In this document: piece after piece, positions 1-64,000 of the stretch
Numbering within the stretch: position 1 is the first letter of the stretch
How the letters are laid out: every line of letters starts with the position of its first letter
Assembly: GCA_963842525.1 (NCBI GenBank)
Contig: CAWJGT010000009.1
Span: forward strand, 1,824,001-1,888,000
Length of the DNA: 64,000 bases
Origin: an uncultured Holophagales bacterium
GTDB taxonomy: Bacteria > Acidobacteriota > Thermoanaerobaculia > Multivoradales > UBA5704
Direction of reading: 5' to 3'
Notes under the pieces: model-generated
Seen by the model: the letters and a program-made list of their open reading frames with translations, nothing else
Database searches by the model: none
Told to the model about the DNA's origin: nothing
Program-made: the position numbers and the translations under genes

Positions 1-275
1 GCGCCAGGCTTTTCCGCGTACTCCGTCCAGGTTGTGCGGGCGGCTCGGGCATAAGCGCGGACAGCGTCCCAGGAGAGATCCTCCTGGTGGCTCAAGCCGG
101 GAAGGTCGAGATGGATGGCGTTGCCGAAACGGGGTGAGATCCGGGCGGTGAGGCGGAGGTCGATCGCGGCGACGAGGGCGGGCCGGCCGTAGACGGCGGC
201 GTGCTCGCCCATCAGGATGAGCTTGCCGGGGGCGGAGACGGCGACGGGACCCCTCACCCCCGGCCCCTCTCCCAT
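1..275 (-). CDS. mvk: Mevalonate kinase, N-terminal part (runs off the window start)
   Basis: Manual translation gives (MGEGPG)VRGPVAVSAPGKLILMGEHAAVYGRPALVAAIDLR, the mevalonate kinase N-terminal motif PGKxILxGEHxxVYG. Directly downstream of HMG-CoA reductase. Start is ATG 275 or GTG 257. Confidence 0.88.
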   Translation of the reverse strand, partial: MGEGPGVRGPVAVSAPGKLILMGEHAAVYGRPALVAAIDLRLTARISPRFGNAIHLDLPGLSHQEDLSWDAVRAYARAARTTWTEYAEKPG

Positions 276-375
276 CGCCCCCCCTGCCCCCGGGAGAGGG
301 GAGAAAAGCGATCTGTTCCCCCCTCTCCCGGTCGGTGGGGGGGCGATGGGAGAGGGGGGTCAGGGGGGTGAGGTC
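250..375. repeat. REP-like palindrome, family A (CCCTCACCCC..CCCCTCTCCC / GGGAGAGGGG..GGGGTGAGG)
   Basis: Nested inverted repeats; related copies near 4041, 11459, 25612, 48446 and 57121. Confidence 0.85.
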
Positions 376-391
376 TCAAACGTCGCCGTGA

Positions 392-1699
392 TCAGGTCCG
401 GTGCGGCCCGAGCGGCATCTGGCCGGCGGTTTGGACGGACGCCTGGCCGCGCGCCAGCTTCTCGTGCGCCCGCGCCAGGTCCTGGGACGTGAAGGCGGCC
501 ATCAGCGACAGCTCGCCGGCGAGGACCACCGCGCCCACGATCTCGGCGAGCCGCATGACGGCATCACCGCGCCGCTCCGGATCGGGGGAGACACCGAGCA
601 TGGCCAGAGCCTCCCGCTGCGTGTCGAGCTGCGTGCCGCCTCCGACCGCGCCCAGGGGGACGTCGGGCAGGAACACCGAGGCGAAGACCGACTCCGGGCC
701 TCGCGGCTCGATGCAGGTGATCCCCATGGAGCCCTCGACCACGTGCGCCGGATCCTGTCCGGTGGCGATGAAGAAGGCCGACAGCACGTTGGCGTAGTGG
801 GCGTTGAAGCCCAGCGAGCCGGCCGCGATCGAGCCGAGGAGGTTCTTGCGGTACTGCACTTCGACCAGGTCGCGGGCGTTGGTCTTGAGCTGGTGGTGGA
901 GGATCGGCGCCTCCAGCAGCACCTCGGCGTAGATCCGCTTGCCGCGCCCCTCCTGGAAGTTGATGTGGGAGGGCTTCTTGTCCACGCAGTAGTTGCCCGA
1001 GAGGCCGATGCAGGGGACGCCGGTCGCCGGCTCGATCAAGTCGTTGACCACGCGGTCGCAGGCGATGGTCACCATGTTCATCCCCATGGCGTCGCCCGAG
1101 TCGAAGCGGAAGCGCAGGAAGACCGTGGTGCCGAAGGCGTAGGGCCGCACCTCGAGCAGGCGCAGGTGGCTGCTGGTGGCCTCGGTGGCCCGCCGGATGT
1201 CCTCGTCGTTGTCCTTGATCCACTGCAGGAACTGCTGCGTCTGCACGATCCCCGAGGTGCGGAAGACGGGCGCCCGGGTCATGCCCACGTCCTCGACCCG
1301 CACCACGGCGCCGCCGGCCTCGCGCAAGGCCGAGCAGCCGCGGTTGGTGCTCGCCACCAGCGCCGCCTCGGTGGTCGCCAGCGGCACCCAGACGTCGCCG
1401 TCCACGTGCTTGCCGCGGACGCGCAACGGCCCGACCACGCCCATGGGTACCTGGGCCACGCCGATGAAGTTCTCGCAGTTGCGCTTGGAGGCCCGCTGCA
1501 CGTCGAGCGAGTGGTGCGCGATGTGGTCGAGCGGCGTCTGCGTCATGCGCTCCAGCGCCAGCCGCCGGATCTCCGCCGCATCTTCCGCGGAGAGGTCCTT
1601 GGGCAGCTCGTGGAAGCGGCGCTCGCCACGGGCCAGCGCGTCGACCAGGTCGTCGCGGGTCGGTGGGGCGGGGATGGGATCGATATTGGTCATGCTCAT
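392..1699 (-). CDS. hmgA: Hydroxymethylglutaryl-CoA reductase, class I (NADPH type)
   Basis: Motifs CENFIG, PLATTE, GDAMGMNM, SGNYCVDKKP, VLAGELSL, AHEKL. Confidence 0.95.
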   Translation of the reverse strand: MSMTNIDPIPAPPTRDDLVDALARGERRFHELPKDLSAEDAAEIRRLALERMTQTPLDHIAHHSLDVQRASKRNCENFIGVAQVPMGVVGPLRVRGKHVDGDVWVPLATTEAALVASTNRGCSALREAGGAVVRVEDVGMTRAPVFRTSGIVQTQQFLQWIKDNDEDIRRATEATSSHLRLLEVRPYAFGTTVFLRFRFDSGDAMGMNMVTIACDRVVNDLIEPATGVPCIGLSGNYCVDKKPSHINFQEGRGKRIYAEVLLEAPILHHQLKTNARDLVEVQYRKNLLGSIAAGSLGFNAHYANVLSAFFIATGQDPAHVVEGSMGITCIEPRGPESVFASVFLPDVPLGAVGGGTQLDTQREALAMLGVSPDPERRGDAVMRLAEIVGAVVLAGELSLMAAFTSQDLARAHEKLARGQASVQTAGQMPLGPHRT

Positions 1700-2745
1700 T
1701 CTCGCGGCCCTTTGCGGAGATCGACGTTCTTCAGCTCCGCGACTGTTTTCACGCCGAGGCAGAACATACAGATGCGCAGCTCCTGGACCACGCGCCGCAC
1801 CTTGTCGGCGACCCGTTCGGCGGACTCGGTGGCCGCCGCCAGGAAGGGATAGGCCATTCCTACCAGGTCAGCCCCCAGGGCGATGGCCTTAGCGGCATCG
1901 ATGCCGTTGCGGATGCCCCCGCTCGCGATCACCGTGGCCCCGGGCACCTGCCGGAGGGCTTGCCGGACCTCGCGGATCGACTGCGGGGTCGGGATGCCCC
2001 AGCCGGCGAAGATCTCGCCGATCTCGACGTCCCCGGCCCGTTGCGCCTCGATCCGCGCCCAGCTCGTGCCGCCCACGCCGGCCGTGTCGAGGATGTGGAC
2101 CCCCTGGCCGGCGAGGTCCTGCGCGGTCCGCCCCGAGATGCCGCAGCCGATCTCCTTGACCACCACCGGCACGCCGAGCCCGCGGACCACCTCGCCGATC
2201 TTGGGCAGGAGGCCGGCGAAGTTGCACTGGCCCTCGGGCTGGATGGCCTCCTGCAGCGGGTTGAGGTGAAGGATCAGGGCGTCCGCCTGGATCATCTCCA
2301 CCACCTGCCGGCACTCGCGCACGCCCATGCCGTAGTTGAGCTGGACGGCGCCGAGGTTGGCCAGCAGGGGGACCGACGGCGCGAGATCCCGGACGCGAAA
2401 GGTATCAGCTTTCGCCGGGTCTTCCAATGCCTTGCGCTGCGAACCGACCGCCACGGCGATGCCCGTCCGCTCGGCCCCGGCCGCAAGATTACGGTTGATG
2501 ACGCCGGCGGCCTCGGTGCCGCCCGTCATCGAGGAGATCAGCAGGGGCGCCGCGAGGCGACGGCCGAGGAGCTCGACAGAGGTGTCCACCTCCGCCATGT
2601 CGATCTCCGGCAGCGCGGCATGGTCGAATCGGTAGTCGTCGAAATAGTTGGCGCCGAGCTGCATCCGCTCGTCCAGGGCGAGCCGGATGTGCTCGGCCTT
2701 GCGGTCGCGCTCGAGGTCCACCGGGCTCTCCAGGAGGGCGCTCAC
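1696..2745 (-). CDS. fni: Type 2 isopentenyl-diphosphate delta-isomerase (FMN dependent)
   Basis: RKAEHI, ISSMTGG, GSQR, HLNPLQE, VVKEIGCG, GGTSW, ASGGIR motifs; GTG start overlaps the upstream TGA (GTGA). Confidence 0.95.
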   Translation of the reverse strand: MSALLESPVDLERDRKAEHIRLALDERMQLGANYFDDYRFDHAALPEIDMAEVDTSVELLGRRLAAPLLISSMTGGTEAAGVINRNLAAGAERTGIAVAVGSQRKALEDPAKADTFRVRDLAPSVPLLANLGAVQLNYGMGVRECRQVVEMIQADALILHLNPLQEAIQPEGQCNFAGLLPKIGEVVRGLGVPVVVKEIGCGISGRTAQDLAGQGVHILDTAGVGGTSWARIEAQRAGDVEIGEIFAGWGIPTPQSIREVRQALRQVPGATVIASGGIRNGIDAAKAIALGADLVGMAYPFLAAATESAERVADKVRRVVQELRICMFCLGVKTVAELKNVDLRKGPRE

Positions 2746-3911
2746 TGCTCGCGCTCCCACAGGAAGTCGATCAGCCCTTCGAGGAAGAGCCGCCCCTCCG
2801 GCTGCAGCTCGAATCCGCGCTCGGAGCCCTGGAGCTCCTCGAGGGCCTGGTGCGCCGCCCGCAGCCGCTCGGCCACCATGGCGGTGACCTTGGCGCGGGC
2901 GCCGGTCTCTTCGAGGATCCGTTGCACGCGGGTCACCTCGGCGACCTCCAGGCCGGGATTGCCGAGCGCGGCGTCGAGGGCCTGCCTCTGCTCCGGGGTG
3001 GCCGCGGCGAGGGCGTGATGGATGAGGAACGTGAACTTCCCCTCGCGCAGGTCCTCGCCGACCGGCTTGCCCACGGTCCGGGCGTCGCCGAACATGCCGA
3101 GGAGGTCGTCCTGGAGCTGGAAGGCCTCGCCGATCGCCGCGCCGTAGCGCGAGAGGCCTGCGACGACCTCGTCCGGCGCACCGGTGAGCAGGGCGCCGAG
3201 CTGGATCGGCCGCTCGGCCGTGTAGCAGCCCGACTTCAGCCGCAGCACGCGGAGCAGCTCCTCCTCGCGGCCGGCCGCGGAGGCGTCCGGCGCCTGAAGG
3301 GAGAGGGCCCCGCGGCGCTGTGCCAGCAGCAGCTCCAGGTACTGGCCGCCGATGACCTCCTCGCTCATCGCCGAGAAGCAGCGCGCCAGGCGCCGGCGCC
3401 GCTCGCCGTCCAGGTCCAGGCCGGTGAACAGCTCCACCGCCCAGGTGTGCGCCAGGTCGCCGAGCAGGATGGCCACCGAGCGGCCGAAGTCCTGCGGGTC
3501 GCCGTGGAAGCCGCGCTGCTGGTGCGCCTGGCGGAAGCGGACGTGCGCGGCCGGCTGGCCGCGGCGGACCTCCGCGTGGTCCATGATGTCGTCGTGGATC
3601 AGCAGGTAGGTGTGGATCAGCTCGCACGCCAGGGCGAGGGGGAGGACCTCCTGGTCCGACGGGCCGCCGCAGGCGCGGTAGGTGTAATAGACCAGGGCCG
3701 GCCGCAGGCGCTTGCCCCCCTGGGTGGTGAGCTGGCCGACGCCGTCGATCAGCTCGCTCATCTCGCGCCAGCCGGCCGCCGCCTGCCGCTTGCTCGCCAG
3801 CCAGGCCGCCAGCTCGCGGTCGAGCTTCTCGCGCAAGGCGTCCAGGAGGTCGTGGAACCCGGCGGGCACGTCCTGGTGCCAGGCTGACGGAGCGGCTGTA
3901 GGTCGTCCCAT
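2742..3911 (-). CDS. Polyprenyl diphosphate synthase (GGPP/FPP synthase family)
   Basis: GGKRLRP, first Asp-rich motif LIHDDIMD..RRG, second motif FQLQDDLL, GEDLREGK. Confidence 0.93.
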   Translation of the reverse strand: MGRPTAAPSAWHQDVPAGFHDLLDALREKLDRELAAWLASKRQAAAGWREMSELIDGVGQLTTQGGKRLRPALVYYTYRACGGPSDQEVLPLALACELIHTYLLIHDDIMDHAEVRRGQPAAHVRFRQAHQQRGFHGDPQDFGRSVAILLGDLAHTWAVELFTGLDLDGERRRRLARCFSAMSEEVIGGQYLELLLAQRRGALSLQAPDASAAGREEELLRVLRLKSGCYTAERPIQLGALLTGAPDEVVAGLSRYGAAIGEAFQLQDDLLGMFGDARTVGKPVGEDLREGKFTFLIHHALAAATPEQRQALDAALGNPGLEVAEVTRVQRILEETGARAKVTAMVAERLRAAHQALEELQGSERGFELQPEGRLFLEGLIDFLWEREQ

Positions 3912-4040
3912 GGGTTCGTTCGAGAAAAGTCCGAATGTGCCGGTCTTTGAGAGTTTATCCGGAAACTCCGTCCGCCGGATGTGGATCATAGCGGAAGAGC
4001 ACTTTGCAATGCAAAGTCGAGGGGTGGTGCGGGCTGGAGT

Positions 4041-4110
4041 CCTCACCCCCTGTCCCCTCTCCCATCTCCCTTCCACCCCCCGCCGGGAGAGGGGGACAGG
4101 GGGTGAGGTT
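4041..4110. repeat. REP-like palindrome, family A
   Basis: CCTCACCCCCTGTCCCCTCTCCC...GGGAGAGGGGGACAGGGGGTGAGG inverted repeat in a divergent intergenic region. Confidence 0.85.
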
Positions 4111-4165
4111 TTGCCCAAGCGACCACTGACTTTGACGGAGTCGTCGGTGGTGTAGAGTTTTTGCC

Positions 4166-4960
4166 ATGAGCTATGACCTCTATCAGGTGGACGCCTTCAC
4201 CGACCGCGCCTTCGCCGGCAATCCGGCGGCGGTCTGCCTGCTGCCCGGACCGCGCGAGCCGGAGTGGATGCAGGAGGTCGCGTGCGAGATGAACCTGTCG
4301 GAGACGGCCTTCCTCCATGCCGACGAGCACGGTGGTTACCGTCTGCGCTGGTTCACCCCGGCCATCGAGGTTGAGCTCTGCGGCCACGCCACCCTGGCGA
4401 GCGCCCATGTGCTCTGGGAGTCCGGCCGGCTGGCGGCCGGGGAGACCGCCCGCTTCCACACCCTGAGTGGCCTGCTGACCGCAGAACGGAATGGGGATGA
4501 CATCGAGCTCGACTTCCCGGCCCGGCCGATGGAGGAGGTCGCGCCTCCGCCGGGCCTGGCCGAGGCGTTCGGGGCGGTGCCCCGCTTCGTCGGCCGCAGC
4601 CGGTACGATTACCTCCTGGAGCTGCCCACCGAGGACGCCGTGCGCACCGCGGCCCCCGATTACGCCCTGCTGCGGACTCTGCCCGTGCGCGGCATCATCA
4701 TCACCGCGGCGGGGGAGCAGGGTCCGCACGACTTCGTCTCGCGTTTCTTCGCGCCCGGCTCGGGCGTCGACGAGGACCCCGTGACCGGCTCGGCCCACTG
4801 CACCCTCGGCCCCTACTGGGCATCGCGCCTGGGCAAGACGTCGTTCCTCGCCTGGCAGGCCTCGGCGCGCGGCGGCGAGCTCCGGGTGCGCCTCGAAGGC
4901 GACCGGGTCCGGCTCGGCGGTCGGGCCGTGACCATTTTCCATGGCCGCCTTCTGGTCTGA
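4166..4960 (+). CDS. PhzF-family isomerase
   Basis: QVDAF..GNPAAV, EMNLSETAF, LRWFTP..EVELCGHATL, EDPVTGSAHC. Confidence 0.93.
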   Translation: MSYDLYQVDAFTDRAFAGNPAAVCLLPGPREPEWMQEVACEMNLSETAFLHADEHGGYRLRWFTPAIEVELCGHATLASAHVLWESGRLAAGETARFHTLSGLLTAERNGDDIELDFPARPMEEVAPPPGLAEAFGAVPRFVGRSRYDYLLELPTEDAVRTAAPDYALLRTLPVRGIIITAAGEQGPHDFVSRFFAPGSGVDEDPVTGSAHCTLGPYWASRLGKTSFLAWQASARGGELRVRLEGDRVRLGGRAVTIFHGRLLV

Positions 4961-5161
4961 GCCCCAGAACTACCGCCTTACTGCCGATTTATTCACCTGT
5001 TTGCAAGAAAGAAACGCCCCCGTCTCCCGAGGAAAGTAGAATTTCCTCGTCGTTGTCCCGCTTTGACCCTCCTGTCGCACTCCAACAACGGGCCAAGTCA
5101 AACGGCCCGCCGCAGCCGAACGCGGCCTTAAATTGATGTATTTAATTGATTGGGGGGAACA

Positions 5162-6415
5162 ATGGTCAACGCTCTCAGAGACAGTCTGTCTGACGTCGCA
5201 CTCCTGGATCATCCGATCACGCAGGTCAAGGAAGAGCTTCGGCTTGCCCGGTCCATGCGGTCGATGTCCCAATCGGGGCTGCGCGAGGTCATGGACCTGG
5301 TGAACCGGCCGGGCGTCCTCTCGCTGGCCGTGGGATTGCCGGCCGCCGAGATGTTTCCCACCGAGGCGATCGCCGATGCCACCGCCCGCCTCCTGACCTC
5401 CGATCCGGTCTCCCTTCAGTACGGCGTCCCCTCCAAGTCTCTCAAAGCGCAGATCGTCGAGCTGATGGCCCTGCGCGGCGTCCGCTGCCGGGCGGAGCAG
5501 GTCTTCCTCACCTCGGGCGCGCAGCAGGCGCTGGACCTCATGGCGTGCCTGCTCCTCGACCCGCACGGCGAGGTAATGATCGAGCGCACGGTCTACGACG
5601 GCATCCAGATGGCCGTCAAGCGTTTCGAGCCCGAGATCCTGACCGTGTCGACCGACCCGGAGACCGGGATCGAAGTCGATGAGATCGAAGCCCTCCTCCT
5701 CGCCGGCCACCGCCCTGCCTTCATTTACGTGATCACCGACGGCCACAACCCCCTGGGCGTCAGCGTCAGCCAGGAGAAGCGCTACCGCCTGGTCGAGCTC
5801 GCCCGCGAGTTCGGCGTGCCGATCATCGAGGACGACGCCTACGGGCTGCTCTACTACGAGCAGGCTCCCGCCGCGCCGCTGCGCGCCCTGGACGACGAAT
5901 GGGTCCTCTATGTCGGCTCGTTCTCGAAGATCCTGGCCCCGGCGCTGCGCGCGGGCTGGGCGGTCGTCCCCGAGCATCTGGTGCCGCGCCTGTCGGCCCT
6001 CAAGCACGCCGCCGACATCGACACCCCGTCTTTCAGCCACCGCGCCATCTCCGTCTATCTCGAATCCGGCCATCACTACGGGCACCTCGTCGCGCTGCGC
6101 AACGAGTACCGGCGCCGCCGCAACGCGCTGCTCGGCGCGCTGGAGGCCTACCTGCCGCCCTACGTGAAATGGAACTATCCCACCAGCGGGATGTTCGTCT
6201 GGGTCGAGCTGCCGCGGAACCTGGACGCCACCACGCTCCTGCGCACCGCGGTCGAGCGCGAGAGCGTCGCCTTCAGCCCGGGCGCCATCTTCTGCGGCGC
6301 CGACGACTCCCACGCCCGCCACTGCCTGCGGCTGACCTTCGCGAGCTGCACCCCCGAAAAGATCGAAGAAGGCATCCGCCGGCTCGCCCGCGCCATCGAA
6401 GCCGCGATGCGCTAG
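5162..6415 (+). CDS. PLP-dependent aminotransferase class I/II (LysN/MocR-like, no HTH)
   Basis: SLAVGLP, TSGAQQAL, HNPLG, IIEDDAY, GSFSKILAPALRAGW. Confidence 0.9.
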   Translation: MVNALRDSLSDVALLDHPITQVKEELRLARSMRSMSQSGLREVMDLVNRPGVLSLAVGLPAAEMFPTEAIADATARLLTSDPVSLQYGVPSKSLKAQIVELMALRGVRCRAEQVFLTSGAQQALDLMACLLLDPHGEVMIERTVYDGIQMAVKRFEPEILTVSTDPETGIEVDEIEALLLAGHRPAFIYVITDGHNPLGVSVSQEKRYRLVELAREFGVPIIEDDAYGLLYYEQAPAAPLRALDDEWVLYVGSFSKILAPALRAGWAVVPEHLVPRLSALKHAADIDTPSFSHRAISVYLESGHHYGHLVALRNEYRRRRNALLGALEAYLPPYVKWNYPTSGMFVWVELPRNLDATTLLRTAVERESVAFSPGAIFCGADDSHARHCLRLTFASCTPEKIEEGIRRLARAIEAAMR

Positions 6416-6448
6416 GCACGACCACGGAAGGGACCACGGAAGAAAGTT

Positions 6449-6506
6449 GGGGCGGCCCCCTGAGGGACCGCCCGCATCGAGAGAGGGCGCCCCGAAGGGC
6501 GCCCTT
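6449..6506. terminator. Paired GC hairpins between convergent genes
   Basis: GGGCGGCCCC..GGGACCGCCC and AGGGCGCCC-GAA-GGGCGCCCT stems. Confidence 0.5.
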
Positions 6507-6511
6507 GCTCT

Positions 6512-6997
6512 TTACGTCTTGTCTTCCGGGGTGTCTTCCGGGACTTCCGGGGTGTCTTTGGACGGCTCGCTCTCGCCCTGCGACGGACGCTGCACGGACA
6601 GCACGATGTGCCGGATGAGGCGATGGAAGCCGCCGAGGAGCTGCTCGAGGGCCCTCTCCTCCTCCGGCGGCAGGGTGCTGGGCAGGCCCAGGATGCGATA
6701 GACGTCCAGCCCCCCGGAGCCCCCGCCGCCGCCCCAACTCGCCGCCGGTCCGGGGCTCGCCGCCGGCCGGCCGTTGACGATCTGCAGGGCGTTGTGAAGG
6801 TCTTGCAGATCGCAGCCCAGAGTCCCCAGGATCTTCTCCAGCGTGTCGAGCGAAGGCCGCTGCCGGCCCGTCTCGTACGCCGAGAGCATCCCCTTGGTGA
6901 TGCCGGCGGCATCCGCCACCTGGTACTGCTTCCTCCCGTGCCGGTCCCGTATCCAGCGAATCGCCGGACCGAGGCCGGTCAGAACCGTTGTACGCAC
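6512..6997 (-). CDS. XRE-family helix-turn-helix transcriptional regulator
   Basis: IRWIRDRHGRKQYQVADAAGITKGMLSAYETGRQRPSLDTLEKI; GTG start after AGGAG. Confidence 0.88.
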   Translation of the reverse strand: MRTTVLTGLGPAIRWIRDRHGRKQYQVADAAGITKGMLSAYETGRQRPSLDTLEKILGTLGCDLQDLHNALQIVNGRPAASPGPAASWGGGGGSGGLDVYRILGLPSTLPPEEERALEQLLGGFHRLIRHIVLSVQRPSQGESEPSKDTPEVPEDTPEDKT

Positions 6998-7161
6998 GGC
7001 TTTTCTCTCCTGATGAGTCCGTCGCCGCCTGTCAGCTCGCGCCGGAATGGTTCGAGGGGGGCGAAGGCGTCTTGGTTCCACATGTTCCAGAGTATAGGCG
7101 TAACATGGGCGTAAATCAAGCGTCAATGGCGTAATTCTTCTGTCTGGTACGATCAGCCGCC

Positions 7162-8101
7162 ATGCTCGACCTTGCGGACCTCCGGACAGCCTCCGAAAGG
7201 CTGCGCCCGTACGTCCGCAGGACACCCCTGCTGCGCGCCGAGCCGCTGCTGCGGCAGGTGACCGCCGCGGAGCTCTGGCTCAAGCTGGAGTCGCTCCAGG
7301 TGACCGGTTCCTTCAAGCCCCGGGGAGCCACGCACAAGGTGCTGACGCTGCCACCCGAACAGGCACGCCGCGGCCTGGTGACCGCCTCCGGAGGCAACCA
7401 TGGCCTCGGCGTGGCGTACGCTGGAAGCCGGCTGGGCGCGCCGGCGGTGATCTACCTGCCGGCCAACGCGCCGCCGAGCAAAGCCGAGAAGCTCGAGCGC
7501 TGGGGCGCCCGGGTCGTGTGGGAGGGCGACGTCTGGGATGACGCCGACCGGGCGGCCCGCGACGCGGCGGAGAGCGAGGGCTGGACCTACGTCCACTCGT
7601 TCGCCGATCCGGCAGTCATTGCCGGCCAGGCGACGATCGGCCTCGAGATCCTCGAGGAGGTGCCGGAGATCGATCTGCTGCTGGTGTCGATCGGCGGCGG
7701 CGGGCTCATCTCCGGAGTGGCCACCGCCGCCAAGGCGATCCGCCCGTCGGTGCGCGTCGTCGGCGTCGAGCCCGTGGGGGCGCCCACGCTCTACGAGAGC
7801 GTCCGCGCCGGGGCCGTGATCGAGCTGCCACGCGTCACCACGGCCGCCAACACCCTGGCCCCGCGCCGCAGCGCCGAGCTCAACCTCGCGATCATCCGCG
7901 AGAAGGTCGACGAGATCGTGCTGGTGAACGACGAGGAGATGCGCGAAGCCGCGCGCTGGCTCTGGTTCGAGACCGGCGTGGCCGTCGAGCTTCTCCGGCG
8001 CCGCGGCCGTCGCGGCCCTCCTCACGGGGCGCGTCACGGCGGAGGGGCTGCGAGCCTGCGCCGTCATCTGCGGCGCCGGGACCGACGGGTTGACCTCCTG
8101 A
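7162..8101 (+). CDS. Threonine/serine dehydratase (PLP fold II); frameshift near 7990
   Basis: KLESLQVTGSFKPRGA, ASGGNHG, SIGGGGL; continues in another frame as SGAAAVAALL..AVICGAG to TGA 8099-8101. Confidence 0.85.
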
Positions 8102-8231
8102 AATGGCGGCGATGGCCCCCTCCGTGGCGAGGCGTCAGGAAGCGGGAACTTACCACTTCCGCCTTCAGGAAGCTGCCCCTTGGGAGGGTCCAACGATTCG
8201 GGAGTGGTTTTGTTGATCCGGAGGAGCACGG

Positions 8232-9515
8232 ATGTCGCAGTCTCTCTTGCCTGGCCCTCGGCCCGCAGATTTCCTCTGGGCGAGCGGCATCGAAGACACC
8301 TTCGTCCCCCAGACCCGGCAGGGCCAGCGCGCCCTCGACGAATACCAGCTCATGGGCCATTACGACCACTGGCGCGAGGACCTCGCGCTGGCGCGGGACC
8401 TCGGCCTCCAGGCCCTGCGATGGGGCGTCCCCTGGTACCGTGTCGAGCCGCTGCCCGGCGAATTCGACTGGAGCTGGACCGACCAGGTCATCCCCTACAT
8501 GGTCGAGGTGCTGGGGATCACGCCGATCCTCGACCTCATGCACTACGGCTGCCCCTTCTGGCTGCGCCGCGAGTTTGCCAGCGACGACTATCCCGAGCGG
8601 GTCGCCGCGTACGCCGCCGCGGTGGCGCGCCGTTACAAGGGGCGCGTGCGGTGGTACACGCCGCTCAACGAGCCGCTGGTCAACGCCCTGATGTGCGGCA
8701 AGCGCGGCCTCTGGCCACCTTACCTGCGCGGCGACAACGGCTACATCCGGATCATGCTGCAGCTCGTCAAGGGCATCCTGCGCACGGTCGACGCTCTCAA
8801 GTCGGTCGACCCCGACGCGGTCATGGTGCACGTCGAAGCCGCGGGCCTGGCGCGCGCCGCCCGCGCCGACCTCGAAGCCCTCGCCGTCGAGGACCAGCGG
8901 CGGGGATACCTCTCCTTCGACCTGCTGACCGGCCGGGTGACGCCCGAGCATCCGCTCTTCACCTGGCTTCTCCGCCACGGCGCGGGCCCCGACGACCTGG
9001 CGGAGATCGCCAGGTCGCCCATCCCGCTGGAGGTGATGGGCCTCAACTTCTATCCGCAGTGGTCCACGCAGCAGATCTCCGTCGACCGCCGGGGCCGCAT
9101 CGCCTATCAGGCCACGGAGCAGGACGGGGCGGGCTTCGGGGCCCTGATCGAAGCCTACTGGCGTCACTACGGCGCCCCGATCATGGTCACCGAGACCAGC
9201 GCCCGCGGCCGCGTCGAAGTCCGGTCCCATTGGCTGGAGACCTCCCTGGCAGCCATCCGCCGCCTGCGCGAGAAAGGTGTGCCCGTGCTCGGCTACACCT
9301 GGTTCCCGCTGTTCACCATGATCGACTGGAAATACCGCTTCGGCCGCCAGCCCCTGGAGCACTACCGACTGGAGCTGGGGCTCTACACCCTCTCCGAGCA
9401 CGGCGCGGACCGCTGGAGCCCGACGCCGCTGGTCGACCAGCTCCGCGGCTACATCGCCGATCCGGCCGCCTCGATCGGCGAGCTCGTGGAGGCCGGGGAG
9501 CTGCTCGCCAGGTGA
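8232..9515 (+). CDS. Glycoside hydrolase family 1 (beta-glucosidase-like)
   Basis: HYDHWREDL, WYTPLNEP acid/base motif, IMVTET nucleophile motif, GYTWFP. Confidence 0.88.
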   Translation: MSQSLLPGPRPADFLWASGIEDTFVPQTRQGQRALDEYQLMGHYDHWREDLALARDLGLQALRWGVPWYRVEPLPGEFDWSWTDQVIPYMVEVLGITPILDLMHYGCPFWLRREFASDDYPERVAAYAAAVARRYKGRVRWYTPLNEPLVNALMCGKRGLWPPYLRGDNGYIRIMLQLVKGILRTVDALKSVDPDAVMVHVEAAGLARAARADLEALAVEDQRRGYLSFDLLTGRVTPEHPLFTWLLRHGAGPDDLAEIARSPIPLEVMGLNFYPQWSTQQISVDRRGRIAYQATEQDGAGFGALIEAYWRHYGAPIMVTETSARGRVEVRSHWLETSLAAIRRLREKGVPVLGYTWFPLFTMIDWKYRFGRQPLEHYRLELGLYTLSEHGADRWSPTPLVDQLRGYIADPAASIGELVEAGELLAR

Positions 9516-11411
9516 GCGCCGGACAGACCTATCAGAACCCGGTCTGGCCCGGGTCGTTCCCCGACCCGTTCGTCCTCAAGTTCCGGGGCGAGTACTGGGC
9601 CTACTGCACCGGCTTCTGGACGGACGGCCGCTGCTTCGGGGTCCTCCACTCGCGCGACCTGGTGCGCTGGGAGCCCCGGGCCGGCGCCCTGGAGACCCTT
9701 CCCGGCGGACATCCTTGCTACTGGGCTCCGGAAGTCACCTACGACAACGGCCGCTTCTACCTTTATTACAGTGTCGGCAACGAAGAGCGCATGGAGATCA
9801 GGGTGGCGGTGGCGGACCGGCCGGAAGGGCCGTTCGTCGACAGCGGCCGGCGGCTGACCTCCGAGCCCTTCGCCATCGACGCCCACGTCTTCGCCGCGCC
9901 GGACGGCTCGCGCTGGCTGTTCTATGCCACGGACTTCCTGGAGCACAGCCACATCGGCACCGGCACGGTGCGCGACCGGATGCTCGACCCATACACCCTG
10001 GCCGGCGTTCCGCAGCCGGTCTCCCTGCCGCGCCACGACTGGCACGTCTATCACCCGAACCGGCCGGAGAAGGGGGGAGTGCGCTGGCACACCGTCGAGG
10101 GCCCCTTCGTCCTGGAGCGCAAGGGGCTCCTCTACCAGATGTTCAGCGGCGGCAACTGGCAGAACCCGACCTACGGCGTGAGCTATGCCGTGAGCCCCAG
10201 GGTCGACAGCCCGGGCGAGTGGAAGCAGGCGGCCGACGGCGTGCGGGTCCTGCCGGTCCTGCGCACCCTCCGCGGCGGAGAGGCGGAAGTGATCGGACCC
10301 GGCCACAACTCGGTCGTGCGCGGCCCTGACAACCGGGAGCTCTGGTGCATCTACCACCGCTGGTCCGCCGATTCCAGCGCCCGCGTGCTTTCGATCGATC
10401 CGCTCGACTGGGCCGGCGAACGCCTGCTGGTGCTCGGCCCCTCGACAGCCCCGCAGCCCGCGCCTCGTCCTCCGGTCTTCGTGGACTTCTTTGACGAGCC
10501 AGGAGGCCTCGGGCCGGGATGGGAGACGCTGGGCGGGGCATGGTCCTCGGGAAACCACGCAGCCGTCCAGAGCGAGCCCCAGGGGACCGGTGCAGCCAGC
10601 CGGCGGACCAACACGCCGAGCTTCCTCGTCGAGGTCAGCGCGCGGGCGCTGGACCGCTCCAGGGGCAGCTTCGGCCTTGGCCTGCGGGGACGGGGAGGCC
10701 GGTGGCTCCGCCTTCTGGCCTCCGACCTGCCGTTGCCGCCAGGCTTCGATCCCACCGCCTTCCACCTGCTCCGCCTGGAGGTGGACGGTCTACGCCTCCG
10801 CCTCGAGATCGACGGCGGCGCCGCCCGCTGGCAGGGTCGGCTGGAGCAGCCCGCGGACGAGATCGCCCTCCTCGTCGAAAGGACCGCCGCCGAATTCTCC
10901 GGCTTTTCCCTGTCCGCCGGCTGGGAAGACCTGTTCGAACGACGAGACGTCTCCGGCCGATCTGGGCTGGGACACCGGAGGCGCCGAAGCGTGGGTGGGG
11001 GAGGGCCGGCTCTGGCTCGCCTCCGGCGTGATCACCAAGGGTCCGCCCTTCGAAAGCTACGAGGTGCGGATCAACGCACGTCTGCACGAAGGAGACGGCG
11101 GCTACGTCCTGTTCCCGGCCTGGGGCGAGATGGGGCCGGGACCCGCAATCGAGCTTGTCCTTGCAGACAGGGCCTTGGATGTCGGAGAAGCTGGAGAGGA
11201 GCGCCAATTCCTCCTGCCCTCCGGCTTCGATCCGCGGACCGACCAGCATCTCCGCTTCCGCAAGCACGGCGGTAAGCTGGAGATCTCCTGGGAAGGCACC
11301 ATCCTGGGCACCGTCGCCGCTCCGACCCACCCCACCCGGCTGGCGCTGGGAGCCCGGGGAGGCCGGGTCTCCTTCGAGGCGGTGCGGGTCACGGCCCTGA
11401 TCGACGCTTGA
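9512..11411 (+). CDS. Glycoside hydrolase family 43 with C-terminal beta-sandwich domains; frameshift near 10938
   Basis: YQNPV..FPDPFV, WAPEV, AIDAHVF, VEGPF, GPGHNS; GTG start overlaps GH1 stop. Confidence 0.85.
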
Positions 11412-11418
11412 AGGCCTG

Positions 11419-11639
11419 AGAGGGTGTCTGGAAAACTCTGCTGGGGGCGTCGCCTTGGCCCCTCACCCCCAGCCCCTCTCCCATCCGCACTCCCTTCCCC
11501 CGGGAGGGGGGAGAAATGCATGATCAGGAAGCTCCTGGGTGGGGGCTCCCCTCTCCCGGGCGGGTGTGAGTGCGGATGGGAGAGGGGTCGGGGGTGAGGG
11601 CCCGCGGCGGGACTCGCGCAGGACTTCCAGACACCCTCT
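11419..11639. repeat. MITE-like palindromic element: family A core inside 15-bp terminal inverted repeats
   Basis: AGAGGGTGTCTGGAA (11419-11433) and TTCCAGACACCCTCT (11625-11639) are exact reverse complements. Confidence 0.75.
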
Positions 11640-11799
11640 GATCTACTACGTCCGAGAGTCCTCGTACGGCGCGCAAATTTCTTTTCCATCCGGCCCAACG
11701 GGCTGGGAGAGCGGAGCCCAGGGCTTCTATGTGGGCCACCGGTGTCAAGCGTCTCGGGGTGGTGGTTCGTCGTTTTCCCTTTCCTGGCCCCCCTCCTGT

Positions 11800-12050
11800 C
11801 ACCGGTTTTCTCGCTTCTTGGTTCTCAGTCCGTCTGGCGCTTGCCCGGAGTGTGCAGGGACCTGGGGAGTCGTCCTTTCCAGCTTCTATCCGTGCTGACC
11901 TCTTTGGGTCAGGACACCAAATGCAGCATGCGCTGTCGAGCGACTCAGGCAAGCTCTCGGAGCGGCCCCATCTGAGAGAACGGTTCGGAAGCCGAACCAA
12001 GCCCTGGGCCGGGCACGCTCCACCAGTCGTTTCTCTCCGAGCTTTTTCCT
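11800..12050 (-). ncRNA. Predicted bridge/seek RNA of the IS110-family element (boundaries approximate)
   Basis: Two internal-loop hairpins whose loop segments match the target flank (CCCAGGGCT, CTCAG) and the IS end (ATAGAAG). Confidence 0.65.
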
Positions 12051-12056
12051 CCCAGA

Positions 12057-12580
12057 TTACTTCGTCTTCAGCTCAGCACCCTCAGGAATCACACCGTAGT
12101 CCAGATAGCGCCACAGCGCGATCAGCAGCTTGCGGGCGAGGGCCACGATCCCCACCCGCCGAGATCGGCGGCTCCCAGGACCATAACGCTCCTGAAACCA
12201 CAAGCTCAGGCGACTCTGCGGTTGGAAGCGCAACCAGCCCCAAGCGATCTCGATCGCCATCGCCCGGACCCGACGATTCCCCGCCTTGCTGATCCCTTGT
12301 TCGTGGTTGACCGTGTCACCGCTCTGATAAGGCATCGGCGTCAGACCCGCCAAACCGGCCACCTCACGGCGGTTGCGGAACTGCCGCCAGCCGAAGAACT
12401 CCACCACGAACAGCCAACCACTGTTGCCTCCGATCCCCTTGAGCTCTTGCAGCCGCTGCACCTTCTCCGTCGCTTCCACGCTGGCCGTCCGGCGAAACCG
12501 CTCGAGCTCGGCAATCTGACTCTCCAGCACAGCCAGACGCTCGCCCTCTCGCCTCAAACGCTCTCTCCGCTCCGATTCGA
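12057..12580 (-). pseudogene. IS110-family transposase, C-terminal domain only
   Basis: LKGIG, FRNRREVAGLAGLTPMPYQSG, GISKAGNRRVR, IVALARKLLIALWR; no N-terminal DEDD RuvC-like domain upstream. Confidence 0.88.
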
Positions 12581-12769
12581 ACCTGCCCCGCCCGCGAACC
12601 GCCTCACCAAGGCCGAAATTTGCGCCGAAAGCTCCGAGCTGGCAGCTTCTACGAGTGCGGCTTGGAATATCCGCGCCGGATTCCGCCGCGCTCCGCTTGG
12701 AAGCTCCTGCACACCTGTCGAGAGCGGCCGGACCACTGCCCCTTCGGACGCCGCAACCAGCGCGGCCTG

Positions 12770-13007
12770 CATCACTACGGCGGCGGCCTGCATCACTCGC
12801 ACCCTGGCCTGCGACACTGCTCGGGTGAAGCGAATCATTCCGAAGGTGAAGCACATCACTCCTGTTGTGACCTGATACGCTCCAAAGGTGGCAGGAGTGA
12901 TTCGTGTGATGTTCGGAGTGTCTCGCGGATCGGCGTGTGTGATGCGCGATCCGGCGGGAGTGTTGCGCTTCGAAGGCGAGGTGATGCAGATCACGGCAGG
13001 AGTGATG
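12770..13007. repeat. Inverted pair of 21-bp-period motif arrays (CATCACT x5, AGTGATG x6)
   Basis: Motif starts at 12770, 12791, 12812, 12833, 12854 and, reversed, 12896, 12917, 12938, 12959, 12980, 13001. Confidence 0.7.
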
Positions 13008-13414
13008 TCAGTCGTGATGCACGAGAGCGCGGAGTGTTCGGGTGCATTGCGGCGCAGGATCGCTATGCCCAAGGAGCTGAAGCGCCTGGTGCCGAGACCG
13101 CGCCGTGTGTCCTCCAGGCTCAGCCGTATGCAGCGCGCCGATCTTGTCGTAGGCCGAGGCGACTTGGCCGGTCCTCAGAAGCGGCTCGAAAGTCCTCGCC
13201 AGCGAACAGACTCGACCCGCTGGTGATCCAGGTCCGTCGTGTCATCCTGTGAGCGTAGCGAAGGATCTGGGCGGTGGGAACGGCCCCCACCAGCGTCATG
13301 TGGCACGACCTTTATTTCTCCGTGCGTTGATTCATTTTTTCACCGGTTCAATTCTCCACTGCGCCAATTCCTCACCCGCGGCGGTACCGGGCCGGTGCGC
13401 CGCCCGCCCGTTCC

Positions 13415-13506
13415 ACCGCCCCTGAAGGGGCTCGAAAACGAAATCGGAGCCACCTGATCCCCGGGTTGAAACCCGGGTCTACGTGCCGGCGCCCACAAGG
13501 GGCGCT
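13415..13506. repeat. REP-like hairpin cluster (GCCCCTGAAGGGGC, CCCGGGTTGAAACCCGGG, GCGCCC..GGGCGC)
   Basis: Short perfect hairpins; a related cluster lies at 14636-14726. Confidence 0.65.
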
Positions 13507-14189
13507 CCCCCCGGTCCCCCGGAGCTTTGCGGGCGAGGGCTGGGCGATTGAGGCACCGCAAGCACACGCAGAGCCATATAGCCGAGTAGCAGGCCAATGC
13601 CGAAGATCAGCGTGACTCCGTACGTGCGGGGATGCGAAGCGGGATTCAACAACCGGACCGTGATGTCACCGAAGATTCCCGCCGGATCCGTCAGGACTTC
13701 CCAACTGTTCCAGCGCAGGAACCGTCCGAGATAGATCCCGAATCCGGACAAGAAGAGCGAGCCGGCGGCGACGATCCAGCCTGCCACGCGACCGTGCCGC
13801 TCCTCCACGGCGCCTTGGACTTCGAGGAGAGAGATGTACCCGAGCAGGAGCCCCGTGCCGGCACAGGAGAGCAGGAGAGCGAGGTCATACCACAGCGGGA
13901 CCAGCGGCCGTGGTGCGAGGTGGAGCAGGTCCGTCAGGATGTAAGGTGCGTTCGGGAGGAAGAGAAGCCAGAGGGTGAACCATCCGAGCCGGAGCAGCCT
14001 GGGACCACGGCGCTGACTCGAAGCCCGGAAGGCCTGAGCCGCCAGCCACGGAATCCAGGCGAGAAAGAGATTCCACCACAGGAATACGTAGGAGAGGGAA
14101 CCCGAGCGCTCCACCCGCAGCATGAGGAGAGCGATGCACCAGAGAGTCAGCACACCGGGGATGGTCCATCGCGTGGCATCAGTTCTCAT
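13479..14189 (-). CDS. DUF1361-family membrane protein
   Basis: WNLFLAWIP, WLLFLPNAPYILTDLLHL, GIYLGRFLRWNSW; multiple TM segments. Confidence 0.88.
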   Translation of the reverse strand: MRTDATRWTIPGVLTLWCIALLMLRVERSGSLSYVFLWWNLFLAWIPWLAAQAFRASSQRRGPRLLRLGWFTLWLLFLPNAPYILTDLLHLAPRPLVPLWYDLALLLSCAGTGLLLGYISLLEVQGAVEERHGRVAGWIVAAGSLFLSGFGIYLGRFLRWNSWEVLTDPAGIFGDITVRLLNPASHPRTYGVTLIFGIGLLLGYMALRVLAVPQSPSPRPQSSGGPGGAPLVGAGT

Positions 14190-14331
14190 GATCAGAATAG
14201 ATGCTTCAGGAACGGCGCGCAGAAGGCCGGATTATGGCAAGCCGGTGGGAGATCGTGGCGAAATCGTGGCTTTACTCATCTGATCGACTACCTCCGAGAA
14301 TCCTCGTGCGGCGCGCAGATTTCGTCTCCAT

Positions 14332-14579
14332 CCGGCCCAACGCGCCGGCAGAACGGAGCCCAAGGCATCTGAGGCCGAAGGCCGATGCCCTGGGCAGAGA
14401 GGTGATCAAACCCCGCGGCCTGAAAGGCTCGCGAGAGATTTCTGCCGGAGTCGGCTCAGCGCTCGGTTCAGCCAGAGGTCTCGCGGCCTTTCAGGCCGCC
14501 TGAACGTGGGGCCTGTTGACCCAGGGCATCGGCCTTCGGCCTCAGCCCTGGGCTGGAGTCTCCCGGCCCGTTGGGCCGG
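14332..14579. repeat. About 250-bp long palindromic (REPIN-like) element, family B; intact form of the IS110 target
   Basis: CCGGCCCAACG/CGTTGGGCCGG, TGAGGCCGAAGGCCGATGCCCTGGG/CCCAGGGCATCGGCCTTCGGCCTCA and GCGGCCTGAAAGG/CCTTTCAGGCCGC nested arms. Confidence 0.85.
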
Positions 14580-14635
14580 CCTGGAAGGCTTGGGTTGCGG
14601 GCAAGCGTGAGCCGCTCTGAGAGGGTCTGGAATCA

Positions 14636-14726
14636 GCCCCGCAGGGGCGGTCGGAATTAGCCCGGGATTTCAATCCCGGGAACCGAGCACATTTCAACCC
14701 ACCGGAGCCCCGGCAGGGGCGACAGG
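14636..14726. repeat. REP-like hairpin cluster (GCCCCGCAGGGGC, CCCGGGATTTCAATCCCGGG, GCCCCGGCAGGGGC)
   Basis: Same architecture as 13415-13506 in the opposite orientation. Confidence 0.65.
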
Positions 14727-14784
14727 AATTCACGTGGCGAGGCTCATTCCGTCCGGATCTGCGGGGCTCGATTTTAAACTGTGA

Positions 14785-15036
14785 TCATGGCGTCGTCAGG
14801 ACATGATAGCCCAGGAGGGCGGCGAAGACCAGGAAGAGGATGCCTGGGTAGACGAAGAGGTGTGCCCGCTCGTGCGAGGGGATCTGGAGCTTGCGAAGAC
14901 CGAATGCGGGAAAAGCGAAGTAGATGGCGGCGATCTGCGCCAGCTCGGCGAGGGTGTAGGTGGCTGGCGATCGGAGGATGGTCACTTCCGCTTGCATCGT
15001 CATGATGATAGCAGCTTCACGCCCCTCGCGTTCCAT
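14785..15036 (-). CDS. Small hypothetical membrane protein
   Basis: GGAGGG SD before ATG; two hydrophobic segments. Confidence 0.45.
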   Translation of the reverse strand: MEREGREAAIIMTMQAEVTILRSPATYTLAELAQIAAIYFAFPAFGLRKLQIPSHERAHLFVYPGILFLVFAALLGYHVLTTP

Positions 15037-15069
15037 GACACCCTCCTTCTAGCCTCACCCCGACAGACC

Positions 15070-15723
15070 CTAGCGATCCACAAGCCGTGCTTCCTTTGGA
15101 ACCAAGGTCACCCACCCTTCATGGAGATGGAGGATCTCCATGAGCCGCAGGGCGCGTAGCGCGCTGGTCGAAACCGCATTGGTGAGGCAGTCGAAACTAC
15201 CGACAGAGCACGGATAACAGCGGCAACCGCTCGCGCACTCGGATTCGCATACCTTCCCGTTCTGCACAGTGCGTGCATCCTTCATGAGCAATACGGCAAG
15301 GCGGGACATGATGCCCGCCTCGATTGTGTAAGATTCGGCCTCGGCGAGGCTGCTCACCGAGATTAGATCTATGCTGCACGGCGCCGGTCCATGGTCAGGA
15401 CATAGCTCTGAGGGGGCAGGCGCGAGACGCTTTACTTCCCTTCCGTCCGGGCCAGTGACGCGGAAGAAATAGTTTATTATCATCCTATCGTTTGCATCGC
15501 GGCCTGTGAGGAATGAAACACCGAGGACCATCTGGCCATCCGGATTGCGTGTTACGGTGCGCAGTACGTTTCTCATGACCACGTCCGCCTCGGCGACAGC
15601 GGAGCCGAGGCTAAGAGCTGCTTCCTTCTCTGTAGAGTCTTCTCGAGCCGCAGCCGCACTGCTGGCAAGAGGCAGGCCAAGGATTCCTGCAACCAAGAAT
15701 GCCACGAGCATGATGCGTCTCAT
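15070..15723 (-). CDS. Secreted Cys-rich hypothetical protein
   Basis: GAGGAG SD, signal peptide MRRIMLVAFLVAGILGLPLASSA, motif CESECASGCRCYPC; lower GC. Confidence 0.65.
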   Translation of the reverse strand: MRRIMLVAFLVAGILGLPLASSAAAAREDSTEKEAALSLGSAVAEADVVMRNVLRTVTRNPDGQMVLGVSFLTGRDANDRMIINYFFRVTGPDGREVKRLAPAPSELCPDHGPAPCSIDLISVSSLAEAESYTIEAGIMSRLAVLLMKDARTVQNGKVCESECASGCRCYPCSVGSFDCLTNAVSTSALRALRLMEILHLHEGWVTLVPKEARLVDR

Positions 15724-15866
15724 TGCCTTCTCCTCTTTGTGGAAAGTTAACATCCCTCATTTGGGCCAGGCGAGCGCGTACGGTGCCGAGCTCCTCGAAC
15801 GCTGCGCGGCAGCTCTGCCAGTGACGACCTGATGAGATACTACACCAAGCACCCTACCGAAGTGGC

Positions 15867-16409
15867 TCACGTTCCCTGGTAGACTACACGTCCCATGAAG
15901 CGTCCGCGGCAGAGATCGTCGACCCGTTTGAGGAGGGTCGGAATGCGGTAGGGCCCGTGCATCTCGGCAATGTGGTGAGCGGCCTCGGAGAGGTCCATTC
16001 CGGCAGCGGTGATGTAGAGAGGAGAGCGGCTGGCCCCACGCAGGAGCTCCTGCACGGCGGTGGCCCCGGCGTAGCGCGTCTTGGCCACGCCGATGACCGC
16101 CGCCTTCTCGTCCAGCGTCCGGTAGAGATGCGCACCGAGGCCAGGCCGTTGCTCGTCTCCCAGCCAGACGTAGCCGTCGACCACGATGATGTCTGCCGGA
16201 GGCCCCTTCTCCAGCACCGCGAGCAGGCACGGCAGCTCTCGAAGATAGAACTGCCCGGATTGATAAGGCGCGACCCGCTCGATGGGCACGACGGCCTCGG
16301 CTGCGCTGGTGCTGTCAGACCACTGGCGGAACCAAAGACCGGCAGCGACCGCGCCAGGCTCCTGGTAGTGGACGTCGAGACAGATAATCACGTGAGATTC
16401 ATTGCACAA
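15867..16409 (-). CDS. nfi: Endonuclease V family protein (short form)
   Basis: CLDVHY, PYQSGQFYLRELP, VVDGY, IGVAK, GPYRIPTLLKRVD. Confidence 0.88.
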   Translation of the reverse strand: MCNESHVIICLDVHYQEPGAVAAGLWFRQWSDSTSAAEAVVPIERVAPYQSGQFYLRELPCLLAVLEKGPPADIIVVDGYVWLGDEQRPGLGAHLYRTLDEKAAVIGVAKTRYAGATAVQELLRGASRSPLYITAAGMDLSEAAHHIAEMHGPYRIPTLLKRVDDLCRGRFMGRVVYQGT

Positions 16410-16493
16410 AGCACAGATGTGAGCGAGGTCTCAAGGATGCGAGCCGGGTGGAACGTTGTCAAGAGGCCCTTTTGGGCTATCCTTCAATGCGCG

Positions 16494-19056
16494 ATGAGAC
16501 GGCTCGGTTGGAGGCTTCTCTTGGCCGTAGCTCTAGCGGGCGCTACGTCCGTTGACGCTGCGACGGCGGACGTGCAGGCGGCCGCGAGCTACGAAGGCCG
16601 TCCCTTGGCCGAGGTGCTCCAGTCCCTGCAAAGGCAAGGACTGACGATCGTCTTCACCAGCCAGCTTGTGCGACCGGACATGACGGTCGCCGCCGAGCCC
16701 GCCGCCCGCGAGCCGCGGCAGCTCCTGGAAGAGGTCCTGGCGCCGCACGGGCTGGGAGTCGAGGCCGGGCCCGAGGGCATCCTGGTGGTCGTTGCGAAAG
16801 CGGCGGCCGGCGACATTGGCAAGGCCTCGATCGAGGGGAGGGTGTTCGCTCGCGAAGGCCGCCGGGGCTTGGCGGGTGCCGTCGTCCGAGTGGTCGAACG
16901 CGCGCAAGAGGCTGCGGTCCTCGACGATGGGAGCTTCTCCGTGGCCGCTCTGGACCCCGGAAGCTACACCCTGGAGGTGAGCGCGGCGGGGTACCTGGAG
17001 CAGCGGATCGAGGGGATCTCGGTTGCCGCGGGCGAGGCGCGCCAGGTCGTGTTCTACCTGCGCCTGCAGCCTGTCTTCCACGACGAGATCGTCGTGCAGC
17101 CGAGCCGCCTGTCACTGCTCCAGGAGCCCTCGGACTCGTCTTTGTCCTTCGGCCGGGAGGAGATCGAGAGGCTTCCCCATCTGGGCGGGGACATTTTCCG
17201 CGCGGCCTCCTTGCTGCCCGGCGTGGCGGCCAACGACGTCACCGCCCGACTCAGCGTCCACGGCGGACGTTCCGACGAGGTGAAGATCCTCCTGGACGGA
17301 CAGGAGCTGTACGACGCCTACCACCTCCAGGACTACGACGGCGCGCTGAGCCTGATCCCCGCTCGCGCCCTCGCCAGCGCCAGCCTGACGACGGGAGCCT
17401 ACCCGGTCAGCCACGGCGATCGCATGAGCGGTGTGCTCGACCTGCGGACCACGGATCCGCCGGCCGGACGCCAGCTCGTCCTCGGGCTCAGCGTGCTCGA
17501 CGCGCTGGCATCCGGCTCCGGCAGGCTTGCAGACGACCGCGGGGCCTGGCTCGTCACCATGCGCCGCGGCTCCCTGGACCTCGCCCGGGACGCGATCGGC
17601 GGCGAGCACCCGCAGTTCTGGGATGTCCTCGGCAAGGCCGAGCTGCACGACGGACCTCGGCCTGGTGGGAGCCCGGGTCCTCGCGGCCGGCGATGACCTC
17701 GAGCTGGACAGGATCGACAACGACAGCGTCGAGCGCTTCGAGAACGGCTACCGCAGCACCTATGGATGGCTCACGCACCAGGCGATGCCGGGCCGGCAGC
17801 TTCTCGTCGAGACGGTCGGATCGTGGGCGGAGATCGAGAGGCGGCGCGGAGGGACAGGAGAAGACGAGGAAGGCGAGTTCGAGCTGCGGGACCGGCGCCA
17901 CCTCCAGGTCCTGGCGCTTACCCAGGCCTGGAGCCGGCAGCTCGAGCCCCGGCACGTGCTCATGGCGGGGTGGGAGGCACGGCGCTACGACGCCTTTTTC
18001 GACTACTTCAAGGAGATGGAGCCCGAAATCGTGATTCTCGCACCCTTCGCGCCTCCCCGGTTGATCGAGCACCAGCTCGAGGAATCGTTGCGCGACGAGC
18101 ACGTCGGCCTCTGGGCCAGCGACCTGGTCTCCTGGAGCAACCGATTCACGGCCGAGCTCGGGCTGCGCTACGACCGTCACACCGCCACCCACGACAACCT
18201 TTTGAGTCCCAGAATCAATCTCGCCTGGCGCCGGGGAGAGCGCAGTGTCATCCGCGCAGCCTGGGGGAGGTTTTACCAGAGCCAGCGCCCCTACGAGCTG
18301 CAGGTCGAGGATGGCGAGACCGCCCTCCGGCGGGCGGAGCTTTCAGAGCATCGGGTCCTGGGCTACGAGACCGTCCTGCGGCCCAACCGCCTGGGCTTCG
18401 AGGCCGTTCGCGTCGAGTTGTTCCACCGCGAGATCGACGACCCGAGGCCGCGCTATGAGAGCCTCCTCGAGCCGCTGAACATTTTTCCCGAGATCGAGCC
18501 CGACCGGGCGCGCATCGCTCCCGTGCGGAGCACGGCGGAAGGCCTGGAGCTCCTGGTGCGCGGCAGCCGCGGCGCCCGCTTCGACTGGTGGATCGCCTAT
18601 TCCTACGCCCGGGCCGAGGACCGGCTCGCCGGCGAGGACGTGCCGCGTCCCCTCGACCAGCCGCACACGCTGGCTCTCGACCTCAACGTCCGCCTCCCCA
18701 GGTCGTGGAACCTCAACCTCGCCGGGCGGTATCACACCGGCTGGCCGACCACTCCGGTCGACACCCGCGAAGTCATCGACCCGGAAGACCCGGAGGAGTC
18801 TGAGCTCGTGGCAGTCTTCGGGCCGCTGCGCAGCAAGCGCTTCCCGCCGTATCATCGCCTCGACCTGCGGGCCAGCCGCCGCTGGGACCTGCGCGCGGGG
18901 GCGCTGACGTTCTTCGTCGACATCCAAAACGTTTACAATCGGCACAACCTCGCGGGGTTCGACGCACAACCGGACGAGGACGCCGGTGTCGTGGTTCTCG
19001 AAAAGGAGCGCTGGGCGGGCATCTTCCCCTCCCTTGGTGTGACCTGGGAGCTCTGA
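16494..19056 (+). CDS. TonB-dependent receptor with N-terminal STN-like and carboxypeptidase-regulatory-like domains; frameshift near 17646
   Basis: Signal peptide, plug motifs LPGV..GG..DEVKILLDG and GDRMSGVLDL, LGLRYD, SPRINL, YHRLDLR, IQNVYNRHN, C-terminal GVTWEL. Confidence 0.88.
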
Positions 19057-19106
19057 GCCGAGCGAAGGTGCCAGCTCTCGGCGCCGTCGCAAAGCGAGCG
19101 ACCAGG

Positions 19107-20156
19107 TCAACGCCGACGCCGGATGACCAGCGTACCGCCTTCCAGCGTCCCCTCCAGCCCGGCTCCCGGGAGGACGGCGAACGGCGCGCGGTCCGGCCGC
19201 AGGTTGCCGATGCTGCCGTGCAGCACGATTCCTCTCGCCGAGGCCGCGAGCGCTTCGTCCGCAAAGCGGATCTGCCAGCCGGTCTCGCGCGACACCCAGG
19301 CGAGGAATTCCTGCAAGCTGCGGCCCTCGATGTCGAAGCGGGCAGAGGTCTCCAGGACCCATTCCCAGCCGGGACCGTAGGTGGCTGCCTGGTGGCGCTC
19401 CGCCGTTCCATCGGGGTGGAGGACCAGCTCCTGCCCGGCCGGTGTGCGAAAGGTGTGACCACGGTGCTCCGTGAGGACCTCGCCGTCGCGGACCCTCACG
19501 AGCAGGGCGCTTCTTTCAGACCCTACCCGGACCATGAACTGCGTGCCGATGTCCCGTGCCGTGCCCAGCGGGGTCCGGATTTCGATCGCGGGAATCGCCG
19601 AGCCCGATCGGCCCGTGTCGATGTACAGCGCTCCGCGCTCGAGCTCTACGGCGGTGGCGGAGGCGAAGCGCAGCCGGGTTCCCGCGTCAAGGCGCACGGT
19701 CGCGCCGTACGCCAGGCGTAGCAAGGCCCGTCCAGGGCTCTCGTCGCCGCCGCTCGCGAGCGTTGCACCGCTTGGAATCGGCTCGCCGGCCGAGAGCAGG
19801 CGCATCGCACCAGTTCCTTCAAGCTGGACGGAGCCGGTGGCCGCCTCCACCCAGGCGACCGTCGGTGGCACGCTGTCGCTCTGCAGAGCCCACCACACAG
19901 CGAGACCGACGGCGACGGCCAAGGCAGCCGCCAGAGGCAGCAGGAGCGCGCGGAGCGGCCGGCGCCTGATCTGCACCGGGGCCGGGGCCCTGCGCTGGAC
20001 CTGCTGCCGCCACGCGGACCGGGCTGCCGAGGAGATTGCCGCGAGGTCCTCTTCCGGGATCTGTGGGCGTGGCCCGGCGCTCTCCAGCAGCCGGCGGACG
20101 ATCTCCTCCTCTTCGGGAGGGAAAGCGCCTGCGGTCTTCTGATCTCGTTCATCCAT
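19107..20156 (-). CDS. FecR-family anti-sigma/sensor protein
   Basis: Single TM (LAAALAVAVGLAVWW), GATVRLDAGT, LERGALY, TPLGTARDIGTQF, VRDGEV; coupled to ECF sigma. Confidence 0.88.
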   Translation of the reverse strand: MDERDQKTAGAFPPEEEEIVRRLLESAGPRPQIPEEDLAAISSAARSAWRQQVQRRAPAPVQIRRRPLRALLLPLAAALAVAVGLAVWWALQSDSVPPTVAWVEAATGSVQLEGTGAMRLLSAGEPIPSGATLASGGDESPGRALLRLAYGATVRLDAGTRLRFASATAVELERGALYIDTGRSGSAIPAIEIRTPLGTARDIGTQFMVRVGSERSALLVRVRDGEVLTEHRGHTFRTPAGQELVLHPDGTAERHQAATYGPGWEWVLETSARFDIEGRSLQEFLAWVSRETGWQIRFADEALAASARGIVLHGSIGNLRPDRAPFAVLPGAGLEGTLEGGTLVIRRRR

Positions 20157-20766
20157 GGTGCGGTCCTTCGAGGCTCTCGTAAATCGTCCGGAACGCCTGT
20201 CTCGCTCGTGTGAGCAGCGACTCTGCCGCCTTGGGACGTACATCCATCCGTGCGGCGATATCCTCGACGGAGAGGCGGTCCAGGTATTTCCATTCCAGCG
20301 CGCGGGCGTAGTGCTCGGGCAGGCCGTCGAGCGCCATATGTACCAGGTGCGCTCCTTCCTGCCTCAGGAGCGCGGACTCGGGATCGCGAAGGTGTTGCGA
20401 GCCGAAGCCGGGAGCAGCTTCCACGGCTTCGTCGAGCTCGACGTCGAGCGGTACGGTCCGCTGGTGGCGAAAGTGCATGAGGATCTCGTTGCGGCAACAG
20501 GCGCACAGCCAGGTCAGAAGCGATGCCTTGCCCCGATAGGTGTCGAGCTTGGCGAGAGCTTTGGTCATGGCGATCTGCACGATCTCCCGGGTCACGTCGC
20601 GGTCGCCGCGCAGCCGGGCAAAGACGAACCGGTAGAGGGCCTTGAAGTAACGCTCGCCGAAGGCGTCGAAGGCTCTCTCCTCGCCCGCGAGCATGCGTTC
20701 GACGAGCTGTAGGTCCTCCGTGTGATCCGTCACTGGCTGCCCGAGAAGCATCGGTGATTCGCTCAT
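20149..20766 (-). CDS. ECF sigma-70 factor
   Basis: LVERMLAGEERAF, LYRFVFARL, SLLTWL, LDGLPEHYARAL..SVEDIA..LLTRAR. Confidence 0.9.
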   Translation of the reverse strand: MSESPMLLGQPVTDHTEDLQLVERMLAGEERAFDAFGERYFKALYRFVFARLRGDRDVTREIVQIAMTKALAKLDTYRGKASLLTWLCACCRNEILMHFRHQRTVPLDVELDEAVEAAPGFGSQHLRDPESALLRQEGAHLVHMALDGLPEHYARALEWKYLDRLSVEDIAARMDVRPKAAESLLTRARQAFRTIYESLEGPHHG

Positions 20767-20816
20767 GGCCGGCAGGGGCGATGATAGAGCCATGCCGGGG
20801 TGCGGACAACGGGCTC

Positions 20817-21527
20817 TCAGTCCCGCCGGAAATCGCTCAAGGTGATGTCGTTGTCCTGCACCAGCCCGACACCGGGGCAATAGACCTTGATGCTTTCGTG
20901 TCCCGGCTCGAGAGGTGAGGTTTCGACGACCTCGCCGCAGTCTTCGAAGGTCTCGCCCGCGGCGGTCACCGAGAATCCCATGCGGGCATGCCTGGCGCGG
21001 TCGAGGGCCACCCCGGGAGCGATCTCCTGGTAATAGCGCGAGCCGATCAGGAAACGGGCGGGAACGATGATGCCGGGCTGGGCGCCGGCCACTCCTGCCT
21101 GCCAGGCGCCGTCGTGGCTGACCACCTCCCCATCCTCATAGATGTCGACCGCCTCTCCGAAGTAGAAGATGTCGTTGGTTTGCACACAGCGGGCGAACCA
21201 GTTGCGCGAGATCTCGACGATCTCCCCGTCGACCCATTCCCTTTCGACGACCACCCGGGCCTGGACCGACATCGGCGCGCCGCCGGCCGGCGTAAACTTG
21301 ATCAGCTTGGTGTTGTTGGTGACGGTGATCTGGACCTTGACCTCTTCGCCGTCGTCCTCGCCCTCGAGCGTGATTTGATCGCCTGGGTGGAGGCTGAAGT
21401 ACGGGTTCTGACGGCCATCCGCGGCGAACGTGCAGCTCTCGATCGCGAAATCGGTGGTGAACTGGGCGGTGAGCGTTGCCGGAACGAGCGCCATGCTTGC
21501 CAATGCCAGACTCAGTGCAATTTTCAT
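20817..21527 (-). CDS. Secreted hypothetical protein
   Basis: AAGGAG SD, signal peptide, NPYFSL, IFYFGE, GAWQAG, YYQE, KVYCPGVGLV; GC3-biased codons. Confidence 0.78.
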   Translation of the reverse strand: MKIALSLALASMALVPATLTAQFTTDFAIESCTFAADGRQNPYFSLHPGDQITLEGEDDGEEVKVQITVTNNTKLIKFTPAGGAPMSVQARVVVEREWVDGEIVEISRNWFARCVQTNDIFYFGEAVDIYEDGEVVSHDGAWQAGVAGAQPGIIVPARFLIGSRYYQEIAPGVALDRARHARMGFSVTAAGETFEDCGEVVETSPLEPGHESIKVYCPGVGLVQDNDITLSDFRRD

Positions 21528-21656
21528 GAAGAGCTCCTTTCTCCCGAAGCGTCGTTGATTCTGCCGCCGCCGTAAAGCCGGGGCGGCTGCCGTGCCTGCC
21601 CCTCTTGGATGCACGGCGGACCAGAATCCTTCGCAAGGAGCTGTCGAGGCGATGGA

Positions 21657-21687
21657 ACCCCCTCTCCAGGCAGCGGAGAGGGGGGCT
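21657..21687. terminator. Hairpin downstream of the haloperoxidase-like gene
   Basis: CCCCCTCTCC-AGGCAGC-GGAGAGGGGG. Confidence 0.5.
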
Positions 21688-21703
21688 TGAAACAGAGAGC
21701 TTT

Positions 21704-23308
21704 TTACGGGCAGGTTGCGAACGCGGAGACGTCCTGCACGGGCGCGAAGGGCTTGCCCTGCGGGTTGAAATACTGCCGCACACGGCCGGTCTCGGTGTCG
21801 GTCACGTTGATCAGGACCTCTACATTGGTCAGGCCGCTGGCGAAGACCCAGAACCGGTCATTGAAGCTGCAGGCGTCCACCAGCTTCACGGTCAGCTCCG
21901 TGTTGTCGGAGTCGAAGAAGTAGAACTGCCCGGAGCTGTCGGTGTGCGAGCCGACCTGGGCCGGCCCCGAGGAGGTACCGGTCTTCCACTGTGCCTGGAC
22001 CTTGAAACGCCCGCCGTCGAGGCAGAGCGTCGTCGCATCGGCCGTGCAGGTGCCGGGCGCGGACACCGGCGTCAGGAAGCCGAAGAAGACGTGCTCCGCC
22101 AGGGTGCGGCCGCTCGTGAGCCCCGCCTGGTTGTCGTACTGCCAGTGGATGCCGCCGTAGACCCGGCTCTGCCCCGCCTCTTCGGCGGCTTGCGAGAAGC
22201 TGGTGAACGAGCGCGTCACGCCGGGGAGCCCGTCCGTGGTGGTCGAGAAAGAGAAGGCGTCGGTCCCGAAGAACAGCTCGAGCAGCCTGGACGACGAGCC
22301 GCTGAACGTGCTGTGGCCCGAGGTGTAGGAGGGGAACGGCGGCGTCGCGATGAGCGGCTCCCAGGCCGGGTCGGCAATCGTGTCCGGATTGCCGTCGGTG
22401 TCGGCGTGCTGAATGCCGGTGACCGGGCGCCAGTCGTTGTAGGCATATTTGGCGTCCCAGGAAACGATCGCCGCGTCGGCCACGGTGATGCCCAGCAGGG
22501 CGAACAGCCGGGCGTTTTCGAGCAGCGAGAGATGCTCCTGCTGCGAGACTCCCTGGGCGACGAGGAGCCAGTGGCCGGGCGGTGTGGCAGTGCCCGCGCC
22601 GTCGGCCCAGAACAGGGCGATCTGCGTCTGATCGGCGGTGCGACTGGTGCTGTTCTTCTCGCCGAGCCTTTTGACCTCGCGGAAGGCCGCTGTATACGCG
22701 CCGCTGGCCGACGAGGGCTTCGGCCCTACGCGGAATTGTGACCCCTTGGTCATGCACCACGGCGTCACGAGGGGCCAGTTGGGCAGCAGGGCCGGGGCCA
22801 GGGCCGGCGGTGTCGGAATCCACCAATGGGCGCCGGTGGGAGACTCATAGCTCAGCACCTGCCCTGCATGGTCGTCGGCCCGCAGGTCGAGGATCTCATC
22901 CGCCACCGCTTTGCCCCAGGAGACACCGGCGATCTTGGCCGCACCGTCGGGGAGGGCGGCGAGCGAGGTGACCAGCGCGGCATCGAAGGTGGCCTGCTGG
23001 GCCGGGAAGAGCGCCACCAGGGCCTGATGGGCCGCCGCCGCAGCAGCGGCCTCGGGCAACGCGCCGCCCGGAGGGCTCGTCGTCACGTGGAAGGGCGTGT
23101 AGCCGCCCAGGATGCCGTTGACGGCATCGAAGATGGCCACGTGGACGAGGGCCATGGCCCGGCTCGCCTTGGGCGGCGGCGTCCTGTCGGCTCGGATGGC
23201 GTTGAGCAGAACGATGTCCCAGTCGATCACCACGTCGGCGCGAGCCTGCACGGCGAGGCCGAGCAGGGCGGCGATGCAGAGTCCTACTCCGGTCAGCTTG
23301 CGCAGCAT
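21704..23308 (-). CDS. Secreted vanadium-haloperoxidase-like / PAP2 phosphatase with an extra C-terminal domain
   Basis: WDAKYAYNDWRP, TPPFPSYTSGHS, SRVYGGIHW; signal peptide; C-terminal LCLDGGRF..FWVFASGLTNV..VTDT module. Confidence 0.88.
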   Translation of the reverse strand: MLRKLTGVGLCIAALLGLAVQARADVVIDWDIVLLNAIRADRTPPPKASRAMALVHVAIFDAVNGILGGYTPFHVTTSPPGGALPEAAAAAAAHQALVALFPAQQATFDAALVTSLAALPDGAAKIAGVSWGKAVADEILDLRADDHAGQVLSYESPTGAHWWIPTPPALAPALLPNWPLVTPWCMTKGSQFRVGPKPSSASGAYTAAFREVKRLGEKNSTSRTADQTQIALFWADGAGTATPPGHWLLVAQGVSQQEHLSLLENARLFALLGITVADAAIVSWDAKYAYNDWRPVTGIQHADTDGNPDTIADPAWEPLIATPPFPSYTSGHSTFSGSSSRLLELFFGTDAFSFSTTTDGLPGVTRSFTSFSQAAEEAGQSRVYGGIHWQYDNQAGLTSGRTLAEHVFFGFLTPVSAPGTCTADATTLCLDGGRFKVQAQWKTGTSSGPAQVGSHTDSSGQFYFFDSDNTELTVKLVDACSFNDRFWVFASGLTNVEVLINVTDTETGRVRQYFNPQGKPFAPVQDVSAFATCP

Positions 23309-23509
23309 GAGTCCTCCCTTTGTCAGACGGTGGCAACCCCGTGAGGAAGTTACATTTCAGGCGTATCTTAATGAATGCCGATTGTACTAGTCCGGGACCA
23401 AGTGAAGACCCGAATCCGTAGACCCAAAATAGATCTAGACTCCCTCCAGATCCAGGACAAGTCCATAAAATAGAAGAGTAGCAGCCTTAGACCTGAGAGG
23501 AGGAATGGG

Positions 23510-24361
23510 ATGAGAAGGAAGAGCCTAGAGGGAAAGTCTCACGTCGCGTTACGCGCTGTGCTGGTCGTCGCCGTCGCCGTCGCCGGGCTCGGGGCGCCTC
23601 TTCACGCCATGGACATCAACGGCTTCCTGCCGAGCCGCGGACACGGGGACCTCGCCGTGTCGTATACCGCCGAGGGCTACGATGAGTTCTGGGTCGGCAC
23701 GACCAAGGTCTCCGATCCCGGGGTCGGCGAGGTGGACATCAACAGCTTCAGCGTCTGGCTGCAATGGGGCCTGACGGACCGCCTGGCGATCGTGGCTAAC
23801 CTTCCGTATGTCGACGCCAGCTCGGACGGTCTGGGCGGGTTCGAGGACAGCGGCCTTCAGGACCTCTCGGTCCTTCTCAAGCTCCGCTTCCTCTCGTCCG
23901 GCCCGCACAACCTGGTCGGCGCGGTGGGCGTGCGCACCGCCGCCCAGGACTACGAGGCCAACCTGCCGGTGGACCTGGGAGACAACACCACGGACGTCCT
24001 CTTGCGGCTGGTCTACCAGTTCCAGACGCAGACCTTCTACATCTCCCAGCAGGTGGGCTACGACCTGCGGAGCGACGAGGCGCCCGACGGGTTCCCTCTG
24101 TACACGGAGCTCGGTTTCACGGCGGGTCGCGTCACCTTCGGCGGCTTCTACTCCTACCTGAGCGCCGACGATGGCACCGACATCGGCGACCCGGGCTTCA
24201 CCTTCCCCAGCAACAAGGAGGAGTACTCCAGGGCGGGCGTCAAGCTCTACGCCCGCGTCACCGAAATGGTCGGCCTCTCCGCGGCCTACTTCACCACCCT
24301 GGACGGCCGCAATACGGGAGACACCGACGGCCTCTCGGCGGGGGCGGTCTTCAGCTTCTGA
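23510..24361 (+). CDS. Outer-membrane beta-barrel protein (putative transporter)
   Basis: GAGGAGG SD, signal peptide, alternating amphipathic strands, terminal aromatic VFSF. Confidence 0.75.
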   Translation: MRRKSLEGKSHVALRAVLVVAVAVAGLGAPLHAMDINGFLPSRGHGDLAVSYTAEGYDEFWVGTTKVSDPGVGEVDINSFSVWLQWGLTDRLAIVANLPYVDASSDGLGGFEDSGLQDLSVLLKLRFLSSGPHNLVGAVGVRTAAQDYEANLPVDLGDNTTDVLLRLVYQFQTQTFYISQQVGYDLRSDEAPDGFPLYTELGFTAGRVTFGGFYSYLSADDGTDIGDPGFTFPSNKEEYSRAGVKLYARVTEMVGLSAAYFTTLDGRNTGDTDGLSAGAVFSF

Positions 24362-24389
24362 AAATGTTTTTTGTCATTCTTACAGCAGA

Positions 24390-24419
24390 AACCGCGGTCT
24401 CAAGGCGCGGACCGCGGTT
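24390..24419. terminator. Hairpin between convergent genes
   Basis: AACCGCGGTC...GACCGCGGTT. Confidence 0.55.
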
Positions 24420-24448
24420 CCTCGGAGAATGGTCTGGAAGACGGAGTG

Positions 24449-25576
24449 CTACGGCCGCAGCCAGCTCGTGCCCTTGAGGCGCTCGGCAAAGGAGAAGCTC
24501 ACCTCGCTCGGGCAGCTCGCGGGGCCTTTCCAGCAGACCGTCGTGCCAGGCTCGGCGGTCCACTTCTGCTGGCCGGAGATCGGGTGGATGATCGAGACCG
24601 ACACCTCGGAGGTCACGGACGTGCAGTCGCGGTCTCCCGCGGCGGCGCAGGCCGGCAGCACCCGCAGCGTGGCGTCACCGAGCGCCCCGTCCGGCCCGAG
24701 GTCGATCAGCAGCTCCAGCGAGACGCGGTTCGTCTTCCCCTTGGCCAGCGGGAAGAGGTCGATCCGGTAGCTCGTGCGCGCTCCCGCCGACAGGGGAGAG
24801 GACTCCTCGCCGCGGTAGATGGTCGCCAGCTTGTGGAGCCGCTCGGCCTTCCTGTCCGTCCGGCGGGTGCTCCAGGCCGTGGCGCGCAGCATCCGGGAGA
24901 CGACGTTGAAGACGTGCAGGTCGGCCTTCGTGAAGGTGGTGGTCCGGCAGCGTTCCAGGAGCAACTGGAGGCCTCGTCCCGTCTTGCCGTCGGAGGTCAG
25001 CCCGCCGTCCTCAAAGCCGAGGTTGTCGATCGCCAGCAGGGTGGAGAAGTCCTCGTTTTTCAGGGGTTCCATCGTGGGATCGAGGATCACGGCCATGGCG
25101 AACGGGTCTTCGAGGCGGCTGGGGTCGGAGCTCGCCATGTCGCGGATGAGGTTGAAGGAGCTGAGCTGCGGCTTCGCCGGGTTGCGCCGCAAGCGGGTGC
25201 GGCTCGGGATCACGCTGAAGAGGAGCTGGCGGTCGGCGCCGACCACCCGGCCGGTCGTGTCCTCCTGCTCCATCAGGGCGAGCCCGGAGAGCTCGTTCGA
25301 GCCCCCCGCGTAGGTGAAGAGGAAGGTCGCCGTCTGCTCGCTGTACCCGGGTCCGAAGAGGACCGCCGAACGGCCGAAGAGGGCGTGGAGCTGGTCGGCG
25401 CTGCAATTCACCTGCTCCGCCGTAAGTGGTTGAGTCACCTGGGCTTGCGACCCAATGGGAAGAAGGAAGAGGGCGAGGCCGACGAGAAGAAGGGTTCCCG
25501 TCGAAGAACTGCGTAGGGTGGGCTGCAAGAGAACCTCCTTGGCTGTCAGGCCGGTTGCCGGCCTCGCCGCTGCCAC
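24449..25576 (-). CDS. Secreted hypothetical protein (start uncertain)
   Basis: Hydrophobic signal TLLLVGLALFLLPIGSQA, paired cysteines, coding-type codon bias. Confidence 0.65.
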   Translation of the reverse strand: MAAARPATGLTAKEVLLQPTLRSSSTGTLLLVGLALFLLPIGSQAQVTQPLTAEQVNCSADQLHALFGRSAVLFGPGYSEQTATFLFTYAGGSNELSGLALMEQEDTTGRVVGADRQLLFSVIPSRTRLRRNPAKPQLSSFNLIRDMASSDPSRLEDPFAMAVILDPTMEPLKNEDFSTLLAIDNLGFEDGGLTSDGKTGRGLQLLLERCRTTTFTKADLHVFNVVSRMLRATAWSTRRTDRKAERLHKLATIYRGEESSPLSAGARTSYRIDLFPLAKGKTNRVSLELLIDLGPDGALGDATLRVLPACAAAGDRDCTSVTSEVSVSIIHPISGQQKWTAEPGTTVCWKGPASCPSEVSFSFAERLKGTSWLRP

Positions 25577-25611
25577 CGGCCCTCAGCAAGGATCGCGCCA
25601 CCCCACCCGAA

Positions 25612-25670
25612 ACCTCACCCCCTGTCCCCCCTCTCCCATCGCCCTCCCACCGACCGGGAGAGGGGGGACG
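25612..25670. repeat. REP-like palindrome, family A (half element)
   Basis: CCTCACCCCCTGTCCCCCCTCTCCC..GGGAGAGGGGGGAC. Confidence 0.75.
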
Positions 25671-25861
25671 CGTTCATTTGAGTAAGCTGAAATGGAGGCG
25701 TTGTCCCCTCCGTCCCGCGATGCCACACCCTAAGTAGTGACCGTTGCCGCGAGGCCGCGAGGCCCGGGATCTGCCCATGGCCCGGCCCGCACGGTAGAAT
25801 CCCGCCTCCGCGGGCGCCCCGGGGGGCGCCGCAGGCAGATTCCCAGGAGAGAGGAGCGAAC

Positions 25862-26734
25862 ATGGAGATACAGACGGTCGGCGTCGTCGGCGCCGGCGTG
25901 ATGGGGTCGGGTGTGGGGCAGAACCTCGCCCAGACGGGCCACCAGGTGGTGCTGGTCGACATCTCGGACGAGATCCTCGACCATGCGCGTGAGGAGATCC
26001 GCAAGAGCCTGCGTTTCCAGGGTATGTTCCAGAAGGGCGCCCAGGGGACCAAACCGGAGAGCGCGGACGTCGTGCTCGGCCGCATCCGCTTCACCCAGAG
26101 CCTGGACGACCTGGCCGGCGTCGATTTCGTGGTCGAGAACGTGCCGGAGAAGTGGGACATCAAGAGCAAGGTCTATCCGCGGATCGACGAGATCTGCCCC
26201 CAGCACGCCGTCTTCGCAGTCAATACATCGTGTATTTCGATCACCCGCGTCGGCGGCATCACCAAGCGCCCGGACCGCGTGATCGGCATGCACTTCATGA
26301 ACCCGGTACCCTTGAAGCCCATGGTCGAGGTCATCCGCGGCTACCACACCACCGAGGAGACCATCGAGACCGCCCGCCGGTTCCTGCGCCAGATGGGCAA
26401 GGACTGCATCGTGGTCAACGACTATCCGGGCTTCGTCTCCAACCGGGTGCTCATGCTGACCATCAACGAGGCCGTGTTCGTGGTGCAGGACGGCGTCGCG
26501 ACGGCCGAGCAGGTCGACCAGCTCTTCAAGACCTGCTTCGGCCACAAGATGGGCCCCCTCGAAACCGCGGACCTGATCGGGCTGGACACCATCCTGTTTT
26601 CGATCGAGGTCCTCCACGAATCCTATAGCGACAGCAAATACCGTCCCGCTCCGCTGCTCAAGAAGATGGTCGACGCCGGCCTCCACGGGCGAAAGAACGG
26701 AAAAGGTTTTTACGACTACAGCGTCTCGCTGTGA
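25862..26734 (+). CDS. 3-hydroxyacyl-CoA dehydrogenase family (FkbK/ZmaG-like)
   Basis: [49 protein letters not shown]; context with ACP and FkbH. Confidence 0.9.
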
Positions 26735-27018
26735 ACATGGACGGACCGATCCCCATGGATGATCAGACGCAGGGCAAGATCAAGGAGTTTCTCTCCCGTT
26801 TCTTCAAGAACCACGACCTGCAGCCGGACGAGGACATCTTCGCCCTCGGCTTCGTGAACTCACTGCTCGCCATGCAGCTCGTGGCGTTCGTGGAGAAGGA
26901 GTTCGGCATCCGCGTCGAGGACGAGGACCTCGACCTCGACAACTTCCGCTCGATCCGGGCGATCTCGAACCTGATCGCCCGCAAGACCGGCGCGGCGGCG
27001 CCCGCGGCCTCGGCGTGA
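26731..27018 (+). CDS. Acyl carrier protein (FkbJ/ZmaD-like)
   Basis: [17 protein letters not shown] phosphopantetheine motif (NSL type), [10 protein letters not shown]. Confidence 0.9.
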
Positions 27019-28157
27019 ACCTGGAGCTTACCCCCGAGCAGCGGCGGTTCCGCGACGACGTCCGCGCCTTCGTGGCCGCGGAGATCGCACCGCACGCCGG
27101 CCGCTGGGACCGGGAGGAGAAGATCCCGTCCGAGCTGGTCGGCAAGCTCCGCGAGCGGGGGTGGCTCGGCTCGCTCCTGTCCGCGGAGCATGGCGGCGGC
27201 CGCACGGACATGATCACCTACGGCCTGCTGACCGAAGAGATCGCCCGCGGCTGCTCCTCCGTCCGCTCGCTCCTGACCGTGCACGACATGGTGGCCCATG
27301 CCATCGAGAAGCGGGGGAGCCGGGCGCAGAAGGAGCGCTACCTGCCGCGCATGGCCTCCGGCGAGCTGCTCGGCGCCCTGGCGCTTTCCGAGCCCAACAT
27401 CGGCAGCGATGCCAAGAGCGTCGAAACCATCGCGACCGCGACCGAGGACGGCGACTCCTGGGTGCTCGACGGCCGGAAGAAGTGGACCACCTTCGGCCAG
27501 ATCGCCGGCCTCTACCTGGTCCTTGCCCAAGTCCAAGGCAAGGGAAAGCCGGCGGCCTTCCTGGTCGAGCGGGAGACGCCGGGGCTCCGCGTCGAGCCTC
27601 TCGCAGGCATCACCGGCACCCGCGCCTCGATGCTCGCCGAGCTGTTTTTCGAAGGCTGCCGCGTCCCCCGCGGGCAGCTCATCGGCGGCGTCGACTTCGG
27701 CATGCTCGTGGTCTCGAACGCCCTAGAGCAGGGCCGCTACAGCGTGGCGTGGGGCTCGGTCGGCATCGCCCAGGCCTGCCTCGACGCCTGCCTGCGCTAC
27801 ACCCACGAGCGCCGGCAGTTCGGCGTGCCCCTGTTCGAGCACCAGCTCATCCGCGCCCTGCTCACCGACATGATCGTCGGCGTGCGTGCCGCGCGCCTGC
27901 TCTGCCTGCGGGCCGGGCACATGCGCGCGCAGGGCGGCACCGCCGGCAACGCCGAGACCATGGCCGCCAAGTACTTCGCCTCGCGGCTCGCCACCCGCGC
28001 GGCCAACGATGCCGTGCAGATCCACGGCGCCAACGGATGCAGCGAGGACTACCCGGTGTCGCGCTACCTGCGCGATTCCAAGGTCATGGAAATCATCGAG
28101 GGGAGCACGCAGATCCAACAGATCCACATCCCCACGTTCGACTTCCCCGAATTCTGA
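27015..28157 (+). CDS. Acyl-CoA/ACP dehydrogenase (FkbI/ZmaE-like)
   Basis: ALSEPNIGSDA, GRKKWTTFG, RRQFG, AVQIHGANG, MEIIEGSTQIQ. Confidence 0.9.
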   Translation: MNLELTPEQRRFRDDVRAFVAAEIAPHAGRWDREEKIPSELVGKLRERGWLGSLLSAEHGGGRTDMITYGLLTEEIARGCSSVRSLLTVHDMVAHAIEKRGSRAQKERYLPRMASGELLGALALSEPNIGSDAKSVETIATATEDGDSWVLDGRKKWTTFGQIAGLYLVLAQVQGKGKPAAFLVERETPGLRVEPLAGITGTRASMLAELFFEGCRVPRGQLIGGVDFGMLVVSNALEQGRYSVAWGSVGIAQACLDACLRYTHERRQFGVPLFEHQLIRALLTDMIVGVRAARLLCLRAGHMRAQGGTAGNAETMAAKYFASRLATRAANDAVQIHGANGCSEDYPVSRYLRDSKVMEIIEGSTQIQQIHIPTFDFPEF

Positions 28158-28171
28158 GACGGAGACACGCC

Positions 28172-29248
28172 ATGATCGATACGGCTCCAACCCTGGCCGA
28201 GCTGGACAAGAAAAAGAAAGAGAAACAGTCCATCAAGTGCGTGGTCTGGGACCTCGACAACACCGTGTGGGACGGCATCCTTCTGGAGGATGACGAGGTC
28301 ACGCTCCGCCCGCACGTCGTCGAGATCCTGAAGACCCTGGACGAGCGCGGCATCCTGCATTCGATCGCCAGCCGCAACGATCACAAGACGGCGATGGCGA
28401 AGCTGGAGGAATTCGGAATCGACGAGTACTTCCTCTACCCGCAGATCAACTGGAATTCCAAGGCTGCCTCGATCACCCAGATCGCCCAGGACATCAACAT
28501 CGGCCTCGACACCATTGCCTTCGTCGACGACCAGCCGTTCGAACGCGAGGAGGTGGCCTTCACCCACGAGAAGGTCCTCTGCATCGACTCGGCATTGCTC
28601 GACGACATGCTCGACCGGCTGGAGCTGAAACCCCGTTTCATCACCGAGGACTCGAAGATCCGCCGCAGGATGTACATGGCGGACATCGCGCGCAACCGTG
28701 AAGAAGCCGAGTTCGTCGGCCCGACCGAGGAGTTCCTCGCCACGCTCAACATGATCTTCACCATCGAGCCGGCGAAGGAAGAGGACCTGAAGCGCGCCGA
28801 GGAGCTGACCGTCCGCACCCACCAGCTCAACACCACGGGCTACACCTACTCGTACGAAGAGCTGGACGAGCTGCGCAAATCGCCAAGCCACCGGCTGCTG
28901 ATCTCCAGCCTGGAAGACCGGCACGGCACCTACGGCAAGATCGGCCTGACGCTGGTCGAATGCGAGCCGGACGTCTGGAACGTCAAGCTCCTCCTGATGT
29001 CCTGCCGCGTGATGTCGAAAGGCGTGGGGATGATCATGATCCACCACATCCTGCGCGAGGCCCAGAAAGCCGGAGTCAAGCTCCGCGCCGAATTCGTCTC
29101 CACCGACCGCAACCGCCAGATGCTGATCACCTACAAGTTCGCCGGCTTCAAAGAGATCGAGAGAAACGGCGACATCATCCTTTTCGAGAACAACTACGCG
29201 GCCGTGCAGCCTCCGCCGCCCTACGTGGATCTGCGGGTGGAGGGGTAA
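28172..29248 (+). CDS. fkbH: FkbH-like glyceryl transferase/phosphatase (HAD-IIIC)
   Basis: KCVVWDLDNTVWDG, SIASRND, FVDDQPFER, RTHQLN, LLMSCRV. Confidence 0.93.
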   Translation: MIDTAPTLAELDKKKKEKQSIKCVVWDLDNTVWDGILLEDDEVTLRPHVVEILKTLDERGILHSIASRNDHKTAMAKLEEFGIDEYFLYPQINWNSKAASITQIAQDINIGLDTIAFVDDQPFEREEVAFTHEKVLCIDSALLDDMLDRLELKPRFITEDSKIRRRMYMADIARNREEAEFVGPTEEFLATLNMIFTIEPAKEEDLKRAEELTVRTHQLNTTGYTYSYEELDELRKSPSHRLLISSLEDRHGTYGKIGLTLVECEPDVWNVKLLLMSCRVMSKGVGMIMIHHILREAQKAGVKLRAEFVSTDRNRQMLITYKFAGFKEIERNGDIILFENNYAAVQPPPPYVDLRVEG

Positions 29249-29263
29249 GAAAAACGCGGTTCC

Positions 29264-30871
29264 TCAGCCTTTGAAGGCGAGGACCCGTTGCGCATCCTCT
29301 TCGCGCTGGCGATTGCGCAGCAGCCATGCCAGGGTCTCGAGCTGGTGGTCCTTGAAGACCCAGCCGATCCGGCCCAGAGACTCCATGCTGGCGATCAGAC
29401 GATCGATTTGTGCCTCGGACGGGGTCGTATCGGCTCCCGCTTTCCGATAGATCTCTTCGAGGCGGCCAAGCATCCCGTCGAGGGCCGTCCGGTCGAGCCA
29501 GATCCCCCGCACCATGACCCCGGCCGGATGGCGGAGGTTTGCTGTGGAGGCGAGAGGATCGGCGTCCAGCAAGACCAGGTCCGCCCGCTTGCCGGCCTCG
29601 ATCGTGCCAAGCTCGCCCTCGTGCTCCAGAGCCCGCGCTGCATTGATCGTGGCGGCCCGGAGCGTCTCCAGGGGCGGCAACCCGAGCTCTTCCAGGATGC
29701 GGAGCTCCTCGTGCAGCGCGAAGCCGGGGACCATGTTCGCATAGCCGCCGCCCGAGTCGGTTCCGGCGAGAAAGCGGGCATGGATCGGCAGCAGGTCGGC
29801 GAAGATCTTCTTCGACAGGGTGAAAACCTTTTCTTCGCTGTCGCCCGTGTAGGTGTCCGCCCGCTCCAGCCAGCGGCGGCGCGTCCGGGCCGGGATATAG
29901 CGCATTTCCTCGGCCGTCTGGACGAGCCTCTTGGCCTCGTCTCCCTTGAGGCCGCCTCGATAGTTGTAGAACGTCGGGCAGTTCCAGACCTCGGCGCCCC
30001 GGGTGGCCGCGACGTAGTCCTCACTGGTGATGGTCAGGCCGCGGTCGAGGATGTAGCCCTTGAAGTGCTCCAGGGTGAGCTGCCCTCCCTGAATGGCCTC
30101 GGCTACGGTGATGCCGTGCGGGATGTGGCCCACGACCCGGACGTCGAGCTTTTTCGCCTCATCCAGAATGGCCTGGTACACCTCCTTGGGCAGGACGTTA
30201 TGGACCTTGATGAATTCGTACCCGGCCGCTTTTTGCTCGCGGACGGTGCGGCGGGCCTCCTCCGGAGTCTTTACGACCGTCGCGTAGATCTCCATGGGCA
30301 TGGCGTTGAGGATGTGCCCGGCCACGTAGCGGTTGGGCATCAGGACGCGGCCCGTCCGGATCCGCTCGCGCAGCCGCAGCGTCCAGGGAAAGCCGCACAT
30401 CTCCCGCACCGAGGTCACGCCGTTGGCGAGGTGGAGCAGGGTATCGGCATCGGTCTGCGTCGAGTGGACGTGCATGTCGACCAGGCCCGGGATCAGATAC
30501 CGCCCACGGCCGTCGACCTTCACATAGCCGCGCGGTACCAGGGCTGATCCCGCCGGGACCACCGCCTCGATGCGTCCTCCACTCACCAACACCGTCCGGT
30601 CCGGCAGCCGTTCGCCCGAGGCCACATCGACCACCGTCACACCGACGAATGCGAAGCGGCCCGGCTGGTAGCGAGCCGTCAGATCCTCGATCAGGCGGTG
30701 GACATCGTTTTCCTCGAAGTAGAAGGCCCAGGGGCCACCGCCTCCAGCCGGAACCTTCGCGGCGGCCTGCGGCGACGGAGAGCTGTCGGCCGCGGTCCGT
30801 CCGGGCGGGGCGCCACAGGCGGTGAGGAGAGGGAGGAGGAGCAGGAGAATGTGGGAGCGTTTTGCGGCCAT
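29264..30871 (-). CDS. Amidohydrolase-family lipoprotein
   Basis: Lipobox LLTAC, IPGLVDMHVH, VVGH, LEH, LAGTD, GKRADLVLL. Confidence 0.88.
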   Translation of the reverse strand: MAAKRSHILLLLLPLLTACGAPPGRTAADSSPSPQAAAKVPAGGGGPWAFYFEENDVHRLIEDLTARYQPGRFAFVGVTVVDVASGERLPDRTVLVSGGRIEAVVPAGSALVPRGYVKVDGRGRYLIPGLVDMHVHSTQTDADTLLHLANGVTSVREMCGFPWTLRLRERIRTGRVLMPNRYVAGHILNAMPMEIYATVVKTPEEARRTVREQKAAGYEFIKVHNVLPKEVYQAILDEAKKLDVRVVGHIPHGITVAEAIQGGQLTLEHFKGYILDRGLTITSEDYVAATRGAEVWNCPTFYNYRGGLKGDEAKRLVQTAEEMRYIPARTRRRWLERADTYTGDSEEKVFTLSKKIFADLLPIHARFLAGTDSGGGYANMVPGFALHEELRILEELGLPPLETLRAATINAARALEHEGELGTIEAGKRADLVLLDADPLASTANLRHPAGVMVRGIWLDRTALDGMLGRLEEIYRKAGADTTPSEAQIDRLIASMESLGRIGWVFKDHQLETLAWLLRNRQREEDAQRVLAFKG

Positions 30872-30949
30872 TGGTACAGGTACGTGCGTAGAGGGCTCCA
30901 GGTTATGAGCTGGAGAACCGGCGCGAACGCCGGGATCGAGGTAGGAGGC

Positions 30950-33336
30950 CCGGCTGGAAAGATCTATGGCGAGGGAGGCCCGGCCCTCGCCCGGGGTGAC
31001 GATCCCGAAGGGCGTCCCCCGGCGCTGCTCCTGTTCGAAAAGCGAGCACAGCGGGGCGAGAGGATAGGACTTTGGGAGCTCCTCTGCCGGGTAATTCATA
31101 TAGATGGTGAATGGCTGCCCGTCGTCGCGGCGGGCCTCGAAGAGCATCTCGAAGGTTTTCAGCTTCGGGTTGTTGACACCTCCAACAAACCCTTCTCATC
31201 GACGTATCCGGCCTGTGCCAGGGCCTGCAGGAGGACATCGCTGCGACTGTCCGCGGGCAGCAGCATGCGCCTGCCCTCCAGCTCCAGCATCAGCACGATG
31301 CTGGCGAGGTTGTAGACGGATTGTTCCTGCCCCTGGGGTATGGGGATGTCGACGATCTCGATCGGAGACGGCAGGAGCTCGATGCGGCGGCTTGCGAAAG
31401 TCTCGAGGATCTCGACATCGCGCAGCGCCGCTGTCACAGCCTCCGCGGTCTCCGGAGCCTCGCCCTCGAGGTCCACCGACTTTGCAATGTCGCGCAACCA
31501 GAAGTCGGCGAAGCGCCGGACCCACTCGACCGGCGGTCCCAGCACCGTCATCGAGAGTCCGTGCTCCCAGTGAACGCGGGCGGCGCCGGCCTCGGGAAGC
31601 GTGATGAGGCGGGAGAAGGGCTCGTTGACTGGAATGCCCGCGGCCGCTGCCCCCGACACCAGTTGAGTCTTCCAGCGCGATCGGGAGATCACCTCCGCGG
31701 CCCTGCCAGTGCCGGGCAGGAAGGCGTTGGACCAGATCGTCCCGAGCCGACAGGGCGCGCTCCCGTTCGATGGCCGCCTCGCGGCGCGCTCCTCCGCCGC
31801 CAGGGCCTGCTTTACGGTAGCCTCCAGCCGGGCGCGCTCGGCTTGCTCCGCGGCCTGGACGAATTTCTCGAGCAGTGGATGGACCAGCGGCGGGAGGCTG
31901 TCCCGCCGCGCCGGCTGCCGCGCGTAGCGCCCCTCCTCAGTGACCCGCACCATCCGCAGGAAGGCTTGGCGGAGCCGGTCTTCCTCGGCCGGCGTGAGGC
32001 GTTCCATCCGCAGCCGGTCGTCGGCGGCCCGGGCCACTGCACCGTCCAGTCCCCCGAGATCCTCTCGATAGACCTTGATCGCGAGACGGCCTTTCTCGTC
32101 GCGGCGCTCGTGGAGCTCGCGCAGCGTGAAGGCCAGGAGCGGCAGGGCGTCGCCTACCGCCGCGTCGTCGACGAGGATCTGGACCAGGCCGGGCTCCAAG
32201 TCGAAGCCGGCCCTGTCGGCCGGCCCCTGGATGACCGCTACGATGTCTTCCCGGGACATGGGCCCCAGCGAGAGGCTCTCGAACCGGAGGTCTAGCAAGG
32301 CCGGGCTCTTCTGGAAGGAGCCGAGGAAATCGGAGCGCAACGTGGCGAGCACGAGCAACGGGCTGCCGGGTTGTTCGACAGCCGTCCGGAGGAGGGTCAG
32401 GAAGCGGCTCGCCGGGTGGTCCTCCGGCTGGCCCAGGAGCTCCTCGAACTGATCGACGACCAGCAGGACCCGCGCCTCGGCGTGCTCACTCTGCAACCGC
32501 AGATCGTGAGCCAATTCGACCAGAGGGTTGTTCGCGATACGACCTGCCACCAGACCCGCAGCGTCAGGCTGGAGGGCATCGCGCAGATCCTGCCAGGGCA
32601 AGTCTCGCCCCATCCGTCCATAGGTGCGGCTCAGAGCGCCCGATAGCTCCCGTGTCGGGTGGTCGCGCGGTCGGAACGGGTCGACGACGAGCCAGCTCTC
32701 CGCGTCGCGCCGCAGCCGGGGCACAATGCCGGCACGCACGAGGGAGGACTTCCCTGTCCCCGAGGCGCCGAGGACCACCACCCAGCAGACCCCACCCAGA
32801 CGTCGCACCCGATTCAGCAGGTCCAGCCCCTCGCCGACCTCGTCGCCACGGCCGAAGAAGACGGCCGCGTCCTCTTCCTGGAAGGCCAGGAGGCCAGGGT
32901 AGGGAGGCCGTTTCCCGTCCCAGTCGAAAGCATCGGCGGGATCGAGGCCGGCGGCGAGGAGACCCCGCTCGAGCCGCTGATACGCTTCATCCTGATTGTT
33001 TGTCAGATCGATCGCTTGCCGATCGCTCACGACGCCGTCGAGATTGCAATCTTCAATCTTGATCGGGAACAGGTGCTTCCCGAGAGCACGCGCGTAGGTG
33101 ATCTCCATGAAGCACCATCGGGACTCCATCGAGCGCTTGCTGCACAGGACGATGACCGCCCGGCAGGCGCGAAGGTTGTGGTACAGCTCCTGCTCCCAGT
33201 TGCGCCCGGCCGGGATGCCGTCGGCCGGGTCGAAATCGAGGAAGACGGATTGGTGCCGCATGTCCTCGAGATGCCGGCGGACCTCGGCAGCAATCGCTGC
33301 ATCGGCGCTGCTGTGGCTTATGAAGATCAGGCTCAT
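30950..33336 (-). pseudogene. TIR + nSTAND1-type NTPase + remnant MBL-fold (ComEC-like) hydrolase, internally deleted
   Basis: IFISHSS..FLDFD..GRNWEQEL..SRWC TIR; PYPGL..FFGR, GASGTGKSSLVRAG, LVVDQFEEL, LPLLAFTL; later TVLGP, NLASIVL..MLLPAD and, out of frame, NNPKLKTFEMLFEAR..FTIYMNY. Confidence 0.75.
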
Positions 33337-33358
33337 ACCAGACGATTGCGCTCCTGGA

Positions 33359-33739
33359 TCATGCACCGGCTCCCGGCTCGTACCAGATCTCGACCTCGTA
33401 CCCGTCCGGGTCGGCGAAAAACACATAGGGCTCGCCGGGGCAGAATTCACCCTGGCTGAGGATTTTTCCTCCGGCCTCTTCGACGGCCTGAACCGCCGCG
33501 CCGATGTCCGCTGGATCGACGAGGCGGAAGCCGAAGTGCTGGATGCCGCCGGTCTTGCCGGCCTGCGGCGCTCCCTCGACGAAGACGATCACGTCGTGAG
33601 TCCCCGGCGTCTCGATCTGGACGAAGCCGTCCTCGCGGAAGGTCTCGACGGCTCCCAGGATCGCTCGATAGAAGCGGGACGAGCGGTCGGCGTCCTTGAC
33701 GGCGAGGCTGATGTGGGTCAGACCATGGGTCTTGATCAT
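33359..33739 (-). CDS. VOC/glyoxalase-family protein
   Basis: GLTHISLAVKD..FY, HFGF, FFADPDGYEVEI. Confidence 0.9.
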   Translation of the reverse strand: MIKTHGLTHISLAVKDADRSSRFYRAILGAVETFREDGFVQIETPGTHDVIVFVEGAPQAGKTGGIQHFGFRLVDPADIGAAVQAVEEAGGKILSQGEFCPGEPYVFFADPDGYEVEIWYEPGAGA

Positions 33740-33942
33740 CGGGCGCGGGCCTCCCTGACGGCAGTGCAGGCGAAGTATGACGCATGGACAGTTTTTTGAG
33801 CTATCATGAAGAAGCTTCCATGCTGCCCTCCATGGAGCGCCGGGTCCATGCCTCGTTCCCCTCCTCGCAGAGCAGCCCCTCGATTTCAGCTCGACGTGTG
33901 TCCACCCCAGATTTCCCATTCCACAGACCCAGGAGGTGGTTC

Positions 33943-34515
33943 ATGAACCGTCGATGTTCGAGAATTCTGTTCCTCATCCTCTGCCTCGCCGCGGTGCCCG
34001 TCGGGAGATGGGCGCTGGCGGCCGGGGTGCCCGCCCAGGGAGCCGCTCCGGCGGCGGCCCAGGTGAAGAAGCCCAAGCCCGGACCCGCCTGCAAGGACAA
34101 CGGCCAGTGCAGCCGCAACCAGTACTGCCAGAAGCGCGCGGGCAAGTGCGGCGGTCAGGGGCAGTGCGTGGTCCGGCCCCAGGTCTGTCCGCTCTTCTTC
34201 GACCCGGTGTGCGGCTGTGACGGCGTGACATACGGTAATTTCTGCTTCGCCGCCATGGCAGGCGCCAACGTGAAGCACGCCGGTGCCTGCGAGCGGACCT
34301 GCACCAAGAACGCCGAATGCGCCAAGAACCAGTACTGCGCCAAGGCCACAGGCGATTGCAAGGGCCGCGGGCAGTGCACGCCGAAGCCCGAGGTCTGCCC
34401 GGAGATCTTCGACCCGGTCTGCGGCTGCGACGGCAAGGTCTATGGCAACGCCTGCGAGGCCGCCGCCGCCGGCGTCAACGTGTCCAAGCTCGGAGAGGAG
34501 TGCAAGAAGCCGTAG
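33943..34515 (+). CDS. Secreted protein with two Kazal-type protease-inhibitor repeats
   Basis: AGGAGG SD, signal peptide, two CPxxFDPVCGCDGxxYGNxC units. Confidence 0.88.
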   Translation: MNRRCSRILFLILCLAAVPVGRWALAAGVPAQGAAPAAAQVKKPKPGPACKDNGQCSRNQYCQKRAGKCGGQGQCVVRPQVCPLFFDPVCGCDGVTYGNFCFAAMAGANVKHAGACERTCTKNAECAKNQYCAKATGDCKGRGQCTPKPEVCPEIFDPVCGCDGKVYGNACEAAAAGVNVSKLGEECKKP

Positions 34516-34589
34516 CCGCTGGCATGCCCCTCATGCCGCGACGGACGGGCTCGCGGCCCTCCCGAGCCCGTCCGCTGTTCCAGCGATGT

Positions 34590-35375
34590 TCAGACCTCCT
34601 CGGAGAGTTTCCTCAGGATGCCGAGGATCTCTGCGCGGACGATCGCCTGCTGCTGCTCGCGCGAGATCGTGGCGCTTTCGTCCCCGAGCTGCTTGCCGTA
34701 CCAGCCGAACTGGCCGTGATTGCCTCCCTCGATGCGGACCCAGCGTGTCTCGGCGGGCAGCAGCGCTCTGTTGGCTTCGACGCGGTCCAGAGGTGCAACG
34801 CCGTCGTTGGTCGCGTAGAGCTTGAGCACCGGAAAGAGCGACTGCGAAAGGTCGAAGTCCTTCGGGTGGGTGGTCCCCATCAGGATCAGGGCTGACGGGG
34901 AGGAGGGATGGCGGGCGGCGAAGCGGCAGGCCAGGGCGCCTCCCCGGGAGTGGCCGGCCACGGCCCACCGCCGTTCGGGATCGTGGGTGATCCGGTCGCG
35001 CACGCGCTTGAAAACCGCCTCCTCCTGCGACTCGAATGGAGCCGAGCGGAGAGGGAGCTTCACGATCACGGCCTCGAAGCCGTCGAGCGCCAGGCTGTGC
35101 GCCAGCGGGGCGTACGCCCGCGGGTCCACCATGCCGCCTGGAAAGAACATCAGGCCCGCGCTTTTGGGCGCTCCCACGGGCGTGAAGGAGAGCCACTCTG
35201 AGGTGGACTCCACCGCGACGCGCGCATCGGAGCGGAGGATGCCTTTGTCGAAGCCCTGTGCCCGCCGGCCCATGAACATCCAGCCATTGAAGACGATCGT
35301 GACCAGGATGCCCGAGATGATCCAGATGCGGCGGATGGTCGACCAGAGGGAGCGTTTCCTCGAAGGTTCCGTCAT
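34590..35375 (-). CDS. Membrane-anchored alpha/beta hydrolase
   Basis: FFPGGMVD, GHSRGG nucleophile elbow, IEGGNHGQFGWYG. Confidence 0.88.
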   Translation of the reverse strand: MTEPSRKRSLWSTIRRIWIISGILVTIVFNGWMFMGRRAQGFDKGILRSDARVAVESTSEWLSFTPVGAPKSAGLMFFPGGMVDPRAYAPLAHSLALDGFEAVIVKLPLRSAPFESQEEAVFKRVRDRITHDPERRWAVAGHSRGGALACRFAARHPSSPSALILMGTTHPKDFDLSQSLFPVLKLYATNDGVAPLDRVEANRALLPAETRWVRIEGGNHGQFGWYGKQLGDESATISREQQQAIVRAEILGILRKLSEEV

Positions 35376-35554
35376 GGCCGGCACTCTAACATCTGCGTTC
35401 GAACCCTTTTGCCCGGGGCGGCCTCTTTGAGGATGAGCACGAGAAAGGAGGCTCAGATGAAAGTCGACAGAATGACCAGATGGCTGATCTTCGGATTCGC
35501 CGGGATCGAGGCCGTCTTGCTGACGTGGTCCGTCCTTCACATACTGGGGAGGGT

Positions 35555-35848
35555 ATGACGATGGCCAGAGAAGCCCAGAACCTCGATGAGATCCGCCGCC
35601 GGACCCTCGATCGGGTCGATCAGGCGCAGGGACGATTCCGGATGGTGGTGATGGCCACGGCCGTCGTGGAGCTGCTGCTTCTCCTGTTCGTCTTCTACGT
35701 GACCGATTTCTCGGACCCGGTCCATCGCGTGGTGTTCGCCTGTACCATGCTGGTCTACCTCATGCTGTGCATGGCGGTCTTCGCGCTCGGGGCCTGGTTC
35801 GCCAAAGTCGAGGCCCGTATCCTGAAAGCCATCGAGCTAGCCGAATAG
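35555..35848 (+). CDS. Small two-TM membrane protein (possible anti-sigma partner)
   Basis: GGAGG SD, two TM helices, ends RILKAIE; 9 bp upstream of an ECF sigma. Confidence 0.7.
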   Translation: MTMAREAQNLDEIRRRTLDRVDQAQGRFRMVVMATAVVELLLLLFVFYVTDFSDPVHRVVFACTMLVYLMLCMAVFALGAWFAKVEARILKAIELAE

Positions 35849-35857
35849 AACGCCCGC

Positions 35858-36398
35858 ATGGCCGACGAACGCAGGCAGGCGCTCCTGGTCCTCCGCTCCC
35901 AGGCGGGGGATCAGGACGCTTTCGACGAGCTGCTGGCCGGCCTCCAGGAGCCGCTGTTCGGCTATCTGCGGCGGCTGACCGGCGATCCGGAGCTTGCGAA
36001 GGACATCCTGCAGGAGGTCTTCCTGCTCATCTGGCGCAAGCTGCGCTGGCTGCGCGAGCCGGAAGCTCTTCCGGCCCTGGTGCTACCGCATCGCGTCGCG
36101 CGCCGCCTTTCGTGTCCTGCGCCGGGAGCGGCGGTGGTCAAGTCTGGCCGACCTGCCTCTGCCGGAGCTCTCGGAGGCCCCGGAAGAGGCGGCTTCCTCT
36201 GATCTCCTGGGACGCCTGCCGGATCTCCTCGATCGCGTATCGCCGGCGAGCCGGGCGGTTCTGGTGCTGCACTATCTGCAGGAGATGTCCCTGCAAGAGG
36301 TGGCGGACGTCCTGGGTCTCTCACTCGGCACGGCGAAATCCCGTCTGGCCTATGGGCTGGCCTCCCTCCGCAAGAACGTTCGATCTCTGATCAATTGA
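35858..36398 (+). CDS. ECF sigma-70 factor; frameshift near 36063
   Basis: QAGDQDAF, DILQEVFL, FRPWCYRIA, LHYLQEMSLQEVADVLGLSLGTAKSRL. Confidence 0.85.
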
Positions 36399-36421
36399 GC
36401 GACCCGCGATAGAATTACGCC

Positions 36422-37099
36422 ATGGATTTCGACACGGCCGTCAAACTGAACATCTACCAGGCGATCGCCGAGACGACGCAAGCGCCCACCTCGGCGGATG
36501 TGGCGAGGGCGCTCGACACCTCGGTCGAGGAGGTAGAAGCCGCCTTCCGGAGGCTCCATCAGAAGCGCCTCCTGGTCCCGGAGCCGGGCGACCCGTCGAG
36601 GATCCGGATGGCTCCGCCATTCTCGGGGATCGAGACACCCTTTCCCGTAAAAATCGGGGACAAGGTGTACTACGCCAACTGTGTCTGGGACGCTCTCGGG
36701 GTGGCGGCAGCTCTGCACGAGGATGCCGTTGTCGATGCGTCGGACGGTCAAACCGGCGAGCCCATGATCCTGGAAGTGAGAGGCGGAAAGCCGGTTCCGC
36801 AGCCGTGCGCCATCCACTTCGGCGTCCCGGCAGCGAAGTGGTGGAACGACATCGTCTACACCTGAGCGACCATGCTCCTCTTCCGGTCGGAAGAGACGGT
36901 GCGCGACTGGTGCAGGGCAAACGGAGTCCCGCAGCGCCCCATCATCAACCTCGACCAGCTCTGGGTTCTCGCGATGACCTGGTACGAAAACCGGCTGACC
37001 GTCGACTCCCGGCGACCCGGCCCGGACGAGATGGTGGAGATCTTTGGGCGCGTTGGGTTGGACGGGCCGTTCTGGGATCCGAAGGCGGAGCGGTGGTAG
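36422..37099 (+). CDS. MerB-like (organomercurial lyase family) protein with in-frame UGA, predicted selenoprotein
   Basis: N-terminal wHTH, MAPPFS, YANCVWDALG, WWNDIVYT-UGA-ATMLLFRSE; downstream ORF 36872-37099 is in the same frame. Confidence 0.85.
36863..36901 (+). promoter_or_regulatory. Putative bacterial SECIS element
   Basis: UGA then stem CTCTTCC/GGAAGAG with apical loop GGTC, 19 nt after the UGA. Confidence 0.72.
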
Positions 37100-37201
37100 A
37101 CAGGGGCGGTCAAGCGTGGGGAGGACCTGGTGGAGGGGCGACGACTGCCACGAAGCCGCCCTGCAAACCGAGAAACATATTTCCAGGTAGAATGCTCGCC
37201 C

Positions 37202-38428
37202 ATGAGAGCTCCCAAGAGGCGACGGCCTCTCTTACGCGTCGTGGCTCCTCCACCAGGGAAAGACCTGGAAGCCGTGGCTCAAAAGGCGAGTTACATCGGA
37301 AGTCCCGAGCACAAGGACACGCCCTCCTTTGCTGGGCAACCAAGGCCCAGGGCAGACGCCGCCATCTGCGATCGCAGCTTGGCAGAAGAGCAGCCGCAGG
37401 TCACAAGATGGCTCAAGGAGGCGATCCGCACCGGGTATGTCAGCGCCCACTGGGAAGGTGGCTTCCCACGTTACGTCTGGCACAGGGAGGACGACATCGT
37501 GTACGAAGCTCGCCTCGTTAACCAAGGGAACGGCCAGTACAAGGGATATCCCCTGAATCCCGCGGCGGTCCTCAAACGTCTGCAAGAGATAGGCGTAGAG
37601 GGCACTTTTCTCGAGAAGGAGTGGAGGAGTATTCAGGCGGTCGACTCTGAGGAGCGAGACTTCTGTGCCGCCGCCGCCTCTCTCGGCCTCGATCCCTACA
37701 CATTGGACGAAAGCCAGCAGCAAACAATTCTCGAAGCCAGTGAATCCATTCCACCGAGCCTCTTGGAGGATTTCTTCGCGGTTGCGGATTTTGCTACTCT
37801 ACCGGTCCAGACCTCTCAGGTCCTTGACGCGCTGGAGTCCAGCCGCAACAACGGTGCGAACCTCGCGCCCCTGATATCACTGAAGGAAGAAATGGCTCCC
37901 ACGGCAACGTTGACAGGGCCGCCCTGGCGTCAGGGTTACCGTTTCGCCCAGGAGCTTCGCCAACGGTTGAATCTGAATGGCGAGAAGTTGAGATCTCTCC
38001 CGGCACTGGCCAAGGCACTTGGAATTCCCTCTCGAGAGTTGGATGCGGCGATCCTCAAGTTCCCCTTCCTGCCCGGCTCTCTCGATGCTCTCGGTGCGAC
38101 GAACTCACGCCAGAGCCCCGGATTTGCCGTATCCGAGCGCCGCGCGGAGTCCATTCGTTTTGCTTTCTGCCGGGCGCTTTTTGAATATTTCACGATCCCG
38201 GCAGACCAGCCACTGATCGTAACGCGCGCCCGGTCCGAACGGCAGAAGCGGAATCGCGCGTTCGCCGCCGAGCTCCTCGTTCCCGCGGATCTTCTCCGAG
38301 AGATTCTGCCTGGGCGTGTTGTCGCAGATGAAGACGTCGATGATCTCGCGGCCGATTTCGGAGTGTCAGCGAGCGTGATCCGGCATCAGATCGAGAACCA
38401 CGGGCTGGCCCGTTCTCTCCCGGACTAG
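37202..38428 (+). CDS. Fusion of a small uncharacterised domain with the C-terminal part of an ImmA/IrrE-like protein
   Basis: N-terminal YIGSPEHK..FPRYVW..YEARL..YKGYPL; C-terminal QKRNRAFAAELLVP..LAADFGVS..IRHQIENH; lower GC. Confidence 0.65.
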   Translation: MRAPKRRRPLLRVVAPPPGKDLEAVAQKASYIGSPEHKDTPSFAGQPRPRADAAICDRSLAEEQPQVTRWLKEAIRTGYVSAHWEGGFPRYVWHREDDIVYEARLVNQGNGQYKGYPLNPAAVLKRLQEIGVEGTFLEKEWRSIQAVDSEERDFCAAAASLGLDPYTLDESQQQTILEASESIPPSLLEDFFAVADFATLPVQTSQVLDALESSRNNGANLAPLISLKEEMAPTATLTGPPWRQGYRFAQELRQRLNLNGEKLRSLPALAKALGIPSRELDAAILKFPFLPGSLDALGATNSRQSPGFAVSERRAESIRFAFCRALFEYFTIPADQPLIVTRARSERQKRNRAFAAELLVPADLLREILPGRVVADEDVDDLAADFGVSASVIRHQIENHGLARSLPD

Positions 38429-38477
38429 CCTGGGCCGGTCGAGCACAAGGCAATACCACTCCATCCGAAAAAAGGGC

Positions 38478-38508
38478 TTGCACCTCACGTAACGTGAGGT
38501 TGTACCGT
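38478..38508 (+). promoter_or_regulatory. MerR-type promoter/operator
   Basis: TTGCAC - 19 bp - TACCGT with dyad ACCTCACGT-A-ACGTGAGGT in the spacer. Confidence 0.88.
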
Positions 38509-38559
38509 TCTCTCCGTGGCCACCTCCTCGGGAGAGGAAAGGCCGAAGGAGCCGGAGCG

Positions 38560-39291
38560 ATGAAGAGTTGGAAAGTGGGCGAGCTTGCCCGGCAGACAGG
38601 GTTGACCGTCCGGACGCTGCATCACTACGACGAGATCGGTCTGCTGTCGCCTTCGCACCGGACCGGTGCGGGGCACCGGCTGTACGCGGCCGAGGACCTC
38701 GCCTGCCTGCTCCAGATCCTGTCGCTGCGGCAGCTCGGCTTCTCTCTGGAGGAGATCCGGGAGTGCGTGGCGCGCCCGGACTTCTCGCTGCAGCGCACTC
38801 TCGACCTGCACGTCGCCCGTCTGGACGCGCAGATCGAGATGCAGCGGAAACTGCGCGACCGGCTCATGACCGTCGCGCTGCGTCTGAAGTCGGCGGAGGA
38901 GGTCTCCGTCGAGGACTTCTTGAAAACCATGGAGGAAATCACCATGTTTGAAAAGTACTACACCCCCGAGCAGCTCCAGGAGATCCAGGAGCGGGGCAAG
39001 CAGATCGGCGACGAGCGGATCCGCCAGGGCGAGGCCGAGTGGCCGAAGCTCATCGCAGAGGTCCGCGCAGAGATGGAGAAAGGGACCGACCCGGCGAGCG
39101 AGACCGTCCAGGAGCTCGCCCGCCGCTGGAAGGCCCTGCTCGCCGAGTTCACCGGCGGCAACCCGGACATCCAGAAGGGCCTCAACAAGATGTACAGCCA
39201 GGAGCCCGAGGTCCGCCAGAAGACCGGCATCGATCAGAAGCTGATGGAGTACGTCGGCCGGGCCATGGCCGCCGGCAACAAACCGCAATGA
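38560..39291 (+). CDS. MerR-family regulator with TipAS-like ligand-binding domain
   Basis: KVGELARQTGLTVRTLHHYDEIGLL..GHRLY; C-terminal DPASETVQELARRW..FTGG. Confidence 0.92.
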   Translation: MKSWKVGELARQTGLTVRTLHHYDEIGLLSPSHRTGAGHRLYAAEDLACLLQILSLRQLGFSLEEIRECVARPDFSLQRTLDLHVARLDAQIEMQRKLRDRLMTVALRLKSAEEVSVEDFLKTMEEITMFEKYYTPEQLQEIQERGKQIGDERIRQGEAEWPKLIAEVRAEMEKGTDPASETVQELARRWKALLAEFTGGNPDIQKGLNKMYSQEPEVRQKTGIDQKLMEYVGRAMAAGNKPQ

Positions 39292-39295
39292 CCCC

Positions 39296-39330
39296 ACCGC
39301 CCGGAGGGCGATCCCGTCCGGGCGGTTTTC
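39296..39330 (+). terminator. Intrinsic terminator
   Basis: ACCGCCCGGA..TCCGGGCGGT followed by a T run, immediately after the stop. Confidence 0.7.
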
Positions 39331-39345
39331 CCCTTGCATCCAGAA

Positions 39346-41219
39346 TCACTGGTCTTGATTGCCGCGGAGGATGTCCTGCGCCCGGCTGCCGACCTCGGCG
39401 TCGGAGGATTGCGCCGCCTGGCGCAGGGCCTGGAAGATGCAGGATTCGTCTTCCAGCTCGCGCGTCCGGATCACGCCTTCGGGCTCGACGCCGAGGGCGA
39501 AGACGGCGAAGGCGAGAGGACCGAGCTCGGAATTGACCTGATCGCGAAGGCGCTGGCGTTCCCGATCAAAGGCCGCCCGCGCAGCGGCGCTCGCCTGATC
39601 GCGGGTGTCGATGTCGTCCGCTTTCCAGGCTTCGAGGGCGGCGAGGACGGTCAGGCAGTCCTTGGATAAGGGCGGCGGCGGCCAGCCGGGTCCGCCCACC
39701 GAGGCGGTGATGTTGTAGCTCCCGGCACGGACGGCGCGCAGAGGCTGCTGGAATTGGAAGGTGCCGTCCGGACCGACCGCGGCGTGCTCGATGGACCCCG
39801 TCAGCAGGTTGCCCTGGAGACCGGAAAAGGAGACGACCTCCGGCGCGAGGTTCTCCATGTGATAGGCGAGAGGGAAGACGTCCGGCGGCAGGCCCTGGAG
39901 GCCGGTGACCTTGGCGACCACAGCTTCGCTCTCGCCGCGGACCAGGGAGGTGCGTGCGGCTGCCAGCTCGATCCCCACGTTGGTGAAGGTGCCGCTCATC
40001 TCCGTCCCCTGCTCCCGGACTGTGATGGTCGCCGGTCCCACGAGATCGGTTGGACACTCGAAGACCGCCTGGCCCGGCGACTCGGCGAGGATGCGGACCG
40101 GCTGGCCGCCGATCTCGATCACCGTCGTGGCGGAACGGCCGTCGAAGGGCCCTTGCACGGCATTCGGCCTGCCGGTCTGCCCCAGTGTGGGCAGCTCGAA
40201 GAGGCCGGGCGGCGGCGGGTCCGGAACGATCACCGTCCGCGGAGGCGCGACGTTCACCGTCGACGCGCCAACCTTCTTGCCCTTGGGGTCGAGGAGGGTG
40301 ACCACCAGCGGCAAGCCGGAGGCAACCTTCGTCTCGAAGCGTCCGCCGGAGACCGGCTGCCGGTCGCCGCCGACCTCGACGACGTAGCCCTGGAGCGTGC
40401 CGGTGTTTTTAGCCTGCTGCGCCGGGCTCGCCCCCGCCGGAGAGGCCGAGACCGTGCCGCTCAAGGTATCCCCGGCGGCGAGGTCGGCCGGCAGGTAGAC
40501 CTGGACCTTGCCGGCGGGCGTGTCGAATGTGCGGGTGTCCAACACTTCACCGTGGAGCACACCGATTGCCTTGACCGGCTTCTTCTCCTTCTTGGCGGCG
40601 TTCCGCGAGGAGCGGGCTGGGGTTGCGGCTTGTCCGGCTCAGCTTTCTGCCAACGGCCTTTGTCCAGGTAGTCCTTGTTCTCCCCGGCAGTGACGGCGTC
40701 GATCGGACCATGCACCGTGGCGCCCAGGACATCGGCCAGCTCCTTGAGCTTGGCGGCGCCCGTTTCTCCTGCGCCGACGTTGCATCCAAGCAGGTACACA
40801 TTGGCTCCCTTGCAGAGCTTGGGCTTGAGCTTCTTCAGCAGATCCTCCCAGTCGGCGCGGTTGCCATTGATGTATTGACACTTGACGGACTTGGTGCCGC
40901 TCCCGAGGCTGATGTCTCCCGGTGCACCGTGGCCGTACAGATAGAGGTTCTGCAAGCACTTGCCGTCCCCAACTGCGCCCAGGACCTTGTCGACCATATC
41001 CTGCTTGCTTTTGCAGCGCAGCGGTTTCAGGCCCCGTTTTTCGAGCTCGGCAACATCGTGGGCCGCGGCGCCGTCGGCGTCCGCCGGCGGATCCTCGACC
41101 ACGTGAACGTCCACCGGAGTCTGGGCAGCGAGACGGAAGGGCGGCGCACCAGGTGCAACCCAGAGCAGGATGGCAATCAGGGCTGGCAGGGCGCGGAAAG
41201 GTGGGCGGCGGCAGGGCAT
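39346..41219 (-). CDS. Secreted multidomain protein with an N-terminal DUF4347-like domain; frameshift near 40605
   Basis: Signal peptide, LYLYGHGAPG and VYLLGCNVG motifs; continues KKEKKPVKAIGVLHGEVLD in the 39346 frame. Confidence 0.68.
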
Positions 41220-41222
41220 GGC

Positions 41223-41636
41223 TCATTGAGCGAGGGTGGCGAACAGCGTCTGTCCTTCAGGGCTCACGGGATATGAACGCTCGCGCCGGCCACGATGGGA
41301 AAAGGACTGCCAGGCAAGATAGACCTCGTAGGCCTGGACTTCGCCCGCGCGGGATTTGAGATAGACGAATGCGTTGATCTTCGACTTCAGCAGCTTGCCG
41401 TTTCTGGGATCGGCAAAGGCGATGCTCGACAAGAGCCGCCCGATCGTCTCGGGATCGGTGACGTTGAAGCGGATCTCGGATGCGGGGAGGTCCCCCTGGA
41501 ACGACTCTGTCGAGCGATAGATGGCGACGGCGACGATGTCGGAGGGCCCTTCCGCGCGCAAATTTTCGGTGAAGAGGGCCAGGGCGGCCCCGAGGGAGAC
41601 GGCGAGCCCACAGACCAGAACGGTATTCCGGAGCAT
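41223..41636 (-). CDS. Secreted hypothetical protein
   Basis: AAGGAGG SD, signal peptide, stop 3 bp before the next start. Confidence 0.7.
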   Translation of the reverse strand: MLRNTVLVCGLAVSLGAALALFTENLRAEGPSDIVAVAIYRSTESFQGDLPASEIRFNVTDPETIGRLLSSIAFADPRNGKLLKSKINAFVYLKSRAGEVQAYEVYLAWQSFSHRGRRERSYPVSPEGQTLFATLAQ

Positions 41637-41747
41637 GCGCCCCCGAACCTCCTTGGAGGAGTGGTCGTGACTTCTCTGAATTGAGTGTCCCACGACGGCG
41701 CCCGGCTGTCAAGGCGCAGGGCTCGGCTGTTCGGCTAGAGTAGAGGC

Positions 41748-42344
41748 ATGGAGCGGTACCTGGTCAACGAGATCTTCTACAGCCTGCAGGGCGAAGGCGT
41801 CCGCGCCGGGACGCCCAACTTCTTTCTCCGCCTGTCGCGCTGCAATCTGGCCTGCAAGGTGGAGACGCACGGGTTCGACTGCGACACGGAGTTCGAGTCC
41901 GGCCGGTGGATGACGATCGATGAGGTTCTGACCGAGCTGCGCCAGCTCTCGGAGGCCTGCGGCTGGGTGATCCTGACCGGCGGCGAGCCGGCTCTCCAGG
42001 TGGACCGCGAGCTGATCGACCGGCTGCATGCGGCCGGCTACAAGCTGGCCATCGAGACGAACGGCTCGGTCGAGCTGCCGGAGGGGATCGACTGGATTAC
42101 GGTCAGTCCCAAGGTCGCCGAGCACGCCATCCGCCAGCGCTCGGCCCACGAGGTCAAGTACGTCCGCGGCCACGGCCAGGCGATCCCGCGGACCGTGGTC
42201 CAGGCCGAGCACTACCTCGTCTCGCCCGCCTTCGAAGGCGACCGGGTCGATCCCCGCGCCCTTGACTGGTGCATCCGCCTCTGCAAGGAGAACCCGCCGT
42301 GGCGGCTCTCCGTGCAGCAGCACAAGCTCTGGAAGGTGCGATAA
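41748..42344 (+). CDS. queE: 7-carboxy-7-deazaguanine synthase (radical SAM)
   Basis: EIFYSLQGEG, CNL..CDT, ILTGGEP, IETNG, WITVSPK, WRLSVQQHK. Confidence 0.92.
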   Translation: MERYLVNEIFYSLQGEGVRAGTPNFFLRLSRCNLACKVETHGFDCDTEFESGRWMTIDEVLTELRQLSEACGWVILTGGEPALQVDRELIDRLHAAGYKLAIETNGSVELPEGIDWITVSPKVAEHAIRQRSAHEVKYVRGHGQAIPRTVVQAEHYLVSPAFEGDRVDPRALDWCIRLCKENPPWRLSVQQHKLWKVR

Positions 42345-42349
42345 GAAGG

Positions 42350-42383
42350 TCCCGCACAGGGGGCGCGCGCCTCCTGTGCGGGA
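42350..42383. terminator. Hairpin between convergent genes
   Basis: TCCCGCACAGG..CCTGTGCGGGA. Confidence 0.6.
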
Positions 42384-42395
42384 TCCGATCCTGCC

Positions 42396-43223
42396 TCAGG
42401 CTTCGAACGACCAGAAGCCGTTCGGACCCGCCTTCAGCGTCTCCTCCAGGGACACCTCGTGCTCGATGACCTGCTCGTCGCCGCCTTCGACCTTGAGGCC
42501 CAGGGCCGCGACAGCCTTCTCCAGGGAGCCGTGCTCGCGCAGGGCCTTGTCGAGCCGGGCCTGGAGGTCCTGCTCACCTCCTTTGCGGGTGGTCTCGGCC
42601 GTGACGAAGCCCAGCGGCCGATCAGGCGGATCGATGATCAACCGGGGCCGCCGGAGCTCCACCTTCGGGAAGCGGGCGATGATCTCGCTGTAGGCGTTGC
42701 CGCCGCCAAAGAAGTAGATGAAGATCCTCCCGTTCATCGTGAACGAGTACTGCTGGCCCGCGGACAGGTCGTCGCCGATGGTCAGCTCATAGTGCTGCGG
42801 AGCGTTGGCGGGGATGCGGGACAACGGCGGAGTGGGCACCAGGCCGCCGGCCTGGCTTCGGACCTCGAGATAGGCGTAGGCCGCGCCGGTGCCGGAGTTG
42901 ACAGTGACCGGACCGGCGTCGATGAAAGCCTTGAATTCGTGGTATCCGTCGCGCGCGGCGGTGAAGCGGTAGGTGAAGCCGAGGCGGTATTCTCCGCCAT
43001 AGAGGACGCCGTTGGACGGGGTGGGCTTGGTGCCGAGCTGCATGACGATCTCGCCGCGGGTCGGATTCCAGCCCTTGGCATACCAGAACACGTCGGTCCG
43101 CGGGAGCGCGCGGTACTCGGACCATGCGGGAGCCTGGAAAGGCGGCTGGAGCGTGACCGGAATGGGGATCGCCGTGGTGGCGTCAGCGGTTGCGTTGGCG
43201 GGTTGAGCGGTCTGCGTTGCCAT
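42396..43223 (-). CDS. Hypothetical protein
   Basis: AAGGAGG SD, GC3-biased codons, beta-rich aromatic composition; no family recognised. Confidence 0.72.
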   Translation of the reverse strand: MATQTAQPANATADATTAIPIPVTLQPPFQAPAWSEYRALPRTDVFWYAKGWNPTRGEIVMQLGTKPTPSNGVLYGGEYRLGFTYRFTAARDGYHEFKAFIDAGPVTVNSGTGAAYAYLEVRSQAGGLVPTPPLSRIPANAPQHYELTIGDDLSAGQQYSFTMNGRIFIYFFGGGNAYSEIIARFPKVELRRPRLIIDPPDRPLGFVTAETTRKGGEQDLQARLDKALREHGSLEKAVAALGLKVEGGDEQVIEHEVSLEETLKAGPNGFWSFEA

Positions 43224-43332
43224 GGATCATCCCTCCTTGGGGAAAGACCCCTGCCTGCGGGCGGGGGGGCTGGGTTCGAGGGACCCAGATCCACGAATCG
43301 GAAAAAGGTTTAGCCCGCTGGCTCAGGACGAC

Positions 43333-44079
43333 TCAGCGGACGGCGGTGTAGTCGGAGAGCATGCCTTTCTCGACACGCCGATCCACCTGGGAGAAGCCGG
43401 CGTCCGCGAGCGCCGCGAGGATGACGGACGGCTCGACGCAGCTCTCGATCGTCTCCCAGTAATAGCGCATCAGGGCCTGGGAGCTCCGGCCATGGCGGCC
43501 CAGGCGGGCGAGGAGGGGCACGAGGGTGCCGAGGTAGAGGGACAGGGCGCGGTGCGACAGCCGCGAGCGGGGCGGCGTGATCTCGAGGATCAGCAGCTTG
43601 CCTCCGGGCTTGAGCACCCGGTGGTACTCGCGGAAGGTGGCCTTCAGGTCGGCGACGTGCCGTAGCGCATAGCCCATGGTCAGCATGTCGAACCGGCCGT
43701 CGGGGAACGGCAGCGCCTCGGCGACGGCGCGCACCAGCCGCCGAACGCCGCGTCCCCGGGCCTGGCGGAGCATGCCGGTGCTGGGATCGAGGCCGAGCAC
43801 CAGGCCGTCCGGCCCGGCGATCTCCTGGGCGTGCGCGGCGAGGACGCCCGTACCGCAAGCCACGTCCAGGGCGCTCATGCCGGAGGTGAAGCCGGCCCGT
43901 TGCAGTGCCTGCCTGCGGTACCGGCTCCCGGAGCCGAAGCTCATCGCCTGGTTGATCCAGTCGTAGTCCGGGGCCGATTCGTTGAACCAGGCCAGGACCT
44001 GCCGTCGCCGCTCCTCCTCGTCGGAGTAATAGCGCGTCAGCGGTGGATGCGGGCGGAGGGGACCGGGATCTGTCGCCAT
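43333..44079 (-). CDS. Class I SAM-dependent methyltransferase (UbiE/MenG-like)
   Basis: APDYDWIN..SFG, LDVACGTG, LDPSTGML, AEALPF, RVLKPGG. Confidence 0.88.
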   Translation of the reverse strand: MATDPGPLRPHPPLTRYYSDEEERRRQVLAWFNESAPDYDWINQAMSFGSGSRYRRQALQRAGFTSGMSALDVACGTGVLAAHAQEIAGPDGLVLGLDPSTGMLRQARGRGVRRLVRAVAEALPFPDGRFDMLTMGYALRHVADLKATFREYHRVLKPGGKLLILEITPPRSRLSHRALSLYLGTLVPLLARLGRHGRSSQALMRYYWETIESCVEPSVILAALADAGFSQVDRRVEKGMLSDYTAVR

Positions 44080-44124
44080 GACCTGGCGGAAGCCTACCGC
44101 ACACGGCGCCGTTCTCCGGGATTT

Positions 44125-45423
44125 CTACTTGAAATAGCCCGCGACATCCAGCACGAAGTGCGCCGTCCCCGTCGTGGCGAGGGTACAGCGGACGCTGACC
44201 TCACCCTGGACGCCGAGGGGGAGGACCGCGTTATTCGCCCGCACCTTGCCGGCGGAGAAGTTGACCGTGCTCGTGCCCGGCATGGCGCCTCCCGTGGGAT
44301 AGAGCGCCAGGTTTCCAGTCGCGGCCGGGCTCACGACCGTGACGTTGGCCGCGACGGCGACGGCGTCCGCGGGGATGCCGCAGGTGCCGGCCACGGGGAA
44401 GCTCCGGGTGCTGCCCGCGGCGAGGGCGGGGCCGCCCTGGGGGCCGGCGGCCTGGCGGGTGTCGGCGACCCGGCAGGGAGGAAGGGTATGGAAGCTGGTG
44501 GCCTGGGAAGGCAGGGCGCTGTGGCAGAGGCCGGCTCCGGCGTCGGCGACGACTCCCTCCTCGGTCACGAACTGCCAGGTGTAGCCGCTGGGATGGAGCG
44601 TCAGCTTCAGGACGCCGAAGGCCGCTGCGTTCCGGACCTCGCTGTTGGCCCGTATCAGAGGAAAGCCGGTGTGGTTGCGGCCTCCCGTGCCGACCGTGAT
44701 CTGGCGGAGGCCCTGGGCCGGGTCGGCGGCGCCGGCGGGGTCCTGCGGGGCGAAGCGCTCGTAGACGTGGTCATGCCCGTTCAGGATGAGGTCCGCTCCG
44801 GCTGCATGGAGGTCCGTCCAGAACGCCTGGAAGGTGACGTCGTTGCCGTGCGGCCCCGAAGAGAACCGCGGATGGTGCCAATAGGCGAGGGTGCAGACGC
44901 CGGGGTGCGCCGCGAGGTCGGCCGCGAGCCACTGCTCCTGCGGCGAGCCGGGGCCGCAGCCTCCGACCGGCGCGCAGTTGGAATTGAGGGCGATGAGGTG
45001 CCAACCGCCCAGGTCGAAGCTGTAATACCCCTTCGCCGGATCGCCCGCCGCCGCGCCGAAATAGGAGAAGTAGCCGGCCGCTCCTGTGGTCCCGTAGTCG
45101 TGGTTGCCCGGGGCCGGACGGGTGACGGCCTTCAGGCGTCCCCAGGTCGGGTCGTAGGACGCCTGGTATTTCGCCAGGGCCCCGTCCTCATACTGGTTGT
45201 CTCCCAGGAGGAGGACGGCGTCCGGATCGAGAGCCAGCGCCAGATCCGAGGTGGCCTTCATGCGGCAGGCGGTGGCGGTGCCGTTCCCGCCGTTGAAGCT
45301 CGCATCGGCGGGATCGCAGGCGATGTCTCCGGCCGCGACCACGACAGGCGGGCTCTGCCCATGGGCCGCCAGGGCCGGGGCGAGGAGGAACAGGGTGCAG
45401 AGACGGAGCGCTGGACGAGTCAT
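44125..45423 (-). CDS. Secreted calcineurin-like metallophosphoesterase with a C-terminal beta domain
   Basis: AAGDI, LGDNQY, PGNHDY, YWHHP, NGHDHVYER; C-terminal PCRVADTR..NVTVV..LDVAGYF. Confidence 0.9.
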   Translation of the reverse strand: MTRPALRLCTLFLLAPALAAHGQSPPVVVAAGDIACDPADASFNGGNGTATACRMKATSDLALALDPDAVLLLGDNQYEDGALAKYQASYDPTWGRLKAVTRPAPGNHDYGTTGAAGYFSYFGAAAGDPAKGYYSFDLGGWHLIALNSNCAPVGGCGPGSPQEQWLAADLAAHPGVCTLAYWHHPRFSSGPHGNDVTFQAFWTDLHAAGADLILNGHDHVYERFAPQDPAGAADPAQGLRQITVGTGGRNHTGFPLIRANSEVRNAAAFGVLKLTLHPSGYTWQFVTEEGVVADAGAGLCHSALPSQATSFHTLPPCRVADTRQAAGPQGGPALAAGSTRSFPVAGTCGIPADAVAVAANVTVVSPAATGNLALYPTGGAMPGTSTVNFSAGKVRANNAVLPLGVQGEVSVRCTLATTGTAHFVLDVAGYFK

Positions 45424-45542
45424 GGGTTGCGATCTCCGGGCCATGGTAGAATAGATCCGTCTCAAGACCCTATCGATCCGGGAGTCGGCCTGCTCGACGG
45501 AGCCGGCCTGCTGTGGTTCCTTGTGCCGAAGGAGGAGGCTGG

Positions 45543-46442
45543 ATGAGCGGTCAGGTCTGTGCGCAGCACCCCGAGGTCCCCGCGTCGTTCCGTTGTGACG
45601 GATGCGGCAAGCTCCTCTGTGGCGACTGTATCAAGAAGGGGCACGCCCTCCTCTTCTGCTCGCAGTGCGGCGAGCGGGCGCTGCCGCTCCACGAGGGCCA
45701 GCCGGCCACGGTGCGCGAGGCGCGCCGCAAGGAGGTCGTGTCCAAGCCGTACAGCTTCAAGGAGGCGCTCTTCTATCCCTTTCGCGGCATGGGGCTCTAC
45801 CTCTACATCGCCGCGCTGGTCTCGATGGCGGTCGTCGAGATCCTGCTGCGCTTCGGCTTCGGCTGCTGGCCGATCGTCCTAGCGCTCGGTTTCTGGTCGC
45901 TGATGATCGGGATCCAGTTCTCGATCGTGCGCACCACGGCGGAGGGGGAGAACGAGCTGCCCGAATGGCCGGACTATTCGGACTTCGGCGAGCGCGTCTT
46001 TGACGTTCTGACCTACATCTACATCTTCAGCCTGCAGATCGGGCCGGCGGCAGCCTATGTGCTGCTGCAGATGGAGACCCTGCTCACCAAGGAGCCGAGC
46101 TTCGTGTTCTGGGCCGGCTTCGCGGTCTGCCTCTGGCTCGGCTTCGCGCTGGCGACCATGGCCTATGGCGCGGCCGGCCGCTTCAGCCGGGTGAGCGCCA
46201 TGCGGCTCGACCTGCACATCAAGGGATTCCTGGCCGGCGGAGCGGACGCGGTGACGGCGACGAATATGGCGTTCGCGCTCGGGATCGGCTTCCTGGTGCT
46301 GCGCGCGCTGCTGAGCCAGATCCCGTTCGTCGGCGAGGCGGCGAGCGGCATCGTGGGCGCCTATTGGTTCTTCACCAGCGCCCACCTGCCCGGCGTGCTC
46401 TTCCGGCGCCACATCTTCGAATACGAGAAGCTGTACGACTAG
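45543..46442 (+). CDS. B-box zinc-finger membrane protein (DUF4013-like TM region)
   Basis: CAQHPE..CDGCGKLLCGDC..CSQCG followed by multiple TM helices and ELPEWPD. Confidence 0.78.
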   Translation: MSGQVCAQHPEVPASFRCDGCGKLLCGDCIKKGHALLFCSQCGERALPLHEGQPATVREARRKEVVSKPYSFKEALFYPFRGMGLYLYIAALVSMAVVEILLRFGFGCWPIVLALGFWSLMIGIQFSIVRTTAEGENELPEWPDYSDFGERVFDVLTYIYIFSLQIGPAAAYVLLQMETLLTKEPSFVFWAGFAVCLWLGFALATMAYGAAGRFSRVSAMRLDLHIKGFLAGGADAVTATNMAFALGIGFLVLRALLSQIPFVGEAASGIVGAYWFFTSAHLPGVLFRRHIFEYEKLYD

Positions 46443-46551
46443 GCGGGACGCTCCGAGTAGTAACATCTGCACGGCCACTCCGGCGGCGGCCATCGACCCG
46501 TTCGGCCGCTGCATCGGGTGACCTGAGATCCAGTTCGTTCTGGATGGAGGC

Positions 46552-48000
46552 TTACGCCCTCGCCCGTCGCAAGTCGTCCAAAAACCCCTGCGCAACTTCC
46601 ACGGTGATGGTCTCCTTTTCCACAGCCTCGCAGAACAGCTTGACGGTGGCGAAGGCCTCACGGGAGACCTGCTGGGCCTTGAAGACCGGGAGGAGCTGGC
46701 GGGTCAGCTCCTGGACCTCGGCAAAACGTCCTTCCCTGAGATAGAGGACGGCCAGCTCGAAGGTGACCAGGGCGGTGTCGTAGGCGATCCGGCGCGCCAG
46801 GAACGCCTGGCGCACCTGCTCGAAGGCGGCTTCGGCCTCCTGGGCCTGCCCGCGCAGGGCCGCAATCCTCGCGCCTAACCACGTCAGCCGGACCAGGTCC
46901 AGCTCGTTGCCGAGCCGGATCGTCAGCTCGCGCACTTCCTCGATCCTCTTCTCGGCCTCGGCGTGGCGGCCGACCTGGAACAGGTAGTCCAAGAGATTGA
47001 AGCGCAGGGTGAGCCCCACCCGGGGCTCGCGCTCGTTGTCAACCCGGGGCAGGGCCCGCTCTAAAGTCTCGATCGCTTCCTCATAGCGGCCAAGCTCTTC
47101 GAGGGTCTTGGCACGAATGATGAGAATGCGTCCGGCGCGGGTGCCGGTGCGGTCGGCGGCCAGGGCCCGGTCGAGCAGGTCGAGGGCCTCGGGCAGACGG
47201 CGCTGCGCACGCCGCAGGGAAGCTTCGAGGTCGAGGACGCGGGCCTCGTCGAGCAGGCGCTCGGGATCGCCTGGGGCGCCGTCTTCCCAGAGCCGGAGGG
47301 CCTCCTGGAAGGTCTCGCCGGCCCTGGGCAGTTGACCCTGGACGCGGTGGGCATTGCCGAGGGCGATGCCCGCTTCTGCCTGGACGCGCCAGCGCCAGGT
47401 CCTGCTGCCGGGCACGAGACTGGCGACCAGGACGGCCAGTTCGGCCAGCTCCACGGCCTCGTCGGCGCTGTGGGCCGCCGCATCCACGCTGAGGCGGCCC
47501 AGCAGCTCGCTCAGCCCCCAACTGTGGAAGTCCGAGTTATCCCGCACCAGCGCCCGCCGCCGCTCCGGTGCAAGGGGCTTCAGCCGCTCCCACAGCAAGG
47601 GGGCAAGACGCCGTTCCTCCCTGGCCGGTTTGGGAAAGGCGAGGAGAGGATCCTGGGGCAGGGCTTCGAGCCGCTTCGCCAGCGAGGAGCCAATGGCCAG
47701 AGTGAGCCGCACCCCTGACCGAATTGCGCTGGTCGCTGTCGCGCCGCGGCGGGACGAGAGATCTCTGAAGGGTGCCAGGAGATCGGCGAGCGCCTCAAGG
47801 TCAGGGATCGTCACGTCCAGGGCGCCGGCGATCCGTTGCAGGGTCGCGGGCTGCGGGGTGACCAGGCCCTGCTCGTAGGCCAGCACCATGTGCGGCTTCA
47901 GCCGGGCGGCCCGGGCCACGTCCTCCGGGCTCCGCCCTCGCAACGCCCGGAACGCGGCCAGCGCCGCGTTGAGACCGGGCCTGTTACGGAAGGTTGTCAT
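46552..48000 (-). CDS. XRE HTH + TPR regulator (paralog 1)
   Basis: FRALRGRSPEDVARAARL..AYEQGLVTP HTH; TPR helices LGNAHRVQG, LRRAQRRLPEALDLL, LEELGRYEEA. Confidence 0.85.
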   Translation of the reverse strand: MTTFRNRPGLNAALAAFRALRGRSPEDVARAARLKPHMVLAYEQGLVTPQPATLQRIAGALDVTIPDLEALADLLAPFRDLSSRRGATATSAIRSGVRLTLAIGSSLAKRLEALPQDPLLAFPKPAREERRLAPLLWERLKPLAPERRRALVRDNSDFHSWGLSELLGRLSVDAAAHSADEAVELAELAVLVASLVPGSRTWRWRVQAEAGIALGNAHRVQGQLPRAGETFQEALRLWEDGAPGDPERLLDEARVLDLEASLRRAQRRLPEALDLLDRALAADRTGTRAGRILIIRAKTLEELGRYEEAIETLERALPRVDNEREPRVGLTLRFNLLDYLFQVGRHAEAEKRIEEVRELTIRLGNELDLVRLTWLGARIAALRGQAQEAEAAFEQVRQAFLARRIAYDTALVTFELAVLYLREGRFAEVQELTRQLLPVFKAQQVSREAFATVKLFCEAVEKETITVEVAQGFLDDLRRARA

Positions 48001-48132
48001 CGGCTCTCCTCTCTATAGATTCTACAGCGGCGAAAATCAGGGTTGTCCCGGCTTCCAGGAGCCGGAACGCACCATACTTTTCGGAACGCCGCCATCGCGG
48101 CCGATGGCTGGCGGTCCTGAAAGGAGCTGCAC

Positions 48133-48444
48133 ATGACCTCTTCCTCGTTCCGTCGCAAGATCTTCATCTTCCTGCTTGCCGGAGTCCTGGCCGCCTCATG
48201 GGGCTTGGCCGAGGAGCCGCGGAACCTGCCTGGGCCAGACCGCGCAGGGACCTTCGCCTGGGCTCCCCTCGACCTCCTCTCCCGTTTCTGGAGCGCCCTT
48301 ACCGCCCTCTGGGGCGAGAGCGGGTGCACCCTCGACCCGAGCGGCGCCTGCATCACCAGCCCGGGCGACGGCACCAGCTCCGGCACGGCGGGCGACGAGG
48401 GCTGCACCCTCGACCCTAATGGTCGGTGCCTGGGCGGGAGCTAG
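48133..48444 (+). CDS. Small secreted peptide precursor with two GCTLDPxGxC repeats
   Basis: AAAGGAG SD, Sec signal ending SWGLA, repeats ESGCTLDPSGAC and DEGCTLDPNGRC. Confidence 0.8.
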   Translation: MTSSSFRRKIFIFLLAGVLAASWGLAEEPRNLPGPDRAGTFAWAPLDLLSRFWSALTALWGESGCTLDPSGACITSPGDGTSSGTAGDEGCTLDPNGRCLGGS

Positions 48445-48445
48445 A

Positions 48446-48506
48446 GCCCCTCACCGCCTTGACCCCCTCTCCCAACCACCCTCCCGATCCGCCGGGAGAG
48501 GGGGAA
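48446..48506. repeat. REP-like palindrome, family A (half element), between convergent stops
   Basis: CCCCTCACC..CCCCCTCTCCC..GGGAGAGGGGG. Confidence 0.7.
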
Positions 48507-48508
48507 GC

Positions 48509-49943
48509 TCACGACCCTGCCCGCCGCAAGTCGTCCAAAAAGCTCTGCGCAAGCTCCACGGTGATGGTCTCCTTCTCCACGGCCTCGCAGAACAGCTTGA
48601 CGGTGGCGAAGGCCTCGCGGGAGACCTTCTGGGCCTTGAAGACCGGGAGGAGCTGACGAGCTCAGCTCCTGGACCTCGGCAAAACGTCCTTCCCGGAGAT
48701 GGAGGACGGCCAGCTCGAAGGTGATCAGGGCGGTGTCAAAGGCGATCCTGCGCGCCAGGAACGCTTGGCGCACCTGCTCGAAGGCGGCTTCGGCCTCCTG
48801 GGCCTGCCCGCGCAGGGCCGCGATCCTCCCGCCTAGCCACGTCAGGCGCACCAGGTCCAGCTCGTTGCCGAGCCGGATCGTCAGCTCGCGCACTTCCTCG
48901 ATCATCGTCTCGGCCTCGGCGTGGCGGCCGACCTGGAACAAGTAGTCCAAGAGATTGAAGCGCAGTAGCCCCACCCGGGGCTCGCGCTCGTTGTCAACCC
49001 GGGGCAGGGCCCGCTCCAGGGTCTCGATCGCTTCCTCATAGCGGCCAAGCTCTTCCAGGGTCTTGGCACGAATGATGAGAATGCGTCCGGCGCGGGTGCC
49101 GGTGCGGTCGGCGGCCAGGGCCCGGTCGAGCAGGTCGAGCGCCTCGGGCAGGCGGCGCTGAGCCCGGCGCAGGGAAGCCTCGAGGTCGAGGACGCGGGCC
49201 TCGTCGAGCAGCCGCTCGGGATCGCCCGGGGCGCCGTCTTCCCAGAGCCGGAGGGCCTCCTGGAAGGTCTCGCCGGCCTTGGGCAGTTGGCCCTGGACGC
49301 GATGGGCATTGCCGAGGGCGATGCCGGCTTCTCCCTGGACGCGCCAGCGCCAGGTCTTGCTGCCGGGCACGAGGCTGGCGACCAGCACGGCCAGATCGGC
49401 CAGCTCCACGGCCTCGTCGGCGCTGTGGGCCGCCGCGTCCACGCTGAGACGGCCCAGCAGCTCGCTCAGCCCCCAACTATGGAAGTCCGGGTTCTCCCGC
49501 ACCAGCGCCCGCCGCCGCTCCGGCGCAAGCGGCTTCAGCCGCTCCCAGAGCCACGGCGCCAGCCGCCTCTCGATGAAGGCTCCGAGCCGCGTCTCGATGC
49601 GCAGCGTGGTCGCGACGACGAATTCCTCGACCTCCAGGCCGGTCTGGGCGGCGGCCAGCCGGATCTCCCGGTGTGCCGCGCCGGCTGTGGCCGCGCCCAG
49701 GTCCCGCTCCGCGTCCGCCAGCCGCAGGTAGGAAAAGGTGCGGTCCACCATCGAGGGCGGGTAGCCCATCTTCCCCGCCGCCCCCTCCAGCAACTCCCGG
49801 GACGGTGTCAGCTTCCCGCTCTCGTAGTCGTAGAGCGACGGCTCGGTCAGGCCGAGCGCCCGGGCCAACCGGTTCTTCTTCCACCCGCGGGCCTCACGCA
49901 TCTGGGAAAGGACCCGCGACTCCACCGGCTTCCGTTTTTCCAT
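48509..49943 (-). CDS. XRE HTH + TPR regulator (paralog 2); one extra base near 48655
   Basis: MREARGWKKNRLARALGLTEPSLYDYESGKLTP HTH; TPR region nearly identical to paralog 1; restored end FLDDLRRAGS-TGA at 48509-48511. Confidence 0.85.
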
Positions 49944-50183
49944 TCTCCCTCCTTGTCGTGCTTTCTAAAGACAGAGAGTGTCCCACGGCGGGAAATCGTG
50001 ACACGGAAGGGGAAACTGGCCGGCCTCTCTCTCCGGAACGGGTGAGGCCGGGAAATTTTGGGGTGTCCACTCGACCACCAGACAATCTTCTTCTCGATTG
50101 CCGTTGCGCTGTTGGACCCGGGTACAGACCACCGTAGCCTCACTCCAGTGAAGTGGCTTCGCCCCTGAGGAGGAGACGGCGCG

Positions 50184-50414
50184 ATGTTCAAGGAGAGAGC
50201 CGCCGCGCAGGCGGGCCGGTCCACCGGCCATCCCGGAGAGGAGCAGCTCGAACGCTTCCTCCGCGGGGAGTCCGACCGTCCTGAGCGGCGTGCCGTCTTG
50301 CGTCATCTCTTGACCGGCTGCCGTGAGTGTGTGGCGGTCACCGGGCCCATCTGGAGCCAGGCCGACCGCCCTCGCAGCCACCAGCTCGATCCGGAGGCTG
50401 CTCTGCGTGGCTGA
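50184..50414 (+). CDS. Small zf-HC2/anti-sigma-like zinc-finger protein
   Basis: GGAGGAG SD; HPGEEQLERFLRGE..RHLLTGCREC. Confidence 0.7.
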   Translation: MFKERAAAQAGRSTGHPGEEQLERFLRGESDRPERRAVLRHLLTGCRECVAVTGPIWSQADRPRSHQLDPEAALRG

Positions 50415-50415
50415 G

Positions 50416-50598
50416 ATGAGGGAGGGGAAACATCCCAGGGCAGGCGATCTGCGGGAGATGCTCCGCGATCTGCCGATCCCCGACGCCGGTTTCGTCCTCC
50501 ACCTGCTGGACTGTCCACGCTGCGCCCAGATCGCCCGCAAGGTGTTGGCGCCCAAGCCGATCCGCCGGCGTCGGCCGCAAGCGCAGGAGGGCACGTAG
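50416..50598 (+). CDS. Small zf-HC2-like zinc-finger protein
   Basis: HP..FVLHLLDCPRC (HxxxCxxC); starts 1 bp after the previous stop. Confidence 0.6.
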   Translation: MREGKHPRAGDLREMLRDLPIPDAGFVLHLLDCPRCAQIARKVLAPKPIRRRRPQAQEGT

Positions 50599-50684
50599 GG
50601 TTGAGGAACCCCTTGCACAACGACGAGTTGCGGCGACTCGTGGCGAGCCTGTTTAGTCTCTGAGGTGCGCGGTTCGGACCCGGC

Positions 50685-51077
50685 TCAGTCTCCCTCCGGT
50701 CCTTCCGAGAAATCCTCCGCGCCACCCGGACTTCCCATCTGCCGCATGTCTTTCTCGATCTGCTGGATGTCCCGGTCGGCCGGGCTCTCGAGGGCGGCGC
50801 CGGCCGGGCCTCGCATGCTCTTGAAAGAGCGGACGAGCTGCAGGTGCAGCGTGTGACAGACGAACGCGGTCAGCGCGAGGAGCAGGAGCGTCACGCCGAG
50901 CGCCGGCCCGATGGCGCCTTTCGGCTGGCTCGCCGCGGCAGCGGCCCCGGCTCCGGCCGGCGGGGCCTCCCCGGCCTCGCGCCGGCAGCGGATGCAGCCT
51001 GAATACTTCGCGGAATCGTAGTGCAGCCCGTGCTTCTCGCACTGGACGACGGTCGCCGGCTTCGCTTGGCCTTCCAC
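50685..51077 (-). CDS. Small membrane protein with an N-terminal Cys/His motif
   Basis: GAGGAGG SD before GTG; CEKHGLHYD..GCIRC; one TM helix. Confidence 0.68.
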   Translation of the reverse strand: MEGQAKPATVVQCEKHGLHYDSAKYSGCIRCRREAGEAPPAGAGAAAAASQPKGAIGPALGVTLLLLALTAFVCHTLHLQLVRSFKSMRGPAGAALESPADRDIQQIEKDMRQMGSPGGAEDFSEGPEGD

Positions 51078-51127
51078 GTGGGGGACCTCCTCGACTCAGA
51101 TTTCCCCAATTCTATCATCAGTCTGCC

Positions 51128-51155
51128 CCATCAGTCGGCAAAGTCCACGGCCGAG
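51128..51155. repeat. Left direct repeat (att-like), copy of the 3' end of gene 55659-57239
   Basis: CCATCAGTCGGCAAAGTCCACGGCCGAG matches 55656-55683 at 27 of 28 positions. Confidence 0.8.
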
Positions 51156-51338
51156 AAGCCGAGCAGGGGAGGCGGGAGTGGGCATGGGAACGCCTATTGT
51201 AGCTGAATCGAAATGCTTATCCCTAGGAGGACACCCTCTTCAGGGAGTTTCCTTCGGTTGTTCGGGGAAAAACGCCCAAAGTGCCGTCCAATTCCAGAGG
51301 AGAGCCGACGGAGGGGAAGCCCCTCGGGAGTAGTCACC

Positions 51339-54300
51339 ATGAGATCTTTTTCTCAACTCGTCCGCAGGTGGACCTTCCCCGCCATGACCGTCCTGGCCCT
51401 GCTGGTGCTCGCCGGCGGGTATTACCTCTTCTACAAAAGCAGTCGGGAGGACTACTTCCGCCATCGCCACCTACGGCGGCTCGCCTTCGAGAGCGCCCGG
51501 CTCGGCGATACGGTAGAGGCGTATCGACGCCTGTTGAAAAACTTTAGAAATGACCGTGATGGCGGCTACCGGCCCGATGACCTGCTGGAGCTCGCGCGTG
51601 GGCTTGAGCGGGTGGACCTGCCGGAAGGATTCCCTTCCTCATCCGCCGGAGTGGCCCTCCAGGAGCGCGTCGAGGAGGGTAGGCTCTGGATCTACGCCGG
51701 GTCGATCGGGGGTTTCGCCTATCGTTTTCAACCTTTCGAGCTGTTTCAGCCCACTGAGGACGGGGATCTGGACGTTTTCTTCGTTGCTCGCCGAGACGGC
51801 ACGGTCCTTTTCCAGCGGGGCCCCAGCGGTCTCCGGCTCGCCAACCTCAGCAAGCTGAGCGGCGCCGACGGCAAGGAGTTGGATCTTACGCCGTTTGCCA
51901 ACAGCAGCTCGCAGATCGATGTCCGATTCGCTGGCGAGGGCTACAAATTGTTTCTGCAGCCCTGTTGTCGTGGGATTCGGCAAGTGCCCAAGAAGGCCCA
52001 GAGTCCGGCCGCGGTTCCGGAGGTGAAGGTGACTCTGACGCTCGACCCTGCTCTGGAGGCGGTGCTTGCGCGTCAGGACGGCGCGCTCGGAGATGGGGAG
52101 AACGCCGGTGAAGAGTCATGGTCCCCCGACTGGGTTGTGGGCGGACTCGTCAGCACCTCCCGGTTCACTCTGGAGAGTCTGCGGATCTCGTTCACCGTGG
52201 CGATCCTCCTAGTGGCCCTCTTGGTGCTCGTCATCCTGTCCGCCCCTTTCCTGCGTTTGTTTTACGTTGGCGCTGAAGAGAAAGTGCGTGTCCGGGATGC
52301 TCTCGCAGTCGGGGCCACGGTCGTCGTGGGGGTCGGGCTGCTCACGATGCTCCTGCTGGACCTCCATGCCTATCAGCACCTCGCCGACCAGGGAGACGAG
52401 GGGCTCTCGCAGCTTGCCAGCCATATCGTCGGCAATGTCGAGGAGGAGCTCAAAGAGGCGGCCGGCCAGCTCAATGCGCTAAACGGGCTAGTGAGACGAT
52501 CGGTAGAAGCCCGGCTGGGCGGCCCTCCGAAGCGCTGCGAAGACCTCTTCGATGAGAACAACTCCAAGGCGATCCTTCGCCCGCGAGTCGATCTCGTGGC
52601 AACTCGGCTGCAGCCCTCCTTTTTCCAAAATTCCGGATTCGAGTTCCAATATCCCGGATTCGAGCGCTTCGCGTGGATGGATCCCAGCGGCTGGCAGTGT
52701 TTCAACTGGGGAATCGCAAAGGGTCGCGAACCGCGCATCAACGTCGGGGAGCGCCGGTACTTCCGGGATGTCCGGGAGGACAGGCTGTGGTCGATGCCGG
52801 CGGTCCAAGGACCGGACGGGGGGATCTTCCGGTTCACACTTGAGCCGGTCGTGTCATGGGCTAGCGGACAGCGGGTGGTTGTCCTTGCCACCTCGGTCTA
52901 CGAGCGCCAATTCGTGGGGGCCCTCGGCATCGAGCTGAGTTCTGTCAACCGCCCAATCCTTCCCGCCGGCTATGGCTTCGCTGTGATTGATGCGAAGGGG
53001 GACGTCCTTTTCCACTCCGACCCGGCGCGGAGCGGACAAGAAAATTTCTTCGACGAAATCGATGGAGCCCGGCGGGTACGCGCCGCGGTCTTCGCCCGGC
53101 GTAGCGGGCCTGAGTCCGCCCCTTACATGGGGCGCGGGCATCGGCTCTATCTACGGCCGATGGGCAATCTGCTGCCAGATTGGACCCTCATCGTCTTCAG
53201 CGACAAGCGCGAGTTGCGGGGCTTCAACGTTGACCTGATGACAACGGCCATGCTTCTGTTGATACTCTATCTGCTGGTCTTCCTGATCGTCTGCTGGCTG
53301 GTCCGCCTCTTCTATCGTCCGTATCGGGGTGCCTGGCTGTGGCCGGACCTCACGCTGGGAGAAGGTTACTCACGGCTGGTCTTTCTCCATTTTTTTGGTT
53401 TCGTCGCATTCCTAGTTGCAGCAGGGGTGCTCGAAGGAGTGCACCTGCTCTGGTTCGCGTTCGCGTTCCCCTGGGCCATCCTGCTGCTTTCCTATCGGGT
53501 CCGCACCTCTGCCTGGATCAAGCCGCTGTCTCTGCTCAAGGTCACTGCCGGGCTCGCCCTCGTCCTGCTCCTGATCTTCGTGGCACCGGGCAGCGGCGTG
53601 GACCTGTGGCCCTTCGATCTGGAAGCGGCGCTCGCGCGCAGCATTTTTCTCGTAATTGTCTCCCTCGGGCTGGTTCTGGTCCTCTGCTTCCCTTCCCTGC
53701 TCGGCCCCTGGCAAGCCGCTGGCACCCTCGTCCAGGGGGCCCGGAGTCTTGGCAACCGGCTCTTCCCGGAAATCGAGCTCTGGCCCCACGGGTGGAGGCG
53801 GACGGAGAAGTGGATATATTTGCTCGCCGCTGCACTCCTGCTGACCGTGGTTGCGGTGATGCCGGCGGTCAGTTTTTTCGCCGTCGCCCACCGTGCGCAT
53901 CAGGAGACGAGAATCCGGCACAAGCAGCTCCACTTGGGGCTCGGAATCGAGGAGAGGGAGTTGCGGCTCGGCAGGGGCTTGGCTTCGTTGGGCATAACGG
54001 AGAAACTTCTGAAAAAGCGGCTGGACCGCAAGTATTGGGATGTCTACCGGTGTAATATCGACTTCGATGAAGAGCGGCCCCAGCCCGCGCACAAGACGGG
54101 AAAAGGGCCCTTCCTGCTGCCTACCTTTCTGGTACGTATTCTTCCGCTGTATACGGACGACTTCGCCAAGGTGCGCCGTCTCCTGGAAAACGACGATCCC
54201 AGTGGGGATCGAACCTTCGTCTGGCACTGGCCTATCGCGCGGAGAGTTCAGCTTACCCTCGAGCGGCCGGCAAAAGAGCCAGTTCGAACTTGGGGCATCC

Positions 54301-55611
54301 GTGCCTCGTGTCTCGCCATCAGGGTTTGCGCTCCTGCTTCCTGTCAGCCTCTTCCTCCTGACGGGGACTGTGCTCCTACTGCCCGGGCTCATCGCCCGCA
54401 AGATCTTCTTCCTCGGCCTCCCTGCTCCTGATCCCGATCCGCCGGCCGGAGCCGTTGGGGCCTCCGAGAACGGAATCCTGGTGGGGCCGAGGACTGAAAA
54501 GCAGGCTAAAGACCTTGCTGACCGAAGCCATATGGCGCTGATCGATCTTTCGCAGCACACCTCACGGCACGAGCTTTTCGAAGCCCTGCCGAAAACTCAG
54601 CTGCAACGGCCGGTCTGTCTCTTCCGCTTCGAGCACCGACTGCACGACGAGGAGCACAACCTATGGAAGCTGGAGCTGCTGGAGGAGCTGATCTACGGCC
54701 GAAATACGGCAGTGGTGGTCTTGTCGCAGGTTGTCCCGGTCTGGTATCTGCTGGACCGGGAGCCGCCGCCCTGCCCACCGGCCCAGGAAATGGCGGCCGA
54801 CCCCGAGAAGGCGGCCAAGGCGGCGGCCCTGCGGGAAGAGCAGGTGGAGAAGGCGCGGGAGGAAGTGAGGTCGCGATGGCGCAAGCTGCTGCGGAAATTC
54901 ACTCTTTCCATATCAGATTTGTCTGCCGATCCGAGCGGATTTGAGACGCAGCTGGAACGCCTGCGCAAGGCGGGAATGGTGAGATTCCTGGAGCGAGTGA
55001 AGCGCGAGTGTGGCAGCATCCAAGTCCAGGAGATCGCCACGGACATGCTGCGTGTCTGGTCTCCCAGACGTGATCGACAAGGGGGATCCGACACGCACCT
55101 TGACCCCGCAGAGATCGATCATGCCTGGGTGTCGGAGTGGGACGGGTTCGTCGACGAGCTGCGGCAGAGGGCGGAGCCGCACTACCAGATGTTGTGGACC
55201 CTCTGCAGCGAGCGCGAGAAGATCGTGCTGGTGCACCTCGCGGAAGGCGGGCTTGTCAATGCCCGGAATGAAAGAGCCTTGAAAAGGCTTCTGGCGCGCG
55301 GTCTCGTCGTGCGTTTGCCCCACTTTCGGCTGATGAACGAGAGCTTCCAGAGATTTGTCAGCACAAGCCTCTGCTGCGAAGAGGTTCGGGCGCTCGAGCA
55401 GGTCGCGGAGGCAAGTACCTGGACCAAGATCCGGGCCCCTCTCGTGACGGTACTGATCGGCGCTGCCGGATTCCTCTTCATCACCCAACGAGAGGTCTTC
55501 GACACCTCCGTCGCCTTTGTCGGGGCGATCGCGGCGGCCCTGCCTGCACTCTTCCGGATGATCGGCTTGGGCGGAAGCTCGTCTCCGCCACAGATCAAGG
55601 GCGCGAGTTGA
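51339..55611 (+). CDS. Giant Cache-domain multi-TM protein (paralog A); frameshift near 54285
   Basis: INVGERRYF, LPAGYGFAVIDAKGDVLFHSD..ENF Cache module; TM bundles; C-terminal LWTLCSEREKIVL..FRLMNESF and FLFITQREVF. Confidence 0.8.
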
Positions 55612-55655
55612 GGTGACTCTATTGCAAATATGTGAGAGGCGCTGGAGACGCCCTA

Positions 55656-55683
55656 CCATCAGTCGGCAAAATCCACGGCCGAG
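55656..55683. repeat. Right direct repeat (att-like), overlapping a stop codon
   Basis: Matches 51128-51155. Confidence 0.8.
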
Positions 55684-57239
55684 CAGGGGGCCGCTTCGCC
55701 GGTGCAATAGATCTGGAACTGCAGGTCCTGGCCGGCCGCGATCCTGCCCGAGCAGGTGGTCTCGGAGCCTCCGGCGGACGCGCAACGCACCCCCTGCCAG
55801 TGCCGCCGCTGGTTCTCCGCTACGGTCCGGGCCACGTCCAGCCGGCCCGCCGGGGCCTGGATCCCCAGGGTCAGGTTGTGCCGGCCGCCGGCGGTCTCGA
55901 GATAGGTTTCCCGCACCGAGATCGGCGGCGGTTTTTCCGGCCTGGGCGGCGGCTCGGCCGCGGCATAGCTGAAGGCCACCGGCCTTCCTGCCAGGTCGGC
56001 CGCGTTGCGCGGCGTGAGGAGGAGGAAGACGGAGCGCACGTCCGGCTCTCCGAGGTCCACGGCGTAGAGGTTCTCCGCGCCGAGCTCGCGGGCGATCTGC
56101 GCCGCCCGGGCCGGCCGGCCGTTGACCAGCAGGAGGCCGGTCGTGCGCGTCAAACGCTCGAGGGGTGGGATCGGGCTGCCGGTGCCCGGATCGAGCTTCA
56201 CGATGAGGTAGCGGGGCGCGCCCTTCTCGTCCTTGACCAGGTGGACCTCGGCCCGCGGGCGGAGCGAGGCGAGCTGCTCTTCGGACGGGAAGACGGCCCC
56301 CAGCCGCGAGCCGGGGGCCAGGCCGGCCGACGGCAGCTCCACCGCATACGGTTGGAAGCCGCCCTGGCACTCGGGATCGACGCTGTAGACGATGCCGCGC
56401 TGCCGGACCTCGGGGATGAGCTGGCCGGCCGGCTTGCCGGCGCGGTAGACGCGGACGCCCGCGGCCAGGGCCGCCAGCGACTGCAGGCTGCCGCGGTCCG
56501 CCGTCACCTCGATCTGCCGCACGACCTCGGGCTGCGCGGGGCAGGTGCGGAAGAGGACCGCGTCCACGCGCACGATCTCCTCGGGCGACGCGGGATTGAG
56601 CTGGACCTTTTCGAGGCGCGGCGCCGAGCCGGGCCCGGACTCGGCGGTGACGATCCTGTAGAGGCCCGGAGCGAGGCCCCCGGCCTGGAGGAGCTCGCTG
56701 AGCTGCAGGTCGGCCATTTCCGGGTAGGGCGCGGCGGGCTCCGGGTCCTGCGCTCCGGGCGCGATGACGCGGCGGGCCTTGAAGCGGCCGGAGACCTCGC
56801 GCAGGAGCCCGGCCTCGTCCAGGGTGACGCGGTACCGGCCCTTGCGCCCGCGCGGCTCGAGCACGATCTCCCGGCTCGCATCGGGCAGATAGATCACCTG
56901 GACGTCGACGCCTCCTCCCTCCGGCCGGCTCTGGACCAGCAGGTAGGGCTGCGGCGTGGGCAGGCGAAGACCCGCGGCGGTCGACCGGCTGCCGGAGCGC
57001 GGCGGCTCCGCGCGGCGGACCACCTGGGGCCGGGAGCCGCAGAAGAACCGCCCGCCGAGGCACAGGCAGCCTTCCAGGGTGAGGAGCAGGACGGCGCCGG
57101 CCAGGAGAGTGGCCCAGCGGGCCCTCTCCCCCGACCCCTCTCCCGCGCGGCCACCACCCCCCACCCCGAGCGGGAGAGGGGCGCCTCCACCCAGCCCTCT
57201 TCCCTTCTCCCTCTCCAGGGGGTGAGGGCTCTCAGCCAT
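55659..57239 (-). CDS. Exported hypothetical protein, translationally coupled to Cache paralog B
   Basis: ATGGCTGA start/stop overlap; hydrophobic segment WATLLAGAVLLLTL; GC3-biased codons. Confidence 0.72.
   Translation of the reverse strand: MAESPHPLEREKGRGLGGGAPLPLGVGGGGRAGEGSGERARWATLLAGAVLLLTLEGCLCLGGRFFCGSRPQVVRRAEPPRSGSRSTAAGLRLPTPQPYLLVQSRPEGGGVDVQVIYLPDASREIVLEPRGRKGRYRVTLDEAGLLREVSGRFKARRVIAPGAQDPEPAAPYPEMADLQLSELLQAGGLAPGLYRIVTAESGPGSAPRLEKVQLNPASPEEIVRVDAVLFRTCPAQPEVVRQIEVTADRGSLQSLAALAAGVRVYRAGKPAGQLIPEVRQRGIVYSVDPECQGGFQPYAVELPSAGLAPGSRLGAVFPSEEQLASLRPRAEVHLVKDEKGAPRYLIVKLDPGTGSPIPPLERLTRTTGLLLVNGRPARAAQIARELGAENLYAVDLGEPDVRSVFLLLTPRNAADLAGRPVAFSYAAAEPPPRPEKPPPISVRETYLETAGGRHNLTLGIQAPAGRLDVARTVAENQRRHWQGVRCASAGGSETTCSGRIAAGQDLQFQIYCTGEAAPCSAVDFAD
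57121..57230. repeat. REP-like palindrome, family A, lying in frame within a CDS
   Basis: CCCTCTCCCCCGACCCCTCTCCC..GGGAGAGGGG..GGGGGTGAGGG. Confidence 0.75.
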
Positions 57240-60200
57240 CCGATCCCCCCTGCTTGCCGCGCAGATCGGAGAGGAACTGCATGAGTGCCGCGATGCCGCC
57301 GCCGAGGACACCGACCATGGCGATGGCGTTGTCGAACATCTCCCGCTGCGTCAGGAAGAGGAACCCCAACAGGAGGACGACGGCGACGGCCAGCGGCGTC
57401 TTGAGGCGCTGCCAGGGGCTCTGCAGGTCCAGGTCGCGCAACGCCTCCTCGCCTTCGCGCGCGGTCTGCTCGCGGATGAAGATCGCGTGGCTGCGGCTGA
57501 CGATCCGCAGCTTCGGGTCCTGGGTGACGAAGCCGTAGTCGGCGAGGCGCTTCAGACGGCGGCCGGCCTTGGCGGTGATCCACTTGCCGCGCACCAGGGC
57601 CGAGAGCAGGATCTTCTCCTCCTGGCTCCAGTCCTTCCCTTTTTCGCCGGGCCGGTCGAGCGAGGCCCACTTCAGCTCGAAGACCGGCCGCATCAGCTCG
57701 CCCAGGAGGTCGAGGACGCGGCGCTGATCGGCCCCGCTGTGGACGAGCCACCGCTCGAGGATCTCGATGTCGGCCACCAGGGTCGCGTCCTTGCGCAGCC
57801 GGTGGTCGAGCTCGTCACGTGTGCGCACGAGCCGGATCTGGTCGCCCTGGCGGAAAGCGAGCGGCGCCGGGAGAGCCTCCTCCGCCATCGCGCCCGGATC
57901 GGGCATCAGGTACCGGTTGGGCAGGCGGTCGCAGAGCAGCACCAGACGCATGCTGCGCGCCGCCCGGAGCAGCGCCGTCCGCGCCTCGTCCGCTCCGGCG
58001 TCGTCGAAGTGGTCGACAACCACGACGCGGTCTTCGTCGGACAGGGAGATATGAGGAGAAGCCTCCATCTCCCGCAGGTCGAAGAGCCGCCAGCCGGAGC
58101 CCTCGGGCGGGATGTCGAGGATCGGGAGATCGGAACGGTCGATCGCCAGGTGGAGGAGGTCCTCGCTCGCGGCCGGCTCGGGCCCGCCCTCGCGGAGGCC
58201 CAGGAAGAACAGCATGTCGGTCGCGAAGCGGAGCACGGAGAAGAAGACGGCCCCGGCGGCGGCGATCGCCAGCGCGAAGAGCAGGGCCTGGCCGAGGCTC
58301 GACGGTGCCAGGCTGCCCAGCGGGACGCGGGTCAGGATGGCGAGCGGTGCCCGCTCGCCGGAGCCGCCCGGACCTTCAGCTCATAGCAGGCGCCGCCGGC
58401 CTCGCTCACCTTGCGGACACGCCAGAGCGGGCCCATCGGCGGCATGGTCCCGCGGCCCGGCTCCGGGAGGCTCGCGCTCGCCGTGCCGGCCTGCCCTTGC
58501 ATCCACGGCGCGGCGGCCCGCGCCTGGCAGCCGCCGGACTGGGTGGCCGCGATCGTCCGGGACGGCTCGCGGCAGAAGCAGGTGCGGGCCATGCCCGGCG
58601 CCAGCTCGTCCACTTCGTGGCAGACGCAGGTGTCGAAGAGGAGATGCCCGTACTCGTACCGCCGGTCGAAGGCGAGCCGCTCGTCCAGCCAGCGGGACAG
58701 GAGGCTCCGCCGGACCAGCGGGGGGACCGCCACGGCCGGCTCGTCCGGTCCCGCTGTCGATCCCACAGCCGATCCCACGGTCGATCCCGCGGTTGGGAGC
58801 CGGGGGTCGGGGTAGATCGAGCTCGTCCCCTCACAACGGTCCTCGACGGGTGGGCCGAACGCTGCCGCGGGCGCCGCGGTCTCCCGCACCGGGCCTCCCG
58901 GGACGGCCGTGCTTCCGGTGTCCGGCTGGAGAGCAAAGCGCTCGCCCAGGTCCCGGCCGAGGCGTTTCTCCTTTTCCGCAAGGCGGTTTGCGAGGACCGA
59001 CTGGGAGTTGCGCACGAGGACGTCCAACTGGCTGTCGAGCGCAAGATTGAAGAACGAGACCGTGGGCGGCACCGCGAGGAGGACCGCGCCGAGCGCAATG
59101 CAGACCAGGTGCCGCCGTCGCGGCCGCTCGAACCCCCACCGCCAGGCCGTCTCGTGCTCCGTGCGCCGGCGGGCCGCCCGGGGATCGAACCGGTCGATCT
59201 TCTCGCCGATCCATGCGTGGATTTCCGGGGCTGCCGCGGCGAGGATGGCGATCGCCACCACGACCAGCAACCCGGCGACCGCGTCGGTGGTGCTCTTCTC
59301 GCCCTGGAGCACCGCGAGGCCGCCGAGGAAGAGGATCACCAGCGAGATCACGATGCGCAGGCTCGTCCGCGACTCCTCCCGGCGGCCGAGCGCCTCGTGC
59401 AGGCCGGCGAGGAGCGCCACCGGGAACAGCGCGGCATAGAGCAGCCACTGGGACGGGCCGAGCCGCACCAGCACGTACAGGTAGACCAGGAGCAGCGCGA
59501 TCAGGAAGGCGATCAGCGCCGCGTAGGCCGGGAGCCGGCCGGTGCGCGGCCAGAGCCAGTCGAAGCCTCCCGGCCCGCGGACCAGCGAATAGGCGAGGAA
59601 CAGCAGCCCGACCAGGAAGCCGTAGACCGCCGTGAACGCGAGCGCCACCGAGGAGACCCGCAGAGAGAAGCTGGACAGGACTTCGGAATCGGCGAGGAGG
59701 ATCAGCGACCAGGGGCGGTTCGCCACCGAGAGCGGACGCGTATAGATCCGCCGGTCCTTGCCCTGGTAGACGATGGTGTCGAAGGCGGGCTTCTGCGCTG
59801 TCACCAGGGCGGCCAGCCGGGAGGGATCGGCCGTCTCCTGGAGGAAGTTTTCGCGCAGGTTGCGCCGCTTGTCCGCGTGGAGGATCACCTCGCCGACCTC
59901 GACCCGCCGCAGGTCTTCGCGGCGGCCCTGGACCTCCGGGCTGTTCTGGACCACCGCGTACTCGAAGCCGGGCGGCAGGACCGTATCGATGAGCGACACG
60001 AGCGGAACGGCCATGGCCACGACCGGGACCTCGGGATCGAAGGGGCGGTCGAGGGCGATCACCAGCTCGGGCTCGCCGGTCGTCCAGGAGTTGATCGATT
60101 CGATGAAAGCGGTCCGGCGGGCGCCGGAGGCCGGGCGGGCCGGGCGAACGTCGCGGGCGAGGGAGCTGAAGTACTCGCGGTCCTGCACGTTGATGAGGAT

Positions 60201-61475
60201 CTTTGCCGTGCCGAAGTTGATCTTGTGCGCCTGGCAGCCGTTGCGCCGGATCCACGAGACGTCGAGGAACGGCAGCCGGCCGAGCTGGTCGTCGACGGCC
60301 ATCCCCTGGGTGAAGGCCCGGTCCACCTGCACGAGGAGCTCTTCGTAGGCCCGCACCTCGGCGGCGAGGTTACGGTCGATCTCGCCGGCGATCTCCTCGA
60401 GCGACCCGTCCCACATGCGGTCGAAGCTCTGGAAGCGCCAGCGGCCCCAGAGGCCCAGGGTCAGCAGGGCCGGAATGAGGAACATCGAGGTCGCGAGCCA
60501 GACCAGGTCGGGCCGCGAGAGGTGCTCCCATCCCTGCATGGACTTGAGCTTGAGCAGCGGCCAGGCGAGGAGGAGGACGGTCAGGAGGGCCATGAAGCCG
60601 AGGAGCGGCTGGCGCGGCAGGGCGAGGCTCTCGTCGCGGAAGCGGTCGGAGCGCACCAGCCCGCAGACCAGCCAGGGGCCGGTCCCTTCCTCCTCTTTGG
60701 CCCGCGCCACGGGGACCCGCAGCGGCGTGATGAAGATGTCGTAGAGGGTGCCGGAGAGGTCCACCTCGTGGATCCGGGTCGTCGCCTGCCGGCCGCGCAG
60801 CCAGCCCTCGTTCCCGCCTTCCTTCGGGCCACTGGCCTCGCCGCCCAGGCCGTCGAGGCCGGCCAGGCGGATCTCGCGGTTCTCCTTCTCGAACAGGACC
60901 TTGCCGCTGGCGTCCGCGACCACGATGTGATCGAAGACGTCGCGCGCCAGGAGCGGATTGAGCAGCGGCTCAAGAGCAAGCTTGCGCGGGTTCTTCGGAT
61001 GCGCCGTCTCCAGATAGGCGCCCTCGGGATAGGCCTCGAAACCGAGCACCGGCTTCAGGGGCTCGCCGGGGGCTTGTGAGGGTGCTGGCGGCGCGCCGCT
61101 GCGGCTGGCCAGGCGGACGCGGTGCGTCTGCATCTCGTCCGAGGAGTCGTCGCGGTACGAGATGCTCAGCTCCGCCTGCTGCCGGACCTCCTCCTCGACC
61201 GTCTCGCCCAGGGCCCCGTAGCGCAGGCCCTCGCTCTGCACCTCGACGATCGATTCGATCTGCTTGCTGAGGCCGGCGAGGATGCGGAAGTTGCGTGCCG
61301 TGAAGTAGGCATCCCGGGAGTGCACCCAGGCCACCAGGTAGGCCGCGAAGACGCCGGCCCCCACGGCCAGGAGCGCCAGGATCCTCAGCAGCGCCGGCGT
61401 GAAGACGGCCTTGCGCCAGCGGCGGGCGCTCGGAGCCGCCCCGGATTCGCCCGGGCTCGTTGTCGGGTCGGACAT
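57232..61475 (-). CDS. Giant Cache-domain multi-TM protein (paralog B); frameshift near 58375
   Basis: YFTARNFRILA, INVQDREYF, VLPPGFEYAVV..ILHAD..ENF; C-terminal WSQEEKILL and FLFLTQREMF, parallel to paralog A. Confidence 0.8.
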
Positions 61476-61685
61476 CGACCGCCTCAACCTCTCCGAAAAA
61501 ACTCCAGCCGCACAAACAGGGGCATCAGATTTAAAAGCAGGCCTGAATAGTACCACACGCCAGCAGAACCTCACCCCTGGTCCATGCTGTTGCACACATC
61601 TCGCGTCCTGCTGCAACAGATTCCGGATCTCCAGGTGCCAGTGGGAGTGCACCCGGTAGGTTCGTGGTAACGGACTGGGGCGTCT

Positions 61686-64000
61686 CTACTGCGCCCTGCC
61701 GTTTGGATGTTGCAGAATGATCCCCTCCAACCACCGCACCTCCCGCGCCCGCCGTCCATACCCGGTCTCCTTCACCAGCTCCCGCGCCCGCGCCACATGC
61801 CGCCGCGCCGCGGCGAGATCCCCCTGGTCCCGGCATAGGCGCGCCCACTCCAGGTGAGCGTCGCACTCGTGAAGACGCATCGGCCCGCGCTCGGCGATCT
61901 CCAGGGCCTCGGTGAGGTCCGCGGCGGCACCGGCGAAGTCGGAACGGAAGCGCCGGAGGGCGGCGCGGGCCAGGAGGCCGCGGGGCAGGGCGTCCTCCTG
62001 GCCGGCCCGCCGGAGGCCGTCCACTGCCCGGTCCAATTGCTCGGCGGCTTGGGCGAACCCGGCGGCGCGGTTCTCTCCAGGGGCAGCCGGCTGAGGGGCC
62101 GTCAGGGCCAGGCCGAGGTGGGCGCGGCCCAGGGTGAGGTGGTCGAGGGCGATGTCGAGGAGCCAGTGATTCCTTTCTGCAACCCGCAGGGCTTCGTTCC
62201 CCCGCTCCAGCACCTCACGGCAGGCCTGCCGGAACCGCTCCGCCTCCTCCGGTCGGGAGCCCAGCCCGGCGAGCCCGTCCAGCCCGGACCCGGCCTCCGG
62301 CTCCGCCCGGCCCAGCAGCAGATCGCAGTACCGAAAACCCGGGAGCGAGTAGAGCCGGGGGTACTCCGGCTGCCACTCCGCCTGCATCGCCTCGGCCTCG
62401 CGGAAGGCCGCCGCGCTCTCCTCCCACCGGCCCGCCTGGTGCAGGGCGTCGGCCCACCTCGTCCGGCTGGCCATCCGCTAGAAGGCATCGCCGCTGCGGT
62501 CGGCCAGCTCGACGCTCTGCTCGCCGAACGCCACGGCGCGCGGCACATCCCCCAGGGTCAGGGTCAGCTCGCTGAGGTTGCTGGCGTCGGCCGCGGCGTT
62601 CTTCCAATCCTCCCTGCGGCGAGTGCGCCTCCAGCCCCGCCTGCATCGGCTCGACCGCCTCCGCCAGGCGGCCCAGGGCGCGCAGGTCGAAGGCGGCCTG
62701 GCTCAGGACGAACGCCTGATCCGCCGCGGTGAGGCGGGCGGAGGGCTGGGACCAGGGGCGATCGAAGAAGCCCGCCAGCGCCGTCAGCTCCGAGCCGAAG
62801 GCCCCGAGCTTCCTCGGGCTGTAGAACTCGTTCCCCCGCTGGATCCGCCGCCAGTAGACCTCGTCCATCGCCTCCTGCTGCCGCCCTGCCTGGCAGCCGT
62901 GGACGACGGCGGCGTAGAGAGGCTGCATCGCTTCCAGGGTGTCGGGGAGGTCCGGCGCTGCCTGGCGCAGGTGCTCGTAGAGGCGCCGGTTGCCTTCCTG
63001 CCAGGCGTCGGGGCGGTGGCTCTCGAGCTCTTCCGCGAAGCAGGCGCGCACCAGGGGATGGGCGTCGAGGGTCTCCGGCTCCTGCGGATCGGCCGCCGCC
63101 AGCAGGCTGTGGTCCCGCAGGGTGGTGACGGCGAGCCGCCAGTCCTCGTCCGAGAGGTCCACCAGGGGCTCCGTGAGACCCGGGATCGGCGGCGCGGCGC
63201 GCAGGGCCTTCAGGGCGCCGGCCTCCGCCGGCCGGTCGAAGAGGCCGAGGAGGCGGAGGATCGCCAGCTCCGGACCCTCTCCCAGCCAGCGGGCGTAGGC
63301 GGCGATCACGCGGAACGCGTGGCCGCCCTGTGTCTCGTTGGCGCGGTGGAGGTCGATCTCGCGCCGCTTGCGGACATCGCCGCCATGGGCCCGGCGCAGG
63401 AAGTTGCCGAGGAGGGTCAGGGTGAGGGCGTGCCGTTGGAAGTCCTCGGCCGCGGCGCGCAGCTCGCTCTCCCGGCCGGCCACTCCGAGCTGGCGGAGCA
63501 AGGCCACAGCCGCATCCAGCTCCAGATCCTCCAGAGCGATCTGCGGCGCCGTGCTCGGAGAGCCGGCGAGGTCGGCGATCCGTTCCCGGGTGGTGACCAC
63601 GCAGAGGCCCGGGTTGCCCGCGGCCAGGCCCTTGAGCAGGGCGGCGAGGCCGGGGTCCTTGAGGCGGCCTTCGATCTCCGGCCGGCCCGGCGGGTATTGC
63701 AGGGGCTCGATGCCGTCGAGGACGAGCAGGGAGCGCTCCTTCCTTATTAGATAGGCGAGACGGGCGCCGCGGTCGTGCAGGGAGCCGGCCTTGGGGTCGG
63801 GATCGCCGAAGAAGCGGAGGGCGTAGTCGATGAACGGCTCGGCGGAGGTGACTCGGTCTTTGCTGCCCTGGCTGTAGAACGACCAGTCGAGCACCCGCGC
63901 GGCACCGCGCCAGCCGTCGGCCGCCATGCGGTCCATCCAGCGGGCGACCAGCGCGGACTTGCCGACGCCTCCGAAGGCCACCAGGGTGAGGACATGGATG
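61686..64000 (-). CDS. STAND/NACHT-like NTPase with TPR C-terminus (5' end outside the window; frameshift near 62620 and in-frame TAG at 62478-62480)
   Basis: LVAFGGVGKSALV Walker A, LLVLDGIEPLQ Walker B, VVTTR, HALTLTLLG, DAHPLVR; TPR helices NLSELTLTLG, ADALHQAGR. Confidence 0.8.

What the first reader, a model, noticed from the sequence alone, without database searches (positions are those of the whole stretch)
11717..12056. IS110 non-coding end contains a readable bridge RNA programmed against a host palindromic repeat
Seen, on the transposase strand: outer stem (12011-12021 with 11959-11968), guide CCCAGGGCT (12000-12008), inner hairpin GGTTCGG/CCGAACC (11982-11998), guide CTCAG (11972-11976). 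The two guides together specify CCCAGGG-CT-GAG. The IS junction reads CCCAGGGCT (11717-11725), and the intact repeat has CTCAGCCCTGGG at 14541-14552. A second loop with hairpin CTGACC/GGTCAG (11895-11912) carries ATAGAAG (11883-11889), identical to the IS terminus at 11724-11730. An outward TTGACA lies at 11743-11748. Known: IS110/IS1111 recombinases use bridge/seek RNAs with target- and donor-binding loops, and circularisation forms a junction promoter. Inference: a natural bridge RNA with a CT/AG core that targets a REPIN-like family.
Basis: partly seen in the sequence, partly recalled or inferred. Interest (0 to 1): 0.8.

Follow-up and report, generated by a model that had tools for sequence, protein, structure and literature searches.

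The report
Bridge RNA gene in truncated IS
The stretch is the tail of a broken jumping gene that still carries an intact guide RNA gene aimed at the host's own palindromic repeats, a well-supported but already known kind of RNA-guided transposon.

Summary
Window 11724-12563 (minus strand) is the 3' part, positions 715-1555, of a 1555-bp IS110-family element. That element has five full-length copies elsewhere in the genome. The window copy lacks the left end and transposase residues 1-220. Its 3' non-coding end holds a ~200-nt structured RNA gene (11830-12028) that a covariance model finds in 39 of 43 loci tested. 36 of its 46 base pairs show compensatory changes. The two target guides match the flanks. 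Three sibling IS lineages in this genome have different guides and correspondingly different insertion sites. Across 36 homologues, the 5' guide matches its own right flank at a mean of 7.6 of 9 positions, against 4.7 for other elements' flanks (0 of 10000 permutations). Donor guides match the IS ends. The target is a REP-like repeat bracketing RAYT-type genes. This is a new member of a known kind: an IS1111-style bridge/seek RNA element that targets REPs. No RNA or activity data could be obtained. The copy in the window cannot move by itself.

The parts
12057..12563 (-). 3' part of the IS transposase gene (IS positions ~715-1221; residues 221-378 are 100% identical to the full-length protein), with the PF02371 C-terminal domain and the GL-P----SG motif. 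The N-terminal DEDD domain is missing.
   Evidence: the motif was read in the translation
11830..12028 (-). Bridge/seek RNA gene, matching covariance model R1 end to end at 181.2 bits, the same score as the five full-length copies.
12023..12026 (-). 5' half of closing stem P0 (CUGG); it pairs with CCAG at 11834-11837.
   Evidence: (helix 1, 97.5% paired, 3 of 4 pairs with double changes)
12011..12021 (-). 5' strand of the outer stem of the target-binding arm (GGAGCG-U-GCCC).
   Evidence: helix 2, 98.7% paired, 7 of 10 pairs with double changes
12000..12008 (-). 5' target guide CCCAGGGCU, the reverse complement of core AG plus right flank CCCTGGG.
11982..11998 (-). Inner hairpin of the target-binding loop.
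   Evidence: helix 3
11972..11976 (-). 3' target guide CUCAG, identical to left flank CTC plus core AG.
11959..11968 (-). 3' strand of the outer stem of the target-binding arm (GGGC-CGCUCC).
11948..11954 (-). 5' strand of the stem closing the donor-binding arm (GCUUGCC); it pairs with GGCAAGC at 11839-11845.
   Evidence: (helix 4, all 7 pairs with double changes)
11921..11924 (-). 5' donor guide GCAU, the reverse complement of left-end positions 1-4 (ATGC).
11895..11912 (-). Hairpin of the donor-binding arm (CUGACC/GGUCAG).
   Evidence: helix 7
11883..11889 (-). 3' donor guide AUAGAAG, identical to the right-end terminus.
11743..11748 (-). Outward-facing TTGACA, 19 nt from the IS end; a candidate -35 of a circle-junction promoter.
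11724..11737 (-). Right-end terminus (subterminal repeat GGCCCACATAG, then AAG). The terminal AG is the core dinucleotide.
11638..11723 (-). Right half of the interrupted REP-like target repeat (CCCTGGGCT..CCAGCCCGTTGGGCCGG..).
14280..14625 (.). Uninterrupted copy of the target repeat (an inverted pair of ~105-nt units) with an intact target site at 14541-14552.

Best explanation
Window 11724-12563 (minus strand) is the 3' remnant of a 1555-bp IS110-family insertion sequence with the IS1111-style layout: an 84-nt left end, a 378-aa RNA-guided DEDD transposase and a 334-nt right end. The right end encodes a ~200-nt bridge (seek) RNA made of a closing stem and two arms. In the first arm an internal loop carries two target guides. 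CCCAGGGCU pairs with the transposase-sense strand at core AG plus the right flank. CUCAG pairs with the opposite strand at the left flank plus core. Together they specify CCCAGGG-CT-GAG, the asymmetric arm of a REP-like palindrome. In the second arm GCAU and AUAGAAG pair with the two ends of the element as they meet in an excised circle. The transposase, loaded with this RNA, would bring the circle junction and the target together and exchange strands at the shared AG/CT dinucleotide, inserting the element without a duplication. Shown here: the anatomy, the conserved and covarying RNA structure, guide-target and guide-donor covariation, and site-specific insertion of all copies. Inferred from the family: transcription, RNA-protein binding, the circle and the chemistry. 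The copy in the window has lost its left end and catalytic domain. It cannot excise or make enzyme. Its RNA gene is intact and identical to those of the five full-length copies, so at most it adds RNA in trans.
For: (1) Copies and boundaries: there are five full-length copies at 99.7-100% identity, and the window copy equals IS positions 715-1555. The flanks align only outside ATGCTATGC...CATAGAAG.
(2) Protein: NF033542 'IS110 family RNA-guided transposase' scores 183 bits against a cut-off of 140. PF02371 matches at 3e-17. The C-terminal domain resembles the ISCro4 and IS621 transposases in the PDB.
(3) Three lineages in this genome share the scaffold but differ in guides and sites. Lineage A has guides CCCAGGGCU/CUCAG at CTC-AG|AG-CCCTGGG. 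Lineage B has GGCGGAGCU/CUCAG at CTC-AG|AG-CTCCGCC. Lineage C has CGCCAGGCU/UAAAG at TAA-AG|AG-CCTGGCG.
(4) Homologues: 40 loci came from other genomes. Model R1 matches 39 of 43 sources. 91.8% of cells are paired against 74.1% in shuffles, 36 of 46 pairs have double changes, and the covariation score is 0.48 against 0.17 shuffled (0 of 500) and 0.05-0.07 with partners slid.
(5) Guide versus flank: for the 5' guide the cognate mean is 7.61 of 9 (15 at 9/9, 8 at 8/9, n=36) against 4.72 for 1076 non-cognate pairs, with 0 of 10000 permutations reaching the observed value. For the 3' guide, positions -1, -2 and -3 match in 25, 22 and 23 of 30. After clustering guides, 12 of 21 clusters score at least 8/9.
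(6) Donor: the 4-mer equals the reverse complement of left-end positions 1-4 in 21 of 29 loci. Variants GUAU, GGAU (x3), UUAU and GUUU follow their left ends, with 0 of 10000 permutations. L049 has AUGGAAG with right end CATGGAAG.
(7) Target: 12 of the 13 exact 12-mers in the genome lie in one repeat family. That family gives 50 BLAST hits and brackets three RAYT-type genes.
(8) Literature: IS1111-type elements carry the RNA downstream of the transposase gene, with the top-strand complement 5' of the bottom-strand match, and recombine at a shared dinucleotide (PMC11187229 sections 6, 8, 9 and passages; PMC11208160 passages; PMC12288879 passages).
Against: No expression or activity data exist. 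No listed sequencing run is on record as RNA, and contigs cannot show transcripts. Folding the single sequence is no better than shuffles. The covariation counts come from an alignment fitted to my own hand-drawn structure, which favours that structure. RNAalifold on the unfitted MAFFT alignment recovered only 19 pairs, 11 of them with compensatory changes. In 9 of 36 homologues the 5' guide matches its right flank at only 5-6 of 9 positions (L035, L039, L052, L053, L055, L057, L058, L059, L061). 8 of 29 donor 4-mers have one or two mismatches. Rows are not phylogenetically independent. G-U pairs outnumber A-C only modestly (77 against 46), so the strand of the RNA rests mainly on family knowledge. 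No sigma-70-like promoter or terminator was found in 11600-13000. The window copy lacks the left end that would complete a junction promoter, so this particular copy may be silent.
Confidence: 0.9

Rival explanations
1. The RNA gene is genuine for the family, but the locus in the window is a dead fossil. Truncation removed the left end, the promoter context and the enzyme, so nothing is made or done here. The 100% identity only reflects a recent breakage.
For: Only residues 221-378 of the transposase are encoded anywhere in the 64-kb window. The sequence upstream of 12563 is unrelated to the IS. No promoter-like site lies in 11600-13000. In IS1111-type elements the only recognisable promoter is the one formed at the circle junction (PMC11187229, section 8). 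This copy cannot form that junction.
Against: The retained 840 nt differ from the full-length copies by one base in a G run, and the RNA gene scores the same 181.2 bits. Read-through from the chimeric ORF 12057-12854 or from upstream is not excluded. The five intact copies could load its RNA in trans.
Confidence: 0.5
2. The conserved right end acts as DNA, not as RNA. It would provide transposase-binding sites or a single-stranded DNA fold, with target-like segments that serve as DNA-level homology for site choice.
For: Base-pair covariation cannot by itself tell RNA from single-stranded DNA. The excess of G-U over A-C is modest (77 against 46). No RNA data were obtained.
Against: The split guides pair with opposite strands on either side of a hairpin inside a covarying stem. 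This is the published RNA architecture. For IS1111-type elements the RNA was co-purified with the transposase, sequenced and shown to be essential (PMC11187229, sections 8-9 and abstract). The protein matches NCBI's 'RNA-guided transposase' model.
Confidence: 0.04
3. The complementarity between the loop segments and the flanks is coincidence in a G+C-rich, repeat-rich genome.
For: CCCAGGGCT as a 9-mer is not rare in this genome (231 copies against 264 expected from composition).
Against: Three lineages change guide and site together. Only 3 of 1076 non-cognate pairs reach 8/9, against 23 of 36 cognate pairs. No permutation of 10000 reaches the observed mean on either arm.
Confidence: 0.01

Closest known systems
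IS1111-type seekRNA / bridge RNA elements (ISEc11, ISPa11, ISKpn4; Siddiquee et al. 2024, PMC11187229; Durrant et al. 2024, PMC11208160)
   Same: [quoted passage not shown] Subterminal CTATG/CATAG repeats leave a 7-nt left and a 3-nt right extension if one AG is counted with the left end. The GL-P----SG motif is present. An outward -35 sits at the right end. ISPa11 also targets a REP.
   Different: The transposase has 378 aa against the 330-350 aa quoted for IS1111 transposases. The subterminal repeat is short and imperfect (about 9-11 bp with 2-3 mismatches, against 11-13 bp near-perfect). The host is an Acidobacteriota-like soil genome. Phylogenetic placement was not tested. Siddiquee et al. 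also describe an IS110-type group with a downstream non-coding region, and this element could belong there.
IS621 bridge RNA (IS110 group; Durrant et al. 2024; Hiraizumi et al. 2024, PMC11208158)
   Same: It has two loops, one for the target and one for the donor. Each loop has a 5' and a 3' guide pairing with opposite strands around a CT/AG core. It targets REPs and inserts without a scar.
   Different: In IS621 the RNA lies in the left end, upstream of the gene. Here it lies in the right end, and the recombination geometry is inverted relative to the transposase gene. Here the donor guides sit in a multi-branch region between three hairpins. The 5' donor guide is only 4 nt, and the two bases that would face the core are not complementary to it. 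The proteins resemble each other only in the C-terminal domain (E 2.6e-5).
ISPpu9 / ISPpu10 of Pseudomonas putida (PMC12288879; Tobes and Pareja 2006, seen only as a reference)
   Same: They are IS110-family elements inserted at a fixed position in REP sequences, with crossover at an AG dinucleotide present at both junctions. Truncated 'tnp fragments occur next to an RNA gene.
   Different: ISPpu9 has its own strong promoter, forms no junction promoter and carries extra small RNAs (Asr9, Ssr9). None of these was looked for or seen here.
REP / REPIN repeats with RAYT transposases
   Same: The target is a ~105-nt unit of three hairpins. It gives 50 BLAST hits in the genome, is often found as inverted pairs, and brackets three Y1-transposase (PF01797) genes on contig C34.
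   Different: Whether these Y1 transposases mobilise the repeat was not tested. Copy number is low compared with classic REPs.

Membership tests
IS110-family RNA-guided (bridge/seek RNA) insertion sequence | Transposase with an N-terminal DEDD RuvC-like domain and a C-terminal PF02371 domain with a conserved Ser | tested here: met
   For the full-length copies: NF033542 scores 183 bits (cut-off 140) and PF02371 63 bits. PF01548 scores only 22.3 bits, below its cut-off of 29. The SG motif was read in the sequence. The window copy itself keeps only residues 221-378.
IS110-family RNA-guided (bridge/seek RNA) insertion sequence | A non-coding end encodes a conserved structured RNA | tested here: met
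   Model R1 matches 39 of 43 sources. 36 of 46 pairs have compensatory changes, and the covariation score is 0.48 against 0.17 in shuffles. Caveat: the alignment was fitted to the model.
IS110-family RNA-guided (bridge/seek RNA) insertion sequence | Loop segments complementary to both strands of the target around the insertion point | tested here: met
   9 of 36 homologues match poorly on the right arm.
IS110-family RNA-guided (bridge/seek RNA) insertion sequence | Loop segments complementary to the donor (the joined IS ends) | tested here: met
   AUAGAAG equals the right-end terminus, with one covarying case (L049). The 4-mer equals the reverse complement of left-end positions 1-4 in 21 of 29 loci, and variants covary.
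IS110-family RNA-guided (bridge/seek RNA) insertion sequence | A core dinucleotide shared by target and donor, and no target duplication | tested here: met
   The empty site reads ..CTC-AG-CCCTGGG. The occupied site reads ..CTC-AG-[IS]-AG-CCCTGGG.
IS110-family RNA-guided (bridge/seek RNA) insertion sequence | The RNA is made, binds the transposase and is needed for recombination | not testable with these tools
   No RNA holder was listed, and contigs show nothing about transcripts.
IS1111 subgroup | The longer non-coding region lies downstream of the transposase gene | tested here: met
   The left end has 84 nt before the start codon. The right end has 334 nt after the stop.
IS1111 subgroup | Subterminal inverted repeats of 11-13 bp, near-perfect, with 7-bp left and 3-bp right extensions | tested here: inconclusive
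   CTATGCAGGGC compared with CTATGTGGGCC gives 8 of 11 matches ungapped. The extensions fit 7 and 3 if one AG is counted with the left end. CTATG/CATAG is conserved in homologues. This was done by inspection, not by a tool.
IS1111 subgroup | [quoted passage not shown] | tested here: met
   The 5' guide is complementary to the transposase-sense strand and the 3' guide to the other strand. The criterion comes from PMC11187229.
IS1111 subgroup | Transposase of 330-350 aa that clusters with IS1111 transposases | tested here: not met
   The length is 378 aa. No tree with reference IS1111 or IS110 proteins was built.
Rfam RNA families | A match to a curated covariance model | tested here: not met
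   No bridge-RNA-like family matched 11000-15000 at E up to 1.
REP/REPIN-RAYT system (the target) | A short palindromic intergenic repeat family, inverted pairs and an associated Y1 (RAYT) transposase flanked by the repeat | tested here: met
   The unit gives 50 BLAST hits. The copy at 14332-14579 matches itself in inverse orientation. Three PF01797 genes on C34 are bracketed by exact target sites.

The most novel reading that the evidence does not exclude
Three sibling bridge-RNA elements in one genome have diverged mainly by swapping target guides. Each lineage now parasitises a different host repeat family, one of them the REP family of a RAYT system (a transposon that lives on another transposon's repeats). 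The transposase-less copy in the window would persist as a free-standing guide-RNA gene, loaded in trans by the enzyme of the intact copies.
Probability: 0.15. Interest if true: 0.5.

Novelty: new member of a known kind. Interest (0 to 1): 0.3.

Why it matters
The locus shows that a bridge RNA can be read from raw sequence and verified purely by comparison. The genome offers a natural reprogramming series: three lineages share one scaffold but have three guide sets and three repeat targets. The roughly 35 homologues from several phyla share a ~200-nt scaffold with about 21 distinct guide classes. This is a ready-made data set for the rules of guide length, register and mismatch tolerance in the less-studied type with the RNA in the right end. 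It does not change what is known about the mechanism.

Tried and rejected
Single-sequence folding of 11855-12035 and 11724-12056 gave z-scores of -0.90 and -0.33. It gave no support and did not show the outer stem.

RNAalifold on the MAFFT alignment A1 recovered only 19 pairs because indels in the hairpins were misaligned. I therefore drew the structure by hand on a 14-sequence seed and built a covariance model.

An Rfam scan of 11000-15000 at E up to 1 found no bridge-RNA family. It returned only Acido-Lenti-1 and spurious miRNA hits on a palindrome.

Expression: no RNA holder was listed. I laid contigs of three runs guessed to be RNA, plus the best DNA holder. The contigs were short pieces of relatives 90-99% alike and say nothing about transcription.

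The promoter and terminator scan of 11600-13000 found 0 of each. Tandem Repeats Finder found nothing in 12500-13400.

I looked for the missing 5' half of the IS in the window with tblastn and found none. Pfam found nothing in ORF 12554-13072.

I considered that repeat variants with three extra bases at the target might be excision footprints. I rejected this because the extra ATC simply completes a perfect 11-bp palindrome with GATGCCCTGGG on the other arm.

My first regular expressions for the donor motif and the right end were wrong and found almost nothing. They were corrected.

L061 was left out of alignment A1 because of insertions. L033, L040, L042, L046 and L051 were left out because the donor motif was not found. 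The model later matched L033 weakly and L061.

Supplementary files of the papers were not opened. The supplementary tables of PMC11208160 and PMC11187229 may list this or a near-identical IS. The search for homologous proteins, the search of protein representatives, structure prediction and complex prediction were not used.

Full report
WHAT IS THERE

The ORF 12057-12854 on the minus strand carries only the C-terminal IS110-family domain PF02371 (E 2.2e-17).

A search of the window's own genome (G000, 9.95 Mb, 34 contigs) found a 1555-bp element with five full-length copies at 99.7-100% identity (two on C11, one each on C21, C30 and C34). The window copy equals positions 715-1555 only, at window 12563 down to 11724, and is 99.9% identical. 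A 58-nt right-end fragment lies on C12. There are also two sibling lineages: B (2 copies, 89.5% identity) and C (4 copies, 76.6-76.7%).

tblastn with the full-length protein finds residues 221-378 in the window and nothing else. The window therefore holds a 5'-truncated relic without left end or catalytic domain. The sequence upstream of 12563 is unrelated to the IS.

THE ELEMENT

The full-length copy encodes a 378-aa protein. It passes NCBIfam NF033542 'IS110 family RNA-guided transposase' at 183 bits against a cut-off of 140. It matches PF02371 and, weakly, PF01548. Its C-terminal domain resembles the ISCro4 and IS621 transposases in the PDB.

The left end has 84 nt before the start codon and the right end has 334 nt after the stop. 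Aligning the five full copies with their flanks fixes the boundaries. The left flank ends ...CCCAGGGCATCGGCCTTCGGCCTC-AG and the element begins ATGCTATGCAGGGC. The element ends ...CCCACATAGA-AG and the right flank is CCCTGGGCT. The uninterrupted site reads ...CTC-AG-CCCTGGG with one AG. Insertion is therefore a crossover at a shared AG (CT on the other strand), without duplication.

GUIDE-TARGET COVARIATION IN THIS GENOME

Lineages A, B and C share the scaffold GGAGCGUGCCCG...AUGGGGCCGCUCC but differ in the two loop segments, and their insertion sites differ in step.

- Lineage A has guides CCCAGGGCU and CUCAG. Its flanks are CTC-AG | AG-CCCTGGG.
- Lineage B has guides GGCGGAGCU and CUCAG. Its flanks are CTC-AG | AG-CTCCGCC.
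- Lineage C has guides CGCCAGGCU and UAAAG. Its flanks are TAA-AG | AG-CCTGGCG, with one copy reading CCTGGGG.

The donor segments (GCAU..., AUAGAAG) and the IS ends are the same in all three lineages.

HOMOLOGUES ELSEWHERE

A scan of one genome per species returned 40 loci at 44-90% protein identity. They come from Thermoanaerobaculia and other Acidobacteriota, delta-proteobacteria, Chloroflexota, Planctomycetota and other groups. 35 of the 40 have the motif CGGATAGAAG 157-288 nt after the stop codon.

I drew a structure by hand on a 14-sequence seed. It has these helices:
- closing stem P0;
- target arm P1a, P1b and an inner hairpin;
- donor arm P2 with hairpins P3, P4 and P5.

From this seed I built the covariance model R1 with 191 positions and 46 pairs.

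R1 matches 39 of 43 sources, giving 40 hits because L027 has two copies. It finds nothing in L040, L042, L046 or L051. In the window's genome it finds exactly the 12 copies of lineages A, B and C, including window 11830-12028. Only 150 of about 9700 first-look candidates were scored.

On the model-fitted alignment 91.8% of cells pair, against 74.1% in shuffles. 36 of 46 pairs show changes on both sides. The covariation score is 0.48, against 0.17 in shuffles (0 of 500 reach it) and 0.05-0.07 with partners slid by 1-3 columns. The fitted alignment favours the structure. The unfitted RNAalifold run gave 19 pairs, 11 of them with compensatory changes.

GUIDES VERSUS FLANKS ACROSS HOMOLOGUES

Right ends (TTGACA, then 12-17 nt, then CATAGAAG) and left ends (AG-AT.CTATG) were located by pattern.

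- 5' guide. Its best 9-nt window was compared with the reverse complement of AG plus the right flank. The cognate mean is 7.61 (n=36): 15 at 9/9, 8 at 8/9, 4 at 7/9, 2 at 6/9 and 7 at 5/9. For 1076 non-cognate pairs with unlike guides the mean is 4.72, and only 3 reach 8/9. No permutation of 10000 reaches the observed mean. An earlier MAFFT-based count gave the same picture.
- Clustered guides. After clustering guides that are at least 8/9 alike, 12 of 21 clusters score at least 8/9.
- 3' guide. Positions -1, -2 and -3 before the core match the left flank in 25, 22 and 23 of 30 loci. Positions -4, -5 and -6 match in 13, 14 and 5 of 30.
- Poor matches on the right arm: L035, L039, L052, L053, L055, L057, L058, L059 and L061. 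Possible causes are mis-assigned ends, rearranged flanks, decayed copies or a different register. I did not resolve them.

DONOR SIDE

AUAGAAG is identical to the right-end terminus in nearly all loci. In L049 both change together, to AUGGAAG and CATGGAAG.

The 4-mer that lies two bases before the GGUG of hairpin P4 equals the reverse complement of left-end positions 1-4 in 21 of 29 loci. Seven loci have one mismatch and one has two. The variants GUAU, GGAU (three loci), UUAU and GUUU follow their left ends. No permutation of 10000 reaches the observed value. The two bases that would face the core are variable and not complementary to it.

THE TARGET

12 of the 13 exact copies of CCCAGGGCTGAG in the genome lie in one repeat unit of three hairpins. 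The 14-mer occurs 11 times against 0.57 expected from composition. The unit gives 50 BLAST hits. 42 of these cover the target position and 12 carry the exact site.

The copy at 14280-14625 is an inverted pair of units. On contig C34 three PF01797 (Y1/RAYT-type) genes are each bracketed by exact target sites, and one IS copy sits in such a repeat. The label 'REPIN-like' is therefore justified.

Lineage C targets another repeat: its 16-mer occurs 14 times against 0.01 expected.

JUNCTION PROMOTER

TTGACA is exact in 34 of 40 model hits and lies 18-19 nt from the IS end in 34 of the 36 loci where the right-end pattern was found. In a circle it would be followed, after 17-18 nt, by G plus left-end positions 1-5 (GATNNT). 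In that hexamer A2 and T6 are invariant, and 3-5 of 6 positions match TATAAT, in 26 of 27 loci with both ends found. This fits the published junction promoters of IS1111-type elements (PMC11187229, sections 7-8). It is an inference, and the -10 element is weak.

COMPARISON WITH WHAT IS KNOWN

Durrant et al. predicted bridge RNAs in the right end of 93% of IS1111 elements and state that REPs are common targets (PMC11208160, passages read). Siddiquee et al. showed that IS1111-type seekRNAs come from the downstream non-coding region, bind the transposase and are essential. They also showed that these RNAs carry the top-strand complement 5' of the bottom-strand match, and they describe natural reprogramming (PMC11187229; abstract and sections 6, 8, 9 and 13 read, with passages). 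ISPpu9 inserts in REPs with an AG crossover (PMC12288879, passages).

The present element fits this type in layout, guide order, core, the GL-P----SG motif and end geometry. It departs in protein length (378 aa) and in its imperfect subterminal repeat. Its subgroup is not settled. It is a new member of a known kind.

WHAT THE WINDOW COPY DOES

It cannot excise or encode enzyme. Its RNA gene is intact and identical to those of the active-looking copies. Whether it is transcribed is unknown: no promoter-like site was found and no RNA data exist. I put about even odds on it being silent.

Noticed in passing
window 14635-14680 (-), and 14631-14729: Rfam Acido-Lenti-1 RNA (RF01687) matches at 49.8 bits, above its gathering score of 37. 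The surrounding ~100 nt is itself a repeat with about 30 BLAST copies in the genome.
   Followed up: no
window 11459-11601: A ~145-nt near-perfect palindrome directly beside the IS remnant. It belongs to a very abundant repeat family (well over 100 BLAST hits in the genome) and gives spurious miRNA hits in Rfam.
   Followed up: no
G000 C34:527600-531700 (loci L077-L079): Three Y1/RAYT-type transposase genes lie in tandem, each bracketed by the IS target repeat in inverted orientation. One full-length IS copy (528531-530085) is inserted in one of these repeats.
   Followed up: partly
L061:2603-2840: A Chloroflexota homologue of the RNA carries ~21-25-nt hairpin-like insertions inside both 3' guides, after UUAG in the target loop and inside AUAG^AAG in the donor loop. 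This is unexplained.
   Followed up: no
L027:2676-2862 (+) and 3246-3432 (-): Two copies of the RNA gene, and hence two IS copies, face each other about 400 nt apart. They have the same 5' guide but different 3' guides.
   Followed up: no
genome-wide copies of the target repeat: Some repeat copies have three extra bases at the target (CCCAGGGCATCTGAG), which makes a perfect 11-bp palindrome with the other arm. The IS target is the shorter, asymmetric arm, and this asymmetry would fix the orientation of insertion (and reasoning from the sequence).
   Followed up: partly
window 12564-13300: The sequence that replaces the 5' half of the IS is of unknown nature. It has 71-73% similarity to C3:1028973-1029333 and C9:1108943-1109165. 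It has no Pfam match and no tandem repeat. It creates the chimeric ORF 12057-12854.
   Followed up: partly
G000 C12:20672-20729: A solo 58-nt fragment of the IS right end (96.6% identity) lies next to the target repeat. It is possibly a further decayed insertion.
   Followed up: no
window 13479-14189 (-): A DUF1361 membrane protein gene (PF07099, E 3.5e-44) lies between the IS remnant and the intact repeat.
   Followed up: no
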